Below are positions 1-64,000 of a stretch of 64,000 nucleotides of DNA, piece after piece. The notes below the pieces were generated by a model. It saw only the letters and a program-made list of their open reading frames with translations, had not been told where the DNA came from and made no database searches. Source of the stretch: Candidatus Bathyarchaeota archaeon (lineage in GTDB: Archaea; Thermoproteota; Bathyarchaeia; Bathyarchaeales; Bathycorpusculaceae); contig CAVYRJ010000005.1 of the NCBI GenBank assembly GCA_963770935.1, forward strand, positions 1-64,000, given 5' to 3'. Numbering within the stretch: the stretch's first letter is position 1; every line of letters starts with the position of its first letter. Both the position numbers and the translations under genes were made by a program.

Positions 1-196
1 AGCTCAATATCGGGTTTCAACAATATGTTATCTTTTCTTAAATCATTATAAAAAATATTTTATAATAATTTAATGACTCATTTTTTAGTTTGATTTCTCC
101 ACTTTTTTGCCCAATAGAGCTCAATTATTAATACATCCCTACCAAATTCGAAACGTAAAAAATAGCTGGTGATGTAATCAGGTATTGTTATAATGA

Positions 197-700
197 TTAT
201 TCGACTAGATTTTTTGTGTACTCCCAGATTTTGTCACTGACATAATGTAGGGTTTTGACAACCGGTCCTTTTTTGGTTTGTTTGGCGATTTCTGCATCAA
301 GGAGGCTCTCGCCTAGTGCTAAGGCTTTTCCATGCTTCATATCAACAATCAAAACCAGGTTGCCTTTGTTAAATTCGCCTTCGATGCGTACGATTCCCGG
401 AGCCATAACGGTTGCGCCCTTGCAAACATAGGGGATGGCGCCCATGTCAACTACGATTTTAGGCGCTATGCTATTGAACTCGGAGAATAGTAATGTAGGT
501 AAAATTTCATCTCCAACTTTGTATAATACAGGTTTTCCTTCGATAAGGTAGATGTCTCCAACATCTGACTCGACAACTTCAACGTTGGCTTTGGCTCCAA
601 AAAGTGATTCAACGTCAAGTCTTAGTTTTTTTGACGCTTCCTCCACGATTTGCTTTGCCTCTTTTGCTTTCAAGGGATATCTGCGTTGTTTTGTGGGCAT
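197..700 (-). CDS. PUA-domain RNA-binding protein (archaeal Tma20/MCT-1-like)
   Basis: C-terminal PUA signature VVDMGAIPYVCKGATVMAPGIV...GKALALG. Confidence 0.85.
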   Translation of the reverse strand: MPTKQRRYPLKAKEAKQIVEEASKKLRLDVESLFGAKANVEVVESDVGDIYLIEGKPVLYKVGDEILPTLLFSEFNSIAPKIVVDMGAIPYVCKGATVMAPGIVRIEGEFNKGNLVLIVDMKHGKALALGESLLDAEIAKQTKKGPVVKTLHYVSDKIWEYTKNLVE

Positions 701-720
701 CTTTAACCTTCATTACTGGG

Positions 721-1341
721 CTATTGCGGGCTAATTAGTTTTTCTTGATTTGAACTCGTTATTTTTTGTTTTTTCTTGAAAAGCCTTTCTGCAAGCTTAC
801 CCAAATCAACTTTCAACAAGATAATTGTGATGGCGACGGTTAATACGATGGAGATTACGATCATAAGCTCTGGGCTTAGCCAAGTAGAAAATATGTCTAA
901 TGCAAACCCTCCTAAGAACGCGCCTGCTACGGCAATCGTTAGTTTTCCTAAGAAGTATGCTGTAAAAAACTTTGCTGGACTATATTTCATTAGTCCCAAA
1001 GGGATGACTATGGGTTCATCGGGTATCGGCGACGCTGCCGCAATAAAAAGTAACGGAAAAGCCCAGCGTTTGGCCTTCTGTGCATCGGCATCTAAACGTT
1101 GTCTTCTTTTCTGGCTTAGGCGTCCACTGATGAAGAATGTTATCATGTAATGACTGCCCTTGGCTAGGGCAGCGCCTAATGCAACTAGAAGACCTACAGT
1201 CACTTTTGTTGTGACATCGGCGTCTGCCAAGATGGGTGCAAACCATGTTGGAATAAGTAGGTTTGACGGTCCAGCAAACGGGATTAAATTCACTCCCAGT
1301 GAAACAAGAAGAACAATTACGAATTCAATTAGTGACGCCAT
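721..1341 (-). CDS. DedA/VTT-family membrane protein
   Basis: Hydrophobic helices and the motif AASPIPDEPIVIPLGLMKY; start placed at MASLIEF rather than the ORF-track start at 1452. Confidence 0.75.
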   Translation of the reverse strand: MASLIEFVIVLLVSLGVNLIPFAGPSNLLIPTWFAPILADADVTTKVTVGLLVALGAALAKGSHYMITFFISGRLSQKRRQRLDADAQKAKRWAFPLLFIAAASPIPDEPIVIPLGLMKYSPAKFFTAYFLGKLTIAVAGAFLGGFALDIFSTWLSPELMIVISIVLTVAITIILLKVDLGKLAERLFKKKQKITSSNQEKLISPQ

Positions 1342-1529
1342 TTTAAGCTGCCCGCGGTCTTTACTCCGAGAGTTACTCCCACCGAACCTTATAAGCACAA
1401 CCTGCAAATCCGCATAATAACCAACTTTACAACCAGCTATTGTTGCTCGCAATCACATCAGCATGCTTAGATAGGTTTAAATGGGGAGAGTTCAAGTATA
1501 GAGAGATAATAATACATGAGGATTCCAAT

Positions 1530-1757
1530 ATGAGCGAAATGACAACCGAAATCCTTGAACAAAACCTCAGCAAAATCGTACTTGTACGCCTGAAAGGTGG
1601 AAAAAGCCTCAGAGGCAGACTGAAGGGTTTCGATCAACACTTAAACCTGGTTCTAGAAGAAACAGAAGACACAACTGTCGTTGAAGATCAAAGGAAACTT
1701 GGACTAATAATCGTTCGCGGAGACAACGTAGTCCTTATATCACCACCACCTAGGTGA
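1530..1757 (+). CDS. Sm-like (LSm) archaeal protein
   Basis: Sm1 motif LRGRLKGFDQHLNLVL and Sm2 motif IIVRGDNVVLISP; typical linkage to L37e. Confidence 0.95.
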   Translation: MSEMTTEILEQNLSKIVLVRLKGGKSLRGRLKGFDQHLNLVLEETEDTTVVEDQRKLGLIIVRGDNVVLISPPPR

Positions 1758-1762
1758 GTTAA

Positions 1763-1951
1763 ATGGGTAAAGGCACTCCATCAATGGGTAAGCGCCAGGG
1801 CAAGACTGTCCACATCATGTGTCGGCGCTGTGGCAGACGAGCATATCACGTACGCCACAAACGTTGCGCGGCTTGCGGTTTCGGCGAACAAGCAACTATA
1901 AGACGGTACAACTGGCGAACAAAGACTCTGCAAAGACAAAGAGTCTGTTAA
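1763..1951 (+). CDS. rpl37e: 50S ribosomal protein L37e
   Basis: [16 protein letters not shown]...CAACGFG zinc finger. Confidence 0.97.
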
Positions 1952-2047
1952 ACCGTCGCAAAACTTTTCGATATTTAATTTCTTTTTAATTTTATAAAGT
2001 TTAATTTTAAAAGAATATTTGAATAAACAATAGAAAAATTTTTGCGC

Positions 2048-2701
2048 TTACTCAAGCGCGTTATAATAGCCTTTGTCGATTTTTACGAAGATTAAGGGTC
2101 CTTTGCTTTGAGCCATTTCCCGAGCTTTTCGCAAGGAATTGTTCAATGTTGTGAAGAGTCTTTCTTTGTCTGTAACGTTCTGTAGGTTCTTTTCTCCTAG
2201 CTCCATCTTTAAGAGGTTCTCTGCTAAGATTTCAGTTCCGCAAATCTCTCCGTTCTTTATAAGTGTCGAGACTACGACTTCTTGGAGTTCTTGCTTATGC
2301 TCTATTTTGCGCCATAATGGTTCAACGTTAGCGAGTGTTTTTGACATTTTGCTCCATTTGTTTGCGTTCTGGTCGCCGATGAGCAGTTTAACGCGTTCTT
2401 TCCATTTCTTAAACCAGATGCTTGTCCAAACAGTCAGATAAGCATCGAGTTCTGCAGCGTCTTCTTTGTAGAGCTTCTCAAGTCTTTCCACTAGTTCGCA
2501 TTGGTTGGCTTCTTTTCCAATCAGGTTCCAATGAAATTTTAGGTAATTGGTAAAATCCTGACATGCAACCTGAAAAACTTTACGATCCGAGCCCATGATG
2601 TCGAGAGCTGAATCCGCATCTTTCAACTTCTCCCCTAACATAATCTCCACAAAGTTCATATTGAATACCGCTCCGAAGCCCTTCTCCTTCTCCATATCCA
2701 C
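2048..2701 (-). CDS. Hypothetical helical protein
   Basis: 217-aa ORF with protein-like composition; no motif recognised. Confidence 0.6.
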   Translation of the reverse strand: MDMEKEKGFGAVFNMNFVEIMLGEKLKDADSALDIMGSDRKVFQVACQDFTNYLKFHWNLIGKEANQCELVERLEKLYKEDAAELDAYLTVWTSIWFKKWKERVKLLIGDQNANKWSKMSKTLANVEPLWRKIEHKQELQEVVVSTLIKNGEICGTEILAENLLKMELGEKNLQNVTDKERLFTTLNNSLRKAREMAQSKGPLIFVKIDKGYYNALE

Positions 2702-2798
2702 TTAAGATTGAGGTTTTAATTAAACCTTATTTTTTCTGTGGCATATAACTGCCTAAGTAGATTCTAGCAATATATCTGATCCTGATATACCAAAAAGT

Positions 2799-3455
2799 TT
2801 ACTCAATGAACTCTGGAAGTGCGTTGAGATCTGGCAATATCAAATCTGGGCATTCTTTGGCCAGTTCATCACGTTCAAATAGTCCTGAAAGCACTGCAAC
2901 AGTTTTTGCTCCTGCCGCTTTTCCAGCTTTTATATCGTTAACGGAGTCTCCGGCAATGATGCAATCGCACATTTCAATGTCTAAAGCTTCGACGCATCGG
3001 ATTAATGCTTCAGGCGAAGGCTTAGGCTTTGATGTATCCAACGCAGTTACTACATGGCTAAAAAATTTTGAGATGCCCAAATAGTCCAGTTCTTTTTGGA
3101 TGACTTGGTTTGGGCAATGGCGCATGGTTATTAGCGCCAGTTTAGCTCTTCCCGAGAGAGTTTGCAGCGTTGCGGAAACGTTGGGTATGAGCCTAGTTTT
3201 TGCTTCCGTAACAGAATAATACGCCTTCAAGTACACTTGCATGAACTCTTTCGTATTTCCACAGGTAAGGTCGTCGATTGTTAGGCGTTGCTCTATTCTT
3301 CTTGGAATTTCAAGGAGAACATTGGTTTCAGGCGTTTTTTTCCCAATGGCTTGGAATGCAATTCTAGCCGCTTCAATATAGGCTCCTGTGGAATCTACAA
3401 TTGTGCCATCTAAATCAAGGAAAATGCCTTTTACTTTCCATCTTTTCGGGTTCAT
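2799..3455 (-). CDS. HAD-superfamily hydrolase (phosphoglycolate phosphatase-like)
   Basis: DLDGT motif I, KPSP and GDSVND motifs. Confidence 0.9.
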   Translation of the reverse strand: MNPKRWKVKGIFLDLDGTIVDSTGAYIEAARIAFQAIGKKTPETNVLLEIPRRIEQRLTIDDLTCGNTKEFMQVYLKAYYSVTEAKTRLIPNVSATLQTLSGRAKLALITMRHCPNQVIQKELDYLGISKFFSHVVTALDTSKPKPSPEALIRCVEALDIEMCDCIIAGDSVNDIKAGKAAGAKTVAVLSGLFERDELAKECPDLILPDLNALPEFIE

Positions 3456-3605
3456 TGTTGTCTTTGTTGATTGTTTGCTTAGTTTCTTAAAGGTTCCCGT
3501 GCCTTTTGGTGGTTTTTTTGAGGTTATTTCTATATTTTCTATATATATTATGGTGGTTATCTCTATAGGTACCTTTTGCTTTGTAAATATTGAATAAATG
3601 GAGAG

Positions 3606-3791
3606 GTGAATACAAGAATGTTATCACGTGATTGTGATGGCTGCTCCAAGCATAAGGAATGCGGCAATCGATACCAAAAAGCATTAAAAGGCGACAAAGT
3701 CTACTGCCCTGATGGTACAGCACATCTGATTGACAGCTCAAGCCTAAATCAAAGCCCCCAAGACGTTTGTTCCTTACAAGCGTTCCAATGA
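3606..3791 (+). CDS. Small Cys-rich putative metal-binding protein
   Basis: CDGC..ECG..YCPDG; GGAGAGG immediately before the GTG start (an alternative ATG lies 12 nt downstream). Confidence 0.5.
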   Translation: MNTRMLSRDCDGCSKHKECGNRYQKALKGDKVYCPDGTAHLIDSSSLNQSPQDVCSLQAFQ

Positions 3792-4026
3792 TTGAGCAGC
3801 TTAAGATCTCTTTAACAGAAAAAAACTTGTTATTTGTTTCATTTTCTGAGCAACAAGGTTTTAAAATAGTTTATTAAAACTGATTCAGATTTAAGATCAT
3901 TTAACTATTTGAGTTTAACTTCAAATATGAAAATTCGGTATTTGATGATTCAAACGTTTTTTACACGTAAAATAAACACGAACATTCGCTTAACAAAACG
4001 GCGGTTAAGGAAAAAGTTAGGAAATA

Positions 4027-5079
4027 CTAACCTAGAACAGATTCAACATTCAGGTTTAGTACAACCTCGGATATGTCAGTTGCATACTCGGCGGTTCGCC
4101 TAACGCTTTCTATAATCAATCTTAAGTTGACGACTTCGTCGGCTTTTATGCTTTGTGAGCACAATACAGAGTCCTTTTCAAGTTTATGCACTTGACTTAT
4201 TTTTTCAATAACGGTTTCAGCTAAGTTGAAGTCGTGCCTAAAAAGCGCATCCATGGAACTTTCAAACATTGAGATAGCTAAACCGCTAAGCTGGCTTAGT
4301 TTTTCCAATAATTCTTCATTTACCGGATCCTTTAGCTGCAACGTGTTTTCGGATATCTTTGTCGCATGGTCAGCAGTTCTCTCCACTGCCCTGGCGATTA
4401 GTCTGTATCCTAAGCACTCTTTTTGGCTGGTTAAACCGATTTCTTTCACTACTCTCTGGTTTGAAACAGCTAGCTTCAAGAGTCTTACGATGTATAGGCT
4501 AAAGCGATTTACTTCACGGTCAGTCTCGATAACGGCTTTCGCGCTGGGATAATCAAGTTTTTTTAATGCTGCTATGGCTTCTTTATGCATAGATGAAGCA
4601 ATAATTGACATTCTACTTAGTGCATTTTGAACAGTGAGTTCAGGGTAGTTGAGTAAAACCTGCAGGGTTAGCTCAGATGGTGTATCGATTACGATTTCTG
4701 TTCCTACCAGGTAGTGCCTGGCGAAGGACTTTAGGTGGTTTCGAAGTTTTGAGGAAAGTACTTTCTGTCCCTGTGCTCTTACATGTAGGATGTTGTAGCC
4801 GCTTAAGTACGCAGAAATTGCTGTTCTCATGATTGCGTCAGGATTATCGTTTATTGAAACTTTAATGAAAGCTTCATCTTGTTTTTCTTTTTTTGGAAAA
4901 GTGGCTGGAGCAATAGATAATGAGCCGTCTTCTTCCTCCCTGACCATCATGGAGCTTCCGCGTTTTAGCTCGTTTTTGGTTGCCCAATCCTTAGGCAAAG
5001 ACAATATGAAAGTTGAACCGCCTGTTACCTGCAGTTTTCTTTGTTCTTCGTTTAGTTTTTCTACAGTTTCTTTTGACAA
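4027..5079 (-). CDS. AbrB-PhoU phosphate uptake regulator
   Basis: N-terminal AbrB-type RKLQVTGGSTFILSLPKDW plus two PhoU repeats (ERTADHA, RRTAEYA); divergent from the pst operon. Confidence 0.92.
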   Translation of the reverse strand: MSKETVEKLNEEQRKLQVTGGSTFILSLPKDWATKNELKRGSSMMVREEEDGSLSIAPATFPKKEKQDEAFIKVSINDNPDAIMRTAISAYLSGYNILHVRAQGQKVLSSKLRNHLKSFARHYLVGTEIVIDTPSELTLQVLLNYPELTVQNALSRMSIIASSMHKEAIAALKKLDYPSAKAVIETDREVNRFSLYIVRLLKLAVSNQRVVKEIGLTSQKECLGYRLIARAVERTADHATKISENTLQLKDPVNEELLEKLSQLSGLAISMFESSMDALFRHDFNLAETVIEKISQVHKLEKDSVLCSQSIKADEVVNLRLIIESVRRTAEYATDISEVVLNLNVESVLG

Positions 5080-5133
5080 AAACGCTTTAGCTCCAATATA
5101 GTTTTGTCCTACTTTATATGATATTAATTATAT

Positions 5134-5190
5134 TAGATATATCTATATAGATTATGAAGTTTATTGAGCATGATGACTTAATAATCATCA
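5134..5190. promoter_or_regulatory. AT-rich palindromes upstream of the AbrB-PhoU regulator
   Basis: Overlapping perfect palindromes TAGATATATCTA (5134-5145) and ATCTATATAGAT (5141-5152); TGATGA-N8-TCATCA at 5171-5190. Confidence 0.35.
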
Positions 5191-5497
5191 ATTGGAAAAT
5201 AATGCCTTGGATCTTAAGATTTTTAGAATTTTTTTCTCCTATAGTTTTTGTGGATCCTTGTAAAACGCGTTTTATTTTCTTTCGTGATGCTTTCTGTGAA
5301 TTCAACATTCATTCTTAATAGCGAGTTCAACAATAAATATGGGAGTCTTTTTGTGTAGGTAAGTTTAAGAATTTTTTCCTATTGAAAATTCTATTATTAA
5401 TAGATAGCTTATGAGAGAAAATATATAAAATATATAGACTATGTCGAACATGTATAAAACCGTACCAGTTATTTAGAATCCAACGAGGAAAATAATA

Positions 5498-6789
5498 ATG
5501 AAATCCATATATACAGTCGCTATAGCGATCATCGCAATAGCCGTAATAATTGGAAGTGTATTCGCTTATACTTATTTATCAAGTCCATCAGCCGAACCCA
5601 CACCAACTCCAACTCCAGCGCCAACTAACACTCCAACAATCTCGCCATCTGTGACACCTTCCGCTTCACCTGGTACTACTGCAACTCCAACCCCAAACCC
5701 TTCCTCACCAACAGTCGTCACCAACAGCAACTATTGCACCCACTCCTACTCCGAGTCCTACTCCCATCCCAACTCCAGGTCCAGCCTCAATAACAGGCTC
5801 CGGTGCGACTTTTCCGCAGCCTTTCATCGCAGCAACCATTAACACATGGCAACAAATTAGAACAAACGTACAAATCAACTACCAAGGTGTAGGAAGTGGC
5901 TCAGGTATAAATGCCCTCACAGCTAAAACTGTTGACTTCGCGTGTTCAGACGCAGCATTAACCTCCTCCCAAGCATCTGCCGCTCCAAATGCAGTTCATA
6001 TTCCAGAAACAATTGGCGCAATCACAATAGCATACAACGTTCCAGGCGTCGCAACTGGTCTGAAACTAACTGGTCCAATCATTGCTGACATTTACCTTGG
6101 AACAATTACAAACTGGAACGACCAACGAATAACATCTATCAACCCAGGAGTCAACCTGCCCAGTAACGCTATAATATCTAGTCAGACGATCTGATAGCTC
6201 CGGAACAACAAATTGGTTTACAAAATACTTAAGCTCACAAAGCACACATGGTCAAACCAAGTTGGAAGCGGCACAACCGTTCAGTGGCCAGGAACTACAG
6301 TAGGCCAATCCGGTAACAACGGCGTAGCAGGTTATGTCGATACGACACCCTATGCCATAGGTTACGTGGAATTAGCCTATGCACTCACCAATACAGTACC
6401 TGTTGCACAAGTCATGAATGCAGCTGGCAACTACATTACTCCATCGCTCGCTTCTTCAACTGCTGCTGCACAATCTATTCCGACAAGCGGATTACCAACT
6501 GGCACTGGTGATTGGTCGGGTGTAAGTATTCTCAACGCTCCAGGCGCTCAAGCATATCCGATTGTGGTTCCAACCTACATGCTAGTCTATAAGGAGCTCA
6601 ATGTCGTTCCGGGAATGACTACTTGACAAGGCTACTCAACTTGTGCAGTACATGTGGTATGTTGTCCATGACGGTCAGTCACTCGCAGCATCATTGCAAT
6701 ACGCAGCACTTCCAGCGAATTTGGTTCAGATCGACGAGACAACACTTAATTCGATTACTTTCAACGGACAAACTTTGGTGACGCATTAA
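5498..6789 (+). CDS. pstS: Phosphate ABC transporter substrate-binding protein (frameshifted in this sequence)
   Basis: TM anchor and Pro/Thr linker, then GSGATFP, NYQGVGSGSG, RRSDSSGTT and GYVELAYA spread over several frames. Confidence 0.9.
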
Positions 6790-6879
6790 CCACCCAGTCT
6801 TTTCTTTTTTCTATAACCTTTAAGTTCAAGAACTCAAAATAACAAAAAGGATCAACAGCAATACCAAGATAGGGTATCA

Positions 6880-7821
6880 ATGAAGTTTAAAATAACCATT
6901 GACAATATATTCAGAATAATTGCTGGTGCCATAGCGGCTTCTGCAATCATCATTTTGATCATCAACGCTATTGTCTTGGGCACTGGATCAACGATTATCT
7001 TTAGCCACTCAGGCGCAGGCTTTCTAACAGGAATAAACTGGAACCCTGTTGAGGGCAGAGAATCCTTTGGAGTGCTCCCTTATGTTTTGGGAACAATAGT
7101 TACTTCAGGTATCGCGTTGCTAATTGGAGTTCCTCTAAGCCTTGGCATCGCAATTTTTCTAGTGGAGATGGCTCCAAAATCAATCAGAATTCCGATATCG
7201 TATCTCGTTGAATTACTTGCAGCGGTACCTAGCGTTATCTTTGGGTTATGGGGTCTTTTTGTACTTCGTTTCTGGGTTATGGACTACATTGAAAAACCAA
7301 TCAACGCTTATTTAGGGTGGATTCCAATTTTCAGCGGGACTCCTTTTGGACTTGATATTTTTACTGCAGGCATAATTTTATCCATAATGATTATTCCCAC
7401 TGTTGCTTCAATATCCAAAGAAGTAATCAGCGCGGTTCCAAATTCAATCCGTGAAGGTGCTTACAGTATTGGGGCAACGAAGTGGGAGACAATCCGTATT
7501 TGGGTTCTTGGTTATGGTCGCTCAGGAATCTTTGGTGCAATAATTCTTGGTTTGGGCAGGGCGGTAGGCGAAACAATGGCGGTTACAATGGTAATAGGTA
7601 ACGCGATAGGTCCAAGTGCAATGCCTTATTCTCTTTTTAGACCTGGCCAGACGCTTCCATCTTTGATAGCAAACGGTTTCTTGGAGGCACCTACTCCACT
7701 TGAAAAGTCAGCTTACATGGGTGCAGGACTTGTTTTGCTCGTTTTGAGTCTTGTAATAAACATAATAGCCTACATCATGGTTACCCGTCTTCTTAAAGTG
7801 AAAGGAGGAGCTGTGGAATAA
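6880..7821 (+). CDS. pstC: Phosphate ABC transporter permease
   Basis: ELLAAVPSVIFGLWG, GRAVGETMAV. Confidence 0.95.
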   Translation: MKFKITIDNIFRIIAGAIAASAIIILIINAIVLGTGSTIIFSHSGAGFLTGINWNPVEGRESFGVLPYVLGTIVTSGIALLIGVPLSLGIAIFLVEMAPKSIRIPISYLVELLAAVPSVIFGLWGLFVLRFWVMDYIEKPINAYLGWIPIFSGTPFGLDIFTAGIILSIMIIPTVASISKEVISAVPNSIREGAYSIGATKWETIRIWVLGYGRSGIFGAIILGLGRAVGETMAVTMVIGNAIGPSAMPYSLFRPGQTLPSLIANGFLEAPTPLEKSAYMGAGLVLLVLSLVINIIAYIMVTRLLKVKGGAVE

Positions 7822-7822
7822 A

Positions 7823-8674
7823 ATGCTTAGCAAGTTGAGCAAAATGCTAAGAAGCTATGGATTTAGAAAATTCAAGAACAGAATTTTCTTTTTCTTATGC
7901 TTGCTTTGTGTAGTAATAGCAGTAATACCTTTAGCTAGTATCATTATTGAGGTTATAGTAAAGGGCGCTCCAGTGTTAAGTATCAATTTTTTGACTGCTG
8001 ATGGAATGAATAATGGCATTGGTCCCGCAATTCAGGGAACCCTAATTCTCATCGGTTTGACTAGCTTGATTGGAGTGCCTATTGGAATATTGTCGGGTGT
8101 ATACTTGGCTGAATATGGAAATAACAAGTATGCTGCAATAATGCGTTCAATTAATGATGTTCTTACAGAATTTCCATCTATAGTTATAGGAATAACAGCT
8201 TTTACTGTAATAGTTATAGGCGTTACAGGAAGCTTTTCGCCTCTTGCAGGTGCCATTGCGCTTTCTTTTATGATGATTCCTATAGTAGCTAGAACCACTG
8301 AAGAATCACTCAAATTGGTGTCTAATTCTGTCCGTGAAGCTTCACTAGCTCTGGGAATACATAAATGGCGAACGACTATCAGCATTGTTTTACCTGCAGG
8401 AAAAGCTGGTCTCATTACAGGCACGCTTCTTGCGGTAGCAAGAATTGCAGGTGAAACCGCGCCCATTTTGCTAACAATTTTGGGCAGTAGTTACTTCTTT
8501 GAAAGCTTGAATAGACCCATGGACGCTTTGCCCTTGAGGATTTTTCTGAACTCTCGATACCCCTCTCCAGAAGCCCAAGGACAAGCTTGGGGGGCAGCTT
8601 TAATATTAATTCTGATCGTTTTATCCATTAACATTATCGTTAGAGTAGTAAGTAGAAATCGTCTAAAAGGATGA
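7823..8674 (+). CDS. pstA: Phosphate ABC transporter permease
   Basis: PSIVIG, ARIAGETAP. Confidence 0.95.
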   Translation: MLSKLSKMLRSYGFRKFKNRIFFFLCLLCVVIAVIPLASIIIEVIVKGAPVLSINFLTADGMNNGIGPAIQGTLILIGLTSLIGVPIGILSGVYLAEYGNNKYAAIMRSINDVLTEFPSIVIGITAFTVIVIGVTGSFSPLAGAIALSFMMIPIVARTTEESLKLVSNSVREASLALGIHKWRTTISIVLPAGKAGLITGTLLAVARIAGETAPILLTILGSSYFFESLNRPMDALPLRIFLNSRYPSPEAQGQAWGAALILILIVLSINIIVRVVSRNRLKG

Positions 8675-8680
8675 AAGGTA

Positions 8681-9445
8681 ATGATAAACGAACAAAAGAT
8701 GCAAAGTATCAACTTAAGCGCTTGGTTTGGACAAAAACAGGTCTTAAAGGACATAAACCTAAATATGAAATCAAACGCGGTAACTGCCATAATTGGTCCA
8801 TCTGGATGTGGCAAATCCACTTTTATCCGATGCCTAAACCGAATGCATGAACTCACGCCCAACGCCAAAATGACAGGTCAAGTTTTGTTAGACGACCAAA
8901 ACATCTACGACAAGCAAGTTGATCCCGTGCAGGTTCGTCGAAGAGTCGGTATGGTGTTTCAGAAGCCAAACCCATTCCCAACAATGTCTATTTATGATAA
9001 TGTAGCTGCTGGCCTTCGGTTGACTGGAGCCAAAAAAGGCAGGAATCTAGATGAAGTAGTTAAACATAGCTTAGAGCGAGCCACGCTTTGGGATGAAGTA
9101 AAAGATGATTTAAAGAAATCTGGCACAAGCATTTCAGGAGGACAGCAGCAACGTTTGTGTATTGCACGGGCGATTGCATTGGAGCCTGAAGTTATTTTGA
9201 TGGATGAACCTTGCTCGGCTTTGGACCCAATAGCTACGTCTAAGATCGAGCAGTTGGTAGTTGAATTAAAGCGTGATTATACGGTTGTAATTGTTACTCA
9301 TAATATGCAGCAAGCTTCGAGAGTTTCGGATTGCACCGCTTTTATGTACCTTGGTTCGTTAATCGAATTTGGGCTGACCGAAAATATTTTTGAGTCTCCA
9401 AAGAACCCATTAACGGAAAAATACATTAGTGGAGAATTCGGATAG
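8681..9445 (+). CDS. pstB: Phosphate ABC transporter ATPase
   Basis: [39 protein letters not shown]. Confidence 0.97.
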
Positions 9446-9454
9446 GAGATAACA

Positions 9455-10099
9455 ATGAGCAGAATAATCGACCGCGGATTAGAAGACCAATCAGTCTTAA
9501 TGGTTAGAATGGGTGAGTTGACCTATGACACCCTTGCACTTTCGATACATGGATACCTCGAAGGAAGAAGCGTTCAAGAATCAGTAAGGGAACTGTCAGA
9601 CATTCTTCTTACAATGGCTGATAAAGTTGAAGGTGAAGCATTCCAATTAATTGCACGTTTTCAACCTGTCGCATCAGACCTTAGAACGATAAAGTCTTAC
9701 ATGAAAATTGGCAATGACTTCGCCAGATACGGCAGATATGCACTCGATATATCCTTCATCAATGATAAACTACATGGGTTAAAAGAATGTGAAACTTGGA
9801 CACGCGACTATATCAACGAAATGAGCGAAAAAGTTCTTTCAATGGTCAAAATTAGCATAGATGCCTTAAAAAAACAAGACATTATTCTTGCCAAAACAAT
9901 TTCAGAGACTGAACGCCAAGTCGACAAAATGTACTTTGATTATCTTCACAAACTAATAAAAGACGAGCAAACTAACAGTAAATGTGTATTATCGAGTGCG
10001 CTGATGACTCGGTATTTGGAGCGTATTGCCGACCATGCGGTCTATGTTTGCGAGTCAATCGTGTACATCGTGACAGGTGAAAAAGTAGCCTTAGGCTAA
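9455..10099 (+). CDS. phoU: Phosphate signalling protein PhoU
   Basis: QPVASDLR, LERIADHA; last gene of the pst operon. Confidence 0.92.
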   Translation: MSRIIDRGLEDQSVLMVRMGELTYDTLALSIHGYLEGRSVQESVRELSDILLTMADKVEGEAFQLIARFQPVASDLRTIKSYMKIGNDFARYGRYALDISFINDKLHGLKECETWTRDYINEMSEKVLSMVKISIDALKKQDIILAKTISETERQVDKMYFDYLHKLIKDEQTNSKCVLSSALMTRYLERIADHAVYVCESIVYIVTGEKVALG

Positions 10100-11232
10100 A
10101 CTGCTTTATTTAAGCAGTAAATGATGAACTGTTGCCATATATAGTTGAAGCGTTTTACTGATGGCTTCCATTAAAGATCAAAAATCATCAACTTAATGAA
10201 CTTTAGGAACTTTTTTGTACAAGCACGAATACTCCTTTTTCTAAATTGATTGTTTTTGGTCCTTATGAAAAATAGTCTTGCTATTCGTTCAAGGTTCAAT
10301 ATTTTCTATAGAGATTAAGTCTTATCTATATTTTATGTGGAAACACTACATAAGCAAAGCTTTCAAACTATGTTATTGGTGCTGCATCATGCAAAATGAA
10401 AAGAAATCAAAACAAAAAGCAAAAAAACAAAATGAGAAGCCGTTCTTTTTTCAGCGGATATAAATTTCAGGTAAGAATGGGGGGAAGAAGCTGAGCAACA
10501 AGATGGAATCAAAGAACGGAAATTCGAGACTATTCGACTGGATGTTAGCAATCGATTTTGACGTAGCAGAATGTAAATGTTCCAGAAAAAATGTCGATTT
10601 AATTGCCGAAATCTTGTCCTTATAAGATGCAAAGCCAAACTGACATTGTTTTGCCAGTGGAGACAGTTTATGTTTGTATTATTCTCTAATCTTAATGCAA
10701 TAAATGTAGTTTTTTAAAAGTTTCAAGTAATATTTATAGTCTATTGAGCCAAACGGAGATGAGAAGTGTGTATTTCGGCTTTGCAAGGCTCTGTTGTCAT
10801 ACGAGCGTCTATATCCTAAGAATAAGATTGAAGTTAGAGGTTCAAGCTATCCAAACAAACTGCAAATGAATTCCAGTTGCAAAGCATTCATTTCTCATCA
10901 ATAATAGATGAACTGCTTGAAGCCAATAATCAATAACAAGGTCTGTTGAAATCTTCATCTTATCAACTAATAATTCAAACTTTGCATGTGAGCAATGTGT
11001 TTTGTTGATTTTCCTCAGTCAGTCTTATTTTTAAATCTTTTTTTTAAAATCATAGAAGTAAAATAAAGTAACTGCTGTCCTTTTCTCTCAACGTGTTCAG
11101 CGATAACTCTTCCTTTAATCGCTAGCCTACTTCTATTATGGCTCAGTTCCCGAAAAAGCACATTTGACCCTTAATTAAATTAAAAGATGACAAAAACCTT
11201 CAAAAGCAACATGAAATCAATCATTAAACTAA

Positions 11233-11865
11233 ATGATACCTGTTCTTAATGTTAATTGGCAAAGCCCCTCAGCCGAATGCAGCCTTAGCGAACGCGATGC
11301 TGACGTGTTGGCGCTGATCGAAAACGAAAACTTAGCCACTTTTACATTTGACGGGCTTAAACGCAGAACAGGGCTCCATTCAGAAACGCTCTCACGAATC
11401 CTTAGTCGCCTCGAAGAAGAAGGCATTATTAAAAAGGAACATACTGGCTATCGTGTAACACCCAAGATAACTGAACTCAAACTTCAAGTGCCAAGAAAAG
11501 AAAATCCCACAACACCCCTAATGCAAACTTACCTTCCATCAGACCTTATGACTCAGCAACTCATCCTCAACCTTAAAGGCAAATGGTTTGGTTCCCTACG
11601 CTGGTTTGGCATCTCCGAAAACAACCATGGTGTCACATTGAAGTGGATCACCGAAGACGGTGCAATCCAGATAGCTGCAAACATCCAAGGCTCCGCTCTA
11701 AACATTGAAGCCAAATTCTTAACCAGCAACAACTTAAACTTGGCACTGAAAGCCTCTTACCAGCTGATGTCACTTATCGGCAAACTTGCCATAACCTCGC
11801 AAGCCACGAGCCAGGCCATGGCAAGAAACGTCGGCTACTTCGGCGGTTTCATGATGCCCACCTAA
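11233..11865 (+). CDS. Winged-helix DNA-binding protein
   Basis: FDGLKRRTGLHSETLSRILSRLEEEGII wHTH pattern. Confidence 0.7.
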   Translation: MIPVLNVNWQSPSAECSLSERDADVLALIENENLATFTFDGLKRRTGLHSETLSRILSRLEEEGIIKKEHTGYRVTPKITELKLQVPRKENPTTPLMQTYLPSDLMTQQLILNLKGKWFGSLRWFGISENNHGVTLKWITEDGAIQIAANIQGSALNIEAKFLTSNNLNLALKASYQLMSLIGKLAITSQATSQAMARNVGYFGGFMMPT

Positions 11866-11941
11866 TTTTGTGACCGACTTTTAGTGTTCCTTAGTCAACA
11901 AATACCATTTTGACCATTATTCATTTGGAGAGAAAAACCAA

Positions 11942-12874
11942 ATGAGTCAACCAACTAACCCGTTAGACGTCTTAAAATCTCTGTCAGAAGCAACCAGCTT
12001 GCTAATCAAGAAAATCTCGCAGTCGGTGGTGAGCATTAAAGCACAGATGTCAAGGGGCACCGGTGTCGTTTTAACAAAAGATGGCTACATAATCACCTGC
12101 AACCACGTATTGCAAGGGTGCGGCGCTGTCAAAATCGGGCAAGGAGAAAAAACCTTCAACGCAAAAATCGTCGGCAGTGACCCATACAACGACGTAGCAT
12201 TAATCAAGGCAGAGCAAGGGGAATTTACACCCATTGAAATGGGAGATTCAGAAAAACTAAGCGTAGGCCAATACGTTTTGGCATTAGCTAATCCGTTTAA
12301 CCGAAATCAGCCAACAGCAACCAGCGGCATGGTCACCAGCGTTAACAGCACAATCCGAGGCTGGCGAGGTGCAACTACAATGGAGAACATCATAGCAACC
12401 GACGCACAGTTGAACCCAGGGTTTAGCGGTGGACCACTTATCGACGTCCAAGGCAGGCTAATAGGCATAAACACCGCTTATGTTTGGCAAAGAGGCATCG
12501 CCATACCTGTAAACAAGGTAAAAGGCATCGCTGACCGCTTAATGACTGGAAGAGTAGCGCAAAGAGGATATCTCGGCATAGTCGCCAACACCGTCGCAAT
12601 CCCTGAGGAAATCGCTGAAGCAGCAGGGCTTGAGCAGGAGACAGGTGTTATGATCTTTAGCGTCGAAGCAGGTTCACCCGCACGCAAAGCAGGCTTAGCC
12701 ATGGGCGATGTCCTTGTCAAATTAAACGGCAAACCTGTCACCGAATTCTACGACCTACCAAGAATGCTAAGCGAAGACGTAATTGGAAAAGAAACCAAAC
12801 TGACTATCATCCGGCGAGAAAGCCTAATCGAAACAACCATAATCCCAACAATTCACGGAGGCGAAGAAGACTGA
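11942..12874 (+). CDS. HtrA/DegP-type S1C serine protease with PDZ domain, no signal peptide seen
   Basis: TCNHV, DVALIK and NPGFSGGPL triad motifs; C-terminal PDZ (GYLGI...SPARKAGL). Confidence 0.92.
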   Translation: MSQPTNPLDVLKSLSEATSLLIKKISQSVVSIKAQMSRGTGVVLTKDGYIITCNHVLQGCGAVKIGQGEKTFNAKIVGSDPYNDVALIKAEQGEFTPIEMGDSEKLSVGQYVLALANPFNRNQPTATSGMVTSVNSTIRGWRGATTMENIIATDAQLNPGFSGGPLIDVQGRLIGINTAYVWQRGIAIPVNKVKGIADRLMTGRVAQRGYLGIVANTVAIPEEIAEAAGLEQETGVMIFSVEAGSPARKAGLAMGDVLVKLNGKPVTEFYDLPRMLSEDVIGKETKLTIIRRESLIETTIIPTIHGGEED

Positions 12875-12882
12875 TAAGCAAA

Positions 12883-13020
12883 ATGCCATTGGAAATTGAC
12901 CCGCCATCACCAATGCCGTCACCGCCACTACGCAGACACCCCTCACCAATGCCACAAATGAGCTTTTTCCCAAGAGAGAACCCATCGGTAAGACTATTTA
13001 CAGACGAATATTGGAACTAA
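12883..13020 (+). CDS. Putative 45-aa Pro-rich small protein
   Basis: ATG 8 nt after the protease stop; open to TAA at 13020; followed by a T-rich tract. Confidence 0.35.
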   Translation: MPLEIDPPSPMPSPPLRRHPSPMPQMSFFPRENPSVRLFTDEYWN

Positions 13021-13092
13021 AAAACCACTTTTCTTTTTTTCATTTTGTTATCGTTGTGTGTTTAGCATTATAGTTTGTTTAGACTAGCTCTC

Positions 13093-13247
13093 CAATCAAC
13101 AACAATTAACATGAAAAAAATTCCTACAACTACAACCAAACAACCCCAAACCACGAACCGACAAAAAACCAGGCTCAAAACACAACCGCCCAGAAAATTC
13201 GCACACAATAGTGTGACCAACAGCAACCAGAAAGAAGAAAAAAACTA
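13093..13247 (+). repeat. C/A-rich dispersed repeat, copy 1
   Basis: Aligns by eye with 16488-16640 (core AACATGAAAAA...ACAAC.ACAA..AAACAA.CCCCAAACCAC). Confidence 0.5.
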
Positions 13248-13338
13248 CGACTATAACCAGATGACAATGTGGTGATTACTTTGTTTTCTATTCTCTAAAA
13301 TAATAACTTATAAGCACATTCAAACTACTACATGTTTA

Positions 13339-13761
13339 GTGATTTATATGCATGCTTGGTTAGGCTTACTCGCTGGAATACTGGTAGTTGCAGGAGGATT
13401 GCTTATTTTCTCAGCCAGCATAGGCATAGCTACCTATGGCTTAACTCTCCAAATAGCGGGCGCCATAGCTATCATACTTCTTCTTGCTGCAGGTATTTCG
13501 GCTTGGCTATTCTACGTCGGCGTCAAAGCCCAACACAAACGTGTGAAAACGGGTAAAGAAGCCCTAATCGGCGCCAAAGGTGTCGCAACTACAGAACTAA
13601 AACCCAAAGGAGAAGTCCGCGTGTTAGGCGAATTCTGGCAAGCCATCGCCAAAGATACAACCATTGCTAACGGTCAGGCTATTGAAGTGGTGTGTTTAGA
13701 AGGTATGTTTCTCGTTGTGAAACCAACTGAGGAAAAGCTTAACTCTCCAGAGTGCCAATAG
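13339..13761 (+). CDS. NfeD-family membrane protein (short form)
   Basis: Two TM helices, then TGKEALIG...GEVRVLGEFWQA OB-fold; adjacent to an SPFH gene. Confidence 0.88.
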   Translation: MIYMHAWLGLLAGILVVAGGLLIFSASIGIATYGLTLQIAGAIAIILLLAAGISAWLFYVGVKAQHKRVKTGKEALIGAKGVATTELKPKGEVRVLGEFWQAIAKDTTIANGQAIEVVCLEGMFLVVKPTEEKLNSPECQ

Positions 13762-14645
13762 CCTATTTGAGGGTAAATTTAATGGTTGATGTTCTAACTC
13801 CAGTCTTAGCGTTTGTAGCTATTTTGGTTGCATTGTTCTTCTTAAGTGGTATTCGTGTGCTCAAGGAATGGGAACGCATGCCCGTTTTACGTTTGGGACG
13901 ATACATGGGTTTGAGGGGTCCTGGGCTCGTCTATCTTGTTCCTTTGATTGATAGGTCACCGATTAGAATCTCAACAAGACTTGACACCATTCAGTTCCGC
14001 ACAGAATCAACCCTGACCAAAGACAACGTGCCGGTAAACGTTGACTCAGTTCTATACATGAAACCTGTGGATTTAGAAAAGGCGGTACTGCAGGTGGAAA
14101 ATTACTACCAAGCCACCCAATTAGCTTCACAAACCACCTTGAGAGAAGTTATCGGAAAAGTCAGCTTGAACGAGTTACTTGCTGAACGAGAAAAAGTAGG
14201 AGCACACCTGCGCGAAATCATCGATGAGAAAACCGAGTCATGGGGAATAAAAGCAACAGCAGTCGAAGTTCGAGACGTCATAATCCCAAGTAACCTGCAA
14301 GACGCTATGAGCCGCCAAGCACAGGCTGAACGGGAACGCATTGCAAGAGTAACTTTAGCAACAGCTGAGTTCGAAGCATCAGCAAAAATGATTGAAGCGG
14401 CAAAAATGTATGAATCCAGCGAACAAGGTTTACGTTTAAGATGGATGAACATCCTCTATGAGCTCGGCCAACAAGCGGGAACAAACACCATAATGCTGGT
14501 TCCTTCATCTATGCCTGAAGCAGGTTGGCCACCTGTTGGAACATACGGGTTCAAAGAATTGCCAAAAGGTCAACCAATAGAGAAGCCTGCAAAGAAAACA
14601 ACCCCCACAACTGAACCACAGCTGCCTGAGGAACCGCAAGAATAA
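13752..14645 (+). CDS. SPFH/stomatin-like (slipin) protein
   Basis: LTKDNVPVNVD, SQTTLREVIG, AMSRQAQAERER; true start may be the ATG at ~13782. Confidence 0.92.
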   Translation: MPIAYLRVNLMVDVLTPVLAFVAILVALFFLSGIRVLKEWERMPVLRLGRYMGLRGPGLVYLVPLIDRSPIRISTRLDTIQFRTESTLTKDNVPVNVDSVLYMKPVDLEKAVLQVENYYQATQLASQTTLREVIGKVSLNELLAEREKVGAHLREIIDEKTESWGIKATAVEVRDVIIPSNLQDAMSRQAQAERERIARVTLATAEFEASAKMIEAAKMYESSEQGLRLRWMNILYELGQQAGTNTIMLVPSSMPEAGWPPVGTYGFKELPKGQPIEKPAKKTTPTTEPQLPEEPQE

Positions 14646-14649
14646 CTTG

Positions 14650-15672
14650 CTAAGCGGTTTTTACTGCTTCAACGGTGCGCTTCAAAATTAATTGAGCTAC
14701 TTCCTGGTTTGGCCAGCTGCCTAAACCGCAGTCAGGACCCGTAAAAGTCATCCGTTCCCCATACTTTTCTTTGGCAATACGATACCTATTTCGTATTGTA
14801 TCAACTGAGTCGACTAACTGTTCGTTGGATGGTTTGACTATGCCTTTCTCGTAGAGTTCCGCAAAAATACTATCGATGTCGGTTCTTGAGACTCCAACCC
14901 TAATCTGCTTGTCCGCACGCTCAAGCATGCTTTTTGGGACTGATTCAATGTTCTTTGGGGAAGCAGCATATTCAAAGGACAGTACATTTAGGCCTTTTAC
15001 GGTCAGTAAGTCATGTATTCCTGAAGCAAAATGTAGGTGAATTTGTTTTATTGGTCCTTGAAAATCATAGGCTTTTTCAAGTGTTTCACGGATCAATTCA
15101 GGTGTAGCTGAAAGGTTGGTGTGGCCAAGGCTGGGTTCATCGATGGATATTGCCTTGGTTTCAATATACTTGTTGTTTAGAATAGAGTTTTTTGCGAAGC
15201 GATTTATGGTTTGGGCAAACCCGTCGAGCACGTCAGGGAAGGCTGTGGTTCCAACTTCAGCTAAATATTGCTCGATTGGTCCAAAAATTGAAACACGCAA
15301 CTGGATTTTCTTGCCGAATTCTTCACTGAGATGTTTGGCTTCTTGGTTTAGGACGTAGATTTCTGGGAGAAACGCCTTTTCTTGGTCGACAACAAAGGAG
15401 CCTTTTTCCATGGCAGCATGAATTGCGTCGCCAACTTGTTTGATTCCGTTGTAATGTTGAGGAAAATTTACTATATCTAAGTCTGCAGCCAGTTTTTTCC
15501 TAAATGAATCAAGCACAACTTTGTAGAAATTTTCTTTCAGAAAGTCATCTTTGGCTATGTCCTTGCCTTCAAGGATTGCTTCTCTTGCAAGCTCATACGC
15601 ACTACCGTAGATTTCTCTTTTTATCCCTGATGGTAACGGGAAACTGCCGATATCATCAACTAAAGTGTCCAT
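14650..15672 (-). CDS. Folate-independent core methionine synthase-like protein (MesC-like, MetE catalytic barrel only)
   Basis: DDIGSFPLP start, SIDEPSLG, QIHLH, GPDCGLG; 340 aa. Confidence 0.7.
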   Translation of the reverse strand: MDTLVDDIGSFPLPSGIKREIYGSAYELAREAILEGKDIAKDDFLKENFYKVVLDSFRKKLAADLDIVNFPQHYNGIKQVGDAIHAAMEKGSFVVDQEKAFLPEIYVLNQEAKHLSEEFGKKIQLRVSIFGPIEQYLAEVGTTAFPDVLDGFAQTINRFAKNSILNNKYIETKAISIDEPSLGHTNLSATPELIRETLEKAYDFQGPIKQIHLHFASGIHDLLTVKGLNVLSFEYAASPKNIESVPKSMLERADKQIRVGVSRTDIDSIFAELYEKGIVKPSNEQLVDSVDTIRNRYRIAKEKYGERMTFTGPDCGLGSWPNQEVAQLILKRTVEAVKTA

Positions 15673-15744
15673 AAAGTATTACTGACTGGCTAAATTCTAT
15701 TAAAGCTATATCCTACCAACAAACGCTGAAAGGTATGAACTGCC

Positions 15745-16176
15745 ATGTCTGACTGTATATTCTGCCAGATAATCCGCAAAGAAGCGCCTGCAAGCATAGT
15801 GTACGAGGATGAGCAGGTGATTGCTTTTTTGAGTAAACACCCCGTAAACGAGGCTCACACGCTTGTTGTTCCAAAAAAGCATTGGGAGAACATTTATGAG
15901 ATTTCAGAGGAAAATGCCGCTTACCTGTTCAGAATAGTTAAGCGAGTTGCGCATGCGGTTAAGGATTCAACCGGCGCTGAAGGCATAAGGATTGTGCAGA
16001 ATAATGGGGAAGCGGCTGGACAGGTGGTTTTTCATTTGCATGTGCATGTTATTCCTATGGCGCCAAATGATGGCTTCATTCACGGCAAGGCCTTTCGTGA
16101 CCATACGAACTCACGGGATTCAGAGGAACTGCAGAAAGATGCAGAAAAATTAATGCAGCATCTTAAGAACCAATAA
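15745..16176 (+). CDS. HIT-family nucleotide hydrolase
   Basis: CIFC...HTLVVPKKH...HLHVHVIP. Confidence 0.95.
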   Translation: MSDCIFCQIIRKEAPASIVYEDEQVIAFLSKHPVNEAHTLVVPKKHWENIYEISEENAAYLFRIVKRVAHAVKDSTGAEGIRIVQNNGEAAGQVVFHLHVHVIPMAPNDGFIHGKAFRDHTNSRDSEELQKDAEKLMQHLKNQ

Positions 16177-16487
16177 ACCTCTTGGTATTAAATTGGTGAA
16201 TAATGGTAACCTGCAGTAACTCATCCTGGTGTAAATCTTAATTAGCTCGTGGTGCCGAAACTAGAACACTGACCTTCCAAGCCATTATAGCCATACTGCA
16301 CCCTTTTTTAGCACCCTGCAAGAAATCCAAAGCCCAAACGACAAACTATTTAAGACAAACTCGGCGTTTTTTGCAAAATTCAACTGCTTTTCTTCTTTCA
16401 GAAAGAAAGTTCTTTTAGGTTTCATTGCTACAATTAAAGGGTGGCATGCTGCAACCATGATGGAAAATCGCTTCCACAACCTATCGC

Positions 16488-16640
16488 CAACCAACCACAA
16501 GCAACATGAAAAACACTCTGCACAACCACAATTAAACAAACCCCAAACCACAACCCAAACACAAAAAGCAACCCAAAAAACAACCTAAAAAATGCGAAAA
16601 CAACATTTCTTCTCATATCAGACAACAGCCTAAAAAAACT
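16488..16640 (+). repeat. C/A-rich dispersed repeat, copy 2
   Basis: Aligns by eye with 13093-13247. Confidence 0.5.
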
Positions 16641-16819
16641 AACTGCAGAAGTGATAGAGGAAAACGTCTATTCATATGATGGGCAGGTCATATTTGCAGA
16701 AAATATGTATATTGGAATGGGTAAAATAGTATGCTTAAAATTAAGGATACTTTAGTCACCTATAATTGTTGGAGCAATAAGGGTTCTTTTAAGAATAAAC
16801 TAGGCACACCTATAAAAGG

Positions 16820-17191
16820 GTGAAAAACAATCATTGCCTATTCACAAGCGGAATAAACATGACTGAACAACCAAACGAGCAAAACAGCCAACCCCAAATC
16901 CAGAAACTTTTAATCGACAACCCCGAGAGTTTTCAGTTCCATGCTGCATACATTGTTTATGAAGAGGCGTTTGACAAGTCAAGTGATGTTGAATCTAAAG
17001 AGGAACTGAACCAGAACATTGAAGATTTAAAAGAAAACAAAATCGATGTGGGAACATTCTACGCAAACATTTCTCGTTTCAGAAAAATAGATGTTCCCCG
17101 CCAAGAAAGGTTCTCCATGCAGACCCAGCGAAAAAAAGATTGGCGCAAAAAAACGCAGCGACAAGATAGAATCAAAAGGCACAAGAAGTAG
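16820..17191 (+). CDS. Hypothetical protein with acidic core and basic C-terminus
   Basis: Protein-like ORF; likely start is the ATG at ~16859. Confidence 0.6.
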   Translation: MKNNHCLFTSGINMTEQPNEQNSQPQIQKLLIDNPESFQFHAAYIVYEEAFDKSSDVESKEELNQNIEDLKENKIDVGTFYANISRFRKIDVPRQERFSMQTQRKKDWRKKTQRQDRIKRHKK

Positions 17192-17338
17192 TCAAGTAAA
17201 TTCCATCCTTATTCTTCCATTTGTTCTTCATTAGGTCAGTCTAAGCTAGGATTTCTTTAATGATAAAAGTATAAACATGTTTAAACAGTTCATAGGGAAG
17301 TTTTATCTATAAAAGAGAACTCTCAACAGCTTCAAACA

Positions 17339-18127
17339 TTGGATAACAAGGAAGCAAAAGTTGAGATGCCCCAATTAAAAGCCTTTAGCATAGCGATAAT
17401 AGCTCTATGTGCTGCCCTATACGCAGTCGTAGGTTACCTTACGAGTTTCAACCTTAGTTTTGGTGGAGTTGCTTTTTGGCCTGCCGCATTCGTCCCGGCA
17501 ATTTTTGCCGTCTTATTTGGGAAATGGGAAGGCGGCATCGGTGCAGCGCTGGGTATATTCGTTCGAGACGTATTTGTCACTGGACAGCCATTGCTTAGTT
17601 TAACCGCTGGAGTTACCTCAAATTTTGTAATGTTCTTCTTGATAGGTTATTTTGCGCACAAAAAACTGGACCGAAAACAAACCTTAGTTAGTTTAGTAAT
17701 TGTCGCCGGAGTTATCCTCACTGGGCTATTATTGCCAACTGTGTTTCTTCCAGCAGAATCCCAAGTTTTCACTGGATTATCAACAGAAACAATGGTTATC
17801 CTCTTTAGCGTCGTTATGGGTGTATCCTTCGCTCTGTTTGTTGGAATCGCAAAATACTGGAAAGAATTCCAAAGCTTTGGCATCGGCGCAATCGTCGGTC
17901 AGGCAATCGGCGCAATGATTGTGGCAATCGGCGTATGGACATACAGCCAACTGTTCTATGCACCCGACGGCTATTTTACATCACCCCTATCAGCATCCTT
18001 TACAACCCTAATCTTTGTCTGGACGTTTGTAACTGAAATTCCCTTTGTGCTGCTGGTTTCGCCACCGGTCGTAAAAGCATGTCAAGCTGCATTCCCGTTC
18101 CTTAAGCAAAACAAAATCCCCGAGTAA
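17339..18127 (+). CDS. ECF-type S-component-like membrane protein
   Basis: About 7 TM helices; IALCAALYAV...FWPAAFVPAIFAVLFG..GGIGAALG pattern of S components. Confidence 0.6.
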   Translation: MDNKEAKVEMPQLKAFSIAIIALCAALYAVVGYLTSFNLSFGGVAFWPAAFVPAIFAVLFGKWEGGIGAALGIFVRDVFVTGQPLLSLTAGVTSNFVMFFLIGYFAHKKLDRKQTLVSLVIVAGVILTGLLLPTVFLPAESQVFTGLSTETMVILFSVVMGVSFALFVGIAKYWKEFQSFGIGAIVGQAIGAMIVAIGVWTYSQLFYAPDGYFTSPLSASFTTLIFVWTFVTEIPFVLLVSPPVVKACQAAFPFLKQNKIPE

Positions 18128-18139
18128 AGGCGCGATCAA

Positions 18140-19081
18140 ATGCCCAAAAAAATCGCTAAAGCCTTTGCGCCAGCGGCTATCTCCAGTTTCTTCCAAATCC
18201 ACGACACCGAAAACGGCAAACCGATCACTGATTTGGAAAAAATAGGTGCAATCGGTGGAGGTTTTGGGCTTGAAAAGGGAGTCAAATACCACAAGTAACT
18301 GCTAAAGAAGCGGAAAAAAACAGCATCAAAGTTTTCATTAATTCCAAACCCGCCGCGGAAGCAAAAACCACAAGGCAAGTAATAGAAACGCTTCTGGGTA
18401 AAACAAGTGCAAAATACGCTGTCACGGTTGAACATCAGATCGAAGTGCCCATCGGAGCAGGGTTTTGGGACAAGTGCGGGTGGAGCATTAACCGCAGGAT
18501 TAGCGCTCAGAGAAGCATTAGCGTTGCCGTTAACGTACAATCAGATTGGCAAAATAGCGCACGTTGCCGAGATCCAGTGCCAAACGGGCTTGGGCACAGT
18601 GAGTTCTTTGACTTTTAGCGGCGGCTGCGTGCTTGTCGTAGAACCAGGTGCACCAGGAATTTGCCAAATTGACCGCATACCATTAACACCTGACTACATG
18701 GTTGTAGCAGGCTTTTACAAATCAGACATCCCCAAAAAAACGGTTCTATCGTCACCGAGAAAAAAGCAGGAGATAAACCGCTACGGCAAAAAAACCTTGG
18801 ACGCAATCCTTGCTGAGCCTAGCTTGGAGAATTTTCTTGAATGCTGCTGGGAATTCTCTCAAAAGGCAGGTTTTGCAACCGAAAACACCCGCAAGCTCGT
18901 TAGGTTGGCAAAGAAGGCTGGTGCAGTGGGTGCAGCTCAAAACATGATTGGGGAAGCAGTGCATGCTGTGGTACATGAAGAGAACGCTGACGCGGTGGCA
19001 GAAGCTTTTAAGCAAGCCCTGCCTTCCCAGCAAGTGATAGTTAGCAGAATTGATTTCCAAGGCGCTAGGCTGGTAAAATGA
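18140..19081 (+). CDS. Pantoate kinase, GHMP family (frameshifted)
   Basis: AFAPAAISSFF, GAIGGGFGL, P.GAGFGTSAGGAL, TGLGTV and AQNMIGEAV across several frames. Confidence 0.85.
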
Positions 19082-19561
19082 AAAAATTCAAGAAAGTTGC
19101 GGTCGGCGGAACCTTTGATGAACTCCACAGTGGTCACAAAGCACTAATTAACAAAGCATTTGAAGTCGGCGACAAAGTTGTTATTGGCTTATCTTCTGAC
19201 GAATTTGTTTTTAAAATGGGCAAACCCCACATAACTGCACCATACACTGAAAGATGTGAAGAACTCGAAGGTTACTTGAAAGAATTAGGTTTAGCTGAAA
19301 GGGCGGAAATAGTGCCTTTGAACGACCCGTTTGGCTTAACTATTTCAGGTAAAGGCTTGGAAGCTTTAGTTGTAAGCCAAGAAACTGAGCAAACGGCGCG
19401 AAAAAATCAATGAAAGACGACAGCATTCAAGGCTTACGCCCCTTGAAATAGTTACAGTGAACATGGTTCCAGCAGAAAACAGTACCCCAATTTCTACAAC
19501 GCGAATTCGCAGTGGGGAAATCGACCGCAAAGGACACATGTTGAAGAGCGCTCAAAAATAA
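19078..19561 (+). CDS. coaD: Archaeal phosphopantetheine adenylyltransferase (frameshifted near 19405)
   Basis: VGGTFDELHSGH, LVVSQET, then ISTTRIRSGEID in another frame. Confidence 0.88.
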
Positions 19562-19574
19562 CTTCTTTTTCCTG

Positions 19575-20513
19575 TTAGAGTATTTCTCCTATTACACAGA
19601 TCGGTTTAGGAATTAAAGAAGTTAAATCTTCAAGATTCTCCTTGCTAATAGTAGCAAAAACCACGGTTGCGGGACCAGCTGACTTATTCAAATCCAAACC
19701 CTGCGCTTCGCAGAGTTTGAGTTGCCTGCCAACGCCATACGCCATCATTCTCGCTTCACTGGCAATTCCAAACCCTCCAACAGGCCAAATATCATGAACG
19801 TACTTTTTCTGTGAGAGTTGGGTTACGTTTTTTAAGTCTGCAATTTCGCCTCTCGCTTCCGCTGCGATGACTTCGTCTCCGACTTTTGGTTTGCCGATTG
19901 CAACAATTAAGTCGCCGGGGCATGTTTTTCCAAGCCTAAGCTCGTCTTCATTTACAAATCCAACCACAGTTAATCCAACGCCAGTTTGCACGGTTTCAAA
20001 ATTGTCCTCTGTGTTCTCCATCAACACTTGGTTTGGGTCAAGACCAAGACTTTTAGCTTCATGCCTAATTCCCTCAAGTATTGCATTGCCCGTGGGCTCT
20101 TTCTCCACGCCCAACGTAACTGATAAAAGAACGGGAAATGCGCCTGTTGCGGTAACATCCATCAATGCAACCCTTGCCAAGAACTTTCCCAGCACTCGTC
20201 CATTTACTTTGACTTTGTCCATTTCTTTAGGCCCAACAGCGCCACTTGAGGTTGACCCAGCTACGATGGCGTGTCCTGTGGGAACTTTTAGGATTGAGAC
20301 GTCGCCTCTTCTTGTATAGGTTATTTGGGCTGGTTTTACCTGGAAAATTATTGGTCTTAGCATTGTGCCGACATTTTCTGTCAGGTGCAAATAGATGGTT
20401 AATGCTTGACGAATGACCTCTGAGCGGGTGAGGTTGTGTTTTTTTGCTAGTTTATCTATGTCTGAAGTTAATTTGTCGGGTAAGCGTACATTTATAATTT
20501 CCATTATAGTCAC
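19575..20513 (-). CDS. Ribbon-helix-helix domain fused to a PurM-like (alpha-ribazole kinase CblS-like) domain
   Basis: N-terminal INVRLPDKL...TRSEVIRQAL; C-terminal GPKEMD, ARVALMDV, EPTG, TEDNF..VQTGVG, KSAGPAT. Confidence 0.75.
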   Translation of the reverse strand: MTIMEIINVRLPDKLTSDIDKLAKKHNLTRSEVIRQALTIYLHLTENVGTMLRPIIFQVKPAQITYTRRGDVSILKVPTGHAIVAGSTSSGAVGPKEMDKVKVNGRVLGKFLARVALMDVTATGAFPVLLSVTLGVEKEPTGNAILEGIRHEAKSLGLDPNQVLMENTEDNFETVQTGVGLTVVGFVNEDELRLGKTCPGDLIVAIGKPKVGDEVIAAEARGEIADLKNVTQLSQKKYVHDIWPVGGFGIASEARMMAYGVGRQLKLCEAQGLDLNKSAGPATVVFATISKENLEDLTSLIPKPICVIGEIL

Positions 20514-20860
20514 TGTATTATACTCGTAATGTGCTTGAATTCTCTTATCCTTTGTCCTGACAAAGCAAAATCAGATTAATTTACACAAATTCATTATTCG
20601 GCTGAAGAGTCTAATGAAACAAACCAATAAGTTTGATGTATTTACTAGATTAATTGAGCCTAAAGGTCTTTGTTAATCTAATGCGTAATCTTAATAAAAT
20701 GTGAAGCCTACCAATCTTTTAGATCATTGAAACCGCCTTTTAACCAACTTATACAGTTAAAAACTCTAAATTGAGCGAGAATTTTTTTTAGTTTGAATAC
20801 TGAGCGAATAAGCACAAGTGTTATATGTATCATACAACTAAAAAATTGGGAGGGTTCAAA

Positions 20861-21819
20861 TTGAAAAACAAAATTCTATCTTTAAGTCTCATGTTACTAT
20901 TAGCAACCGTGATAATTATCTCCATTTCACCACCAGTTAAGGCTGTAGGTTTAGGGCAATGGATAACAACGTATAAAATCGAAGACTCGACAGGGCAACT
21001 TTTAATTCAATATAATCCTGCGACAAACACAACCAACATTTTAGCCCCAGTTTTACCCGGAGCCGACATTGTAGTGACGTTCACTGTTGATGTTATCGCA
21101 CCAGGTTCAGATACATTGAAGCTTGGCACGAGCTTGTCTAAATCAACATCGCATCCTAATGGATTCTGGGAACTTCTAACTGAAACCTATGACATGGGCA
21201 TCTACATACAATCCAGCATCGCAAACTACAACGTTCAAATGGACTGTCGGAACTTTTGATATGGTACTTTATGGAAAAGTTCCACTTAGCGCATCAAACA
21301 TCGCACGCCCAGTAAACGTCGTTATTTTGTCAAGTGGCTCAGGGGGTGCTCCGCTTGACTCAATAATTGTTCAAGCAACCAGCGCTGATTTAGCGAATTT
21401 CAACGTTCTCTACAGTCAACAAGAGGAAAAACTGAATTCACTCATATCAAGCGGAGTTTCTGCAAGGCTATATCGAGATTTACACTAATGTTCTCAATGC
21501 TTCAAGAGCTATAGCTAATTCAGGTGACGTTACCAATGCAATTGCGCTCTTAAATGGACTCAACGTTGCCAATCCACCAGCATCCTCAGCTATGGAATCA
21601 CTATTCTTACCTTTAGTCGGTGTACTGGCTGCGGTAGCGGTTGTGTTCGTGGTCTTGTTCCTACGGGTACGGGGAAAAATTAGCTACTTACAACTCGTAG
21701 TTGAAGACCAAATTAAAGACTTAGAAGGCTTAACGCTTAGGGCATCAAAGATCGACAGAACAATGTCGTCAAGTTTAGAATCAGTTAAAGACAGATTGAA
21801 AAGATTAGTCGGGATGTGA
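20861..21819 (+). CDS. Single-pass membrane protein with signal peptide, extracellular domain and cytoplasmic coiled-coil tail (frameshifted)
   Basis: GGAGGG before TTG; signal peptide ending VKA; three ORF fragments; C-terminal TM followed by a heptad tail; stop overlaps the next start. Confidence 0.65.
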
Positions 21820-24501
21820 TAGAAACGCGAATCTACCAGAACAGTGTTCAACTAATAGGTATCGGTTCAGCAGGCACCAACATAGTCGAAGCTTTCCTAA
21901 CCAACAAAAAGACAAAAGAGCTAATGGAAAACGACCTGACACGTCTTTCTCTTTTAGCCATCGATATAGCTGACCCTGAAATCCGAAGCCTACAAGAAAC
22001 CAATGAGCAAATAGCAAAATCAATGATTAAAGCAGGCATTCCTCGCGAACGAATGCGGCTAATCGCCCAGTCTGTAAAATTCCCGACTGCCGAAGCCATG
22101 TTCGATTTTATCAACCAAAAATACGGCGAGTACTTAGTAGGTGAAGGTTCAAAGCTTGAAAACTTCGTTCCCTGGCTACAAACCACAATGGCTATTCCAC
22201 CAATGGCTGGTGGCGCTGGCAGAAGAAGAGCTCTTGCAAAAGCAATCTATGCACTAAATTACTATCAACTCGGGATCATCCGTAATTGCATTAACGCTTT
22301 CAAAGAACAAGCGCTTTCATCTATAGTGACTCCGACTGTAATTTTGGTTTATGGACTTGGCGGTGGCACTGGAAGCGGCGTTTTCTTTGACTTTGCTAAG
22401 GCACCTTCGAAAAGTATTAGGTTCCGGCGTGGCAATCATTGCTTTCGTTATTACACCATGCGGTGGCGATGATCCCCCAGCAAAAGGATGCTCAGCCTTC
22501 GTAGCCATGAACGAACTTTCACTATTACTCAACAAGGACTACAACGAATACGTCATAAACGAATTCGGCGAACCTTACCGAAACCCTCTCAACGCTCTTA
22601 TTTACTTGCCATTGTTACCTGCCTTCTCAAAGGTTGGAAACATTGTTAGTGCCAGACAAGAAATGGACCAAATGTTCGTCGACATGCTCTACGTTTTGAT
22701 GGACTTTGACTTAGCAGACCTTCTAGGGGGTATAGGTACCGAAGTAGGACTTACCAACAATTCAGCGCATACCTTAGGCATGACCAAAGTGACGTATCCA
22801 GTTGAAGATTACATTATGGCTTACAAGTTGAACTTTGAAAGCATGCAACTATTGCAGGAATCAAGGAAAGAAAAACTTGATATCATGGAAGAAATCAACA
22901 ATGTTATTAAAGTGGACAGCGACGTTACCCGAGAACTCTTCAAGAACTATCTTATAAAAACTGGCACCTTTAATGAAGAACAGTTCGAAGAAAAGCTGAA
23001 AACCATCATAAACAGCAACCCACGGCTTGAAGACGACAGAACCTTACACGTTAAAGGTACAGAGATACAAGTTAAAAACTGGCTAGACGACATAATGAAG
23101 TTTCTATCTACAATAAAGCTTATGGGCAAAATTGGTCCCATTGAAGAGGCAATCATAAACTTAACACTGCAAAAGGACGGCCACAGAAAACTAGACAATC
23201 TTGAAATCTTACTTACAAACCTAACAAAAACCCATCTGGATTTCCCACAGCGAAAAGCAGCAATTGTGGAACGCTTAAACCAGCTCATTCCAAGCTCACA
23301 AATATTCACCCTAAGACAAAAGAAAGTCCTTGAAGATCTCGTCAACATTGCCGAGCTCGCTGAAAGATCCCTTAGCATACTTAAATTCTACGACGAAACC
23401 CGATACCTGACAGACGCATTAATGCGTTACTACGAAGTTCTACCAGATTCCAAAGCTGAACTTCAAGAGCTAAAAGACATTCAAGATGAACTCGGAACTA
23501 TTTACCTGGTTATTCAACTCATGCTAAGAACACCAGCCGACGAAGCCAGAATGATCGACGAACATTTAACATACATAAATGAAATTCTCACACGCCGCAT
23601 GCAGAAAAGAGGCAACTTTGACAATGAAGTCATGAGAGTTCAAGAGATAAAGAAACGCAAAGAATTCGACAAAACCAAGATGGAGAGACAAGTCAGAAAG
23701 TTCCTGAGCGGCAAACGATATGCAAGAGAACAACTGTTGGAAATCGATAGAGAACTTAAACGCGTTGAACAGGAAGAAGCTTTTGCAATTGAAAACCTCG
23801 ACAAAGTTGACAGCACAATCAAACTTTACGAAAAATTGGTAAAACGGTTCGAATTAGTAGCTGAATACCGCAAACGATTGAACAAGATAGTTGATTTACA
23901 CAATGAGTACAAAGCTAAGACTGCAGAAATAGTTTCACAAAAACCCTATTTCGAGAAATCAGCCGATCTAACTGAACGCGAACAACTAAAAATAATCTTC
24001 AAGATACTTACTGAACAAGAAGATACACTAACACGCGAAGTAATCTTCAAGCAAATCCTCGATATGGACCACTTCAAAGACTATATGAAAAGCGTTATCC
24101 GAGCCTTCAAGACACCAAGCATAATGGGATTCAAACCCACTTACAAGACCGACTACATATGGGTAACTATCTCGACCCCACCTAACATGTGGTCAGAAGA
24201 TCTTTCGCAAGAAGTCTACACTGCACTAGCAGGATATGTAACCAGCGAAGTTTCAAGAACAATCACAGTGCGAGTAATTGAATCAAGAGACGAATGGACG
24301 ACCCGCGTTATGGTGGTAGCCGGACGAGGCAGACCCGAAGACATGGAATCATGGGATGAAATGCAGCTCCTCTTCAGCAAATCCAGCGAATTCGAAAGAC
24401 ACCTATCACGTTCATTCCTACTAGAGCATGGAGTGCACGCTACCAAAATAGTTAAAGAACTTAACCATGCCAACAGCGGCAACAACAATAATAAAAAATA
24501 A
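21816..24501 (+). CDS. Giant tubulin/FtsZ-superfamily GTPase with coiled-coil insertion (one frameshift at ~22398)
   Basis: GIGSAGTNI (T1), GGAGRRR (T3), GLGGGTGSG (T4 signature), DFDLADL (T7-like); long charged helical middle region. Confidence 0.85.
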
Positions 24502-24536
24502 ATAACAACAGCAGAAGTTTTTTTGCCCTTCTGCCT

Positions 24537-24767
24537 TTAAGGTTTTTTCCTTAAATTAACTTTCTTTAGCAGGTTTCTTATTCGATCTGTAATTTTTGGT
24601 TTGTTGGCGTTTTTTGTTCCTTCCATTTCTCTTTCGATGATAATGGGAGGAGCATCATCACTTTTTGCTTCGACAGTATTTGGCGTAGTGTTTGTCATTT
24701 CTTTGTTTTCAACCAATTCATCTATTTTTTCAACGGATTCTGTAGTCATTTCTTTGGGTGTTTCCAA
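24537..24767 (-). CDS. Small acidic protein with basic amphipathic C-terminal helix
   Basis: Starts 2 nt after the upstream stop; ends ITDRIRNLLKKVNLRKKP. Confidence 0.5.
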   Translation of the reverse strand: METPKEMTTESVEKIDELVENKEMTNTTPNTVEAKSDDAPPIIIEREMEGTKNANKPKITDRIRNLLKKVNLRKKP

Positions 24768-24769
24768 TA

Positions 24770-25932
24770 TTACTTGCTCTGGTTCACAGTGGGTACTTCA
24801 GGAATTTGTGGTTTAGCTTCAATTTTGGGTATAACTTGCCAGTCTTCAGTCATCCAGCCCTTCTCAACTGCTTGATTCTTTAGTGCTACTACTTTTTTCT
24901 TCATGTGAGCAAACATTTGGGTAGTGTCAAAGCCGCCTAATAGCAAGGTTACGTCTACTCGGTCAGTCATGTCTTCGGTGTAGACCGGTTCAGTTACGTA
25001 GATTGATTTGAGGTTTGCTTTATCTCCAAACCACTTGGTTATTGCTAATTCGACTTTTCCCCTCTGAAGCTTATCTTTCAGGCTCAGTGGCATACGTAAA
25101 AGCACATAGAGTACTGAGACGCTTGACAGGTCAAAAGTTAAGAGTGGTTTTAGCAAGTGTCGTGTTTAACATGTTTTCCAGTGAACCATAGATCTTGTAA
25201 CTTGCACCGGTAATCAAAAGGACTGTGAACAATTTGCTGTTGAATGTTTTTGATAATTCGGTTACTTCGTCGACGAGTGTCTCTTTAGCTAAAAACAAGT
25301 TTATCATGTAATTTGCGACAGTGTTTCCTTTTATTAGGTTCACCTTGTCTGTCAACGCCTTCAAAGCTTTCAAGATAGTCGCGGTCTAAGAGAACTACGG
25401 TTGCGCCATCGATAGTTTGGCACATTTCGAGGGAAGCGTAGGCGTTGAAATGGGCATCTGCGGGTTGAACTTTGTAGGGTAATATAGCGATTGATAATGA
25501 ATTAATATTTGAATCAATAAACTTTGAAACAAAGGATGGCAATGAAGCGCTGCCTAAACCATCCCAAACTGATGAGAAAATAATTGTTCCGTGGAATTTT
25601 TCCAAGGATTTTTTCTTTAAATTCTCAACTACTGAATTATCTTTTGAAATATACGGCATTACGTTGTACCAGAAATGTGTCTTTACTTTTGCGTCTTCAA
25701 GGTCTAATACAAAGTATGGTTCAAAGCCTTCTGGCAGCCATTTGTAAATTTCCTCGCTTGATTTTTCAATAAAAATTGGTAAGGGACCTTTGGTTATGCC
25801 GTCTTTTACGAACACTTTTATAGGGTATTCACCGATGCAAACTACTGCCTGTCTAGGGAGCAAGGGCTTTAGAGATTCTATATGCTTCTCAACGCTTGCT
25901 AGAACATCAAAAGTATCTTTGCTATCTTTCAT
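24770..25932 (-). CDS. Divergent tubulin/FtsZ/CetZ-fold protein with degenerate GTP motifs (two frameshifts)
   Basis: VVCIGEYP, SSVWDGLGSA, IAILP..QP...HFNAYASL, VLLDRD, KPLLTFDLSS, VDVTLLLGG occur in FtsZ order across three ORF fragments. Confidence 0.65.
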
Positions 25933-25993
25933 CCGAGGTACCTGCATAAGCTTTAAGAGGAGTCTAAGCAAAATAAGGTTTTAGGTTGATTAC

Positions 25994-28403
25994 GTGAAGA
26001 AGCCCTCACTGAAAATTTCTGGCTTAAACTCCTGGTACAAAACGCAAAAGCAGAAGCGTAAAGAAAAGGAAGAACAGGAACGAAACCTTGAGCCTTCGTC
26101 GTTGAAAATGGTTACTTTCGCGATAACTTTGGTTGCCATGGCGCTTGGAATGTCTTTTCTGCCGCTATTCCCCCAACCACTGCCCGTTTTGATCGCTGTG
26201 TTGGTGGCGTTTGTTGCTTACATGAAACCGCAGATTGGGATGCCTATCGGCGGATTTGTCATTGGTTTAGGTTTGATGTATCATTTAGCTGATTTGTCCT
26301 TCATTTCTTTTCTAGGGGATATGGAGGTAAGAGTGGCCTTTATCGTTATTTGGATGGGGTTGTTTGTGGCTTTGCCTCTGTTCTTTAAACGGTACAAGAG
26401 TGCGCTTGCTATCGATTTTGGAATATTGGCCGTAACTATGCTTTTCTTTGCACCTCTCTACTTTTTAGCGATTCCGTTGATTTTGGCCTCAGCTGTGTTC
26501 TTTAAAAAATATGTAGCTCTCACAGTTATCTACTATGCTTTGCTGTCAGTGCCACTTCAAATTATGCAGTATTTCAAATACGTAGTTTTGCCGATTACTC
26601 AGCCTGAGTGGTGGCTTGCACCCGGTTCAAGTCCACCTCTTCTTAGTTCCCTTGAATTTAATTGGCAGAGATCTCACAGCATCGATGAGTCAGTTTCGAC
26701 TCTATGATACATCCAAGGTAATTTACGCTATTGCAGGGCAAACAACATGGACTCCGGATTGGACAGGTCGAACAATCAAAGATGCACTAACCCAGTATTT
26801 GGATTCAATACCGGGCATTTTGATGTTTGTAGTTATTGTGGCTGGGTTAGCATTGACGCTTGTATTCTTCACGAATATGTTGATAAAAGCAGGCGTTCTT
26901 GGCTATGGCGACAAGTTTTTCCAGTGTTTCACTGCAACTCTTGCAGCAGCTTTATTCTTTATTCTGGTAAGTGCTCTACAATTGCCACTCGCCTTTAAAG
27001 CTGACGTTACCCCAATTACAATGATTCTCGGTATTTTTGCGACTCTTCTCCTAACGTTGCCTGCGCTTTTTATCGATTTTACACCAAAGCAGACAACTAA
27101 TCTAAGTGAGCTTAAGCGAAAAGCGGAAGAACTTAACGAAAAATTAGGCGTTTTTGCGGCTCAAGTGCAGAATGTTAAAGAAAATATCCCTGTGGTTGTT
27201 ACTGGTCCAGAAGGAAAATCGTTAGTTATAAAGGATTCAGTTGAGGAGACTCTTAGAAAAATCCTAATGCGGAAATATGACCAATCAGAGTTAGACCAGA
27301 AATTCCAGGAACTTGCCAAACTCGGAAAGGACCAAGATTCTATAGAAGAAGATGTTAACAAAATCTTGTCGGAATACCAAATCTTTGCCAACTGCGAATT
27401 ATCTAATTGGGTAGGCAAACTAAAAGAAGCTGGCTTAGACATCAAAACACCGGTAAACTCTGATTACCAAAAAGAGATGCCCTTGGAGCAACGCATTGAA
27501 GCAATCAAACAGATTTTGGAAGCAGGCAGAGCGGTTGTGCGGGAAGTTGTTGCGGTAGTAGATCCCATTTACGGAATTATCCGACCATTGTATGATCCAA
27601 TGCTTCCTGAAAAATGCCGAGCTGTGGAATTTGCATCTCAGAAGCTTGCAACTAAAGAAGCGCCATGGATTGTCATTGAAGCGCTTGTATACTTCCCTTA
27701 ACAATTGGAGTAGGCAGTATGGAGCTGAAATCCAGACTTCCATGAAGTACCTTAAAAGCTCCTTGCCGCCAATTGCCAATTTGAGCAGTCAGGGCGAGGT
27801 TTTGCCGTTTGTCTTCGGTGAAAACACAACTAAAGTACTTGATTACGCAAAGAAGGCAGAGGCAATGTTGCAAACAGCGCAGAAACGGGTTGAGAGCGAG
27901 AAACTTAGGCATGCTTGATGTGGTTGCGTTGAAGAATGATGTGCTTGAGTTTTTAGGCATTGCCAACGACGTGTTGTCCATGCTTTATAACGATTTAATC
28001 AGCGAGGAAGACTCAATCGAACGTTTACTGCCAACCAAGGATTATCTTATGGGAGCAAAACAGCACACTTCGTGAACGATTAAAGAAGGCAACTGAAACC
28101 CTTGCTAACCCTGCAAACTATAAAATCAACCAGATAATGGAGAATCTACCGCATTACCTCTCATACGTGGATGAATCAGTACAGACACTTGCAATATACC
28201 ACGAACGCAAAGAGTTCCTACTGAATTACCCCTTGGCAGAAGCAGCCATTACGGAACAACTCAAAACCAAAGAAAAACTAACACCCAAAGACTTACCGTT
28301 CCAACCACGCTTTGCCGCAGAATACCTAAGACTCTACTACACCCAAAGGTTTGGCGAGTTTGTATATGACAAGGATGAGCAACTGCTGACAAAAAGGGCA
28401 TAA
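25994..28403 (+). CDS. Large polytopic membrane protein with long cytoplasmic helical C-terminal region (about 4 frameshifts)
   Basis: Five overlapping or adjacent ORF fragments; about 9-11 TM segments, then coiled-coil-like sequence. Confidence 0.65.
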
Positions 28404-28822
28404 CTGATAGTTTTCTTTTTTTTCTTCCTATTGTCGGTTAAAACTGTTGATGCAATCCTAAACCCTTAGTAAAATTACTTTTTAAAAGGTAAAGGCAGGC
28501 TGTAACTATTGAAACTGAAGTGAATTGGAGGTTGCAGTTGAACCGTTAAGTTTCAAGGTTGGTTTTGTTCTGGCTGAAGCTCGAAGGTTATGATGGTAAT
28601 TGTTAGTTGTGCTTTCATCGTTGTCTTTGCTGCATTTTAAAAATGTGTGGTTGTTGTTGCGACTGGCGCACAGCAAACAGTTACAACAACAACTTCTCTA
28701 ACTTCTGTTTTTGATTAATCAAGCGTTTATAAAGTTAGTCCAGAATAACCAAAACTGCTGTTGGTTACCCTTTTTATATTCCAATATACTAATTATTTCA
28801 TAGGTAATTTTGAGGAATAAGT

Positions 28823-29498
28823 ATGGCTTTTTTTACTGACCGTGTTGATGCAGGTAAACGTCTAGCTTCAACTTTGAGCAATTTTTCTGGAAAAAAAGGG
28901 ATTGTTTTAGCGATTCCAAGAGGTGGCGTACCCGTGGGCTTTGAGATCGCAAAAGCTCTTAAAATTCCGTTGGACTTGATTATTCCCCGCAAAATAGGCG
29001 CGCCCGATAATCCATGAGTTGGCTATTGGCGCCGTTGCTGAAGATGGAACCGCAATTCTCGATGACAACTTGGTTAAATATTTAGGCGTTAGCCGAGAAT
29101 ATATAGAAGAAGAGATTGAACGGCAAAAACGAGAAATCAGTCGCAGGCTAGAAACGTATAGGCAAGATGCATCCTATCCGAACCTGAAAGGGTTTGACGT
29201 TATCGTTGTAGATGATGGTATAGCTACAGGTTCTACCATGAAAGCGGCATTGGCTTCTGTCAAAAATAGAGGTGCCGCAAGTATTACGGTCGCGGTTCCT
29301 GTAGGTCCACCTTCAACTATTGAAGAACTTGAAGAAATGGCTGACCGCGTGGTTTGTCTCTACACACCTGAATATTTCCAGGCTATAGGACAATTCTACA
29401 ATGATTTTGGTCAAACGGCCGATGAAGAAGTGATAAAACTGTTGCAGGAAAGCAAGCAAAAACTTGCGTATATTTCAAAGGGAAAGGTTGCGGTATGA
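28823..29498 (+). CDS. Type I phosphoribosyltransferase-family protein (frameshift at ~29015)
   Basis: FTDRVDAG, IPRGGVPV, RKIGAPDNP|ELAIGA, VVDDGIATGST. Confidence 0.9.
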
Positions 29499-30145
29499 TT
29501 CACAATAAAGCAGAAATGAAAATTCCAGTGGGCAACGTAATAGTTGAAGGAACATTGACGTTGCCTTCTGGGACAAGAGGAGTGGTGTTGTTTGCTCATG
29601 GTAGCGGCAGCAGCAGGTTTAGCCCCAGAAACCAGTATGTAGCAAAAGAATTCAATAAAGCAAAAATCGCTACTCTACTTTTCGACTTGCTTACGCCCGA
29701 GGAGGAGGAAACCGACATTGTGACCGCGGAGTACCGCTTCAACATAGGCTTGTTAGCTGAACGACTAATTGGGGCAACCCAGTGGCTAAGAAACGATCCA
29801 CAAACAAAAAAGTTAGCTTTCGGATACTTCGGGGCAAGCACAGGCGCAGCGGCGGCACTGATTGCTGCGGCAAAACTTCCTAAAGAAATAACGGCGGTTG
29901 TTTCGCGTGGGGGACGCCCTGACCTTGCTGGAAAATACCTCCCTAATGTTATGGCGCCGACCCTGTTGTTGGTAGGAGGTTTAGATACTGAAGTTATTGA
30001 ACTTAACCGTGAAGCGATGGAGCAGATGCCTGCTGAAACGAAACTCGTTATAGTTCCAGGTGCGACGCATCTTTTTGAGGAAGCTGGTAAACTTGAAGAA
30101 GTTGCAAAGTTCTCGTCTGATTGGTTCCTAAAGTACTTTCACTGA
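29495..30145 (+). CDS. Alpha/beta hydrolase (dienelactone hydrolase-like) coupled to the PRTase
   Basis: FAHGSGSSRFSPRN, GYFGASTGA, SRGGRPDLA, GATHLFEE. Confidence 0.9.
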   Translation: MIHNKAEMKIPVGNVIVEGTLTLPSGTRGVVLFAHGSGSSRFSPRNQYVAKEFNKAKIATLLFDLLTPEEEETDIVTAEYRFNIGLLAERLIGATQWLRNDPQTKKLAFGYFGASTGAAAALIAAAKLPKEITAVVSRGGRPDLAGKYLPNVMAPTLLLVGGLDTEVIELNREAMEQMPAETKLVIVPGATHLFEEAGKLEEVAKFSSDWFLKYFH

Positions 30146-30291
30146 CATTTTTCTGCAATGCGGGTCTATGGATGAGCCGATTTTAAGTGGTTTTTTTGTT
30201 TAGCCTATTTTTTTACGGTGCATCATTACTGGCAGAGGCATCGACCAGATAATGCACTACCCAAACAAACGAAATGGCGATAAGTACGGCT

Positions 30292-30720
30292 TTACTGCGC
30301 TTTTGGCTGCTTGACCATCTTGAATAGAGCATAGTTTTCTGCGATGTCTGCAGTGTAGAGGAAGCTGAAGGCTAAAATGCTTTCTAGGGGCACATTCATG
30401 TAGGCTTTGTCTCCCTGTACCATTACGGCTTGTGGATCAGAGGTTAAAATCACGTTTAAGATGTCTCCAATCGCTAATTCATCCCCGATTTTGTGGCCGT
30501 CCTCAGATTCCTGGTCGAGAGGTATTGCTGTCTTCCAAGTGCCGCCGCCAAAATCAATAATGACATAGGGGTGCCCAATTTGAATTATAGACGAAATGGA
30601 TATTGAGGGCATGCATTTCTCGCATTGCCCAACAAGCTGGGTCATTTCTTTCTGGTTTAAGGGTATAATTAGAATTTTGTGTTTAACGCTAGATGGATCT
30701 GTGACAGTGAAAAACTGCAT
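30292..30720 (-). CDS. Hypothetical protein
   Basis: 142-aa ORF with ATG start and an upstream TATA-like element. Confidence 0.55.
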   Translation of the reverse strand: MQFFTVTDPSSVKHKILIIPLNQKEMTQLVGQCEKCMPSISISSIIQIGHPYVIIDFGGGTWKTAIPLDQESEDGHKIGDELAIGDILNVILTSDPQAVMVQGDKAYMNVPLESILAFSFLYTADIAENYALFKMVKQPKAQ

Positions 30721-30823
30721 AAAATCACTAATTAACTATTCTTTGGGTGGGCTTTAACTTTTTCTGTTCTGCAGAGCTTACGCTGCCTGAAAAGAGAAAA
30801 AATTAGGTTGATTTGTTATCGGT

Positions 30824-31144
30824 TTATTGAGGTGGTGGTGGCGGTGACGTTGGGGGTTGGTTGTTTATGTTGACGGTTACTTGCTGTTGGTTTTTGTCCT
30901 TCTTCTTGCCCATCATTGCCAACGTGAATATTAGCCAAGCTATGAATCCATAGATTACACCGTTGAAAACTGCAATAATTGCGGTAACTGCATTAACAGT
31001 ACCGCCGATCAAATAGCCCGAAGCAGCCTCAGTGTTAGGCAAAACAGCATCGTAAATGGACTTTCCTGGTGGAATGTTTGTGTTGCCCAAGGTTATGACG
31101 ACAACTATAGCAAAAACAACTAAGAATACTATTGCTCCTTTCAT
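30824..31144 (-). CDS. Small two-TM membrane protein with Pro-rich tail
   Basis: Two hydrophobic segments; KKKDK and PPPPP tail. Confidence 0.65.
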   Translation of the reverse strand: MKGAIVFLVVFAIVVVITLGNTNIPPGKSIYDAVLPNTEAASGYLIGGTVNAVTAIIAVFNGVIYGFIAWLIFTLAMMGKKKDKNQQQVTVNINNQPPTSPPPPPQ

Positions 31145-31458
31145 ACGATATCCATCAGCGTTAATTCGATTGTTTAAAATATAAGCTTTGTTTCAAATAG
31201 CATCTTGTGATCATAGCTTATGAAAATTTACCTTAACAAAATTACATGTAATTTTGAAAATGTTTAGAGTTTTAGTTTGATTAATTTGGAAAAATACCCA
31301 AACGGCATTTTAACTTTATTAACTGGCTTTTAATTAAATAAATTTGACTTGAATATGTCCACCCAGTTTTAAAGGTGGCGACAAAATTAGATTGGAATCA
31401 GAAATTTTATATTTTCAGAAAGCAGTTCATTATATAGCGGCTTTTAGAAGGTGATTTT

Positions 31459-31650
31459 GTGGCAAAAAAGAAAGGTGAACAGTATAAATGCGAAGAATGC
31501 GGCCTTGTTGTTTTAATTGAAAACCCATGTGAATGCGAAGAAACATGCGAACTAGTATGTTGCGAGGAACCTATGAAGCCCGTTAAGGGGACAACAAAAA
31601 GCGCTGCCTCCAAAGCTCAAGTGAAAGCTCCTAAAAAATCCAAGAAATAA
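31459..31650 (+). CDS. Desulforedoxin-like small metal-binding protein
   Basis: YKCEECG...LVCCEEPM; AGGTGA before the GTG start. Confidence 0.7.
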   Translation: MAKKKGEQYKCEECGLVVLIENPCECEETCELVCCEEPMKPVKGTTKSAASKAQVKAPKKSKK

Positions 31651-31729
31651 TCTGGCGAAAAGCTTTTTCACAATACTCTTTTTCTTTGTAAAAGTAGTAG
31701 GAACTTTTTGAGAAGCCATTTCTTGAGTT

Positions 31730-32491
31730 TTATTCTTTTATGGTATTTACTAATTTCTTAACCTGCTCAATGATGTGCTGATTTATTTTTTTTCCTTTTT
31801 TCACTGATGCTACCGTTGGGTCCCCGTTTACTCCACTTGGAAAGTAAAGTTCAGGATGCGCAAGAACTTCAAAACGGGGTATCTGCCAAACACTAGCTTC
31901 GCCTTTTGTTTTTACCAATTCAGGTTTGATTGCCATCATACGAGAAGTTTCAAGGGTGCCTGCATGCCCGTCGTTTATGTCAGCGTATTTGGGTGTTAAT
32001 TCTTGTGTGAAGTCAAAATCAGATAAAACCATAATCCGAGTTTTCTTTTGATCCCCTTCTTCTTGGGTTTTAATTATAACATCCTGCGCCGCAAGCCTTA
32101 ATGCAACCATGTGTGAGTTCCCAGCATGGCCACTTAGAACGATAATCCGTTTGAAGCCATTGCGGACTAACTCCGAGAGAACATCGTGTGCTACCTTAAA
32201 GAGCGTGTCGAACTGTATGGTTAAAGTTCCTGGAAAGTTGCGTGTGGCATTGCAGATGCCGTACTTGAACGGCGGCGCAACCAAGCATCCTGTTTTCTTT
32301 GCGACTTCAAGAGCGACGTACTCGGGTTGGATGCTGTCAGTGCAAAGGGGTAGGTGGTCGCCGTGCTCTTCAACGCTCCCCACAGGAAAAATCACGACGG
32401 CGCCCTCTTTTGCGGCTTGTGCTGCTTCTTTGGTGCTTAATTCATCAAGCCACAAGTATTGCTGCTTTTCGAGTTCATGACTTTTTGTCAT
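31730..32491 (-). CDS. Creatininase-family amidohydrolase
   Basis: PVGSVEEHGDHLPLCTD, SGHAGN, HAGTLETS. Confidence 0.92.
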   Translation of the reverse strand: MTKSHELEKQQYLWLDELSTKEAAQAAKEGAVVIFPVGSVEEHGDHLPLCTDSIQPEYVALEVAKKTGCLVAPPFKYGICNATRNFPGTLTIQFDTLFKVAHDVLSELVRNGFKRIIVLSGHAGNSHMVALRLAAQDVIIKTQEEGDQKKTRIMVLSDFDFTQELTPKYADINDGHAGTLETSRMMAIKPELVKTKGEASVWQIPRFEVLAHPELYFPSGVNGDPTVASVKKGKKINQHIIEQVKKLVNTIKE

Positions 32492-32789
32492 AGGTGTAAG
32501 GGAGCGAACGCTCTTTTTCTATCTTGCGGAAGAGTTGGTTACTGTTTTTGGTTTGACGGGTGAGATTGTATTAGGATTTCAATAACTATCAGGGCTAATT
32601 TCAGTTATTTTCATTAGGTTATGCTATTTATGGAAACTTCTATTTGTTAATCTGTAATTCGCCAGAGTTGATCTAAAGGTGCCTCTTTTTAGATAACTAT
32701 TTATTATGCTTTCTGGTTTTGAGTGTTTTGCTTGGTAATCTGGCAATTGCTTTTACCAAAAAAATATGAATTAAAGGAAAAGGAAAAAA

Positions 32790-35465
32790 ATGAAATTATC
32801 AAACAAAAATCTACTAAACAAAACTATGACATCTTTGATTGCAGCAATTTTGATATTGACTATCTCGATCACAATTATTGCTTTACCGGCTGTTAGCGCA
32901 CATACTCCACCACAAAACGTCAAAACCTACGCATTCGTCACTGCTACACCTAGCCCGGCGGGCGTGGGCCAACAAGTTTTAATTGTGTTCTGGCTCAACA
33001 TGTATCCGCCAACCGCTGGAGGTACCACAGGAGACAGATGGCAAGGTTTTAAGATTGACGTCACAAAACCAAATGGCGACGTTGATCACTTAGGACCATT
33101 TGTATCCGACCCAGTTGGATCTGCATTCACCTCATACATACCGACAGAAATTGGAGAATACAAAGTTGATTTCAGCTTCCCCGGACAAGTATTGCAAGCA
33201 GCTGGCTACACAGGTCTGCTTGGACCTAGCGCGAACAACGCTTATGTAAACGACACTTTCTTGCCTAGTACGGCAAATACAACTTTCATTGTACAACAAG
33301 ATGCAATACCACTCTGGACGCAGCCTCCACTTCCAGTTAGCTACTGGGAACGCCCCATAGATACAATGAACACCCAATGGTATGTCCTTGGATCCCACTG
33401 GTTAGGCCAAAGCGAACAAGGCTTAAACTACCTCAGATACAATGCAGCGGGAAGAGCACCAAGCACAGCACACGTAATGTGGACAAAACCGATTTCTTTT
33501 GGAGGAATAGTTGGAGGAACCAACCTTAATACCCCTGACGTAAACTTCTACTCAGGCACTGCATACCAATTCAGATTCGCTAACCCACTAATTCTTTACG
33601 GAAGACTCTTCTACAGTCTACCCCTAGCCAACAGCCCAACTGGAGGCGGATACGCTAGTGTAGATCTGCGAACAGGGGAAACAATATGGCAAAAAGACAT
33701 CCCATCTCCATCATTTGGCCAAATCTTCGACTTTGACTCACCCAATCAACACGGAGCCAACCCCAACGGCTACTTATGGATAACAGGAACAGTCACCGGA
33801 ACAGGAATAACTAACCCCAATCCAATTGCGACCTATACAAACGCTAGCTATACCAGCGCCAGTAGTAACTCCACTGCAGTTGTTTCAACATCAGGATGGA
33901 TAGCAATTGACCCAATGACAGGCAGTTTGGTATTTAACGAGACAAACATTCCTTCAGGCACCCGATGGTGGGGACCAAGAGGCGAAGTGATGATTACCAA
34001 CATTGGAAGACAAGACAACAACGCACCTTACACGTATATGTGGCAATGGAACAACACTAAGCTGCCGGGAAATGACGTCGCAGGCGGTATTACTGCATGG
34101 ACACCAGGAAGAACCAACTGGAATATGAGTAAATCTTATGATTGGAACGTGACGCTATCGCAGCCATTACCCGCAGGGTCTAACACAGCCATAATTCATG
34201 TAATGCCAGGTGACTTGGTATTCGGCCGAAGTACATCTTTGAGTTCTGCAGGATCCACTGGAACAAACCAACTTGGAACTCCAGACTACACGTTATGGGC
34301 AGTAAACCTAAACTCGTCAAGAGGACAAATAGGACAAGTTATGTGGATAAGGAACTACACTGGAACACCTGACTTTAACATATTGATTGGACCACGCGAT
34401 CAAAAAACCAATGTCTTCACTACATACTTGAAAGAAACTATGCAATGGAACGGTTACAGCTTGCTAACTGGAGAAAAACTTTGGGGACCAACGGCACCTG
34501 AAGAAGCATTTAACTTCTACGGCGGTACCACAGGACTCACATCTCCATACGCAAGTGGCGACGGTATATTTTACTCAGCTGGCTACTCAGGAGTAGTTTA
34601 CGCATACGATTACCTGACAGGCAAAACCTTGTTTACCTATGGCAATGACATCAACGACCCCAAGAACAACACTAGAACACCTAACACAGCCTACGGCGAT
34701 TATCCATATCAAGTAGCTGCCGTTGCAGATGGCAAAGCCTATTTGATTTCTAGTGAGCACTCTCTTGATGCGCCGCCATTCCTAGGAGCAGAAGCACGAT
34801 GCATTAACGCCACTACCGGTGAAGAAATCTGGAAAATAGTTGGTATGACCAATTGGCAAGAGGTCGCATTAGCAGACGGATACTTCGTATACCTTAACCT
34901 CAACGACATGCGAATATACGCAGTAGGACCAGGACCCAGCGCTACAGCAGTATCGGCATCACCCTCAGTAATAACACACCACGAAGGCGTACTAATCACG
35001 GGCTCAGTTACAGATCAATCACCCAACACGGCGCTAAAAGGAACAGCAGCAATCTCTGACGCAGACCAAGGTCCATGGATGAACTACATGGTCATGAAAA
35101 ACGTTGTAAAGCCAGATGTGAAAGGTGTTGAAGTATCATTAGATACCTATGACCCTAACGGCAACTTTGTCCACATCGCAACAGTGACAAGCGATTCAAG
35201 CGGCATGTTCAAGACAATGTGGACTCCAGAAGTTCCAGGCGAATACACAATAATCGCTACATTCGCAGGGTCTGGATCCTATGGACCATCATCCGCAGAA
35301 ACTGCAGTAGGCGTAGCAGAAGCACATCAAACAACGCCTCCCCCAGGATATCCACAACCAATCGACAACACACAGACAATCGTAATCTCAGCAGTCGCCA
35401 TAATAATCGCGATAATCGTTTCAATGATACTGCTACTTACAATTCTTCTAAAAAGACGTCCTTAG
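32790..35465 (+). CDS. Secreted, C-terminally anchored PQQ-like beta-propeller protein
   Basis: Signal peptide, Ig-like segments, repeated D/N-x-x-TG-x-x-x-W motifs, C-terminal TM followed by KRR. Confidence 0.8.
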   Translation: MKLSNKNLLNKTMTSLIAAILILTISITIIALPAVSAHTPPQNVKTYAFVTATPSPAGVGQQVLIVFWLNMYPPTAGGTTGDRWQGFKIDVTKPNGDVDHLGPFVSDPVGSAFTSYIPTEIGEYKVDFSFPGQVLQAAGYTGLLGPSANNAYVNDTFLPSTANTTFIVQQDAIPLWTQPPLPVSYWERPIDTMNTQWYVLGSHWLGQSEQGLNYLRYNAAGRAPSTAHVMWTKPISFGGIVGGTNLNTPDVNFYSGTAYQFRFANPLILYGRLFYSLPLANSPTGGGYASVDLRTGETIWQKDIPSPSFGQIFDFDSPNQHGANPNGYLWITGTVTGTGITNPNPIATYTNASYTSASSNSTAVVSTSGWIAIDPMTGSLVFNETNIPSGTRWWGPRGEVMITNIGRQDNNAPYTYMWQWNNTKLPGNDVAGGITAWTPGRTNWNMSKSYDWNVTLSQPLPAGSNTAIIHVMPGDLVFGRSTSLSSAGSTGTNQLGTPDYTLWAVNLNSSRGQIGQVMWIRNYTGTPDFNILIGPRDQKTNVFTTYLKETMQWNGYSLLTGEKLWGPTAPEEAFNFYGGTTGLTSPYASGDGIFYSAGYSGVVYAYDYLTGKTLFTYGNDINDPKNNTRTPNTAYGDYPYQVAAVADGKAYLISSEHSLDAPPFLGAEARCINATTGEEIWKIVGMTNWQEVALADGYFVYLNLNDMRIYAVGPGPSATAVSASPSVITHHEGVLITGSVTDQSPNTALKGTAAISDADQGPWMNYMVMKNVVKPDVKGVEVSLDTYDPNGNFVHIATVTSDSSGMFKTMWTPEVPGEYTIIATFAGSGSYGPSSAETAVGVAEAHQTTPPPGYPQPIDNTQTIVISAVAIIIAIIVSMILLLTILLKRRP

Positions 35466-35626
35466 CTGTTAAAACAAAAAACAAACCAACAATAAATTTC
35501 CTTTCTATTTTTTTATTTTATAACCACGACAGCATTTAGAGAAAAAAACGGTTTTTTAGTCTCAAAAGTTTATCGAAAATATTCAATTTATTTTTCCAAG
35601 CGGGAAAATAGGAAAGAAAGTATGGC

Positions 35627-36097
35627 TCAAAAATCTTCTCTGTTTAGACGGTAGAGAAACCATTCCAGTTGTTTTGCTTTGTTCTTTTCGTAGAATTCTT
35701 GGGCTGTCTTGTTCCACTTCAGTACCGTAAACTCAATTCTACCGCAGCCCTCGCGTTCAGCCACTTTTCTTGCGTATTCGAACATTTTTTTGCCAATGCC
35801 CCGTCTTCTGTATTCTTCAAGGACAAAGATGTCCTCTAGAAAAAGCGTTGGCTGAGCTAGAAAACTTGAGTAAGTGAAGAAATAAATCACATATGCAGCA
35901 GACTTGTTCCCGATTTTTCCAATATACGCCTGATATTTTGGTTTCTCTGATAAGCAGTCAGCACGCAACCTTTTTTTCGCTTCTTCATCCGGTGGAACCA
36001 GTTTCTCGTACTCAGCTAGTTTTTCGATAAGGAGCAAAAAATCATCAAATGTCTCTGAATCAACCTTCTTTATGTTTAATTGGTCTTTATTTTTCAT
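35627..36097 (-). CDS. GNAT N-acetyltransferase (SSAT-like)
   Basis: LAEYEKL, LFLEDIFV..EYRRRGIG, VLKWN..A..FY. Confidence 0.9.
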   Translation of the reverse strand: MKNKDQLNIKKVDSETFDDFLLLIEKLAEYEKLVPPDEEAKKRLRADCLSEKPKYQAYIGKIGNKSAAYVIYFFTYSSFLAQPTLFLEDIFVLEEYRRRGIGKKMFEYARKVAEREGCGRIEFTVLKWNKTAQEFYEKNKAKQLEWFLYRLNREDF

Positions 36098-36213
36098 AAA
36101 GCTAACTGGTTTGTGTTAGAATAAAAATTTTTCAGTTTTAGCCTGTTAGAAGCTATATTTAAGATTTATGCAAATGTTAAATATCAAAAACTCCGACTTA
36201 GTATAAGCCTGAA

Positions 36214-38972
36214 ATGAAAGATATTCAGGTTAAAAGGAGAATGATGGAAATGACGACTTTGAAACGAAAAACTATGGCTTTTTTGATTGCGTTGTTTCTA
36301 ATGTTAACTATTGCTGTTCCACTTATTGCTTTGCCAACAGTCAATGCTGCTGTAAACTACTACCATTCTTACGTTTACGCTATTCCTGCTCCTTACACGT
36401 TAGGTGTTGGTCAACAAATGTTGCTTGTCGCTTGGACAGCAGACATGCCGCAAGATATTGGTGAAACAGCTGGCACCGTCAATAGCCCCACAGGGAGAGC
36501 CGGATGGTACGGCATTCAAATAAACATCACACATCCTGACGGTGAAACGGAGATCGTAGATACGCCTTATAGCGATTCAGCCGGAAGCACTTGGCTAGCT
36601 TACGTTCCCACAAAAGTTGGTGAATACAAGATTCAAGCAATCTTCCCTGAAACGTGGAAAAATGCCACTGCAAATCAATATTGGTATAGCTCCGCCGTCA
36701 GCGAGATACTATCATTTACCGTGCAGGAGGAACCATTACCGCCATGGAATGAGTCACCTATTCCAAACGATTACTGGACTCGCCCAATATACGGTGCAAG
36801 CAGAAACTGGTATGCGCTTGCCGGAAACTGGCTGAGTGGCGCCGCCAACGTATGGCCTGTAGGCGGTGCAGGCGGCACAACTACTTTATTCGGCTACAGT
36901 CAAGGCCCAGAAAGTGCTCACATAATGTGGACAAAGCCGCTTTGGGCAGGAGGCATCATGGACGCAAGAATTGGCAGTATTACCTACACACCAGAGCACT
37001 ACGGAGGTATCACTTTCGTGCCAGTAATCATCCAAGGAAAAATTTACTACCCAGCGCAATATAGCAGCGATATGCGACAAGGCCATTATTGCGTTGATCT
37101 CTATACAGGCGAAACGCTATACCTCAAGAATGCCACTATGCCGTCATTCGGGCAAATCTACCTCTATGACTCGCCCAACCAGCATGGGGGCTTTCCATAC
37201 ATATGGAGGACTTCTGGAATTGAATTGCCCGAAATAGTTCAGGTACCCCGTGCGACACTTGCCAACGACGTCAGACAAATGCCAGTCAGAGTAGCTAGTG
37301 TTCAGACTATAAATAGAACGGCAACGCCGATAAGCACTGGGAATCTTAGGGAGATACTTGACGCACAAACAGGGAACACATTATACTATATAGCTAACGT
37401 TTCTACCACCGGTACAAATGTCTACGGCGAAGACGGAAGCATACTCTACTACAACGCAGCCAACCTAGGCACCACCGCAGAGCCCAAGTACTATTTGACA
37501 GTATGGAACTCTTCTCACGGAACTGTGGTAGCCAGCCAAACTGGATCAGGACTCTGGCAATGGCGGCCTCAGGGCGGGAATTTCGGCGCGTCTAACGCGT
37601 ATCTAGGGGGCTTGCGACGAACTACGTGCATGACGGAAGCGTCTTTTATTCGTTAAACGTGTCAATACCAAGCCTATATGGTCCAAGGAATACCATTATA
37701 AATCAAACGGCCAGCATACAAGCGGTGCGTCAAGACAAATACGTAATCTTTGGAACTGCAGGACGAAACGACGAACGAGGACTTGCTTCAGGCTGGATGA
37801 TGGCTGTCAGTCTAGAACCAGGCAAAGAGGGCACAAAGCTATGGGAGTCCACGTTTACGCCGCCGTTTGCTTCACAAGCAGGCAACGTTAGTGTGAGCCT
37901 TACAGGTGTGTATCCAGAAGACGAGGTTATCCTCTTTTGGTCTGCAAAACTGGTGAAACGGTGGGCTTATGACCTAAAAACAGGGCAGCTACTCTGGGAA
38001 AGTAAACCTGAAAATCCAATGAACTACCATATGTACACAGTGACCAATGTCTACCAAGGCAAGCTCATCACCACTGGCACCAGCGGAGAAGTGCTCGCCT
38101 ATAACGTAACGACAGGCGAAATAGTGTGGAAGTACGAAGCCGATTTCGACTTTCTTTCTGAATCTCCCTATGGTCATTCGCCACTTGTAATATCCTGTAT
38201 TGCTGACGGAAAAATCTATACGGGACACACTTTTTGGGGCGTTAATCCTGGATGGCGCGATTATATACGCTGCATCAACGCATCAAACGGAGAGGAACTA
38301 TGGAGAATACTATATCTTGGAAGGACAGGCGGCACCGCGGGTCAGCTTTACGTTGCAGACGGCTTTGTTGTAGGCCTCAATTACTTTGACAATCAGATAT
38401 ACTGCTTCGGTAGGGGTCCAAGCGCCACCACCGTTACGGCTTCACCGGAAGCTTCAGTGCATGGAAGCAGCGTTCTTGTTAAAGGCACGGTGACTGATCA
38501 GTCTCAGTCAGGCAGACGCACCACCAATGATCGAATAGACTTCACGTTGAAGGGAACTCCAGCAATATCCGAAGAAGACATGGGCAAATGGATGGAATAC
38601 CTGTTCATGCAGCAAGCATATCCGGAAGACGCGAAAGGCGTTGAAGTAGTCTTAGAGGTGCTTGACCCAAACAACAACCTATACGAGATCGGCAGAACCA
38701 CAAGCGACATTACGGGCACTTATGGCTATGCGTTTGAGCCGCAAGTTCCAGGCACCTACCAGATCATGGCAACCTTCAAGGGATCAGCATCCTACGGACC
38801 TTCTTTTGCAACAACATACATTCATGTGGACGAAGCACCTGAGCCTGATCCAACGCCAACATCACAACCAGCAACTATAGCCGACATGTACTTAGTGCCT
38901 GGCGTAATAGGCATAATCATCACAATCATCGTAGTCGGAATATTAATCATGCTGATGCTCAGAAAACGGTAA
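36214..38972 (+). CDS. Second PQQ-like beta-propeller surface protein (frameshift at ~37610)
   Basis: Paralog of 32790-35465 (YWTRPI, AHIMWTKP, SPNQHG, GPSATTV, GTPAIS). Confidence 0.8.
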
Positions 38973-39213
38973 ACCCACAACGAAAAACGCACAACCACTC
39001 TCCCCTTTTTTAATCTAAGCCCTGAATTGTCAGGATTCCTCTATCCAGCTTTGTTAGCAGTCCAGTTTGCCTTTCAGTGCAGTTAGCCATTACCCCTTTT
39101 TGCAAGGCAAATAATCAACGCGACTATGCTTTAAGGGAACCTTACACAGCAACTGCGGTAACTAATCAAAGAAGAGGATTCGATTTAATGAGAATCACCT
39201 ATATGCAAACAAG

Positions 39214-39288
39214 CGGGTCCGACGGGAATTGAACCCGCGACCCCCGGATTAAAAGTCCGGTGCTCTAGCCTGACTGAGCTACGGACCC
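39214..39288 (-). tRNA. tRNA-Lys (anticodon UUU), intronless, CCA not encoded
   Basis: Acceptor stem GGGTCCG/CGGACCC; anticodon arm CCGGA-CTTTTAA-TCCGG; T arm GCGGG-TTCAATT-CCCGT. Confidence 0.96.
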
Positions 39289-39368
39289 GCAAAGATTCGT
39301 TGCGGCTGATAGGAAAACACGAAGGGGTTTTTTAGTATTTCTATTGAATTAGCGATAAAAAGAGACTG

Positions 39369-39740
39369 TTAATGGGGTGTTTGGGCTTTGAGGATTGTTG
39401 ACATGAAACCTTTGATTTTATCGTGTGAGCCAAGGATGGCTGCGATGGTTTTGGCGCCTTTTTCAGTGAGTTTGTATACTCTTTTTCGTTCAATCCAGAT
39501 TCCTTCCACTAAACCGTTTCGTTCAAGGGAGTAGAGTAGGGAGTAGACTGTGCCTGAGCTGGCGAGGAAGCTGAATTTGTTGTGTATGAATGAGATTGCG
39601 TCGTATCCGCTTATGGGTCCATTTTGGAGTTCAGCCATTATTATGGTGTCCATGAAGCTTTTTATTACGCGTTCGTGCATTTTTTTGATTATTCTTGCTT
39701 CGGATTTTTCCCCGTTTACTGTGATTGTTAGTGCTACCAT
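39369..39740 (-). CDS. PadR-family transcriptional regulator
   Basis: SGYD...SSGTVYSLLYSLERNGLV...RVYKLTEKG. Confidence 0.9.
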   Translation of the reverse strand: MVALTITVNGEKSEARIIKKMHERVIKSFMDTIIMAELQNGPISGYDAISFIHNKFSFLASSGTVYSLLYSLERNGLVEGIWIERKRVYKLTEKGAKTIAAILGSHDKIKGFMSTILKAQTPH

Positions 39741-40154
39741 GTTTTTTGCTCCTGGATATTGTTTATTCGTGTTTAGATATATAACTATTATTCAGATTTG
39801 GAATAAAAAGTTATAACAAAAACAAAAAGTATAAACAAAATAGACTCCTGAATGCCTAGAAACCCCTCTCAAGACGGAAAAAACCGTTAAAAATTGTTCA
39901 GACAAGTTTTCATATATGGCTACATAATATGCAGGTCAATGCGTAATAGTTTACATAGAAGTGTTATCTTATTTGCCTTAATTTCATGAAAAATTTCACT
40001 ATTTATATACATAAACCAATACAAAGACAACCTGTTTTTACTTTAAAATTTCCATTTTTCTGCTCAATCACACGAATTTATTAGTTAGCGATATATGTGC
40101 ATGTTAACAAACGTTAATTCTCATTTTACGTATGGATGCTACGGTGCCCTAAAC

Positions 40155-42125
40155 GTGATTTCATGGAAATATACATTTAAACGATTAAATGAAGAATACG
40201 AAATAGCCAACAAAAAGAAGCAAGCCTTAGATAACCTTTTTGAAACAGGCAAAATCTCACAAGCTACACGTGATTCATTCACCGGCGACATCAGCGCAGC
40301 AATAGCTGAAATCGAAAAACAGCGCAAAGACCTTGCCGAAAAGATGAATGCAAAAACCCAAGAACTTGAAGGCCAACTTAAAACATTAGAAATGCTTCTC
40401 GCTAACTACGAAATTCAGCATGTTGTTGGAGAAATAGATGAAGATAGTTACGTACGAGAGATAAACCTCCTCGGAACCACCCTTCAGACAACCCGAAATG
40501 AACTAGATGTGATAAAACAAGCAATAAACCAATTATTTCCCATAGAACCAGCTATCCAAACGCCAGCTGCTCCCGAAACAGTTGCTCAAGTAATCGAAGC
40601 TCCAATTATTCAACCAACGGCGGTAGAAGCGGTCCCTTTAGAGGTCCCAGTGGAAGCTACACCTGTTGAGACAGCCCCTATTATAGAAGCTTGTCCTGTT
40701 GAGGAAGTTGCAATCGAAACTTCTCCAGCAGAAACTCCTGTAGCCGAAGTAGCTCCAATTGAGTGTGCTCCAGCAGAGACTGCTCCAGTTGAAGCAGCCC
40801 CGGTAGAAGCGGTCCCTTTAGAGGCCCCAGTGGAAGCTCCAGTTGAGCAAGCCACAATCGAAGCCCCAGTTGAAGTCGCTCCAATAGTCGAAAGCATACC
40901 TCTTGTTGAAGAAGCTAAAATTGTTGAAGCTCCAACGATTGAAACTCCAATTGTAGAGGGAACCGCTCCAATTGTTGAAGAATCTGCGCCAGTTGAAGCT
41001 GCCCCAATTGTCGAAGCTCCAGTTGTTGAGGCTCCTGCAGTTGAAACTCCAGCTGAAGCTCCAGCAACAGAAGCATCAATTGCAGAGGCTCCAATCATCG
41101 AGACCCCAGCAGTTGAAGCACCCATAATCGAAGCCGCTCCAATAGTCGAAACGCCAGTTGAAGCTCCCATTCAAGTCGTCGAAGAAGCTCCAGCAGAAGT
41201 GGTCGAAGAAGCAGCCCCAGTTGAAGTCGCTCCAATCGAGACAGCTCCAATAGTGGAAGCTGCTCCAGTTGAGCAAGCCCCAATTGAAGCTACACCAGTA
41301 GAAGTAGCACCCACAATTGAAGAAACTCCCGCAGTTGAAGTAGTTGCAGAGGCAGATCCAATAGTTGAGATAGCTCCAGTTGTTGAAGAAACAGCTCCAG
41401 CCATCGAGGAAGCCGCTCCAGTAGAGGTTGTGCCAGTTGAAGTTGTTCAAATTGAGCAAGCTCCAGTTGTTGAGGCTCCTGCAGTTGAAACTCCAGCTGA
41501 AGCTCCAGCAACAGAAGCATCAATTGCAGAGGCTCCAATCATCGAGACCCCAGCAGTTGAAGCACCCATAATCGAAGCCGCTCCAATAGTCGAAACGCCA
41601 GTTGAAGCTCCAGCACCAGTCATCGAAGAAACTCAGGTCATTGAAGCAGCCCTAGTGCAAGAAGCTCCAGTTGTTGAAGCTGCGCCTGAAGCAGTAATCG
41701 CTGAGCCAGCAGTTCAAGAAATAGTTGCCGAAGCTCCAGTTGAAGCCGCTCCAATCGAGCAGCCAATCATCACGGTCGAGGAAGCTCCAGCAATTGAAAC
41801 TCTATTTGTAGAAGCTCCAGCAGTTGAAGCCCCAGCAGAAATAGTCGCTCCAACCGAACCAATTGTAGAAGCAGCTCAAGAGCAACCAACAGTGGAAGCT
41901 CCACTTCAAGCATTCGAAGTAACCGAGCCAACAACAGTTGAAACTACCCTTGAAAAAGTCTTAGAAGAACCAGCAATAGAAACTGTTTCCTTGGTGGAGG
42001 AGGCCCACATTCCAGCCCACCCTTCAGAAGCGCCCCCGGCGGCGCATTCGGAAGTAACAGCGGAAGCGGACAACAGCGACCAAACCCCCCAAGCAGAAGA
42101 AAGCGAAGAAAACACAACTGAATAA
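40155..42125 (+). CDS. CdvA-like coiled-coil protein with very long acidic Ala/Pro/Glu/Val tail
   Basis: N-terminal coiled coil with KKKQALDNLFETGKIS and EIQHVVGEIDE; the rest is EAPV-type repeats; GTG start at 40155 is in frame. Confidence 0.7.
   Translation: MISWKYTFKRLNEEYEIANKKKQALDNLFETGKISQATRDSFTGDISAAIAEIEKQRKDLAEKMNAKTQELEGQLKTLEMLLANYEIQHVVGEIDEDSYVREINLLGTTLQTTRNELDVIKQAINQLFPIEPAIQTPAAPETVAQVIEAPIIQPTAVEAVPLEVPVEATPVETAPIIEACPVEEVAIETSPAETPVAEVAPIECAPAETAPVEAAPVEAVPLEAPVEAPVEQATIEAPVEVAPIVESIPLVEEAKIVEAPTIETPIVEGTAPIVEESAPVEAAPIVEAPVVEAPAVETPAEAPATEASIAEAPIIETPAVEAPIIEAAPIVETPVEAPIQVVEEAPAEVVEEAAPVEVAPIETAPIVEAAPVEQAPIEATPVEVAPTIEETPAVEVVAEADPIVEIAPVVEETAPAIEEAAPVEVVPVEVVQIEQAPVVEAPAVETPAEAPATEASIAEAPIIETPAVEAPIIEAAPIVETPVEAPAPVIEETQVIEAALVQEAPVVEAAPEAVIAEPAVQEIVAEAPVEAAPIEQPIITVEEAPAIETLFVEAPAVEAPAEIVAPTEPIVEAAQEQPTVEAPLQAFEVTEPTTVETTLEKVLEEPAIETVSLVEEAHIPAHPSEAPPAAHSEVTAEADNSDQTPQAEESEENTTE
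41014..41611 (+). repeat. Exact 154-bp intragenic duplication (41014-41167 and 41458-41611)
   Basis: Identical by direct comparison; offset of 444 nt keeps it in frame. Confidence 0.85.
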
Positions 42126-42265
42126 AACAAATTCGTAGTCTTCTTTCTTTATTTTTTTATTTTCTCTTATTATCTTGATTCATATATTCCATTTTTTGAA
42201 TTTGTAATTTCATTATTCCCTACAATAAGGGAAAGCTCTCGTGGTCTGAAAAAAAATTGCATAGC

Positions 42266-43000
42266 TTATTTTTCTAGTTGTGACCTAATCAGGTTTATGG
42301 CTGACCAAGCTGCAAGAGCGCTGGTGTGAGGGTTGTCAGGGTGGGGGTCATTGGCAAACCGCATAGTCATTTCACCGTACCGCCATTTAACTTGGATTTC
42401 GTGAGTATTGCGTTTAACAGTTGGGTCAGAGACCACTTGCACTTTTACTTTGGCAGGCTTAACTGTTAGCGCCAACGTTGCTGCAACGTTCATTTCCCGT
42501 GGGAACTGTCTTGCGGCTTCCTCTGCGTAGCCCTCATAGACGGTTTCTTCTTGGCTATTGGTTTTTCCAAGGGCTTTGGGAGGCTTGCGAGTAGTCAACG
42601 TGACCTGGTCGATTCCAGCTAAAGCAGCAGGAGAGATCGCGTCTAATCCTCCGATGGCGCCTGAGGGAAAGTGCAGTTTAGGGGTGTTTGTGTTTAGATC
42701 TAAGAGTGCACCCGTGCTCATGACGATGAAGTCAACGTTTGCTGCTAAAATTTTGTTGTAGTATTCCCGTACGGCTTGCTGGGATGCTGCCTCAACAACT
42801 ATTGCCGGCTTGGACAAAAGCAACTCCTCTACGTTTGACACAATTTTTACCGGGAATTCTAATGCTTCTTTGAGCTTCTCTGCTTTTGCCGCATCCATAT
42901 CGAAAATTACCAGTTCATCACAGACCACTATCTTGCGCTCGATAGCTTCAGCTAAAACTGTTCCAATTGCACCACAGCCAATCAACCCGACACGTTTCAT
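42266..43000 (-). CDS. nadX: L-aspartate dehydrogenase
   Basis: GCGAIG, VVEAAS, SGAIGGLD, TRKPP, FPREMNVAA, NPHTSALA. Confidence 0.88.
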   Translation of the reverse strand: MKRVGLIGCGAIGTVLAEAIERKIVVCDELVIFDMDAAKAEKLKEALEFPVKIVSNVEELLLSKPAIVVEAASQQAVREYYNKILAANVDFIVMSTGALLDLNTNTPKLHFPSGAIGGLDAISPAALAGIDQVTLTTRKPPKALGKTNSQEETVYEGYAEEAARQFPREMNVAATLALTVKPAKVKVQVVSDPTVKRNTHEIQVKWRYGEMTMRFANDPHPDNPHTSALAAWSAINLIRSQLEK

Positions 43001-45481
43001 TTTTTAGTTACCGCCCCGAAGACAGCGACGGGAATTACCCCTGGGAACTGTGGCACTTCTTGTCCTTGACCCGCTTGGGGAACAACTTTGAAGTCTCCTA
43101 CAACTTTGAGGGTTCCTGCTATGTCATTTTTGCTTGAGTTGATTAGGTCAGCGTTTGCTTGATTTGCTGTGTAGACTTCAAGGGAGAGAATGGGAATGTT
43201 TAGTGGCAACTTTAACGCGGCTTTTTTTCTTCGCACATCCTCAATTAGAGCCATCACTTTGTCGCCTTCCTCTTCCACCGCCTTATCGACCAGTACACTG
43301 GTCATTTTTGGCCAAGGTGTGATTTGTAAGCTCTCAAAGCCCTTACCATCCGCGTACATATTTTGGTATATTTCTTCAGTCAAGTGCGGCGTAATTGGAG
43401 CTAGCAGCTGCAAAATCTTGTACAAGACATTGTAGAGGGTTTGTTGAGCAGCTTGCCTTCGCGCTGAATTTTCCTTTTCTACACGGTAAAGTCGGTCTTT
43501 TACTGATTCAATATAGTAGTCGCAGAATACGTGCCAGGTGAAGTTGCGGATGTCTTCGACGGCGACGTTGAATTGGCATTTTTCGAAGGCTTCTGTGACT
43601 TTGTTGACTAGGTTCTCGGTTTTGCTTATGATCCATTTGTCGAGCGGTTGCAAGTCAACTTCGACGTTGGCTTTGGGGTTGTAATCTGTCAACAGGTTAC
43701 TTGCGAAGCCTGCAACGTTCCAAAGTTTAACAAGGAAGCGTCTGCCGTATTCGACGTCTTGGGCGCGGAAGGGAATATCTGAGCCTGTTGCTCCGCCGCC
43801 AGCTGCCCACTGCCGCGTCGCGTCAGCGCCGCTTTTGTTGAGGACTTCTGGTGCGGCTGCATAGTTTTTGAGGGATTTACTCATCTTTCTGCCGTCGGCG
43901 CCAAGCACCATGCCGTTTATGAGTACGCTGTTGAATGGGCGCTGGTCGAATAATGCGAGGTGGCGTACCATGAGGTAGTATGCCCATGTTCGGATGATGT
44001 CAGTACCTGATGGGTGAATACTTGCGGGGAACAGGTGCTTCCAGTCGGCTCGGTCAGGCCAACCAGCGTGAACAGCACAGGTTATTGAGGAATCCATCCA
44101 AGTATCCAACACGTCGGTTTCGCCTCTAAATTCGGTTCCGCCGCATTTGGGACATTTGTCGATTCGCGGCTTCTCCATTCGGGGGTCGATTGGCACCCAG
44201 CTTTCTTGGGCAAGAATGACTTCGCCGCAGCTCTTGCAGTACCACACGGGGATGGGCGTGGCGAATAGGCGTTGGCGGCTGACAACCCAGTCCCAATCCA
44301 GCGCCCGCGTCCAATCGATTAAGCGGTTCTTCATGTAATCTGGATACCACGTAATCTCGTTAGCGTTCATTTCCACAGCTTCGCAGAGCGGCATGGTCTT
44401 CATGAACCACTGTTTAACCTCAAGGATTTCAACTTGCGCTTTGCAGCGGTCGCAGACACCGACTTCCTGCTGAATCTTCTCAGTCTTCTCCAGCAAGCCA
44501 GCAGCGGTTAAGTCGACAACGATTGCATGCTCGAGCTTGGTTAACGTACAAACCAGCATATTTGCAACCTGCTTCACTGATTTTTCCGCTCTCAGTTAGG
44601 AGTCGAATAACTGGGAGTTTGTGTTTTATGACGGTTTTCACGTCTTCTTTGTCGCCGTAAGTGCAGATTTGGACCACTCCCGTTCCAAAGCATGGATCCA
44701 CAGATTCTTCCCCGATGATCGTTACCTCACGGTTCATGAGGGGCACAGCGATTTTTCTACCGATGTATTTGCTGTACCGCTCGTCTTTGGGATTAACTTC
44801 CACGGCGACGCAGGCGGGAATGAATTCGGGGCGTGAGGTGGCGATTAGCAGGTATTCGTTGCTGCCTTCCAGGTGGAAGCGTATGTAGTGCAGGGTGCCT
44901 TCCTTTTTTACGTGGTCAACTTCTGCGTCGGCAATGGCTGTTTCGTCTCTTGGACACCAGTTAACAGGGTGTGTGCCCTGGTACATGTAACCTTTCTTAT
45001 GAAGCAAAACAAAACTGAGTTGCGTTCGGCGCCAGTAGTCAGGGTTCATCGTTTTGTATTCAGTTGTCCAATCTATGCTTGCCCCCATCTTGAGTATGCC
45101 TTCCTTCATCATGGCGATGTATTTCTCGACGAGTTCGATGCACCATACTCGGAACTGATCTGGGGGCACGTCGCGTTTTCGGATGTTTCTTGCTTTTTCC
45201 ACTTGGATTTCTATGCCTAGACCATGGCAGTCCCAACCTTGAGGAAATAGAACATTGAAGCCCTGCATGCGTTTGTAGCGTGCAACCATGTCAAAGTAGG
45301 TCCAGTTAAGGACATTGCCCATGTGCAGTTCACCCGAAGGGTAAGGCGGCGGAGTATCGATGCTGTATGGAACACGCTGCTTGTCGTTCCAGTCGTAGTG
45401 GTAGATGCCCATTTCTTCCCATTTACTCTGCCATTTCTGCTCGATTTCGGCGAAATTATACTCTTTCGGCATAGGCTGCAT
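42997..45481 (-). CDS. valS: Valine--tRNA ligase (frameshift at ~44530)
   Basis: DTPPPYPSGELHMGN, DWVVSRQR, DTWMDSS, KMSKS. Confidence 0.93.
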
Positions 45482-45547
45482 GTGAAATAACCTCTCTATG
45501 TTGACGGTAGGAAAACTAAAATATAACCTAAAAACATTATCCCCTTA

Positions 45548-45648
45548 GTTCTTGGGGAGCTGGGAAAGGTAACCTGGCTGAGAGGACGGCTATTTGCTGT
45601 CGACCCTTAGGAACCTGAACCAGGTAATACTGGCGGAGGGAAAAGAAT
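45548..45648 (+). ncRNA. TPP riboswitch
   Basis: GGGGAGC...GCTGAGAG...GACCC...GAACCTGA-A-CCAG-GTAATA-CTGG-CGGAGGGAA consensus; P1 TTCTT/AAGAA; directly upstream of thiT. Confidence 0.92.
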
Positions 45649-46183
45649 GAACAAAACTAAATCTAAAGCTAAAATTGAATCAAGAACTCAAATCCTCGCG
45701 GAAATAGCAATTTTTACAGCTCTAAGCACAGCCTTAAGCTTGATTACGTTTGTAGTCTTTCCGCAAGGCGGCTCAGTCACTGCGGGCTCAATGGTGCCCA
45801 TGTTTGGTTAGCCTTACGCCGAGGACCCAAAATCGGCATCTTTGTCGGCATCGTCTATGGACTTGTCCAGTTGGCGGTTTTACCGCAGGTTTACTTTCCA
45901 ACGCAAGTATTGCTAGATTATCCTTTAGCGTTCGGCTGCATCGGGTTAGCGGGGTTCTTCAAAAAATACGCTATACTCGGCGTTGTCGTTGCCGTTACAG
46001 GAAGATTCATCATGCATCTTAGTTTCGGGAGCAGTTTTTTTCGCTAGCTATGCTCCTACAGGTATGAATCCTTGGATTTACTCAACATTATACAATGGGA
46101 GCTATATGCTTCCTGAATTGTTGATTAGCATTTTCTTTATTTACCTGTTGCAGAAAAGCAAAGTGTTAAAGGCGTACATATAA
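45647..46183 (+). CDS. thiT: Energy-coupled thiamine transporter S component (two frameshifts)
   Basis: LAEIAIF, PQGGSVT, RRGPKIG, QVLLDYPLAF, SGAVFF..YAP, YSTLYNGSY. Confidence 0.9.
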
Positions 46184-46184
46184 A

Positions 46185-47183
46185 TTGGGGAAACTTGCCG
46201 CTAAAGAACTCCAAGAAATGTTGGATTGCATAAAGAAGGATTTCCGAGTGATCGTTCCGCCCATGATTGGGTATGATGCAGGAGTTCACCTTTTGCATGG
46301 CAAGTACGTGGCGGTTGCCACTGATCCATGCACTGGTGTTCCTGAAGAGTGGTTTGGGTGGCTGATGATCCATTATGCTGCTTCAGATGTGGCGCTGTTT
46401 GGGGCTAAACCTGAATTCTGTACCATCAATCTCCTTGGACCAAGAGGAACAAAACCAGCGGTCTTCCAGAAAATCATGAAGCAAACCTGTAGTACCGCGG
46501 ATGAATTGGGCATTGCCATCGTTCGAGGGCACACGGGAATGTACGATAGCCTCTCAGGGTTGCTAGGGGTTTGCACCGTTTACGGGACTGTAGAACCAAA
46601 GAAGTTGATTACGCCAGGAAATGCTAAACCAGGAGACTTGATTCTGTGCACAAAGCCGGTTGGTTTAGAAACAGTCACAAACATATCGCTAACTTACCCC
46701 GCTTTTGCTCAAACCCTCTTTGGAGCAGAACAACAGAAAATCTTTGCAAAACAGGTTTCAATGCAAAGTTGCGTTCGCGAAGCACTTGATTTGTCTGAAA
46801 TGGGAGCTGTACACGCGATGCATGATGCGACGGAAGGCGGTTTTGTGGCAGCGCTCAACGAATTGTCACAAGCTTCAAATGTAGGTTTTATGGTAGACTG
46901 GGAAAAAATGCCAATCAGCAAAGAAGTCTTGGCATTGCAGAGCTACTTTAAACTCACCGATGAACAATTGTTGGCGATGTCTTCAACGGGTACGATTTTG
47001 GCGGCTGTTGAGCCAAAAGCGCAAGAAAAAGTCAAAGAATCATTAAGAAAGAACGGACTTTCAGCATACTTTTTGGGCGAGTTTACCGCAAACAAAGAAC
47101 GTGTTCTAATTAGAAATGGAAAAGAAACGCAGTTTCCACAGGTTGCTGATGACCCCTACACCATGATTCTTTCGGGCAAATAG
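46185..47183 (+). CDS. PurM/HypE/ThiL-superfamily (AIR synthase-related) protein
   Basis: MGKL, GYDAGV, TDP, GHTG, AMHDATEGG. Confidence 0.85.
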   Translation: MGKLAAKELQEMLDCIKKDFRVIVPPMIGYDAGVHLLHGKYVAVATDPCTGVPEEWFGWLMIHYAASDVALFGAKPEFCTINLLGPRGTKPAVFQKIMKQTCSTADELGIAIVRGHTGMYDSLSGLLGVCTVYGTVEPKKLITPGNAKPGDLILCTKPVGLETVTNISLTYPAFAQTLFGAEQQKIFAKQVSMQSCVREALDLSEMGAVHAMHDATEGGFVAALNELSQASNVGFMVDWEKMPISKEVLALQSYFKLTDEQLLAMSSTGTILAAVEPKAQEKVKESLRKNGLSAYFLGEFTANKERVLIRNGKETQFPQVADDPYTMILSGK

Positions 47184-48063
47184 TTATTTTTTCAGTTCCG
47201 CCAACATAAAGTTGACTATTTCTTCAGCAATGTTAACTTTGGCAACCACCTGCAAGCCTTTCCAGCCCGGCTGACTGTTCACGTCAACGATGCGTGGTCC
47301 ATCTGGTCCTTCAAGAATGTCAACACCAGCTATTTTGCATCCGACAGCTTTAGCGGATTTAACAGCTCATCTCTTCGAATTCTTTGCTGATTTTGGCTGG
47401 GGCAGGTTTTGCTCCTTGACTGTAGTTGGTTTTCCATCCGGTGGCTACTCTCCGCATAGATGCGACAACTTGGTTACCGATGACAAAGGCACGTATGTCT
47501 GAGAATCCATGTTCGACGAATTCTTGCATGTAGATGACCCCGTGATGGAATGTGATGGCTTTGAATATTGTATCAGCTATATCAATGTCGTTTACGCGTG
47601 TGGCTCCTTGTCCGCGGGAGCCGAAAAGTGGTTTGACGACTATGTCGCCGCCCAGTTCGTGGAATGCTTTTATGGCTTCGTTTACACTTTCGGTAGCTAA
47701 AGTGCGTGGAACAGGAACGCCCACGTCTTCCAGAAGCGCCAAGATATCATATTTGTCGACGCAGTGCTCAATCGCAGTCGGCGGGTTAACCATGTAAAAG
47801 CCCTGGCGTTCCAGCTTGTAGAGCATATCCATTCGGAAAACTAACTCCTCAAGCGAACCCCGCCCAATCGGACGAATAATAAGCGCGTCCAAGTCATCTA
47901 GGATGCTTGTACCGTTAACTTTAAAGTAAGGTCTATAAGCTAACCGCGCAACAAGTCTGGGGAATGTGAAGCATTCATATGTGATTCCCCGTTTAGTTAG
48001 TGCTTCTCGGACTTGTGTGCTGCTCCATGCTTCCATGTTCCGCGTCATTATTCCAATTTTCAA
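47184..48063 (-). CDS. RimK-family ATP-grasp alpha-L-glutamate ligase, MptN/CofF-like (frameshift at ~47366)
   Basis: VVKPLFGSRGQG, YMQEF, DIRAFV, WKTNYSQG, then GVDIL...VNSQPGW in another frame. Confidence 0.88.
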
Positions 48064-48146
48064 TGCTGGTCTGTCCTTACCTTGGTCTTTAGAACATGCT
48101 GAAGGATTGCACTCTTAAAGTTTCCGCGGCAAAATAAAAGAGTTCG

Positions 48147-50105
48147 TTATTTTATTCTTTCTAGCCGTAGCGTATTTAGCAAGAGCAACATGGTTACCCC
48201 GTCGTCTCCTGATGCCACTGTGAACCACAAAGGCGTTAAACCCATTAAGCCCAAAGCACCCAAAATCAACTTAACAACCAGTGACGCGGCAATGTTTTGT
48301 TTCGCAATTACCATTGTTTTGTTGCTTAACTTAAGCAGGTAGGGAATTTGGGCAAGCTCATCTTTAACCAGCACAACATCCGCAGATTCCAACGCGACAT
48401 CAACTCCGCGTGCGCCCATGGCTATTCCCACATCTGAAGCTGCCAGGGCTGGTGCATCGTTTACACCATCGCCAACCATTGCTACAAGTCCATCTTTTCC
48501 TTTCATTTCTTCAATGCATTTCAGCTTGTCTTCAGGCAACAATTCCGCAAATACATCGCTAATGCCCAGTGATTTTGCTGTGTCTTTAGCAATCTCGGTT
48601 TTATCTCCTGTTAACATGACAGTTTTAATGTTCGCCTGTTTCAAGGCGCGAATTGCTTTTAACGCGTCTTCCCTAACTTCATCGACAACACAGACTGCTG
48701 CTAAACCTACTTTGCCCACTGAGACACAGACAGCCGTGTGAATGTCACCAGAGATGATTTCAAATGCTTCCGTGCAGTCACAGCCCAATTCACGCATGAA
48801 TTCCAAGTTGCCAATCGCTACGTGTTTATCGTTTACTATGCCGACGATGCCTTTTCCTGGGACCTCCACTATGTCGGTTACTTTGATTTTGCTGAGGTCA
48901 ATGTTTCGCTCTATAGCCCGCCGCACGATGGCTTGCGCAATGGGGTGATTAGAATATTGGTCAAGCGCAGCAGCATAAATCAAAGATTCCTCTTCAGCTT
49001 TTGAAATATCTACCCGCCTAATCTCGTGAACTGCCTGCCGCCCAAGCGTTAACGTTCCCGTCTTGTCAAAAACCACTGATCTCACTTGGGCTAGCTTTTC
49101 AATGAAAACTCCGCCCTTAATTATTACTCCTCTTTTGGCGGCAATTGTAATGGCAACGAACACGGTTGCTGGAACAGATATGATAAATGCGCTAGGACAG
49201 GAAACTACCAGCAGTATGAGGGAGCGGTAAAACCATGTTTGAAAAGTTCCTCCAATGAGGAACGGTAAAGCTCCAGCGGTGAAAACTGCAAGCCCAATCA
49301 CAATGGGCACATAAACCTTTGCAAACCTGTCAACTAACCGCTCTATCGATGCCTTTCTTTTCTGCGACTCCACCACTAGCTGAACAATCCGCGAAACCAA
49401 GGTTTCCGTCGCTTTCTTTGTAACAGTAATCTTCAGAACGCCAGTGGTGTTTAAGGTTCCAGCATATACGCAATCATTCACTTTTTTGGGGACGGGTACA
49501 GATTCACCTGTAACGAGGGCTTGATCAACATGTGAGAATCCATCAATCACATTGCCATCCAAGGGGATTCTTTCTCCAGGTTTAACGAGAAGAACTGCTC
49601 CAGTTTCCACTTCGTTTACATTTACACTTTTCTCGGAGCCTTCGCCTAATACACGAGCATTTTCAGGAATAACTTTTGATATTTTTTCAACCGTTCTTTT
49701 TGCTCTATCTTGTATGTAACCTTCGAAATATTCAGCTAAACAATAAAGGAATAGTACAGTGGCGGCTTCAAAGCGAAAATCAAGGAAAAGCGCTCCTAAA
49801 CCTGCAACCGCCATTAGGAACTCTACACTAAAGCGCCTCTCCAAAAATAGCTCTTTTAAGCCAAACACGCCGATGTAGATTGCCGAGGCTAAAATTGCAG
49901 AGTAATAAAGAAATAGAGATATAGTTGCTGGAAGATTCAAAAAAGGTATAGTAAAGCCAAGCGGCAACCCCTTAGCAAACAAATCCAACAAGCCGCCAAC
50001 AAGGATAGTTACTCCAAGCCAAACAGCAAACCCAACCAAAACTACCTTCTTGCGTTCTTCTCCTCCGAATACGGCTTCAGTCTCTTTTTCTTTACATGTA
50101 CCCAT
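48147..50105 (-). CDS. Heavy-metal P1B-type ATPase (Zn/Cd/Co-like)
   Basis: TGES, SCPSA, DKTGT, HP, GDGVNDAP; no N-terminal HMA domain. Confidence 0.93.
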   Translation of the reverse strand: MGTCKEKETEAVFGGEERKKVVLVGFAVWLGVTILVGGLLDLFAKGLPLGFTIPFLNLPATISLFLYYSAILASAIYIGVFGLKELFLERRFSVEFLMAVAGLGALFLDFRFEAATVLFLYCLAEYFEGYIQDRAKRTVEKISKVIPENARVLGEGSEKSVNVNEVETGAVLLVKPGERIPLDGNVIDGFSHVDQALVTGESVPVPKKVNDCVYAGTLNTTGVLKITVTKKATETLVSRIVQLVVESQKRKASIERLVDRFAKVYVPIVIGLAVFTAGALPFLIGGTFQTWFYRSLILLVVSCPSAFIISVPATVFVAITIAAKRGVIIKGGVFIEKLAQVRSVVFDKTGTLTLGRQAVHEIRRVDISKAEEESLIYAAALDQYSNHPIAQAIVRRAIERNIDLSKIKVTDIVEVPGKGIVGIVNDKHVAIGNLEFMRELGCDCTEAFEIISGDIHTAVCVSVGKVGLAAVCVVDEVREDALKAIRALKQANIKTVMLTGDKTEIAKDTAKSLGISDVFAELLPEDKLKCIEEMKGKDGLVAMVGDGVNDAPALAASDVGIAMGARGVDVALESADVVLVKDELAQIPYLLKLSNKTMVIAKQNIAASLVVKLILGALGLMGLTPLWFTVASGDDGVTMLLLLNTLRLERIK

Positions 50106-50251
50106 ATCTTAAACCAAAATTGCTGAAAACTTTCCTACATTAGTATTCATAAAATAAGCATTTTATAAAAAGAAATCTGTCTGCGCTCAGACTAAATGTT
50201 TGCGGGGCGGGGTTTGCAAAAAAATAAAAGGTACCTAAAAAAGAATAACCT

Positions 50252-51106
50252 TTGGCAAAGATGCAGAAAAAAATATTTGCTATAATCACAATCATAACAC
50301 TCTTCACTTCAGCAACTGTGGGTTATCGACTTTTTTCTGTTGCATCGGCTAATCCCGACAGCTCTATTCCAACCCTATCAATGCCAGTGGAATACGTTAA
50401 CTACACTATTAGCCTTATAAACGGCACTTTGTGGGCAAAAATCGATGGAAACTACCCCATCTACATTCACAACCAATCTAGCTGCGCGTTTAGTGGTGAG
50501 TTGCCAATGGTTTACCCTATGCCGCCTCAAACAACCAATATTCACGTTTGGTTAGGCGACAATGAACTCAGCTGGAGCAACTATACGCAGTCGAACCTCG
50601 GCGCTATGCATCATACTGCTATCGGCGACTGGTGGATGATTAATAGCATCCTTAGCAACATTTCTGGCTTTTTTGTACTAAAAATACACTATGAGCATCC
50701 TTTGAAAGATGTTAATGGGAGTTACCTTTTTCTCTACGACTTAAATATCAGCCCATACCTATCGCCGCATGGCAATAACTCCACCGCTTACTTCACGGTA
50801 CGATTTGAATCAGACATTTCAGATTTTTACGCTTACACCGCAGAAACCGATGTCAAATGGAACCCCATAAGTTACTCAACAACCAAAGAAGGCTCAACAC
50901 AAATAGTTTTCATCCAAATGCGCTCAGAATATAACAAGCCGCTGCTTGGTGATTTAGTCGTTGTTTTCTCAGAATCTGAACAAGTTGAAGAATTTAATTC
51001 GTGGATAATTCCTGTTTTGATTGACGTTGTTTTAATTATACTGTTGCTTTACATTAAACGGAAAACAGTTCTTTCAGTTTTGTCTTCGAGAAAAACATCT
51101 AAGTGA
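50252..51106 (+). CDS. Secreted, C-terminally anchored hypothetical protein
   Basis: Signal peptide ending ASA-NP; C-terminal TM followed by KRK. Confidence 0.65.
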   Translation: MAKMQKKIFAIITIITLFTSATVGYRLFSVASANPDSSIPTLSMPVEYVNYTISLINGTLWAKIDGNYPIYIHNQSSCAFSGELPMVYPMPPQTTNIHVWLGDNELSWSNYTQSNLGAMHHTAIGDWWMINSILSNISGFFVLKIHYEHPLKDVNGSYLFLYDLNISPYLSPHGNNSTAYFTVRFESDISDFYAYTAETDVKWNPISYSTTKEGSTQIVFIQMRSEYNKPLLGDLVVVFSESEQVEEFNSWIIPVLIDVVLIILLLYIKRKTVLSVLSSRKTSK

Positions 51107-51140
51107 GCCAACCTTAGGTTTGGTGCAGCTCAGTATCAGT

Positions 51141-51230
51141 TTATCTTGCTTGTTTATTGTTTGCTGCGAGTCCGATTGGCCGTTTTCTGTATATAGGCAC
51201 ATCGAATTCAAAGAGTGAAGTTTTCCTCAT
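51141..51230 (-). CDS. Putative 29-aa small protein
   Basis: MRKTSLFEFDVPIYRKRPIGLAANNKQAR; TTTAAA about 35 nt upstream. Confidence 0.3.
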   Translation of the reverse strand: MRKTSLFEFDVPIYRKRPIGLAANNKQAR

Positions 51231-51343
51231 TTTCTCTCTCAGCAAATCGTTTTAACTCGTTGGGTTTAAAACGTTTTCGCTAAACCAACTGTGTTTTACA
51301 ATGGAAGGAGTCTTAGTTAAAGCTCATGGGCCGCTGAAATGTG

Positions 51344-51985
51344 TCAATAGAAGCAGGGAATATACTCTCTGACTTTAAATGCTACACCTAAACCATCAGC
51401 AACCGCTTGCACCTTCGCCAAATCAACCTCAGGCAAACGCACAGCCGTAACTTCGACAGTGAGCACTATCTTGGTTTTGCGTATGAAATCCAGTACCGCC
51501 TCGTAGGCGTCTGGGATGGTGGGCTTACAAATCTCTATGTAAATCTCTTTGTCGCCGGCATTTAAGCTAACGCTGACCCGGTCGATGCCAGCAGCCTTTA
51601 AGTCAGCCGCTACGTCTCTGCCAGCATTCAACACATAACCGTGACCATTCGTGTCAAGTCTGATTTGAAGCGGTCTCCCATAATTCTGCCTCACCCACCG
51701 TGAAACCTCAAGCAAAACATCCAGCCTCTCCGTTGGCTCGCCAAACCCGCAAAAAACCAATTCACCCCAACTTCGCATATGCAAAACCTCCGCAAGTTCG
51801 CCTGTGATTTCCTCCACGCTGGGTTCTTGTGCAAGTTTAAGGTTGAAGCCGCCCACACCACGCCTATAGCATTTAAGGCAGAAGTAGCAGCAATTTGAGC
51901 ATTGATTAGTTATGTTTAGGTAGAGTGTGTCATCCAGCCAGTAAACAGTCTTGGGTTTATCATCTTGAGTCATGATTGATTCCAA
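51344..51985 (-). CDS. TatD-associated-type radical SAM protein
   Basis: LYLNITNQCSNCCYFC, VFCGFGEPT, TNGHG. Confidence 0.88.
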   Translation of the reverse strand: MESIMTQDDKPKTVYWLDDTLYLNITNQCSNCCYFCLKCYRRGVGGFNLKLAQEPSVEEITGELAEVLHMRSWGELVFCGFGEPTERLDVLLEVSRWVRQNYGRPLQIRLDTNGHGYVLNAGRDVAADLKAAGIDRVSVSLNAGDKEIYIEICKPTIPDAYEAVLDFIRKTKIVLTVEVTAVRLPEVDLAKVQAVADGLGVAFKVREYIPCFY

Positions 51986-52192
51986 TACCTCGACGAGGTT
52001 CTTGGAAAACTAGATCTATTGGATGCTTTATGGTTTTTTCTTTTTGTGTCAATTTTTTGGCTTTGGAAAAGATGTTGTGTAATTGTTTCAACTGTACGCA
52101 GGGAAAGGCTTGCAGCAATAACTTCTTTTCATTGCGGATGCGGCGAATACTTTTTGACTGCCCACGTAGAATAGTTAGAATTAAGTGAATGT

Positions 52193-53068
52193 TTGGTGCC
52201 GTTAATCTCAAGCTTTGACCCTTGGCATTCAGGCCTATGCACATGTCCCCCTAAGCTGACATTTAACCCTTACACTGGATGCGACCATCAATGTACCTAT
52301 TGTTACGCGTCAAGTTACATTCCTAACTTCAAGGACTGCAGACCCAAAAAAGACGCCCTGTCCCAGCTCAAGCGAGACGCTGCCAAACTCAAAGGCGATA
52401 CCATCTCTATATCAAACTCATCCGATCCGTACCCAAGAGCTGAAGCGACAGAGGGACTGATGCGGCGGTGCCTCGAAATTCTGGTGGAAAGCAACTGCAA
52501 AATCCAAATAATCACTAAAAGCAACCTTGTAACCCGAGATGATGACTTGCTTTGCAGGGTTCCATCGACGGTTGCGTTAACTATAACAACAGATGACGAC
52601 GAGTTGGCTAAAGTAATTGAGCCGTTTGCGCCTTCACCCACCCAGCGACTTAGAGCAGTGCAGGACTTGACCAAAGCAGGAATCCCCGTTTCTGTTCGAA
52701 TTGACCCAATTATTCCAACAGTTAACGACAAGCCGCAAAAACTCATCTCCACGCTCGCAAGCATAGGCGTCAAACACATAACCTGTTCAACCTATAAAGC
52801 TAAAGCGGATAATTGGATGCGGCTCTCGCGGGTACTACCCAAAGTCATTGAAGAACTAAAGCCGCTTTACTTTCAGCAAGGTGAACGAATCGGCGGTAGC
52901 ACACTTCTTCCAAAAGAATACCGTTTTAAACTGCTGAAGGCTTTCCGTGATATGGCTTTGGCGAATGTTATGCAGTTTGGGGTTTGCCGCGAAGGTTTAG
53001 CCCAGCTCAGCACTGCATCATGCGATGGTTCATGGCTTATGCCCAAACCAAAAGGAGATTTTGTCTGA
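52193..53068 (+). CDS. Radical SAM protein, spore photoproduct lyase-like family
   Basis: NPYTGCDHQCTYCYA, SDPY, ITKS, RIDPIIP. Confidence 0.85.
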   Translation: MVPLISSFDPWHSGLCTCPPKLTFNPYTGCDHQCTYCYASSYIPNFKDCRPKKDALSQLKRDAAKLKGDTISISNSSDPYPRAEATEGLMRRCLEILVESNCKIQIITKSNLVTRDDDLLCRVPSTVALTITTDDDELAKVIEPFAPSPTQRLRAVQDLTKAGIPVSVRIDPIIPTVNDKPQKLISTLASIGVKHITCSTYKAKADNWMRLSRVLPKVIEELKPLYFQQGERIGGSTLLPKEYRFKLLKAFRDMALANVMQFGVCREGLAQLSTASCDGSWLMPKPKGDFV

Positions 53069-54180
53069 TGCAAAACCGGGTGGTGATTCTGGCCGATTTC
53101 GATTATTTCTTTGCGCAATGCGAGGAGCTCCGCAAATCAGTCATCAAGGATAAACCTGTCGTTGTCGGCGTTTACTCAGGACGAACTGAAGAGAGCGGAG
53201 CTGTAAGCACCAGCAACTACATAGCTCGCAAATACGGTGTCAAATCAGGAATGCCTCTTTTTTTGGCGAAACGTAAATTGGAAGGCACAGACGCTGTCTT
53301 CTTTAAAGTGGACCATGAATACTACGACCAGATTAGTGAACGCATTATGCAGATTTTCCGCGGCTACGCCTCAAGTCTTGAGCAGGTCAGCGTGGATGAA
53401 GCTTACTTGGATGTTACTGAGCAAGTTGAAGGCAACTACGAGAAAGCAAGGGATTACGCACAAAAAATCAAAGTTGACGTTAAAAACCAAGTTGGCATAT
53501 CCTTCTCTGTTGGGATTGGCCCAAACAAACTCATAGCAAAAATCGCCTGTGACAGCCAGAAACCCGACGGCTTAACCATCGTTAAACCCCAAGAAGCGAA
53601 GACTTTCCTTGAACAGTTGGATGTGAACAGACTTTTAGGGGTTGGCAAAAAAACCTCGGCAAAGATGACCGAATTGGGAATAAAAACCATCGGCGACCTC
53701 GCAAAGTACGATTGTCAAAGGCTCATCGAAGTCTTCGGCAAAGCTATGGGTATCTACTTCCACAACGCTGCCAACGCCATCGACAACGAACCCGTCCAAG
53801 AACAAGGAGAAGCAGAATCCATCAGCCGAATCGGCACACTAAAACAAGACACACATGACTTGGCGTTTATTCTACAAAAAACTGACGAACTAACAGAATA
53901 CGTCTACAAAGACCTTACAGAGCGGAACCTAAGTTTTAAGCAGGTTTCCATCTACATGGTTTTGGTTGATTTAAGCAGCAAAACCCGGTCAGTTACTCTT
54001 GAGCAACCCTCAAAAGACAAAGAAACCATCACAAAAAATGTCAAAACTCTTTTCGAAAAATTTATCGGTGAATCTGCACTTGAAATACGAAGGGTAGGAG
54101 TCAAAGTCTCAGGGTTCCACAAAGAAGAGCCACACCAAAGACAACTTACAACTTTTTTCCAAAACCCCCATAGTCCATAG
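53068..54180 (+). CDS. dinB: Y-family DNA polymerase IV
   Basis: DFDYFFAQ, NYIARKYGVKSGMP, SVDEAYLD, KPDG, GVGKK; TGATG overlap with the upstream gene. Confidence 0.95.
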   Translation: MQNRVVILADFDYFFAQCEELRKSVIKDKPVVVGVYSGRTEESGAVSTSNYIARKYGVKSGMPLFLAKRKLEGTDAVFFKVDHEYYDQISERIMQIFRGYASSLEQVSVDEAYLDVTEQVEGNYEKARDYAQKIKVDVKNQVGISFSVGIGPNKLIAKIACDSQKPDGLTIVKPQEAKTFLEQLDVNRLLGVGKKTSAKMTELGIKTIGDLAKYDCQRLIEVFGKAMGIYFHNAANAIDNEPVQEQGEAESISRIGTLKQDTHDLAFILQKTDELTEYVYKDLTERNLSFKQVSIYMVLVDLSSKTRSVTLEQPSKDKETITKNVKTLFEKFIGESALEIRRVGVKVSGFHKEEPHQRQLTTFFQNPHSP

Positions 54181-54256
54181 GAATAAACAATTCCCAGTGG
54201 CATAAGCTTAAATCAAACTTGAAAACTAAATCGAGCTATTGCCCTGAGATGAAATT

Positions 54257-54487
54257 ATGAAAAGAGAAGAAGTGCTATCGCTGCTAAAAGAACTAATGGT
54301 AGCTTGCGAATCGATGCATCACTCTCCAGTTGTCTCTTTGATGGTAAATCCCAACCCTGACCATTGGAAACTAAGCGTTAAATGGGTTAGTAACAACGAA
54401 AAAAACTGTTTCGACAAAATAATCCAAGAACGCGGATTAGTGGCTACCGAAACAGCAGACGGCTACACAATTTTCCACAAACCGTAG
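54257..54487 (+). CDS. Hypothetical protein
   Basis: 76-aa ORF with ATG start. Confidence 0.5.
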   Translation: MKREEVLSLLKELMVACESMHHSPVVSLMVNPNPDHWKLSVKWVSNNEKNCFDKIIQERGLVATETADGYTIFHKP

Positions 54488-54551
54488 ACTTTGAATAATT
54501 TTTCCAAATATAGGTAACCTTTTTCATAACCAAAAACAGTATATTCAATTA

Positions 54552-55151
54552 GTGATTGTTTTGGCTTCTAAACAACAAAGAAAACTGCCGCCCGACCAAA
54601 CAGCTACAGACCGCATCCTGCGCTGGGGCAGTGACCATCCAGGCATAACCACAACCAACCCCCAACTAAAACAGGAAAACTACACCTTAACAATCGAAGG
54701 CGAAGTAGAAAACCCAGTAAAACTTAGTTGGAACGATTTCATGCAGTTACCAAAAACTGTTTTCGTTAGTGATTTTCACTGTGTCGAGGGCTGGAGTGTG
54801 CTGGATTGCAAATGGGAGGGCGTACGCATAAAAGACATCGAAAAACTTGTCAAACCAAAAGAAGTAGCAAGAGCGGTGTCTTTTGAGAGTGCTGATAACT
54901 ATTTAACTTCTCTATTTCGTGAGGAGCTCATAGGTGATGATGTGCTTTTGGCTTGCAAACTAAACGGTGAACTGCTCGAAGAAGGCTTAGGTGCTCCGGT
55001 GCGGCTTATCGTACCCAGCAAGTATGCGTATAAGAGTGCGTTGTGGGTTGTGCGTTTGCGGTTTACTAGAAACAAAGAACTGGGCTTTTGGGAACGGAGA
55101 GGGTACAGTGATAGCGCGGACGTGTGGAGAAACGACCGTTTCAACCGCTAA
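54552..55151 (+). CDS. Sulfite oxidase-family molybdopterin-binding protein
   Basis: DFHCVEGWS, WEGV, GAPVRLIVP..YAYKS, GFWERRGY. Confidence 0.9.
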   Translation: MIVLASKQQRKLPPDQTATDRILRWGSDHPGITTTNPQLKQENYTLTIEGEVENPVKLSWNDFMQLPKTVFVSDFHCVEGWSVLDCKWEGVRIKDIEKLVKPKEVARAVSFESADNYLTSLFREELIGDDVLLACKLNGELLEEGLGAPVRLIVPSKYAYKSALWVVRLRFTRNKELGFWERRGYSDSADVWRNDRFNR

Positions 55152-55305
55152 CTGATAAAGATACCTGTGTGAAACTAACTATCTTGTTATATGTATTTTC
55201 TTATCATTTACAATCATTTGTTAAATCAAAGAACCTTTTTAAAATCATGATAAGGTTTATAAGCGTAATCTATTACTTCGTTGGCTCTTCAAGAGGTCTA
55301 AAAAT

Positions 55306-55452
55306 ATGTCACAGAAAAATCAAGTAAGGCACCGCTCAAACTGCCCCGTAGCCGTTGAAACCACGGTTACATTAGCAGAATGCAGCAAACCAAACGTGCC
55401 TCAGAAAAGAAAAGAAGACGCAAAACAAACACTCTACTTAAAAAGAATATAG
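55306..55452 (+). CDS. Putative 48-aa small protein
   Basis: TTTATAA at ~55256 and GAGGT before the ATG; MSQKNQVRHRSNCPVAVETTVTLAECSKP... Confidence 0.3.
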   Translation: MSQKNQVRHRSNCPVAVETTVTLAECSKPNVPQKRKEDAKQTLYLKRI

Positions 55453-55550
55453 CCACAAAAAGCTTGCCTCTTAAGCAGAACAGCTTTTCTCCAGTTTAAC
55501 TCTTTTATACTTGTACCTTCCGTTTTAACAAAGAAAAAGAGGCACCCATC

Positions 55551-55997
55551 TTGAATTACACAGAAGCCAAACTTGGAAGAATCTTTATCCTAAGACTCCA
55601 GCATGACGAGCGACTCCACGAAGTCATTGAAAAATTCGCAACGCAAAAACAAGTCAAAAGCGCCCTGTGCTTTTTCCTAGGTGGCACCCAAGACAAAAGC
55701 AAAGTCGTTGTTGGACCAAAAAACGGAGATGCGATGCCTCCCGAACCAATGGTTACCATTTTAAGGGGTGTCCATGAAGCCTGCGGTGTCGGAACAATCT
55801 TCACCGATGAAGAAGACAAGCCCAAGTTGCATATGCATGCGAGTTTTGGAAGAAACGATAATACAGTTACGGGTTGTGTGCGTATGGGTGTGGATGTTTG
55901 GCAGATTGGCGAAGTTGTCATTCTGGAATTGGCTGGCGGCTCAGCTAAACGTGCCAAGAACAAGGAAACAGGCTTTGAATTTTTAGAAACAGTTTAA
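55551..55997 (+). CDS. PPC/DUF296 domain protein
   Basis: GRIFILRL, HEACGVGTI, LHMHASFGR. Confidence 0.85.
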   Translation: MNYTEAKLGRIFILRLQHDERLHEVIEKFATQKQVKSALCFFLGGTQDKSKVVVGPKNGDAMPPEPMVTILRGVHEACGVGTIFTDEEDKPKLHMHASFGRNDNTVTGCVRMGVDVWQIGEVVILELAGGSAKRAKNKETGFEFLETV

Positions 55998-56004
55998 GTT
56001 ATTA

Positions 56005-57591
56005 TTATCCTAAGAAGCGGACTAGAAATAGTCTGTAGCCCTTGTTGTTTGAGAAAGGACCAAAAAACGGTCGATCTAGAGGATCATCAAATCTGCCTGT
56101 TTGAAAAATCTGAGTTTGAACAGCTAAATAATCCAGTGTAGTATTGAAAAATTTCGTGTGCGGACCCCAATCGAAAAGAATTATGTATTTAACATTGTTG
56201 GTTTGACATAGCCGGACAAACTCGTCGATGTCAAAGTTAGGTGTAAAGGCATCAACTGCTAGGTATGGGTACTGCCAGATTTGTTCTTTTGACATGTTCG
56301 GAGGCAAATAGAAGCGGAACATGTTTTGATCCAAGAGGTTAAAGGCGCAGACTAGCACTGCAGTCTGGTTTTGAGTCAAATTGCCAGCTAAATAATTTGT
56401 TGTTTCTTGAATTGGAATGTGAATTTGGTCTCTAACGGTCATCTGATAAGCATCATAAGAGGCATACGCAACCGTAGAAATTACTATTGCGATAAAGAAT
56501 GCCGATGCAAGTTTCTTTAAGCGGTCACCCTTGATTCCGACCGGTTTGGGCGTCCATGCATGGACTCTACTATAGAGAAACATGATAAAGCAAGTAGCAG
56601 AAATTGCCAAAATCGGGAAAAGTGGAGTAACATACCTCCACTGCCTGTTGGGAATTAAGGTAAAAAAAACATAAACCACCACAAACCACGTTAGGAAGAA
56701 GATATCCTGTTTTTTTCTTCGATATGCAAACAAACCCAAACCGCATAAGCCTAAAACAAAAATTGGCAGCGATATAGGGTGAACAGCTAGGTCTTTGAAA
56801 GGCCAGACCATTTCAGTCAAGTAGTAAACTGGAACTGGTTGGAATCGGTTGCTATAAGCAGGGCGGTCTTCTCCGCCTTCGCCCATAACATACATAATGG
56901 TTTCGAATTTGGTTACTCCATTGTAGTGATAAATCATTATAAACCACGGCACAACAACCAAAATCACAATCACCACAATCAGCAGAAACTTTAGAAGGTT
57001 GATTTTTAATCGCTTTCTGCAGAGAAACAGAATGCTCAGTAGCATAGCTAAAGCGGCGACTATTATCTGATATTTGGCTAACACGCCGATACCCAAAGCT
57101 AAACTGGAAAACAACAATGCACGTTTACTTTCATCCTTGCTTAACCATGTGTAGAAGGCAAACATCACTAGGGTAAAGAAGAAGATGAGCGTGGTTTCAA
57201 GCATAGTTACCCGGGAAAGCCAAAAGAATCCAGGCATGGTACCCAGCAATATGCTTGCAATTAAAGCATTTCTTTGTCCATACGTTCGTTTCGTAAACTC
57301 GAATACCAGCCAAACTGCCAGCAACGAAAAAGTAACAGCCACTAACCGCCCTGCACCCTCGCTTACTCCAAAAATCTGGAAATAACCTGTTGTAACAAGG
57401 TCGAAGATAGGTGGATAATAGCCATATGTGGTCATGTAATCCCAAGTTTGCCCACGTGAAAGCAGGGTTGCGCCATAGAGATGAGGCATTTCATCCCATT
57501 GCACCGACATATAACCCAAATTAAAGAGCGCAAAAATAGCAAAAATTACTAAAAAAATTAGCAGAGCAGGTCGATATTGATATTTCTCCAT
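56005..57591 (-). CDS. GT-C fold glycosyltransferase (GT39/ArnT-like)
   Basis: QWDE motif after TM1, YPP, multiple TM helices, RY..P; start placed at MEKYQY. Confidence 0.85.
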   Translation of the reverse strand: MEKYQYRPALLIFLVIFAIFALFNLGYMSVQWDEMPHLYGATLLSRGQTWDYMTTYGYYPPIFDLVTTGYFQIFGVSEGAGRLVAVTFSLLAVWLVFEFTKRTYGQRNALIASILLGTMPGFFWLSRVTMLETTLIFFFTLVMFAFYTWLSKDESKRALLFSSLALGIGVLAKYQIIVAALAMLLSILFLCRKRLKINLLKFLLIVVIVILVVVPWFIMIYHYNGVTKFETIMYVMGEGGEDRPAYSNRFQPVPVYYLTEMVWPFKDLAVHPISLPIFVLGLCGLGLFAYRRKKQDIFFLTWFVVVYVFFTLIPNRQWRYVTPLFPILAISATCFIMFLYSRVHAWTPKPVGIKGDRLKKLASAFFIAIVISTVAYASYDAYQMTVRDQIHIPIQETTNYLAGNLTQNQTAVLVCAFNLLDQNMFRFYLPPNMSKEQIWQYPYLAVDAFTPNFDIDEFVRLCQTNNVKYIILFDWGPHTKFFNTTLDYLAVQTQIFQTGRFDDPLDRPFFGPFSNNKGYRLFLVRFLG

Positions 57592-57852
57592 AAAGGCAAG
57601 TGTTGTCTGCCCATATCGATATAGATGGGTTTTGAGTCGCTGCCCTAGCTTCGCTTTTCTAAATGGCGGTTGCCCGCTAGTGCCGATTGTAATGTTTAGC
57701 GACCCCTTTTTTAGGATGAGAATTAGTGGGCAGCATCTAAAAAGAGTTTGCAATAGCTCACAAAATACTGTTGCAAAAATTTTTGGGACATACACAATTC
57801 ATTTATGGGTTAGAATCATTTGTTTTTTCAGCTTGAATAGGTTGATTACAAC

Positions 57853-58575
57853 TTGAAGAGTGGGGCACCTGACAAAGAAATTTCAATCCTGCTGCCAGCA
57901 TACAACGAAGCAGTACAGATTGAGAAATGTGTGCTTGAAGTTGAAGCGGCTGTCCGTTCCTTTTCCAAATCATACGAAATAATCGTGTCTGAAGACGGAA
58001 GCACAGACGGCACAGATCTTATTGTTGGAAAAATGGCCAAGCATAACCCACACCTACTTTTACTTCACTCTCCAACACGTTTAGGCAAAGGCAAAGCCAT
58101 CAAAAATGCCCTCAGCTCCTCCAAAGGCAAAATTATAACTTTCATGGACGTGGATTTAGCAACAAACCTTGAATGTTTACCCCAACTTCAACAAGTAGTT
58201 AGAAAGAACGGTGGAATGGCAATTGGCTCAAGGCACATCCAAGGCTCACGGGTTCAACGCCGCGTTTCCAGAACTCTCTTTAGTTTAGCTTATAACTTGG
58301 CAGTGAGGCTGCTATTTCTAGACGGAATCCACGACCATCAATGCGGCTTCAAAACAATGAGCCGCGAAGTAGCAGAATCAGTATTAAACATTTCAAAATC
58401 TGACGGCTACTTCTTTGACACAGAGATGATTGTGCGTTGCAAAAAACTCGGTTTCCCAGTTGCTGAAGTTGCGGTTGAATGGTCTGAGAGACATAAAGGC
58501 TCCTCAAAGGTTAACCCTGTGCGAGATGCGAAGAGGATTGGTTTGGATTTATTGGCTTTCAGGCTTAAAATTTAG
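57853..58575 (+). CDS. GT2 polyprenol-phosphate glycosyltransferase (DPM/DPG synthase-like)
   Basis: LPAYNE, EDGSTDGT, GKGKA, MDVDL, DHQCGFK, FDTE. Confidence 0.92.
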   Translation: MKSGAPDKEISILLPAYNEAVQIEKCVLEVEAAVRSFSKSYEIIVSEDGSTDGTDLIVGKMAKHNPHLLLLHSPTRLGKGKAIKNALSSSKGKIITFMDVDLATNLECLPQLQQVVRKNGGMAIGSRHIQGSRVQRRVSRTLFSLAYNLAVRLLFLDGIHDHQCGFKTMSREVAESVLNISKSDGYFFDTEMIVRCKKLGFPVAEVAVEWSERHKGSSKVNPVRDAKRIGLDLLAFRLKI

Positions 58576-59234
58576 ATTTGGCTAAATTTCTTAACCATCC
58601 GCTTTATCCTTAAAACCTGCTGTTTAAGGTTTATGATCGGTGGCACTGAGTGACCAAATGGCTGGCAATGACCATCTACTATCGCTTTAGCTATTGCTTC
58701 AACGCTAGGTTCTGTTGCTTCAATAATCGTGTACCCGTAACCTATTTGGGGACCATAATGAGCGTCAGTTCCAGCAACACGCGAGAGTTTTAGGCGCTCC
58801 GCAGTTTCCTCGGCTTTTTTCACGCTATTTTTGAATGGAAAAGCGCGGGCATTTATTACTTCTATGGCATCAAAGGATACACAGACATTATCCCTCAAAC
58901 ATCCTTTGAAAAAAACATAAGGGTGACATGCAATTGCAACGCCGCCTGCTTTATGAATACGTGCTACAGTTTCGACAGCGCTAAAACCCCTTGGGATGAG
59001 TTCGTGAACATTAAGAGCAATTATGTGCCCGTCACTGCTAGAAACTTCCATCCCAGGGATAATTAAAAAATCTGTTTCTTTAGCGATTTTGTATGCGCCC
59101 TCAAGATTGTTGTGGTCAGTTACGGCAACAGCGTTTAACCCGCGTTTTTTCGCGTAATAAACAAGGTCCTTGGGAGTTATTAGTGAATCTTTGGAATAGG
59201 TGGTGTGGACGTGGAGGTCTGCTCTAATTTGCAT
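58572..59234 (-). CDS. PHP-domain metal-dependent phosphoesterase
   Basis: DLHVHT..S.D, TDHN, GMEVS, HP, GTDAH. Confidence 0.9.
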   Translation of the reverse strand: MQIRADLHVHTTYSKDSLITPKDLVYYAKKRGLNAVAVTDHNNLEGAYKIAKETDFLIIPGMEVSSSDGHIIALNVHELIPRGFSAVETVARIHKAGGVAIACHPYVFFKGCLRDNVCVSFDAIEVINARAFPFKNSVKKAEETAERLKLSRVAGTDAHYGPQIGYGYTIIEATEPSVEAIAKAIVDGHCQPFGHSVPPIINLKQQVLRIKRMVKKFSQI

Positions 59235-59244
59235 TCTTCGGCCT

Positions 59245-60969
59245 CTATTTTTGGGGAGCTTTTGATCTAATCTGCGCGAGCATCTCGTCAAGTTTGACTT
59301 CGTCTGCGTCAATTTTGTGGAATAGCGGGGTAGGTTTGTCGATTTTGTGTCCCGCCTCAATAGGTTTTAATGCATCGTTCCAAGTGCTTTTGTCTACGCT
59401 TTCGGGAAGGTTGAGTGTTTGCCAAAGCTGTTGTGCTGTCTGGGGCATGAAGGGCTCAGAAACCAAGGCGACTGACTTAACAATTTGCGCTGCCACATAA
59501 AAGGTGGTTCCTGCTTTCTCCTTGTTAGTCTTCATCAGGTTCCACGGTTCCTTAGTGTTTAAATACTGATTGCCTATGCGGCTTATGCCGATGAGTGTGT
59601 TAGCAGCGGATTGCAGCCATGAATCTTCAATTTCCTTAGCAGCCTGATTTACTTTCTCCTTTACCAACTGCAGTACCGCTTCGTCGTCTTTGTCAAGTTT
59701 GGTTGGCGCTGGGATTTGCCCTTCAAACTTGCTGTTTATGAAGGATAGGGTTCTGTGGATGAAGTTGCCAAAAGTATCGTTTAGGTCTGCGTTAATTTTT
59801 TCGATGAACGCTGTCCATGTGAAGTTGGTATCTTTGCTCTCGGGGCGTGTAGCTATGAGGAAAAAGCGCCAGTAATCCACTGGGAACATCTCTAAGGCTT
59901 CATCTATCCAAATGCCCACCCGCTGGCTTTTAGAGGCTTTCTGACCCTTGAACTGAAGGAATTCAGTGGCGGAAACGTTCCACGGCAGGTTATAACCTTG
60001 ACCAGAAGCCAACAGCAACGCAGGCAAAATAATTGTGTGGAAAGGAATGTTGTCTTTGCCCACGAAATAGAGTGTTTTGGCTTGTTTGTCAAACCAGAAC
60101 TCCCGCCATTTCTCAGGCTGACCCAAACGCTGACACTGCTCGATAGAAGCGGAAACATAGCCAAGCACGGCGTCTACCCAAACGTAGATAGTTTTGCCCT
60201 CAGCTCCTTCGAATGGCGCTGGGATACCCCATTCAACGTCGCGGGTGACCGCTCGGGGTTTTAAGCCTTCTTTTATCCAGTTTAAACTAAAGTTTTTAAC
60301 GTTAGTTGGAAGTTGCGGGTTATCTTTTATGAATTGGGTTAGGGGTTCGGAGAGTTTTGAAAGGTCGATGTACCAGTGCCGCGTGGTTTTCACCGTGGGC
60401 TTGCCCTTGCAAATAACGCAGTACGGATCCACCAAAGCTGTGGGTTCCAGAAGCTTGCCGCAGATGTCGCATTGGTCTCCACGGGCTTTCTCGCAGCCAC
60501 AATATGGACACTTACCTTCCACGAAGCGATCAGGCAAGAACCGTTGGTCGTGTTCGCAGTAGAGCATCTGAGTGTCTTGAGCAAATATATAGCCGTTTTT
60601 TTGGATTTCTAGCAAAGTTTTTTGGACGAATTGTTTGTGGATTGGGCTTTCTGTGGTGGTGTAGTTGTCAAAAGAGGCTTCCCATCGGTGGAAGAGCTCT
60701 GAAACTTTGGCGTGGTTACGGTCGGTTAAAGCTTTAGGCGTTATGCCTTGCTTTATGGCTTCCACTTCGATGGGTGTGCCATGCGTGTCGGAACCGCTCA
60801 CCATCAATACGTCGCTGCCCTTCAGCCTATAGTAGCGGGCTGTAACGTCGGCAGATAGGACTGAACCGACGAGGTTGCCGAGGTGAGGTGTGACGTTGAT
60901 GTATGGCCAAGCGGATGTAACTAAAACTTTTTCAGGCAAAGGTATCCTCAACAAATCGTTTGGTGCCAA
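59245..60969 (-). CDS. metG: Methionine--tRNA ligase (no C-terminal OB domain)
   Basis: AWPYIN..PHLGN, zinc knuckles, YVWVDA, GKDNIPFH, KASKS. Confidence 0.95.
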   Translation of the reverse strand: MAPNDLLRIPLPEKVLVTSAWPYINVTPHLGNLVGSVLSADVTARYYRLKGSDVLMVSGSDTHGTPIEVEAIKQGITPKALTDRNHAKVSELFHRWEASFDNYTTTESPIHKQFVQKTLLEIQKNGYIFAQDTQMLYCEHDQRFLPDRFVEGKCPYCGCEKARGDQCDICGKLLEPTALVDPYCVICKGKPTVKTTRHWYIDLSKLSEPLTQFIKDNPQLPTNVKNFSLNWIKEGLKPRAVTRDVEWGIPAPFEGAEGKTIYVWVDAVLGYVSASIEQCQRLGQPEKWREFWFDKQAKTLYFVGKDNIPFHTIILPALLLASGQGYNLPWNVSATEFLQFKGQKASKSQRVGIWIDEALEMFPVDYWRFFLIATRPESKDTNFTWTAFIEKINADLNDTFGNFIHRTLSFINSKFEGQIPAPTKLDKDDEAVLQLVKEKVNQAAKEIEDSWLQSAANTLIGISRIGNQYLNTKEPWNLMKTNKEKAGTTFYVAAQIVKSVALVSEPFMPQTAQQLWQTLNLPESVDKSTWNDALKPIEAGHKIDKPTPLFHKIDADEVKLDEMLAQIRSKAPQK

Positions 60970-61058
60970 CCTTATTAAAATTCCTATAAGCCTGTTGGAG
61001 TTTATTTTTGGTAAGGCTTAAATTTTAAAAAGCATACCTCGTAGCTTGAGGTTTCACT

Positions 61059-62123
61059 ATGCCTTATTGCCAAAGATGCGGAACTATACTTGACGAAGAC
61101 CAACATTTCTGCCAAAAATGCGGAACACCAGTCGTCACTTATTTTCCCCCACCCCCTCCAGCTCCCATGAAGCCAATTAGAAATGACCCCGTAATAATAG
61201 CAGCAATTGTGTTAAGTGTTATTTTAGTGGTTGGCGTGGTTGCTGTTGCCTTGCTTGCGACGCCCTTCTCAACGGTGAACTTTAACCAAAGCTACCCAGA
61301 CAACTCAGCTAACATTAGCAAGTTAAACCTCAATGTGCAAATTGATGGGGCTAAAGTGAACGTTTTCACCCAAAGCGTAAACAACAGTAATTTTATAATT
61401 ACACTTGAGGGTTCAGGTTCAAAAGGCACCTTTGGCGGCGGCAGCGACAGCCCCATTCAAGTCGCTTTTAACAATGACACAGCAAATGGCGTGTTAACTG
61501 TGACAGCAAAGATTACAGAGTCCACAGCTTTTTCAAGACTCAACGTTGACTGCAACATCTACATTAACCCAGCCTTAACATTAAACCTCAACATTACCTC
61601 ACAAGCGGGGCAAATCAGCTTAAACGCTGATAAACCCACAACTTTTGAATCCCTCAACCTACAAACAAATGCAGGCGCAGTTCAAGCGAACCTGCAGAAA
61701 GTAACTATCGCAGGAAACGTGACTGTCAGAACTCAAGCTGGAACCGTAGACTTTCAGACAAACCAAATTATCATTAAAGGAAACAACACCGTCGACCTAC
61801 ATTCAAACGCTGGCTCCGTAAACATGGATATAACCCAAACTAAGAGTCTTCCAGGGAACCTTCAGATAAACGCCGTCACTGAATTGGGCTCAGTAAACGT
61901 TGGCTTAGTAATTGACGGTGATGTTGGAGCAAAAATTATTTCACAAACCAACTTGGGAAGCATAAACCTGGATGTGCAGCACTTTTCAGGCAACCAATCC
62001 CCAATCCAATCTGACAATTACCCAGCCGTAAGCAACATCGAAATTAACAGCCGAACAAATTTGGGCAGCATAAACATAAACGCCGATTACCAATCCATAG
62101 TTACACCCAGCGTCAGAAACTGA
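61059..62123 (+). CDS. Zinc-ribbon + TM + beta-strand repeat (DUF4097-like) protein
   Basis: CQRCG...CQKCG, Pro-rich linker, TM helix, repeated T/S-x-x-G-x-V/I units. Confidence 0.75.
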   Translation: MPYCQRCGTILDEDQHFCQKCGTPVVTYFPPPPPAPMKPIRNDPVIIAAIVLSVILVVGVVAVALLATPFSTVNFNQSYPDNSANISKLNLNVQIDGAKVNVFTQSVNNSNFIITLEGSGSKGTFGGGSDSPIQVAFNNDTANGVLTVTAKITESTAFSRLNVDCNIYINPALTLNLNITSQAGQISLNADKPTTFESLNLQTNAGAVQANLQKVTIAGNVTVRTQAGTVDFQTNQIIIKGNNTVDLHSNAGSVNMDITQTKSLPGNLQINAVTELGSVNVGLVIDGDVGAKIISQTNLGSINLDVQHFSGNQSPIQSDNYPAVSNIEINSRTNLGSININADYQSIVTPSVRN

Positions 62124-62180
62124 CTACAAGAGCCCTAAACGTTTAAAACTATCTTTAAACTTTTAGACAGTTAAGAAAAG

Positions 62181-62429
62181 GTGAATTTTTTGGCAGAACA
62201 AAAAAAGATAACACTCCAACAACTACAAGAAAACAATGGGAAAAACGGTAAACCAGCCTACGTAGCATACCAAGGCAAAGTATACGAGGTTACTGATAGT
62301 AGTTTCTGGATGGAAGGCGACCACATGGGCATGCATGATGCTGGCAAAGATTTAACTGAAGAACTTGAGATGGCTCCACACAGAGAGGAGACATTCGCAA
62401 GAGTAAAGCTTGTAGGCGAATTAGTCTAA
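62181..62429 (+). CDS. Cytochrome b5-like heme/steroid-binding domain protein
   Basis: NGKNGKPAYVAYQGKVYEVT..W..G.H...H.AGKDLT...APH. Confidence 0.88.
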   Translation: MNFLAEQKKITLQQLQENNGKNGKPAYVAYQGKVYEVTDSSFWMEGDHMGMHDAGKDLTEELEMAPHREETFARVKLVGELV

Positions 62430-63661
62430 AATATGCATTGTAGCACGCTGTCAATTCTGCGTAAACCATTCAACACGTTTTTTATTTCTTTTGAGTTCAA
62501 CGACTGTTTCATTTCATAAAGTTCAACGGTCGTTTTGTATAAACTATCAAAGGCAGATTTGACGTCCAAATCGTTGTTCATGTGGTTTTCAAAATCAGAA
62601 ACGATATTGCTAGTTAGGGTATCCTGTTTCTCAGTTTTGATAGTAGGCTTTGTTTCTTCCAAACCTGAAATCATGCATCTAAGAGAATTCAATTTCTCAC
62701 TTGCTTGAGCCAACTTTTCAAACGTGAAGTTCATTTTTTTCCGGTAAGGTCCATAGATGAGAAAGAACCTGAGCTGCCCTCCGCTAACCCCCTTAGCTAA
62801 GAGGTTGCAGGGGTAGTACACATTGCCTTTGCTTTTAGACATTTTTTTGCCCTCCACTAACAGATGGTCGCCGTGTAGCCAGTATCTTGAGAACTGTTTG
62901 CCTGAAACCGCTTCCGCTACTGCAAGCGTGTAGTCGTGGTGCCTAACCAAGTTGTCGATTCCGCCGCAGCCAAGGTCAACAGTGAAACCGAAGTGTGTGG
63001 TTACGATGGCTGCGTCTTGAATGTTCCATGCAGGTCGTCCGCTGCCAATTGACGTTTGGTAACAGACGTCATCTTGTTTGCAGCCATGCCAAAGAACAAA
63101 ATCGCCTAGGTTCCATGGTGTGCCTGGATAGGTGTCTTTATGGAAGCGGCGTTTCTTCTTTGGCCATTTGCGCATGTCCAGATGGGCAAGTTTACCGAAG
63201 TCTTTGAATTTTAATGGCGCAAAATAAACGTTTTTTGCGCCATTGTAAATGTACCAGTAAGCGGTACCTTTTTCGACTAGTTGGGCAATGAGTTTTGTGG
63301 CTTGGTCAATTGCTGTTGAAGCTCTAACTGCCAAATCGGGCTTTTTAATTTTTAAAATTTCAAAATCCTTAAAGAAAACTGCTTCGTTTTTTTGCGTTAA
63401 TTCTTCGACTGTTATGTTATCTTTTTTTGTCTGTGCAATTGCCTTGTCTTCTATGTCTGTCAGCGTCATCAGCCGCTTAACGTTGTAGCCTAAAAACTCG
63501 AGGTAGCGTTGGAGTATATCTTCAAAGAGGAAGGTTCGGTAGTTTCCAATGTGAGCTCGCTGGTAGGTTGATGGACCACAGGTGTACATTTTGACTTCTT
63601 TACCCTCTAATGGTTTGAAGGGCTCTATTTTCCTGTTTAACGAATTGTACAGTTTTAGCAT
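62426..63661 (-). CDS. Cysteine--tRNA ligase-like paralog (atypical pocket, no anticodon-binding domain)
   Basis: MYTCGP, HIGN, DFVLW and KMSKS present; WHIEC replaced by WNIQD; 411 aa. Confidence 0.8.
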   Translation of the reverse strand: MLKLYNSLNRKIEPFKPLEGKEVKMYTCGPSTYQRAHIGNYRTFLFEDILQRYLEFLGYNVKRLMTLTDIEDKAIAQTKKDNITVEELTQKNEAVFFKDFEILKIKKPDLAVRASTAIDQATKLIAQLVEKGTAYWYIYNGAKNVYFAPLKFKDFGKLAHLDMRKWPKKKRRFHKDTYPGTPWNLGDFVLWHGCKQDDVCYQTSIGSGRPAWNIQDAAIVTTHFGFTVDLGCGGIDNLVRHHDYTLAVAEAVSGKQFSRYWLHGDHLLVEGKKMSKSKGNVYYPCNLLAKGVSGGQLRFFLIYGPYRKKMNFTFEKLAQASEKLNSLRCMISGLEETKPTIKTEKQDTLTSNIVSDFENHMNNDLDVKSAFDSLYKTTVELYEMKQSLNSKEIKNVLNGLRRIDSVLQCIF

Positions 63662-63673
63662 AGTTCTTTCCCG

Positions 63674-64000
63674 TTAAGCTATGGCTTTTTCTTCTTTCTC
63701 TATTTCCATGAGGGTTTTTTTAGCTTCTTCCACATGCCGCTGAGCTTGAGTTTGAGAAACGAATATGTGCCGAACGATTCCCTTCTTGTCGATTATGTAG
63801 GTTACTCTGCCGGGAATTATGCCCATGGTTGAAGGCACCCCGTATAGTTCCCTTACTTTATTGTTTATGTCGGCAAGAAGAATAAATGGTAACCCATAGT
63901 GGGTAGCGAAAGACTTATGGGATTCAACACTCTGCCCGCTTATTCCAAGCACTTCAGCACCCAGACTCGTTAGCTGTTCATAGTTATCTCTGAAGGTGCA
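63674..64000 (-). CDS. bcp: Peroxiredoxin Bcp/PrxQ family (5' end outside the window)
   Basis: CTFRDNYEQL...EVLGIS..SVESHKSFA..Y.LPF.LL.D, RVTYIIDK.G. Confidence 0.88.
   Translation of the reverse strand, partial: CTFRDNYEQLTSLGAEVLGISGQSVESHKSFATHYGLPFILLADINNKVRELYGVPSTMGIIPGRVTYIIDKKGIVRHIFVSQTQAQRHVEEAKKTLMEIEKEEKAIA

Follow-up and report, generated by a model that had tools for sequence, protein, structure and literature searches.

Among the closest described relatives of the locus analysed here is the FtsZl1 family, which was found by comparative genomics in predicted membrane-remodelling operons with a vWA protein, an OmpA-like protein, a Ser/Thr kinase and a P-loop GTPase as recurrent partners (Makarova and Koonin, PMC2875224). 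In the same study T6-H7 were not found in FtsZl1, and filament formation was left open. FtsZ-like is equated with Tubulin_2 in the excerpted text of PMC9871819, and bench studies of FtsZl1/Tubulin_2 family members were not found in the literature searched. The thaumarchaeal FtsZ-like protein Nmar_1262 of Nitrosopumilus maritimus is described, in the part of PMC3684127 available, as having a GTP signature degenerated to AGKAGSA, as lacking a discernible T7 loop and as not polymerising by itself in yeast cells expressing it. Of the interfaces in alpha/beta-tubulin, one is without catalytic activity, owing to K254 in beta at the place of E254 in alpha (PMC13394414, excerpt).

The gene cluster studied here lies in a 64,000-nucleotide stretch of Bathyarchaeota DNA (hereafter the window). 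It is an intact four-gene module conserved in Bathyarchaeia and related archaea, the window copy of which has been garbled by assembly errors. Gene coordinates (Table 1) were derived from the list of open reading frames (ORFs) and from tblastn of intact orthologues onto the window, and the genes sit where an earlier note on this DNA had placed them. That note counted five genes, one too many, since the 76-aa ORF belongs to g3 as its tail; the note's identification of two tubulin-superfamily proteins was confirmed by Pfam Tubulin_2 for g2 and by an AlphaFold2 model with Foldseek for g3, and alignments agreed that the GTPase motifs are intact in the one and degenerate in the other. A single-pass surface protein (g1) is translationally coupled to the GTPase (g2), as also proposed, the GTG start of g2 overlapping the g1 stop within ATGTGA, and this start-stop overlap is conserved. 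The polytopic membrane protein with a long helical tail was likewise recovered by hydropathy (g5), its start lying approximately 61 nt from the likely g3 start in divergent orientation.

Table 1. Coordinates of the module genes and of single-base insertions in the window
Feature	Position	Strand	Basis
g1	20825..21819	+	ORF list; tblastn of intact 333-aa orthologue, three frames
g2	21816..24501	+	ORF list; tblastn of intact orthologues; PF13809
g3 including disordered C-terminal tail	24537..25932	-	Body 25932-24770; ORF list and tblastn
76-aa ORF (g3 tail)	24767-24537	-	ORF list; fused in homologues
g5	25994..28403	+	tblastn of intact 801-aa orthologue, five frames
Single-base insertions	21199, 21462, 22397, 25155, 25340, 26643, 27687, 28045	.	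Contigs of other runs

Protein mapping with tblastn gave two frameshifts in g1, one in g2, two in g3 and four in g5, as well as one in the adjoining phosphoribosyltransferase gene. The apparent frameshifts are all single-base assembly insertions lacking in the contigs of other samples. At each of the insertion sites in Table 1 the one extra base is absent from contigs of independent runs (X6, X7 and X10), and the extra bases coincide with the frame changes from protein mapping; the g5 shift near 27905 was obtained from protein mapping, the other eight sites being among the independent-contig rows listed. At the g3 body/tail junction, where the window copy has an in-frame stop (24770-24772) and an indel near 24789, one X6 contig has an extra T, indicating a base missing after 24789. 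The window's indels are mostly outside base runs. Parts of this stretch are carried by 20 runs, and contigs from an RNA library, which may contain DNA, cover 21087-24479 including the g1/g2 junction. Ten frame breaks within approximately 7.6 kb could also be taken as real frameshifts in a pseudogene cluster decaying in this organism, but this is extremely improbable, since contigs from other runs, at 92-99% identity, do not have the extra bases, a break of the same kind occurs in the neighbouring housekeeping-type gene, and nine relatives have intact orthologues.

By its profile match, g2 is assigned to the FtsZl1/Tubulin_2 family described in 2010, with PF13809 scores (Pfam cut-off 27 bits) of 51 bits for the piece in the window and 55.3 bits for an intact orthologue, and the suggestion that the large GTPase represents a new family does not hold. 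The earlier note would have given up the novelty of the system if its genes did not co-occur in other genomes, which they do, or if the proteins fell within a characterised family and operon: g2 belongs to a family that is already described, if experimentally uncharacterised, whereas the operon make-up differs from the published FtsZl1 one. The protein has about 890 aa (intact frames of 889-905 aa in nine relatives), and its architecture, an N-terminal tubulin-like domain, then long helices over approximately 380 aa and finally an alpha/beta domain at the C-terminus, agrees with the published FtsZl1 description (PMC2875224), as do a size of the order of 900-1000 aa and a position beside lineage-specific membrane proteins. 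In contrast, the vWA protein, OmpA-like protein, Ser/Thr kinase and P-loop GTPase are all absent from this module, where g2 is accompanied by another tubulin-fold protein, by a surface protein of type I and by a polytopic protein of approximately 800 aa.

Every nucleotide-contact motif and the T7-like acidic loop are present in g2. In an alignment of 18 orthologues (down to 49% identity) the T1, T4 and T7-like motifs were kept, and GLGxAGTN, AGGAGRRR, GGGTGSG and MDFDxxD were fully or nearly invariant; a T7-like DFDLAD loop is recognisable, whereas the published FtsZl1 alignment stopped at H5. The AlphaFold2 model of g2 (pLDDT 69.6, helices spanning 329-706) matched FtsZ, TubZ and CetZ in Foldseek with probability 1.00 (E 2.6e-3 to 7e-3), and the MDFDLAD stretch falls between two model helices, at the position corresponding to NVDFAD in FtsZ (E. 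coli sequence, from the excerpt of PMC3684127). The N-terminal domain of the model is of low confidence (pLDDT 27-78 per 10-residue block), and the T7 assignment therefore rests on the sequence pattern and the helix positions.

Judged from its model, g3 adopts the complete two-domain fold of tubulin and FtsZ; it is a divergent protein, and its nucleotide motifs are degenerate. No Pfam family matched above cut-off (PF00091 fell below it, E 2.3e-4). The AlphaFold2 model (pLDDT 80.5, pTM 0.80) had TubZ (4ei7, E 4.6e-16), FtsZ (2vap) and CetZ (3zid) as its best PDB matches in Foldseek, with alignments of 346-378 columns and TM scores of 0.56-0.72, and the PDB matches listed were tubulin-superfamily chains only. 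Searched against PDB sequences, the g3 family profile matched Asgard AtubB2 (3.1e-6) and CetZ (2.7e-5) across S4-T4-H4-S5-H5-S6. At T1 the glycine-rich loop is replaced by IGEYP, and GGGTGSG by WDG[VI]GSA (alignments A1 and A3), and inspection by eye revealed no acidic T7 pair that is conserved; g3 is probably incapable of binding any nucleotide. The GTP signature common to TubZ, FtsZ and CetZ, its best structural matches, is missing, neither TubR nor tubC was seen in the module, and there was no FtsZ_C or Tubulin_C Pfam match. Compared by description only, and with Nmar_1262 known from an excerpt, g3 resembles that protein in being a tubulin-superfamily member with a degenerate signature (WDG[VI]GSA versus AGKAGSA) and no recognisable T7. 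As in alpha/beta-tubulin, BtubA/B and Asgard AtubA/B, two tubulin-superfamily paralogues are encoded together, and AtubB2 is the best PDB sequence match of the g3 profile. However, g2 and g3 are not close paralogues, the alignment between them (hhalign, E 0.002, probability 14%) being confined to the T4 region, g2 bears a helical extension of approximately 560 aa, g3 is probably nucleotide-free, the module has membrane proteins, and a heterodimer would be putative here.

No separate gene is represented by the 76-aa ORF, which corresponds to the disordered, E/P/K-rich tail of g3; what had been called an amphipathic tail is a disordered linker. Among the 120 closest g3 homologues listed, 109 (430-527 aa) have the tail fused, as is also the case in loci L014 and L017, and in the 90% cluster of g3 from the nearest relative six of seven members have 490 aa and one has 396 aa. 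The sole Pfam match of the ORF, FtsA_C, was below cut-off (E 0.01). In relatives the tail terminates in the basic motif KPKRTRRTKK, and its putative counterpart in other lineages is either a disordered region at the N-terminus, bearing KKGFFSFLRRK motifs, or a zinc ribbon, the latter borne N-terminally by distant g3 homologues; basic tail and zinc ribbon would suit DNA binding as well as membrane binding. A linker of disordered sequence that ends in a binding motif is also found in FtsZ. The label Nitrososphaerales/Thaumarchaeota is carried by the outgroup nearest to g3.

The first gene, g1, encodes a type I membrane protein with a signal-like N-terminal hydrophobic segment, an ectodomain of approximately 200 aa, a C-terminal transmembrane (TM) helix and a cytoplasmic helix of approximately 50 aa (hydrophobic segments at 20-38 and 262-280 of the orthologue, by hydropathy). 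Its cytoplasmic end is the best conserved part, at 84% identity versus 67-70% elsewhere between the window and the intact orthologue. For g5 (approximately 800 aa), hydropathy indicated about five to six TM helices, a loop of approximately 80 aa, three TM helices and then a cytoplasmic helical domain of approximately 440 aa, and this TM layout is repeated in an analogous protein at distant loci. Both proteins carry conserved cytoplasmic helical parts. Searches of Pfam, NCBIfam and PADLOC yielded no family for either, except that the helical region of g5 weakly matched PADLOC LmuB (7.7e-5), and in Atlas both were in unnamed clusters only, with Bathyarchaeota as the commonest taxon.

Co-occurrence of the genes across Bathyarchaeia was borne out by 73 related loci, the majority labelled Bathyarchaeota or Bathyarchaeia, and by all 12 loci from other genera. 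In 69 of the 73 loci g2 adjoins g3 (three misses are at contig ends and one, L080, is a real exception); g5 was found in 71 and g1 in 63. One gene order is kept in 12 of 12 loci of other genera, another order included, at identities of 51-73% for g2 and about 27-51% for g1, g3 and g5, and the window's three flanking genes (PRTase, hydrolase, RHH-AIRS) were not found at these loci. Recurrence of the gene order at 28-35% identity with unrelated flanks places the arrangement far beyond chance. In two other Thermoproteota families (four loci) the set is rearranged and consists of g1-like and g2-like proteins, a polytopic protein of approximately 810 aa and a weakly tubulin-like protein of 319-330 aa. 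Marine loci had the whole set with a zinc-ribbon g3 homologue in 9 of 14 cases, the other five being cut by contig ends; g3-like proteins of the marine contigs are labelled Nitrososphaerales, and the module version there is rearranged.

Of 40 genomes in the same genus 24 carry the module, as do 73 of 401 in the class, and the patchy presence within the genus makes it accessory. It was not found in the single-contig genomes G014 and G413; other genes adjoin the shared flank in G014, and the search gave no module genes at the shared flank in G223. The module is set between housekeeping-type genes with conserved synteny and not in a plasmid or virus context. Several large families in the phylum sample (f40 0/56, f46 0/32) had neither the Tubulin_2 nor the zinc-ribbon family, and many such archaea therefore lack the module.

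Module presence does not track FtsZ or SepF. It is quite unlikely that the module is the division apparatus of lineages without canonical FtsZ, with g3 in the FtsZ role, perhaps via SepF, although the window's genome (91% complete) had SepF at 45 bits and no PF00091 match at E <= 0.01, a strong PF00091 match occurred in only 9 of 40 genus genomes, and the linker-plus-terminal-motif layout of g3 is FtsZ-like. The module is missing in 16 of the 40 genus genomes searched, most of which, including G014, are also without a strong PF00091 match; a difference from FtsZ-SepF is that its presence does not follow SepF, which is present in 71 of 81 genus genomes irrespective of the module (G014, G017, G128 and G413 all have it); and within the other order (family f24) the module is accompanied by an FtsZ-family gene in many carriers, among them G063, G079, G126, G134, G158 and G161.

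A TubZ-like segregation or membrane-tethering machine acting on DNA or the nucleoid, in which GTP-driven movement would come from g2 and the basic tail or the zinc ribbon of g3 would serve as the DNA-binding part, could account for TubZ as the best structural match of g3, the KPKRTRRTKK tail end, the zinc ribbon of distant homologues and the patchy, accessory distribution. It is nevertheless unlikely, as two of the four genes encode membrane proteins, one with an ectodomain, neither a DNA-binding gene, of TubR type or otherwise, nor a centromere-like repeat was noticed in the module, the flanks are of the syntenic housekeeping type, and FtsZ, CetZ and tubulins match the g3 model almost as well as TubZ. 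Patchy presence inside one genus, different genes adjoining the shared flank in a module-negative genome and the weak LmuB match would also fit a conflict or defence system, with a membrane-associated NTPase sensor-effector as in variable genome regions. This is very unlikely: the LmuB match covers the g5 helical region only, no convincing PADLOC family was found for any of the four proteins, and domain searches of the four revealed no nuclease, protease, TIR, Sir2 or other effector domain. Defence genes are usually expected to diversify rapidly, unlike g2, which is approximately 50% identical across orders in a stable gene order.

The reading we favour, tentatively and at somewhat short of an even chance, is that the module may be an FtsZl1 assembly, powered by GTP and anchored in the membrane, whose tubulin-fold partner is non-catalytic, and that it remodels or patterns the envelope locally; we infer this function, and envelope remodelling in particular is a guess read from the module architecture and not from a functional clue. 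In such an assembly g2 would be the GTP-binding, self-associating motor, and its long helical stalk would dock onto the cytoplasmic helices of g1 and g5, coupling the cytoplasmic assembly to the membrane and, outside, to the g1 ectodomain. One end of g2 would be bound by g3 as a non-hydrolysing cap, nucleator or adaptor, the disordered basic tail of which may link the whole to the membrane or some other partner. The cell envelope would be remodelled or patterned locally, for instance by forming vesicles, protrusions or contacts or by positioning a surface structure, and the module doing so would be accessory and not a core division machine. The Tubulin_2 family of g2 is known; its pairing with a hidden tubulin-fold protein, g3, and two membrane proteins appears to be new.

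The region at 20825-28403 of the window was represented in a six-frame ORF list by fourteen or so fragments instead of five clean genes. The largest fragment was matched in 15 of 41 related genomes, the window's own included (14 hits among the 24 other genomes of the genus and none among the 16 from the order's other genera), and nine of these matches were uninterrupted frames of 889-905 aa. Mapping of intact proteins from the closest relative (locus L013, with a large tubulin-like GTPase about 91% identical) onto the window placed two frame shifts in the gene for a single-pass surface protein (g1), one in that for the large tubulin-like GTPase (g2), two in that for a second tubulin-fold protein (g3), and four in that for a polytopic membrane protein (g5). 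Differences from this relative at the DNA level were mostly single extra bases in the window, outside base runs. Part of the stretch was present in 20 public runs (wetland, peat, soil and sediment; five of the 20 were RNA libraries), and contigs from four runs were compared with the window at the DNA level. Contigs from other runs had exactly one base fewer at 21199, 21462, 22397, 25155, 25340, 26643, 27687 and 28045, and these eight differences coincide with frame-change positions. One contig of another run had an extra T after 24789, and the g5 shift near 27905 had no counterpart among the contig differences listed. Because contigs of other runs lack the extra bases at the frame changes, the frameshifts were attributed to assembly errors; the one-base differences in independent contigs ruled out pseudogenisation and programmed frameshifting as their cause, and a locus in real decay, with genuine frameshifts, is scarcely credible. 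With assembly indels in every gene, the gene models of the window are unusable as they stand. The adjoining phosphoribosyltransferase (PRTase) gene was likewise split by one frameshift, so the indel errors extend beyond the module, and other gene models in the same assembly are probably affected too.

Four genes were found rather than the five described in the earlier note, the 76-aa ORF counted as a separate gene being the tail of g3. The E/P/K-rich sequence of this ORF is continuous with g3 in two related loci (L014, 477 aa; L017, 465 aa), and 109 of the 120 closest g3 homologues listed are 430-527 aa long; in the alignment they consist of g3 and a low-complexity tail that ends in KPKRTRRTKK. 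Around the nearest relative, the 90%-identity cluster contains six members of 490 aa and a sole 396-aa member, which derives from the contig of L013. In three further loci (L015, L016 and L018) g3 has no tail, and in L019 and L020 it carries a disordered N-terminal extension of 270-290 aa that repeats the motif KKGFFSFLRRK, in appearance a short element for binding membranes or partners; the g3 of L021 has a similar extension without the motif. Since the 76-aa stretch is fused to g3 in relatives, the module was taken to comprise g1, g2, g3 (including its disordered, movable appendage) and g5 (coordinates of these and neighbouring features are tabulated).

Coordinates of module-associated features in the window, its genome (G000) and related loci (L-numbers)
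Feature	Location	Strand	Remark
76-aa ORF	window 24767-24537	-	first codon directly after the in-frame stop ending g3
RHH-AIRS flank gene	window 19575-20513	-	312 aa
PRTase flank gene	window 28823-29498	+	
CdvA-like protein	window 40095-42125	+	676 aa
SepF	G000:C9:43041-43250		
N-terminal part of g3 with KKGFFSFLRRK	L019 4664-5500		C-terminal tail absent
N-terminal part of g3 with KKGFFSFLRRK	L020 5965-6800		C-terminal tail absent
Locus with g3 and g5	L080 10001-21122		
Locus with insertion between g3 and g2	L056 1080-4983		
Fifth gene of the version outside the class	L147 3503-4237	-	equivalents in L145 and L146
1478-aa protein of the marine module	L154 11317-15753	-	also in L159 and L161

Both tubulin-superfamily proteins proposed in the earlier note were borne out, g2 by its Pfam Tubulin_2 match and g3 by its fold, the family of g2 being one already known. 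By sequence, g2 is a member of FtsZl1, a family defined in 2010 and counted with the most divergent tubulin-superfamily branches (PMC2875224); the available part of PMC9871819 identifies Tubulin_2 with this FtsZ-like family of Makarova and Koonin. The Tubulin_2 model (PF13809, cut-off 27) scored 51 bits against the window piece and 55.3 bits against an intact orthologue, g2 was the sole PF13809 match in the window's genome, and PF00091 fell just under its cut-off. All contact motifs are present in g2: across 18 orthologues, down to 49% identity, GLGxAGTN (T1), AGGAGRRR (T3-like), GGGTGSG (T4) and MDFDxxD were fully or nearly invariant, GGGTGSG being invariant in 18 of 18. In an AlphaFold2 model of an 898-aa orthologue (pLDDT 69.6), MDFDLAD forms a short loop between helices 276-295 and 299-309, and this predicted position, equivalent to that of the FtsZ T7 loop (NVDFAD in E. 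coli FtsZ in the available part of PMC3684127), makes it T7-like. The model continues with long helices (329-706, pLDDT near 90) and an alpha/beta domain (713-870), the architecture of FtsZl1 proteins (an extended coiled-coil or helical region ahead of a C-terminal domain, about 900-1050 aa). The N-terminal domain was modelled with low confidence, and Foldseek with full-length g2 returned long-helix noise (dynein, axonemal chains) as best matches, FtsZ, TubZ and CetZ coming out only at E about 3e-3 to 7e-3 among Rossmann-fold dehydrogenases; it is therefore chiefly the Pfam match and the motifs that support the family assignment of g2.

No family matched g3 above threshold (PF00091 21.9 bits, cut-off 33). 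Its AlphaFold2 model, built with 19 homologues (pLDDT 80.5, pTM 0.80), matched tubulin-superfamily chains exclusively among the PDB matches listed by Foldseek, with E-values from 4.6e-16 (TubZ, 4ei7) to 7.4e-12 over about 320-441 columns, which cover both domains; M. jannaschii FtsZ, CetZ (TM <=0.72 on target), gamma-tubulin, BtubA/B and Odin tubulin were also matched. Judged from the model, g3 is a protein of the two-domain tubulin/FtsZ fold. The g3 family profile matched Asgard AtubB2 (E 3.1e-6) and CetZ (2.7e-5) among PDB sequences, over S4-T4-H4-S5-T5-H5-S6. Absent from the g3 family alignments are the glycine-rich T1 and the GGGTG(S/T)G signature of T4, which are replaced by IGEYP and WDG[VI]GSA, respectively, both conserved through the family. 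The idea of one degenerate tubulin-fold partner beside a motif-bearing GTPase thus agrees with g3, which has the fold and lacks the T1 and T4 motifs. In the sequence alignments A3 and A5, no conserved acidic pair was seen after the core helix of g3, where T7 would be expected. Unlike FtsZ proper, CetZ and tubulin proper, g2 and g3 both remained below the PF00091 cut-off and gave no FtsZ_C or Tubulin_C match in Pfam scans. Profile-profile comparison of g3 with g2 aligned only 54 columns around T4 (E 0.002, probability 14%) and gave no placement for T7. Both proteins are too diverged to be aligned reliably for a tree with FtsZ, CetZ, TubZ, artubulin and Odin tubulin. A complex prediction of g2 (1-330) and g3 (1-372) with GTP scored 0.00 in both runs, a tool verdict of 'no answer' that counts neither for nor against binding.

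The other two genes encode membrane proteins, with the layouts that had been read from the sequence, a single-pass surface protein and a polytopic protein with a long helical tail. In g1, an N-terminal hydrophobic segment precedes an ectodomain of ~200 aa, and a C-terminal TM helix leads into a cytoplasmic helix of ~50 aa, which is the best conserved part; the hydrophobic segments of g5, about nine in all, fall into two groups, and its cytoplasmic helical domain measures ~440 aa. The start-stop overlap of g1 and g2, on which their proposed coupling was based, was confirmed. Neither g1 nor g5 gave a Pfam, NCBIfam or convincing PADLOC match, and in the ESM Atlas both fell in unnamed clusters only, with Bathyarchaeota as the commonest taxon.

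Co-inheritance of the four genes was strict. In a scan of one genome per species, relatives of g3 were found at 73 loci, with record titles mostly Bathyarchaeota or Bathyarchaeia, and the order g5(-) g3(+) g2(-) g1(-) was kept wherever the contig allowed. At these loci g5 was present in 71, g2 in 69 and g1 in 63, the misses being contig ends except at L080, the sole locus with g3 and g5 present and g1 and g2 absent within 10 kb; at L056, about 3.9 kb of other genes were inserted between g3 and g2. The flank gene RHH-AIRS, encoding an N-terminal ribbon-helix-helix (CopG-like) domain and an AIR-synthase-related N-terminal domain, was kept beside the module in 53 of the 73 loci. Because many of these loci share flank genes as well, a wider search was made. 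Across an evenly drawn sample of the class, 73 of 401 genomes and 13 of 131 genera gave matches to the g3 profile (35 of 103 genomes in the window's family, 3 of 18 in a second family of the order, and 34 of 71 in a family of another order). Synteny across Bathyarchaeia, the check proposed in the earlier note, was recovered for four genes: 12 of 12 loci from other genera had all of them in the same relative order and orientation, with g2 51-73% and g1, g3 and g5 about 27-51% identical, and the window's three flank genes (PRTase, hydrolase and RHH-AIRS) were not found at these loci. The behaviour of the module is that of an accessory cassette. Genome G014, which lacks the module, retains the gene that flanks it on one side, followed by unrelated genes (GH5 glycosidase, CBS protein, CheB/CheR-histidine kinase), and no module genes were found at the shared flank in genome G223.

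Tubulin_2 was matched in 21 of 401 genomes of a phylum sample. Four loci from two families outside the class carried a co-directional version of the module, with a g1-like gene (HMM E 1e-24 to 1e-27), a g2-like gene (about 31-36% identity), next to it a protein of 806-821 aa with the TM layout of g5 and no detectable sequence match to it, and a protein of 319-330 aa, two of whose four copies weakly matched both the g3 model (1.7e-5 and 1.7e-4) and PF00091 (0.003-0.004). A fifth co-directional gene of ~234-245 aa, assigned to no family, follows the tubulin-like gene. Elsewhere, L150 has a g2-like gene without partners, and L148 and L149 have Tubulin_2 genes of another kind (about 1020-1050 aa).

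The g3 profile recovered only 135 clusters (50% identity) from 1.84 billion representative proteins. Beyond the Bathyarchaeial core of the family lies the nearest outgroup of g3, proteins of 420-460 aa with an N-terminal zinc ribbon, which share the g3 motifs LPS..E.DQ.HFNAY, EIYG.L.NILESA and SDRID..LLLGG; named members are 'hypothetical protein' entries of Nitrososphaerales/Thaumarchaeota MAGs. Of 18 such proteins, 14 have a canonical or near-canonical T4 signature and four a degenerate one; branches of the partner family differ in this respect, some having an intact GTP signature and others a degenerate one. One of the four, the database protein P0184, led to 14 metagenome contigs that are closely related and in part labelled marine. 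Nine of these encode g1-like (E 1e-41), g2-like (1e-238) and g5-like (1e-37) proteins and the zinc-ribbon g3 homologue (1e-41), together with a 326-aa gene on the opposite strand; the remaining five are cut by contig ends. The 326-aa gene, of no family, lies between g5 and g3 in this marine module, and directly after the zinc-ribbon gene is one for a 1478-aa protein with weak Ig-like matches (Big_1, below cut-off) and a transglutaminase-core match just above cut-off. Judging from the loci outside the class and the marine contigs, several lineages of the phylum have conserved an FtsZl1 GTPase together with a second tubulin-fold protein and the same two membrane proteins.

The window's genome (91% complete) gave no PF00091 match at E <= 0.01, yet it has SepF and a protein with a CdvA domain, which suggested that the module might stand in for FtsZ. 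The latter protein has an N-terminal CdvA-like coiled-coil domain (PF18822, 45-49 bits, cut-off 30) followed by ~500 aa of A/P/V/E-rich repeats with a weak, sub-cut-off Extensin-like match. Simple replacement of FtsZ was not supported by the phyletic pattern and was rejected as a rule: within the genus, the module occurs in 24 of 40 genomes and a strong PF00091 match in nine of 40, overlapping without rule, and about a dozen genomes, among them the single-contig G014, have neither. SepF was found in 71 of 81 genomes of the genus, in carriers and non-carriers alike, and the proposal that it tracks the module was rejected as well; in this genus SepF appears to persist without a recognisable FtsZ. 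Many carriers in the other order also have an FtsZ-family gene. That the module is a division system is distinctly improbable, given the pattern against simple replacement and the FtsZ-family gene that carriers of the other order often keep.

A role in DNA handling is improbable, as Pfam scans of the four genes gave no DNA-binding family, where a TubZRC partition system would have an adjacent TubR-like gene, and a defence system very improbable, since the PADLOC defence models gave nothing past a weak LmuB match on the helices of g5. Membrane remodelling has been predicted for published FtsZl1 operons, which comprise vWA proteins, kinases, a P-loop GTPase, OmpA-like proteins and many lineage-specific membrane proteins (PMC2875224), and we read the present module tentatively, at somewhat less than an even chance, as remodelling the envelope. 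The g2 protein would self-associate head to tail in a GTP-dependent manner, and its stalk would engage the cytoplasmic helices of g1 and g5. Binding of g3 to one end of g2, without support of hydrolysis, could make it a cap, nucleator or adaptor, a textbook analogy for a silent subunit being the non-catalytic interface of the alpha/beta-tubulin dimer (available part of PMC13394414). The movable appendage of g3 (basic tail, FF-basic motifs or zinc ribbon) may attach the complex to the membrane or another polyanion. It is conceivable, if rather unlikely, that g2 and g3 assemble obligatorily into a heteromeric polymer or cap complex of the tubulin superfamily, with GTP bound and hydrolysed by one subunit and both abilities lost in the other. 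Such a complex would be an independent archaeal invention of the division of labour of alpha/beta-tubulin, and g1 and g5 would link it across the membrane to a surface protein.

The earlier note had set its proposal against an already characterised family and operon; the family is indeed known for g2, and the operon differs from the published one, as none of vWA, OmpA-like, Ser/Thr kinase and P-loop GTPase was among g1, g3 and g5 in Pfam scans. What appears to be new is the partner set and the operon. The main text of PMC2875224 does not mention a second tubulin-fold partner, and the archaeal partner families listed in its supplements could bear on novelty; there was likewise no mention in the available parts of PMC9871819, PMC5898192 and PMC9723716. 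Full-text literature on FtsZl1, FtsZ-like and vWA proteins in conflict systems, the Bathyarchaeia cytoskeleton or thaumarchaeal FtsZ yielded no account of this module, and the literature searched no experimental work on FtsZl1/Tubulin_2. The FtsZ-like protein of N. maritimus (Nmar_1262) carries AGKAGSA in place of GGGTGTG, has no T7 and did not polymerise when expressed in yeast (available part of PMC3684127); in this published motif it resembles g3, whose T4 signature is also degenerate, and it may belong to the g3 family.

The module gives FtsZl1 a fixed three-partner set, from Bathyarchaeia to marine contigs with Nitrososphaerales-labelled g3-like proteins, in which one partner is a second tubulin-fold protein missed by sequence models. 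A cryptic tubulin-fold family is thereby added to the archaeal cytoskeleton inventory, and a vague prediction of 'membrane remodelling' is turned into testable pairwise hypotheses. If the heteromeric arrangement of g2 and g3 is true, it may also help to explain the failure of some thaumarchaeal 'FtsZ-like' proteins, those with degenerate motifs, to polymerise by themselves, as they would need an FtsZl1 GTPase for a partner.

Follow-up and report, generated by a model that had tools for sequence, protein, structure and literature searches.

A reverse-strand gene in the archaeal DNA examined here encodes a degenerate tubulin-fold protein (hereafter the target) that is probably a genuine two-domain protein with rebuilt loops, serving as a non-catalytic structural or adaptor subunit of a membrane-linked FtsZl1 system and appearing in fragments through indels. 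The window, meaning the whole stretch of 64,000 nucleotides that was analyzed, comes from Candidatus Bathyarchaeota archaeon (GCA_963770935.1, contig CAVYRJ010000005.1, positions 1 to 64,000, forward strand); Bathyarchaeia are a widespread uncultured archaeal class. Within it the target is spread over three ORFs, each in its own frame (25285..25971, 25131..25373, and 24770..25156) with a +1 shift at each step (Table 1). An earlier note on this DNA had joined the three fragments and reported tubulin/FtsZ motif order, altered T1 and T4 loops, and a retained C-domain pattern; all of the quoted strings were located on the minus strand in the three frames, including CIGEYP for T1, WDGLGSA for T4, and LENMLNTTL, KPLLTFDLSS, VLYVLLRMP, and VDVTLLLGG of the C-domain, and a T6 change from Asn to Arg was found in addition.

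Table 1. Coordinates of the target gene, its motifs and frame breaks, and the neighboring genes, as positions in the window.
Feature	Position	Strand	Remarks
UNK332, ~332 aa, directly upstream of FtsZl1	20825..21816	+	read in 3 frames here
FtsZl1 / Tubulin_2 GTPase of ~890 aa, convergent to target	21816..24501	+	2 frames; break near 22399-22412
Candidate C-terminal tail of target, 76-aa ORF	24537..24767	-	acidic linker, basic end
KPKITDRIRNLLKKVNLRKKP, basic end of candidate tail ORF	24540-24602	-	
Target gene (degenerate tubulin-fold protein)	25932..24770	-	three frames; start ATG at 25932 (MKDSKD)
Target piece 1, residues 1-~200	25342..25932	-	motifs aligned with T1/T4 of relatives
Degenerate T1 CIGEYP, piece 1	25822-25839	-	
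THFWYNV, piece 1	25660-25680	-	
Degenerate T4 WDGLGSA, piece 1	25546-25566	-	
T5 LPYKVQPADAHFNA, piece 1	25441-25482	-	
T6 LLDRDYLE, piece 1	25369-25392	-	R replacing N
GVDRQGE, piece 1	25339-25359	-	
Frame break 1, one surplus base	25337..25340	.	between GVDRQGE and LIKGN; related contigs
Target piece 2, residues ~201-269	25134..25340	-	LIKGN, H7, shortened T7, S7, GASYKIYGSLENMLNTTL
VDEVTELS, piece 2	25251-25274	-	E-x-x-E, start of H8
LENMLNTTL	within 25155-25208	-	
Frame break 2, one surplus base	25150..25156	.	between ...NTTL and (L)KPLLTFD; related contig
Target piece 3	24770..25156	-	C-terminal domain and C-terminal helices
KPLLTFDLSS, piece 3	25121-25150	-	
VLYVLLRMP, piece 3	25088-25114	-	
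VDVTLLLGG (in DRVDVTLLLGG), piece 3	within 24932-24964	-	
Frame break 3, one base lost	24786..24789	.	related contigs; repair reads into tail ORF
Intergenic stretch, target to MEMB800	25933..25993	.	position between the genes
MEMB800, polytopic membrane protein of ~800 aa, divergent from target	25994..28400	+	read in 5 frames here

The earlier note had called the protein a cryptic pseudo-GTPase, but its fragmentation is no cryptic gene organization: the three pieces most likely reflect indel errors in the assembly and not biology, because related contigs depart from the window by exactly one base at each of the breaks. The surplus base of break 1 (25340) is absent from one contig each of runs X1 and X3, the only runs covering it, and orthologs continue through the site as GVDRxGxLIKGN; that of break 2 (25155) is absent from the sole covering contig (X1), where orthologs read ALLKPLLxFD without interruption. 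At break 3 the extra base was found after 24786 (X4), 24788 (X3), or 24789 (X1), in one contig each. Runs X2 and X4 had no coverage of breaks 1 and 2, and the contigs compared with the window are 90-99% alike and show close relatives to be unbroken, not this very strain. Mapping of the module proteins across 20825-29462 (8.6 kb) revealed 10 frame breaks, all +1, one of them inside a PRTase. As 10 of 10 mapped breaks are +1, a programmed +1 frameshift was considered, and it was rejected because relatives lack the extra base and orthologs lie in one frame.

That the target is a real pseudogene undergoing frameshift decay in this genome is hardly credible. Three breaks do fall within about 1.4 kb of assembly, and the contigs compared come from relatives, for which identity of strain is not provable, but the target has neither in-frame stops nor large deletions, each of its pieces is 60-71% identical to the ortholog of locus L017, the flanking genes (PRTase included) are broken likewise, a single base separates relatives from the window at every break, and orthologs elsewhere are uninterrupted and under purifying selection. 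The target is an example of how indel-rich assemblies can give intact genes a "cryptic" look. Translation of the target probably does not end at the TAA of 24770-24772; the gene probably extends to 24537 and includes the tail ORF, which matches the C-terminal tails of 456-523-aa orthologs and has a weak similarity to FtsA_C (E 0.01, 17.2 bits, under the cut-off of 27.4).

Of 24 further genomes in the genus, 13 carry an ortholog of the target, and the ten orthologs extracted are unbroken ORFs of 378-670 aa with motifs as in the target, so the motif strings are not a chance result; all other orthologs seen in Bathyarchaeia are likewise intact. The dN/dS comparison suggested by the earlier note gave a median of 0.135 (range 0.097-0.261; 55 pairs from 11 orthologs, all closely related loci, with five target rows trimmed at the natural stop, codon 382), next to 0.113 for FtsZl1 and 0.127 for the PRTase. 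The target family is under purifying selection, not neutral decay. It has no Pfam or NCBIfam model and carries the database label hypothetical, and an NCBIfam search with the products of all four module genes and with an ortholog that bears a tail returned 0 families. No description of the family was found among the papers listed on Bathyarchaeia FtsZ/tubulin or on FtsZl-1/FtsZ-like proteins; a published supplementary tree might include it.

Structure prediction placed the family in the tubulin/FtsZ superfamily. An AF2 model of the ortholog at locus L006 reached a pLDDT of 90.7 (above 90 in the C-domain) and a pTM of 0.89, and all Foldseek matches listed for it against the PDB belong to this superfamily, the best being CetZ1 (4b46, E 7.9e-15, TM 0.66/0.76); the earlier note had proposed a search of this kind. 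Re-alignment with VIA-align gave Z of at least 8 for 693 of 693 chains, with Z 31.2, rmsd 3.3 A, and 344 of 385 residues aligned for OdinTubulin (7eve). On this model the target family is predicted to have the full two-domain tubulin/FtsZ fold, with a Rossmann-like N-domain, H7, and a C-terminal domain. The family profile also matches AtubB2 (9f6v, E 2.3e-4) and CetZ (3zid, E 3.2e-3) over T4-T6, and PF00091 (Tubulin) matched weakly in 10 of 10 orthologs (best E 1e-4; first member 19.8 bits), none of the ten reaching its gathering cut-off of 33 bits; by these matches the target is homologous to recognized tubulin/FtsZ members. The three window fragments had no Pfam match at E<=1, and neither they nor the 10 orthologs matched PF13809, the body being instead a compact two-domain one of 380 aa.

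In active tubulin/FtsZ GTPases the T6 Asn contacts the base (in a DN/NxD context), and the T7 motif NxDxx(D/E) activates hydrolysis in the next subunit. A motif table of 53 sequences, 21 rows of which form the core family, was used for loop comparison. T1 in the core family is (C/S/G)IGEYPI, in which the central G alone remains of GxGxxG; T4 is S(I/V)WDG(I/V/L)GSA, with GGGTG(S/T)G in 0 of 28 target-family rows of alignment A2; and T6 is D-R-D, with R187 and D188 invariant in alignment A1 (ten orthologs), a site at which N or Y-D is found in the rows of CetZ and of the sister family. Absence of T7, claimed in the earlier note, stands for the canonical NxDxx(D/E), but a loop about 7 residues shorter than that of the nearest GTP-motif-bearing relatives persists together with a conserved E-x-x-E. 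Its two acidic residues, E225 and E228, lie where H8 begins; all ten A1 orthologs have them, as do 19 of 21 core-family rows, and E225 aligns, in sequence alignment only, with the second acidic residue of the sister-family T7.

In the target family, IGEYPI thus stands in place of T1 GxGxxG, WDG(I/L/V)GSA in place of T4 GGGTGSG, and Arg in place of the T6 Asn. With T1, T4, and T6 so rebuilt, canonical GTP binding and hydrolysis have most likely been lost, and the loop sequences suggest that the protein may be catalytically dead. The replacement residues are themselves conserved in the family and could build a pocket that accepts a nucleotide or a different ligand. It seems unlikely, though, that the target is a nucleotide-dependent polymerizing tubulin homolog with a non-canonical pocket and filaments of its own, independent of FtsZl1. 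In favor of such filaments, the high-confidence model retains the entire fold with H7, H8, and the C-domain, T1 keeps its central Gly and T4 its G-x-G-S, few alignment columns are better conserved than those of the pocket, and the E-x-x-E is located where relatives have T7/H8 acidic residues; against them stand the replacement of T1 glycines by E and Y-P, the W and D in place of the first two phosphate-loop glycines, the Arg at the base-contacting T6 position, and the shortened T7. According to the available text of PMC3684127, a thaumarchaeal FtsZ-like protein with AGKAGSA at T4 also failed to polymerize in yeast.

The target is one of four genes in a conserved module. UNK332 and FtsZl1 share one strand, while the target lies on the opposite strand and is transcribed toward FtsZl1 and away from MEMB800. 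MEMB800 has TM-like segments within residues 34-361 followed by a cytoplasmic helical part of ~440 aa; it matches no Pfam or NCBIfam family, and an ESM Atlas search with the cytoplasmic part gave no usable match. A promoter shared by the target and MEMB800 presumably lies in the intergenic stretch between them. UNK332 has two hydrophobic segments, one N-terminal and one near the C-terminus, and may from these be a single-pass membrane protein. The FtsZl1 neighbor carries its GTP motifs intact (GIGSAGTN and GGGTGSG) ahead of a coiled coil and a C-terminal domain, and scores 51-56 bits against PF13809 (Tubulin_2); the AF2 model of its N-domain is of low confidence (pLDDT 57.8). Its MDFDLADL string is invariant in FtsZl1 and T7-like by eye only. 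A vWA, OmpA, or P-loop GTPase was found to be encoded by none of the four module genes. Snf7 (PF03357) had no match in the window's own genome, in a search insensitive enough that a Sulfolobus control matched only below the cut-off.

Of 64 loci, all 64 have MEMB800 adjacent to the target, 59 have FtsZl1, and 53 have UNK332; four of the five loci missing FtsZl1 run off a contig end, and the other, L067, has enough flank and is without it. Across 201 Bathyarchaeia genomes the target occurs in 32, a strong FtsZl1 match in 33, and both in 30, with FtsZl1 alone in three genomes and the target alone in two, all of them less than 90% complete except G166 and G175. Strong PF00091 matches were found in 0 of 9 module-bearing genomes searched from family f1 of the Bathyarchaeia. 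Four Bathyarchaeia regions hold tubulin-like genes of 455-463 aa, which belong to a different family (LRFLTIGLGHCGGKIA, without a Zn ribbon) and have no module genes nearby.

Gene neighborhood and co-occurrence with FtsZl1 suggest that the target may act as a cap, nucleator, or heteropolymer partner, the roles put forward in the earlier note, and that FtsZl1 may be its partner. The genes of the target and FtsZl1 converge and are not co-transcribed, an arrangement that speaks against partnership. It is possible, if doubtful, that the target chiefly serves MEMB800 as the cytoplasmic scaffold of a membrane complex and that FtsZl1 is merely a neighbor: MEMB800 is adjacent and divergent at every locus across a gap of about 60 nt, a tighter link than that to FtsZl1, but the target and FtsZl1 tend to be found in the same genomes (30 common to 32 and 33) and both belong to the tubulin superfamily. 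The MEMB800-scaffold and FtsZl1-subunit readings are not mutually exclusive.

Terminal extensions vary among the 55 full-length orthologs. C-terminal tails longer than 30 aa, ending in basic KPKRTRRTKK-like repeats, occur in 21, KKKGFFSFLR is present twice in the N-terminal extension of one, and about 24 have no terminal extension at all, so tail-mediated tethering cannot be general. Such basic tails might instead bind DNA, making the target a nucleic-acid adaptor in a TubZ-like segregation system; the repeated basic motifs of these long tails and the presence of TubZ chains among the top Foldseek matches fit this idea, but it is very unlikely given that membrane proteins make up two of the four module genes and that many orthologs are tailless.

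The favored reading remains that the target would be a non-catalytic structural or adaptor subunit in the FtsZl1 membrane module. Both of its former longitudinal faces, the pocket loops on one side and H8 with E-x-x-E on the other, are conserved, so the target may still bind in head-to-tail fashion, either to another copy of itself or to FtsZl1. Membrane tethering may also be part of its function, with basic tails or MEMB800 holding it at the membrane. A further proposal, that FtsZl1 and the target form an obligate hetero-polymer in which FtsZl1, with a reduced N-domain, supplies the sole working GTP site and the target supplies a full two-domain body and both longitudinal faces, is rather improbable. 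Were it true, the pair would be an independently evolved archaeal counterpart of alpha/beta-tubulin specialization, and a membrane-anchored polymer of this kind could be the main tubulin-type cytoskeleton in the module-bearing genomes of family f1, possibly acting in division or membrane remodeling. As a subunit, the target would add a second, non-catalytic tubulin-fold component to the FtsZl1 machine in Bathyarchaeia. The target and FtsZl1 are a testable protein pair, four with the membrane partners, and bear on how tubulin-superfamily polymers diversify through subunit specialization outside eukaryotes.

FtsZl1 has been predicted to be the core of a membrane-remodeling machine encoded in gene clusters with membrane proteins, and archaeal partners given for it are A1 (MA2713, "mixed alpha and beta"), A2 ("membrane-associated"), and a membrane GTPase (Makarova and Koonin, 2010, PMC2875224, available text). 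Clustering with membrane proteins is common to those systems and the target module. The text and supplement 6 of PMC2875224, as available, name no second tubulin-fold partner. The target itself has no match to PF13809, the FtsZl1 family, whereas its neighbor does. Foldseek ranked CetZ structures (4b46, 4b45, 3zid) highest, with E 7.9e-15 to 2.3e-13, and they share the two-domain body at 14-16% sequence identity, but CetZ keeps GxGxxG and GGGTGSG and has GTP or GDP in crystals (by entry titles, GDP- and GTPgS-bound) where the target has IGEYPI and WDGxGSA.

By sequence comparison the target belongs with a sister family from TACK archaea rather than with CetZ. The sister family (P0058, P0064, P0071, and others) is archaeal, 420-460 aa long, and has an N-terminal Zn ribbon; hhalign aligned it with the target family over 334 columns (probability 99.95%, E 1.8e-38), and the two share the GV(D/G)RxG hairpin, HFNAY, GRSxEI(F/Y)G, and SDRIDxxLLLGG. 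In most sister-family members GxGxxG, GGGTGSG, and the Asn of T6 are preserved and the T7, which is longer, has D/E-x-x-D; 11 of 21 scanned members pass the PF00091 cut-off. Searching 301 Thermoproteota genomes with sister-family profile A4 (E<=1e-20) returned target-family genes only, in 4 genomes. The P0056 cluster (Nitrososphaerales), reached by the target profile, has a G-x-G-x-x-G-like T1 and an N-terminal Zn ribbon, whereas the target is without the ribbon. Nmar_1262, the thaumarchaeal FtsZ-like protein mentioned above, has no canonical T7 (Ng et al., 2013, PMC3684127, available text) and, compared by its published motif only, appears to be the same kind of degenerate TACK-archaeal paralog as the target, with a T4 ending in G-S-A.

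Tubulins (OdinTubulin 7eve, BtubA, alpha/beta/gamma, and Asgard AtubB2) gave the highest Z scores, 29-31, with rmsd of 3.2-3.8 A over ~340 residues, C-terminal helices included, and the T5 region of the target resembles the tubulin PS...NA pattern. Identity to tubulins is 10-16%, and unlike them the target lacks the GTP signature, has a shortened T7, and has no paired tubulin partner of similar size, its neighbor being the ~890-aa FtsZl1. Degenerate tubulin/FtsZ paralogs are known, the FtsZ-like protein of thaumarchaea being one example and the non-exchangeable site of alpha-tubulin another, and the likeness of the target to alpha/beta specialization, in which the nucleotide of one subunit goes unhydrolyzed, is one of concept.

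All strings quoted in the earlier note for a three-fragment gene of the tubulin/FtsZ fold (CIGEYP, WDGLGSA and the C-domain series ENMLNTTL, KPLLTFDLSS, VLYVLLRMP and VDVTLLLGG) lie on the minus strand of the window, in three ORFs that occupy three frames, each +1 relative to the preceding one (see table). In 10 orthologs from genomes of the same genus the target is a single uninterrupted frame of 378-670 aa, and these read GVDRxGxLIKGN and ALLKPLLxFD across both break points without interruption. Contigs from four public metagenome runs (X1-X4), which come from relatives and are 90-99% alike to the window, were aligned to 24400-26100. Both runs that cover 25340, X1 and X3, have a contig (one each) that lacks one letter there, and one letter is likewise absent at 25155 in the single covering contig of X1. 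At a third break, one letter is inserted behind 24786 (X4), 24788 (X3) or 24789 (X1), a change that would extend the frame into the tail ORF; the repaired product would agree with the 456-482-aa orthologs, with their acidic linker and basic end.

The target belongs to a module with UNK332, FtsZl1 (Tubulin_2, PF13809) and the polytopic membrane protein MEMB800. Mapping the intact module proteins of one relative onto the window located 10 frame changes within 20825-29462 (UNK332, two; FtsZl1, one; target, two; MEMB800, four; a phosphoribosyltransferase, PRTase, one), all of them +1, meaning that the assembly has a surplus base, and no in-frame stops or deletions. Besides these ten, one base is missing near 24786-24789. 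Single-base breaks in five consecutive genes suggest a systematic indel bias of the assembly, and other "split" genes in the window therefore deserve equal suspicion. The case for ascribing the target's fragmentation to indel errors of this assembly is strong, though not final because the compared contigs come from relatives. Pairwise dN/dS, computed for the 55 pairs of 11 close orthologs (dS 0.19-1.05), ranges from 0.097 to 0.261 with a median of 0.135, and FtsZl1 (0.113) and the neighbouring PRTase (0.127) are comparable; these low values bear out the expected purifying selection and rule against neutral decay. True pseudogenisation in this strain, which would take the broken frames at face value, is highly improbable beside the uninterrupted orthologs.

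Positions of the target in the window, of the module in the intact relative L017, and of a separate tubulin-like family in four other loci
Feature	Source	Position	Strand	Description
Target start	window	25932	-	ATG of MKDSKD
Target ORF 1	window	25285..25971	-	228 aa
Target ORF 2	window	25131..25373	-	80 aa
Target ORF 3	window	24770..25156	-	128 aa
Tail ORF	window	24537..24767	-	76 aa; directly after target in another frame
CIGEYP	window	25822-25839	-	string located
WDGLGSA	window	25546-25566	-	string located
UNK332	L017	10855-11853	-	332 aa; hydrophobic segments N-terminal and C-proximal
FtsZl1	L017	8161-10821	-	PF13809, 56 bits; GLGSAGTN and GGGTGSG; coiled coil
Target	L017	7001-8158	+	convergent to FtsZl1; stops 2 nt apart
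MEMB800	L017	4537-6939	-	800 aa; divergent from target, ~60 nt gap
454-463-aa family	L081	6007-7395	-	
454-463-aa family	L082	6952-8316	+	
454-463-aa family	L083	6872-8233	+	
454-463-aa family	L084	6984-8351	+	

Searched against 1.84 billion representatives, the profile of the 10 orthologs matches 136 proteins at E<=1e-3, including 51 at E<=1e-30, and a scan of species genomes located 64 target loci. All but four of the record titles give Bathyarchaeota, Bathyarchaeia or Bathycorpusculum; three loci from two isolates are titled "uncultured archaeon", one is a "Nitrososphaerota archaeon" and one an "Acidoferrum" contig. The target occurs once per genome in 32 of 201 Bathyarchaeia genomes, mainly in families f1 (8 of 27 genomes) and f24 (22 of 43).

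The window fragments alone have no Pfam match at E<=1, and the matches of all ten orthologs to PF00091 are weak (best E 1e-4; 19.8 bits vs a cut-off of 33). Structure was modelled using AlphaFold2 from the 385-aa L006 ortholog, which equals L017 over the gene, as first row of an alignment of 53 sequences, resulting in pLDDT 90.7 and pTM 0.89. All listed Foldseek matches in the PDB are tubulin/FtsZ-superfamily chains, headed by CetZ1 (4b46, E 7.9e-15, TM 0.66/0.76), with CetZ 3zid also among the best, followed by TubZ, BtubA, M. jannaschii FtsZ and gamma-tubulin. VIA-align gave Z 31.2 to OdinTubulin (7eve; rmsd 3.3 A, 344 aligned residues) and Z 29-31 for eukaryotic, Asgard and bacterial tubulins over residues 23-385, and all 693 of 693 aligned chains had Z>=8. 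The predicted model thus upholds the tubulin/FtsZ fold, and a non-tubulin-like fold was not seen. The target profile reaches AtubB2 (Asgard tubulin, 9f6v, E 2.3e-4) and CetZ (3zid, E 3.2e-3) over T4-T6; a third match, at E 1.6, was rejected as chance. The target fails the PF00091 cut-off, yet is a superfamily member by fold and profile homology.

A second tier in the library search consists of 420-460-aa archaeal proteins (E 1e-28 to 1e-5), here the sister tier, many with an N-terminal Zn ribbon plus intact GxGxxG and GGGTGSG. All 21 members scanned match PF00091 at E<=0.01, 11 of them above its cut-off; among more distant full-length target-family members, one of seven touches this model. One degenerate sister subgroup is thaumarchaeal (cluster P0056, named Nitrososphaerales hypothetical proteins). 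When the profiles of the target family and the sister tier were compared, the probability was 99.95% (E 1.8e-38, 334 columns), and an Atlas look-up returned "hypothetical protein" clusters of Bathyarchaeota first, with tubulin and TubZ clusters next.

Nucleotide loops were read from a motif table of the 53 sequences, numbered as in the L006/L017 ortholog. The altered T1 and T4 of the earlier note hold family-wide in this table and in the invariant columns: T1, usually GxGxxG, is (C/S/G)-I-G34-E35-Y36-P37-I, and T4, usually GGGTGSG, is S-(I/V)-W126-D127-G-(I/V/L)-G-S-A, the canonical form occurring in 0 of 28 target-family rows. The T3-like region reads D-T-H-F-W-Y-N, T5 (usually tubulin-like) P-S-K-x-Q-P-x-D-A-x-F-N166-A, and T6 (usually Asn) D-R187-D188; N166 is the sole column invariant over all 53 rows. 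The claimed lack of T7 stands in part: NxDxx(D/E) is absent and the sister tier has a loop ~7 residues longer, but E225-x-x-E228, which opens H8, is present in every one of the ten orthologs and in 19 of 21 core-family rows. This region is VDEVTELS in genome G000, and MAFFT aligns E225 with the second acidic residue of the sister-family T7. The target fails the T1, T4 and T6 motif tests of an active tubulin/FtsZ GTPase, and because acidic and bulky residues occupy the phosphate loops, canonical GTP binding by the family appears unlikely. The pocket face and H8 face rank among its most conserved parts, a sign that both longitudinal surfaces may remain in use. Such conservation would suit an active polymer formed despite the non-canonical pocket, which we consider decidedly unlikely beside the failed motif tests.

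The TM-like segments of MEMB800 fall within residues 34-361 and precede a helical cytoplasmic part of ~440 aa. None of the module proteins is covered by an NCBIfam model, and neither MEMB800 nor UNK332 has a Pfam family. MEMB800 adjoins the target in all 64 loci, FtsZl1 in 59 and UNK332 in 53. Four of the five loci without FtsZl1 stop at a contig edge; the fifth, L067, is a true exception, the sole amply flanked locus (15 kb around the target) with target and MEMB800 yet without FtsZl1 or UNK332 by tblastn. A strong FtsZl1 match occurs in 33 of 201 genomes, 30 of which also have the target; G144, G166 and G175 have FtsZl1 without target, and G152 and G219 (75-76% complete) the reverse. A scaffold mainly for MEMB800 would accord with the constant adjacency of the two genes and is unlikely given how closely FtsZl1 also tracks the target.

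C-terminal tails >30 aa are found in 21 of 55 loci with a full-length match, open N-terminal extensions >40 aa in 10 of 55 (at least three look like start-codon-picking artefacts), and neither in about 24 of 55. The typical tail is an acidic or Pro-rich linker followed by repeated basic KPKRTRRTKK-like motifs; a DNA-linked role conferred by these basic ends, present in a minority of loci, is very unlikely. The extensions are highly variable (C-tails in L022-L079), some linkers being Pro/Thr-rich and that of L033 having a TEPTT repeat. L042 (5570-6670 and upstream) has a ~295-aa low-complexity N-terminal extension with KKKGFFSFLR twice, which we take to resemble the amphipathic membrane-targeting helices of MinD and FtsA.

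The FtsZl1 N-domain (33 loci) has a mean column identity of 88%, unusually conserved vs the target, MEMB800 and UNK332, and contains an invariant MDFDLADLLGG resembling the FtsZ T7 loop. Its start junction was inspected in L017 (10822-10857), 45 other loci and the window (21756-21863). The conserved N-terminus, (T/M)-(R/K)-I-Y-Q-N-S-V-Q-L-I-G-L-G, begins just past the UNK332 stop (...GGG ATG TGA). Since its first codon is Thr in 43 of 46 loci (ATG in three; ACG in 12 of 12 Thr codons inspected) and the GTG inside ATGTGA is in frame in some loci and one base out in most, the sequences point either to initiation at a non-canonical ACG codon or to coupled re-initiation.

In the target's own genome (91% complete) there is no second copy of the family and no PF00091 match at E<=0.001 (control search positive in 13 of 14 well-known genomes), and the one PF13809 match is FtsZl1. 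The nine module-bearing f1 genomes have weak PF00091 matches (E 2e-6 to 2e-4), presumably the module genes themselves, or none; 11 f1 genomes have a strong match (E<=1e-29) without the module and seven have neither. Module and strong PF00091 genes often coexist in f24, and the f1 pattern is suggestive, not a rule. A separate Bathyarchaeia tubulin-like family (454-463 aa; PF00091 ~1e-22 to 1e-27) starts with (M/L)RFL(T/V)(I/V)GLGHCGGKIA; its neighbours seem partly common to L081 and L084, and no module genes lie in the L081-L084 regions.

The analysis establishes the target's fold, its replaced loops, its selection and its linkage. The target is most likely a non-catalytic tubulin-fold subunit or adaptor of a membrane-attached assembly that would have FtsZl1 at its centre; we infer its loss of GTP binding, its partner and its mode of membrane attachment. 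The earlier observation is confirmed, and its interpretation as a catalytically dead cap, nucleator or heteropolymer partner is partly supported. Supplementary trees aside, no description of the target family or its FtsZl1 link was found in the literature searched. FtsZl1 is a member of the family described by Makarova and Koonin, whose supplement 6 lists among its archaeal partners A1 "mixed alpha and beta", A2 "membrane-associated" and a membrane GTPase (PMC2875224). The target, of moderate interest, is a further degenerate variant that probably works as those already known in the superfamily do, the nearest published case being the thaumarchaeal FtsZ-like Nmar_1262, which has a variant T4 (AGKAGSA), lacks T7 and did not polymerise in yeast (PMC3684127).
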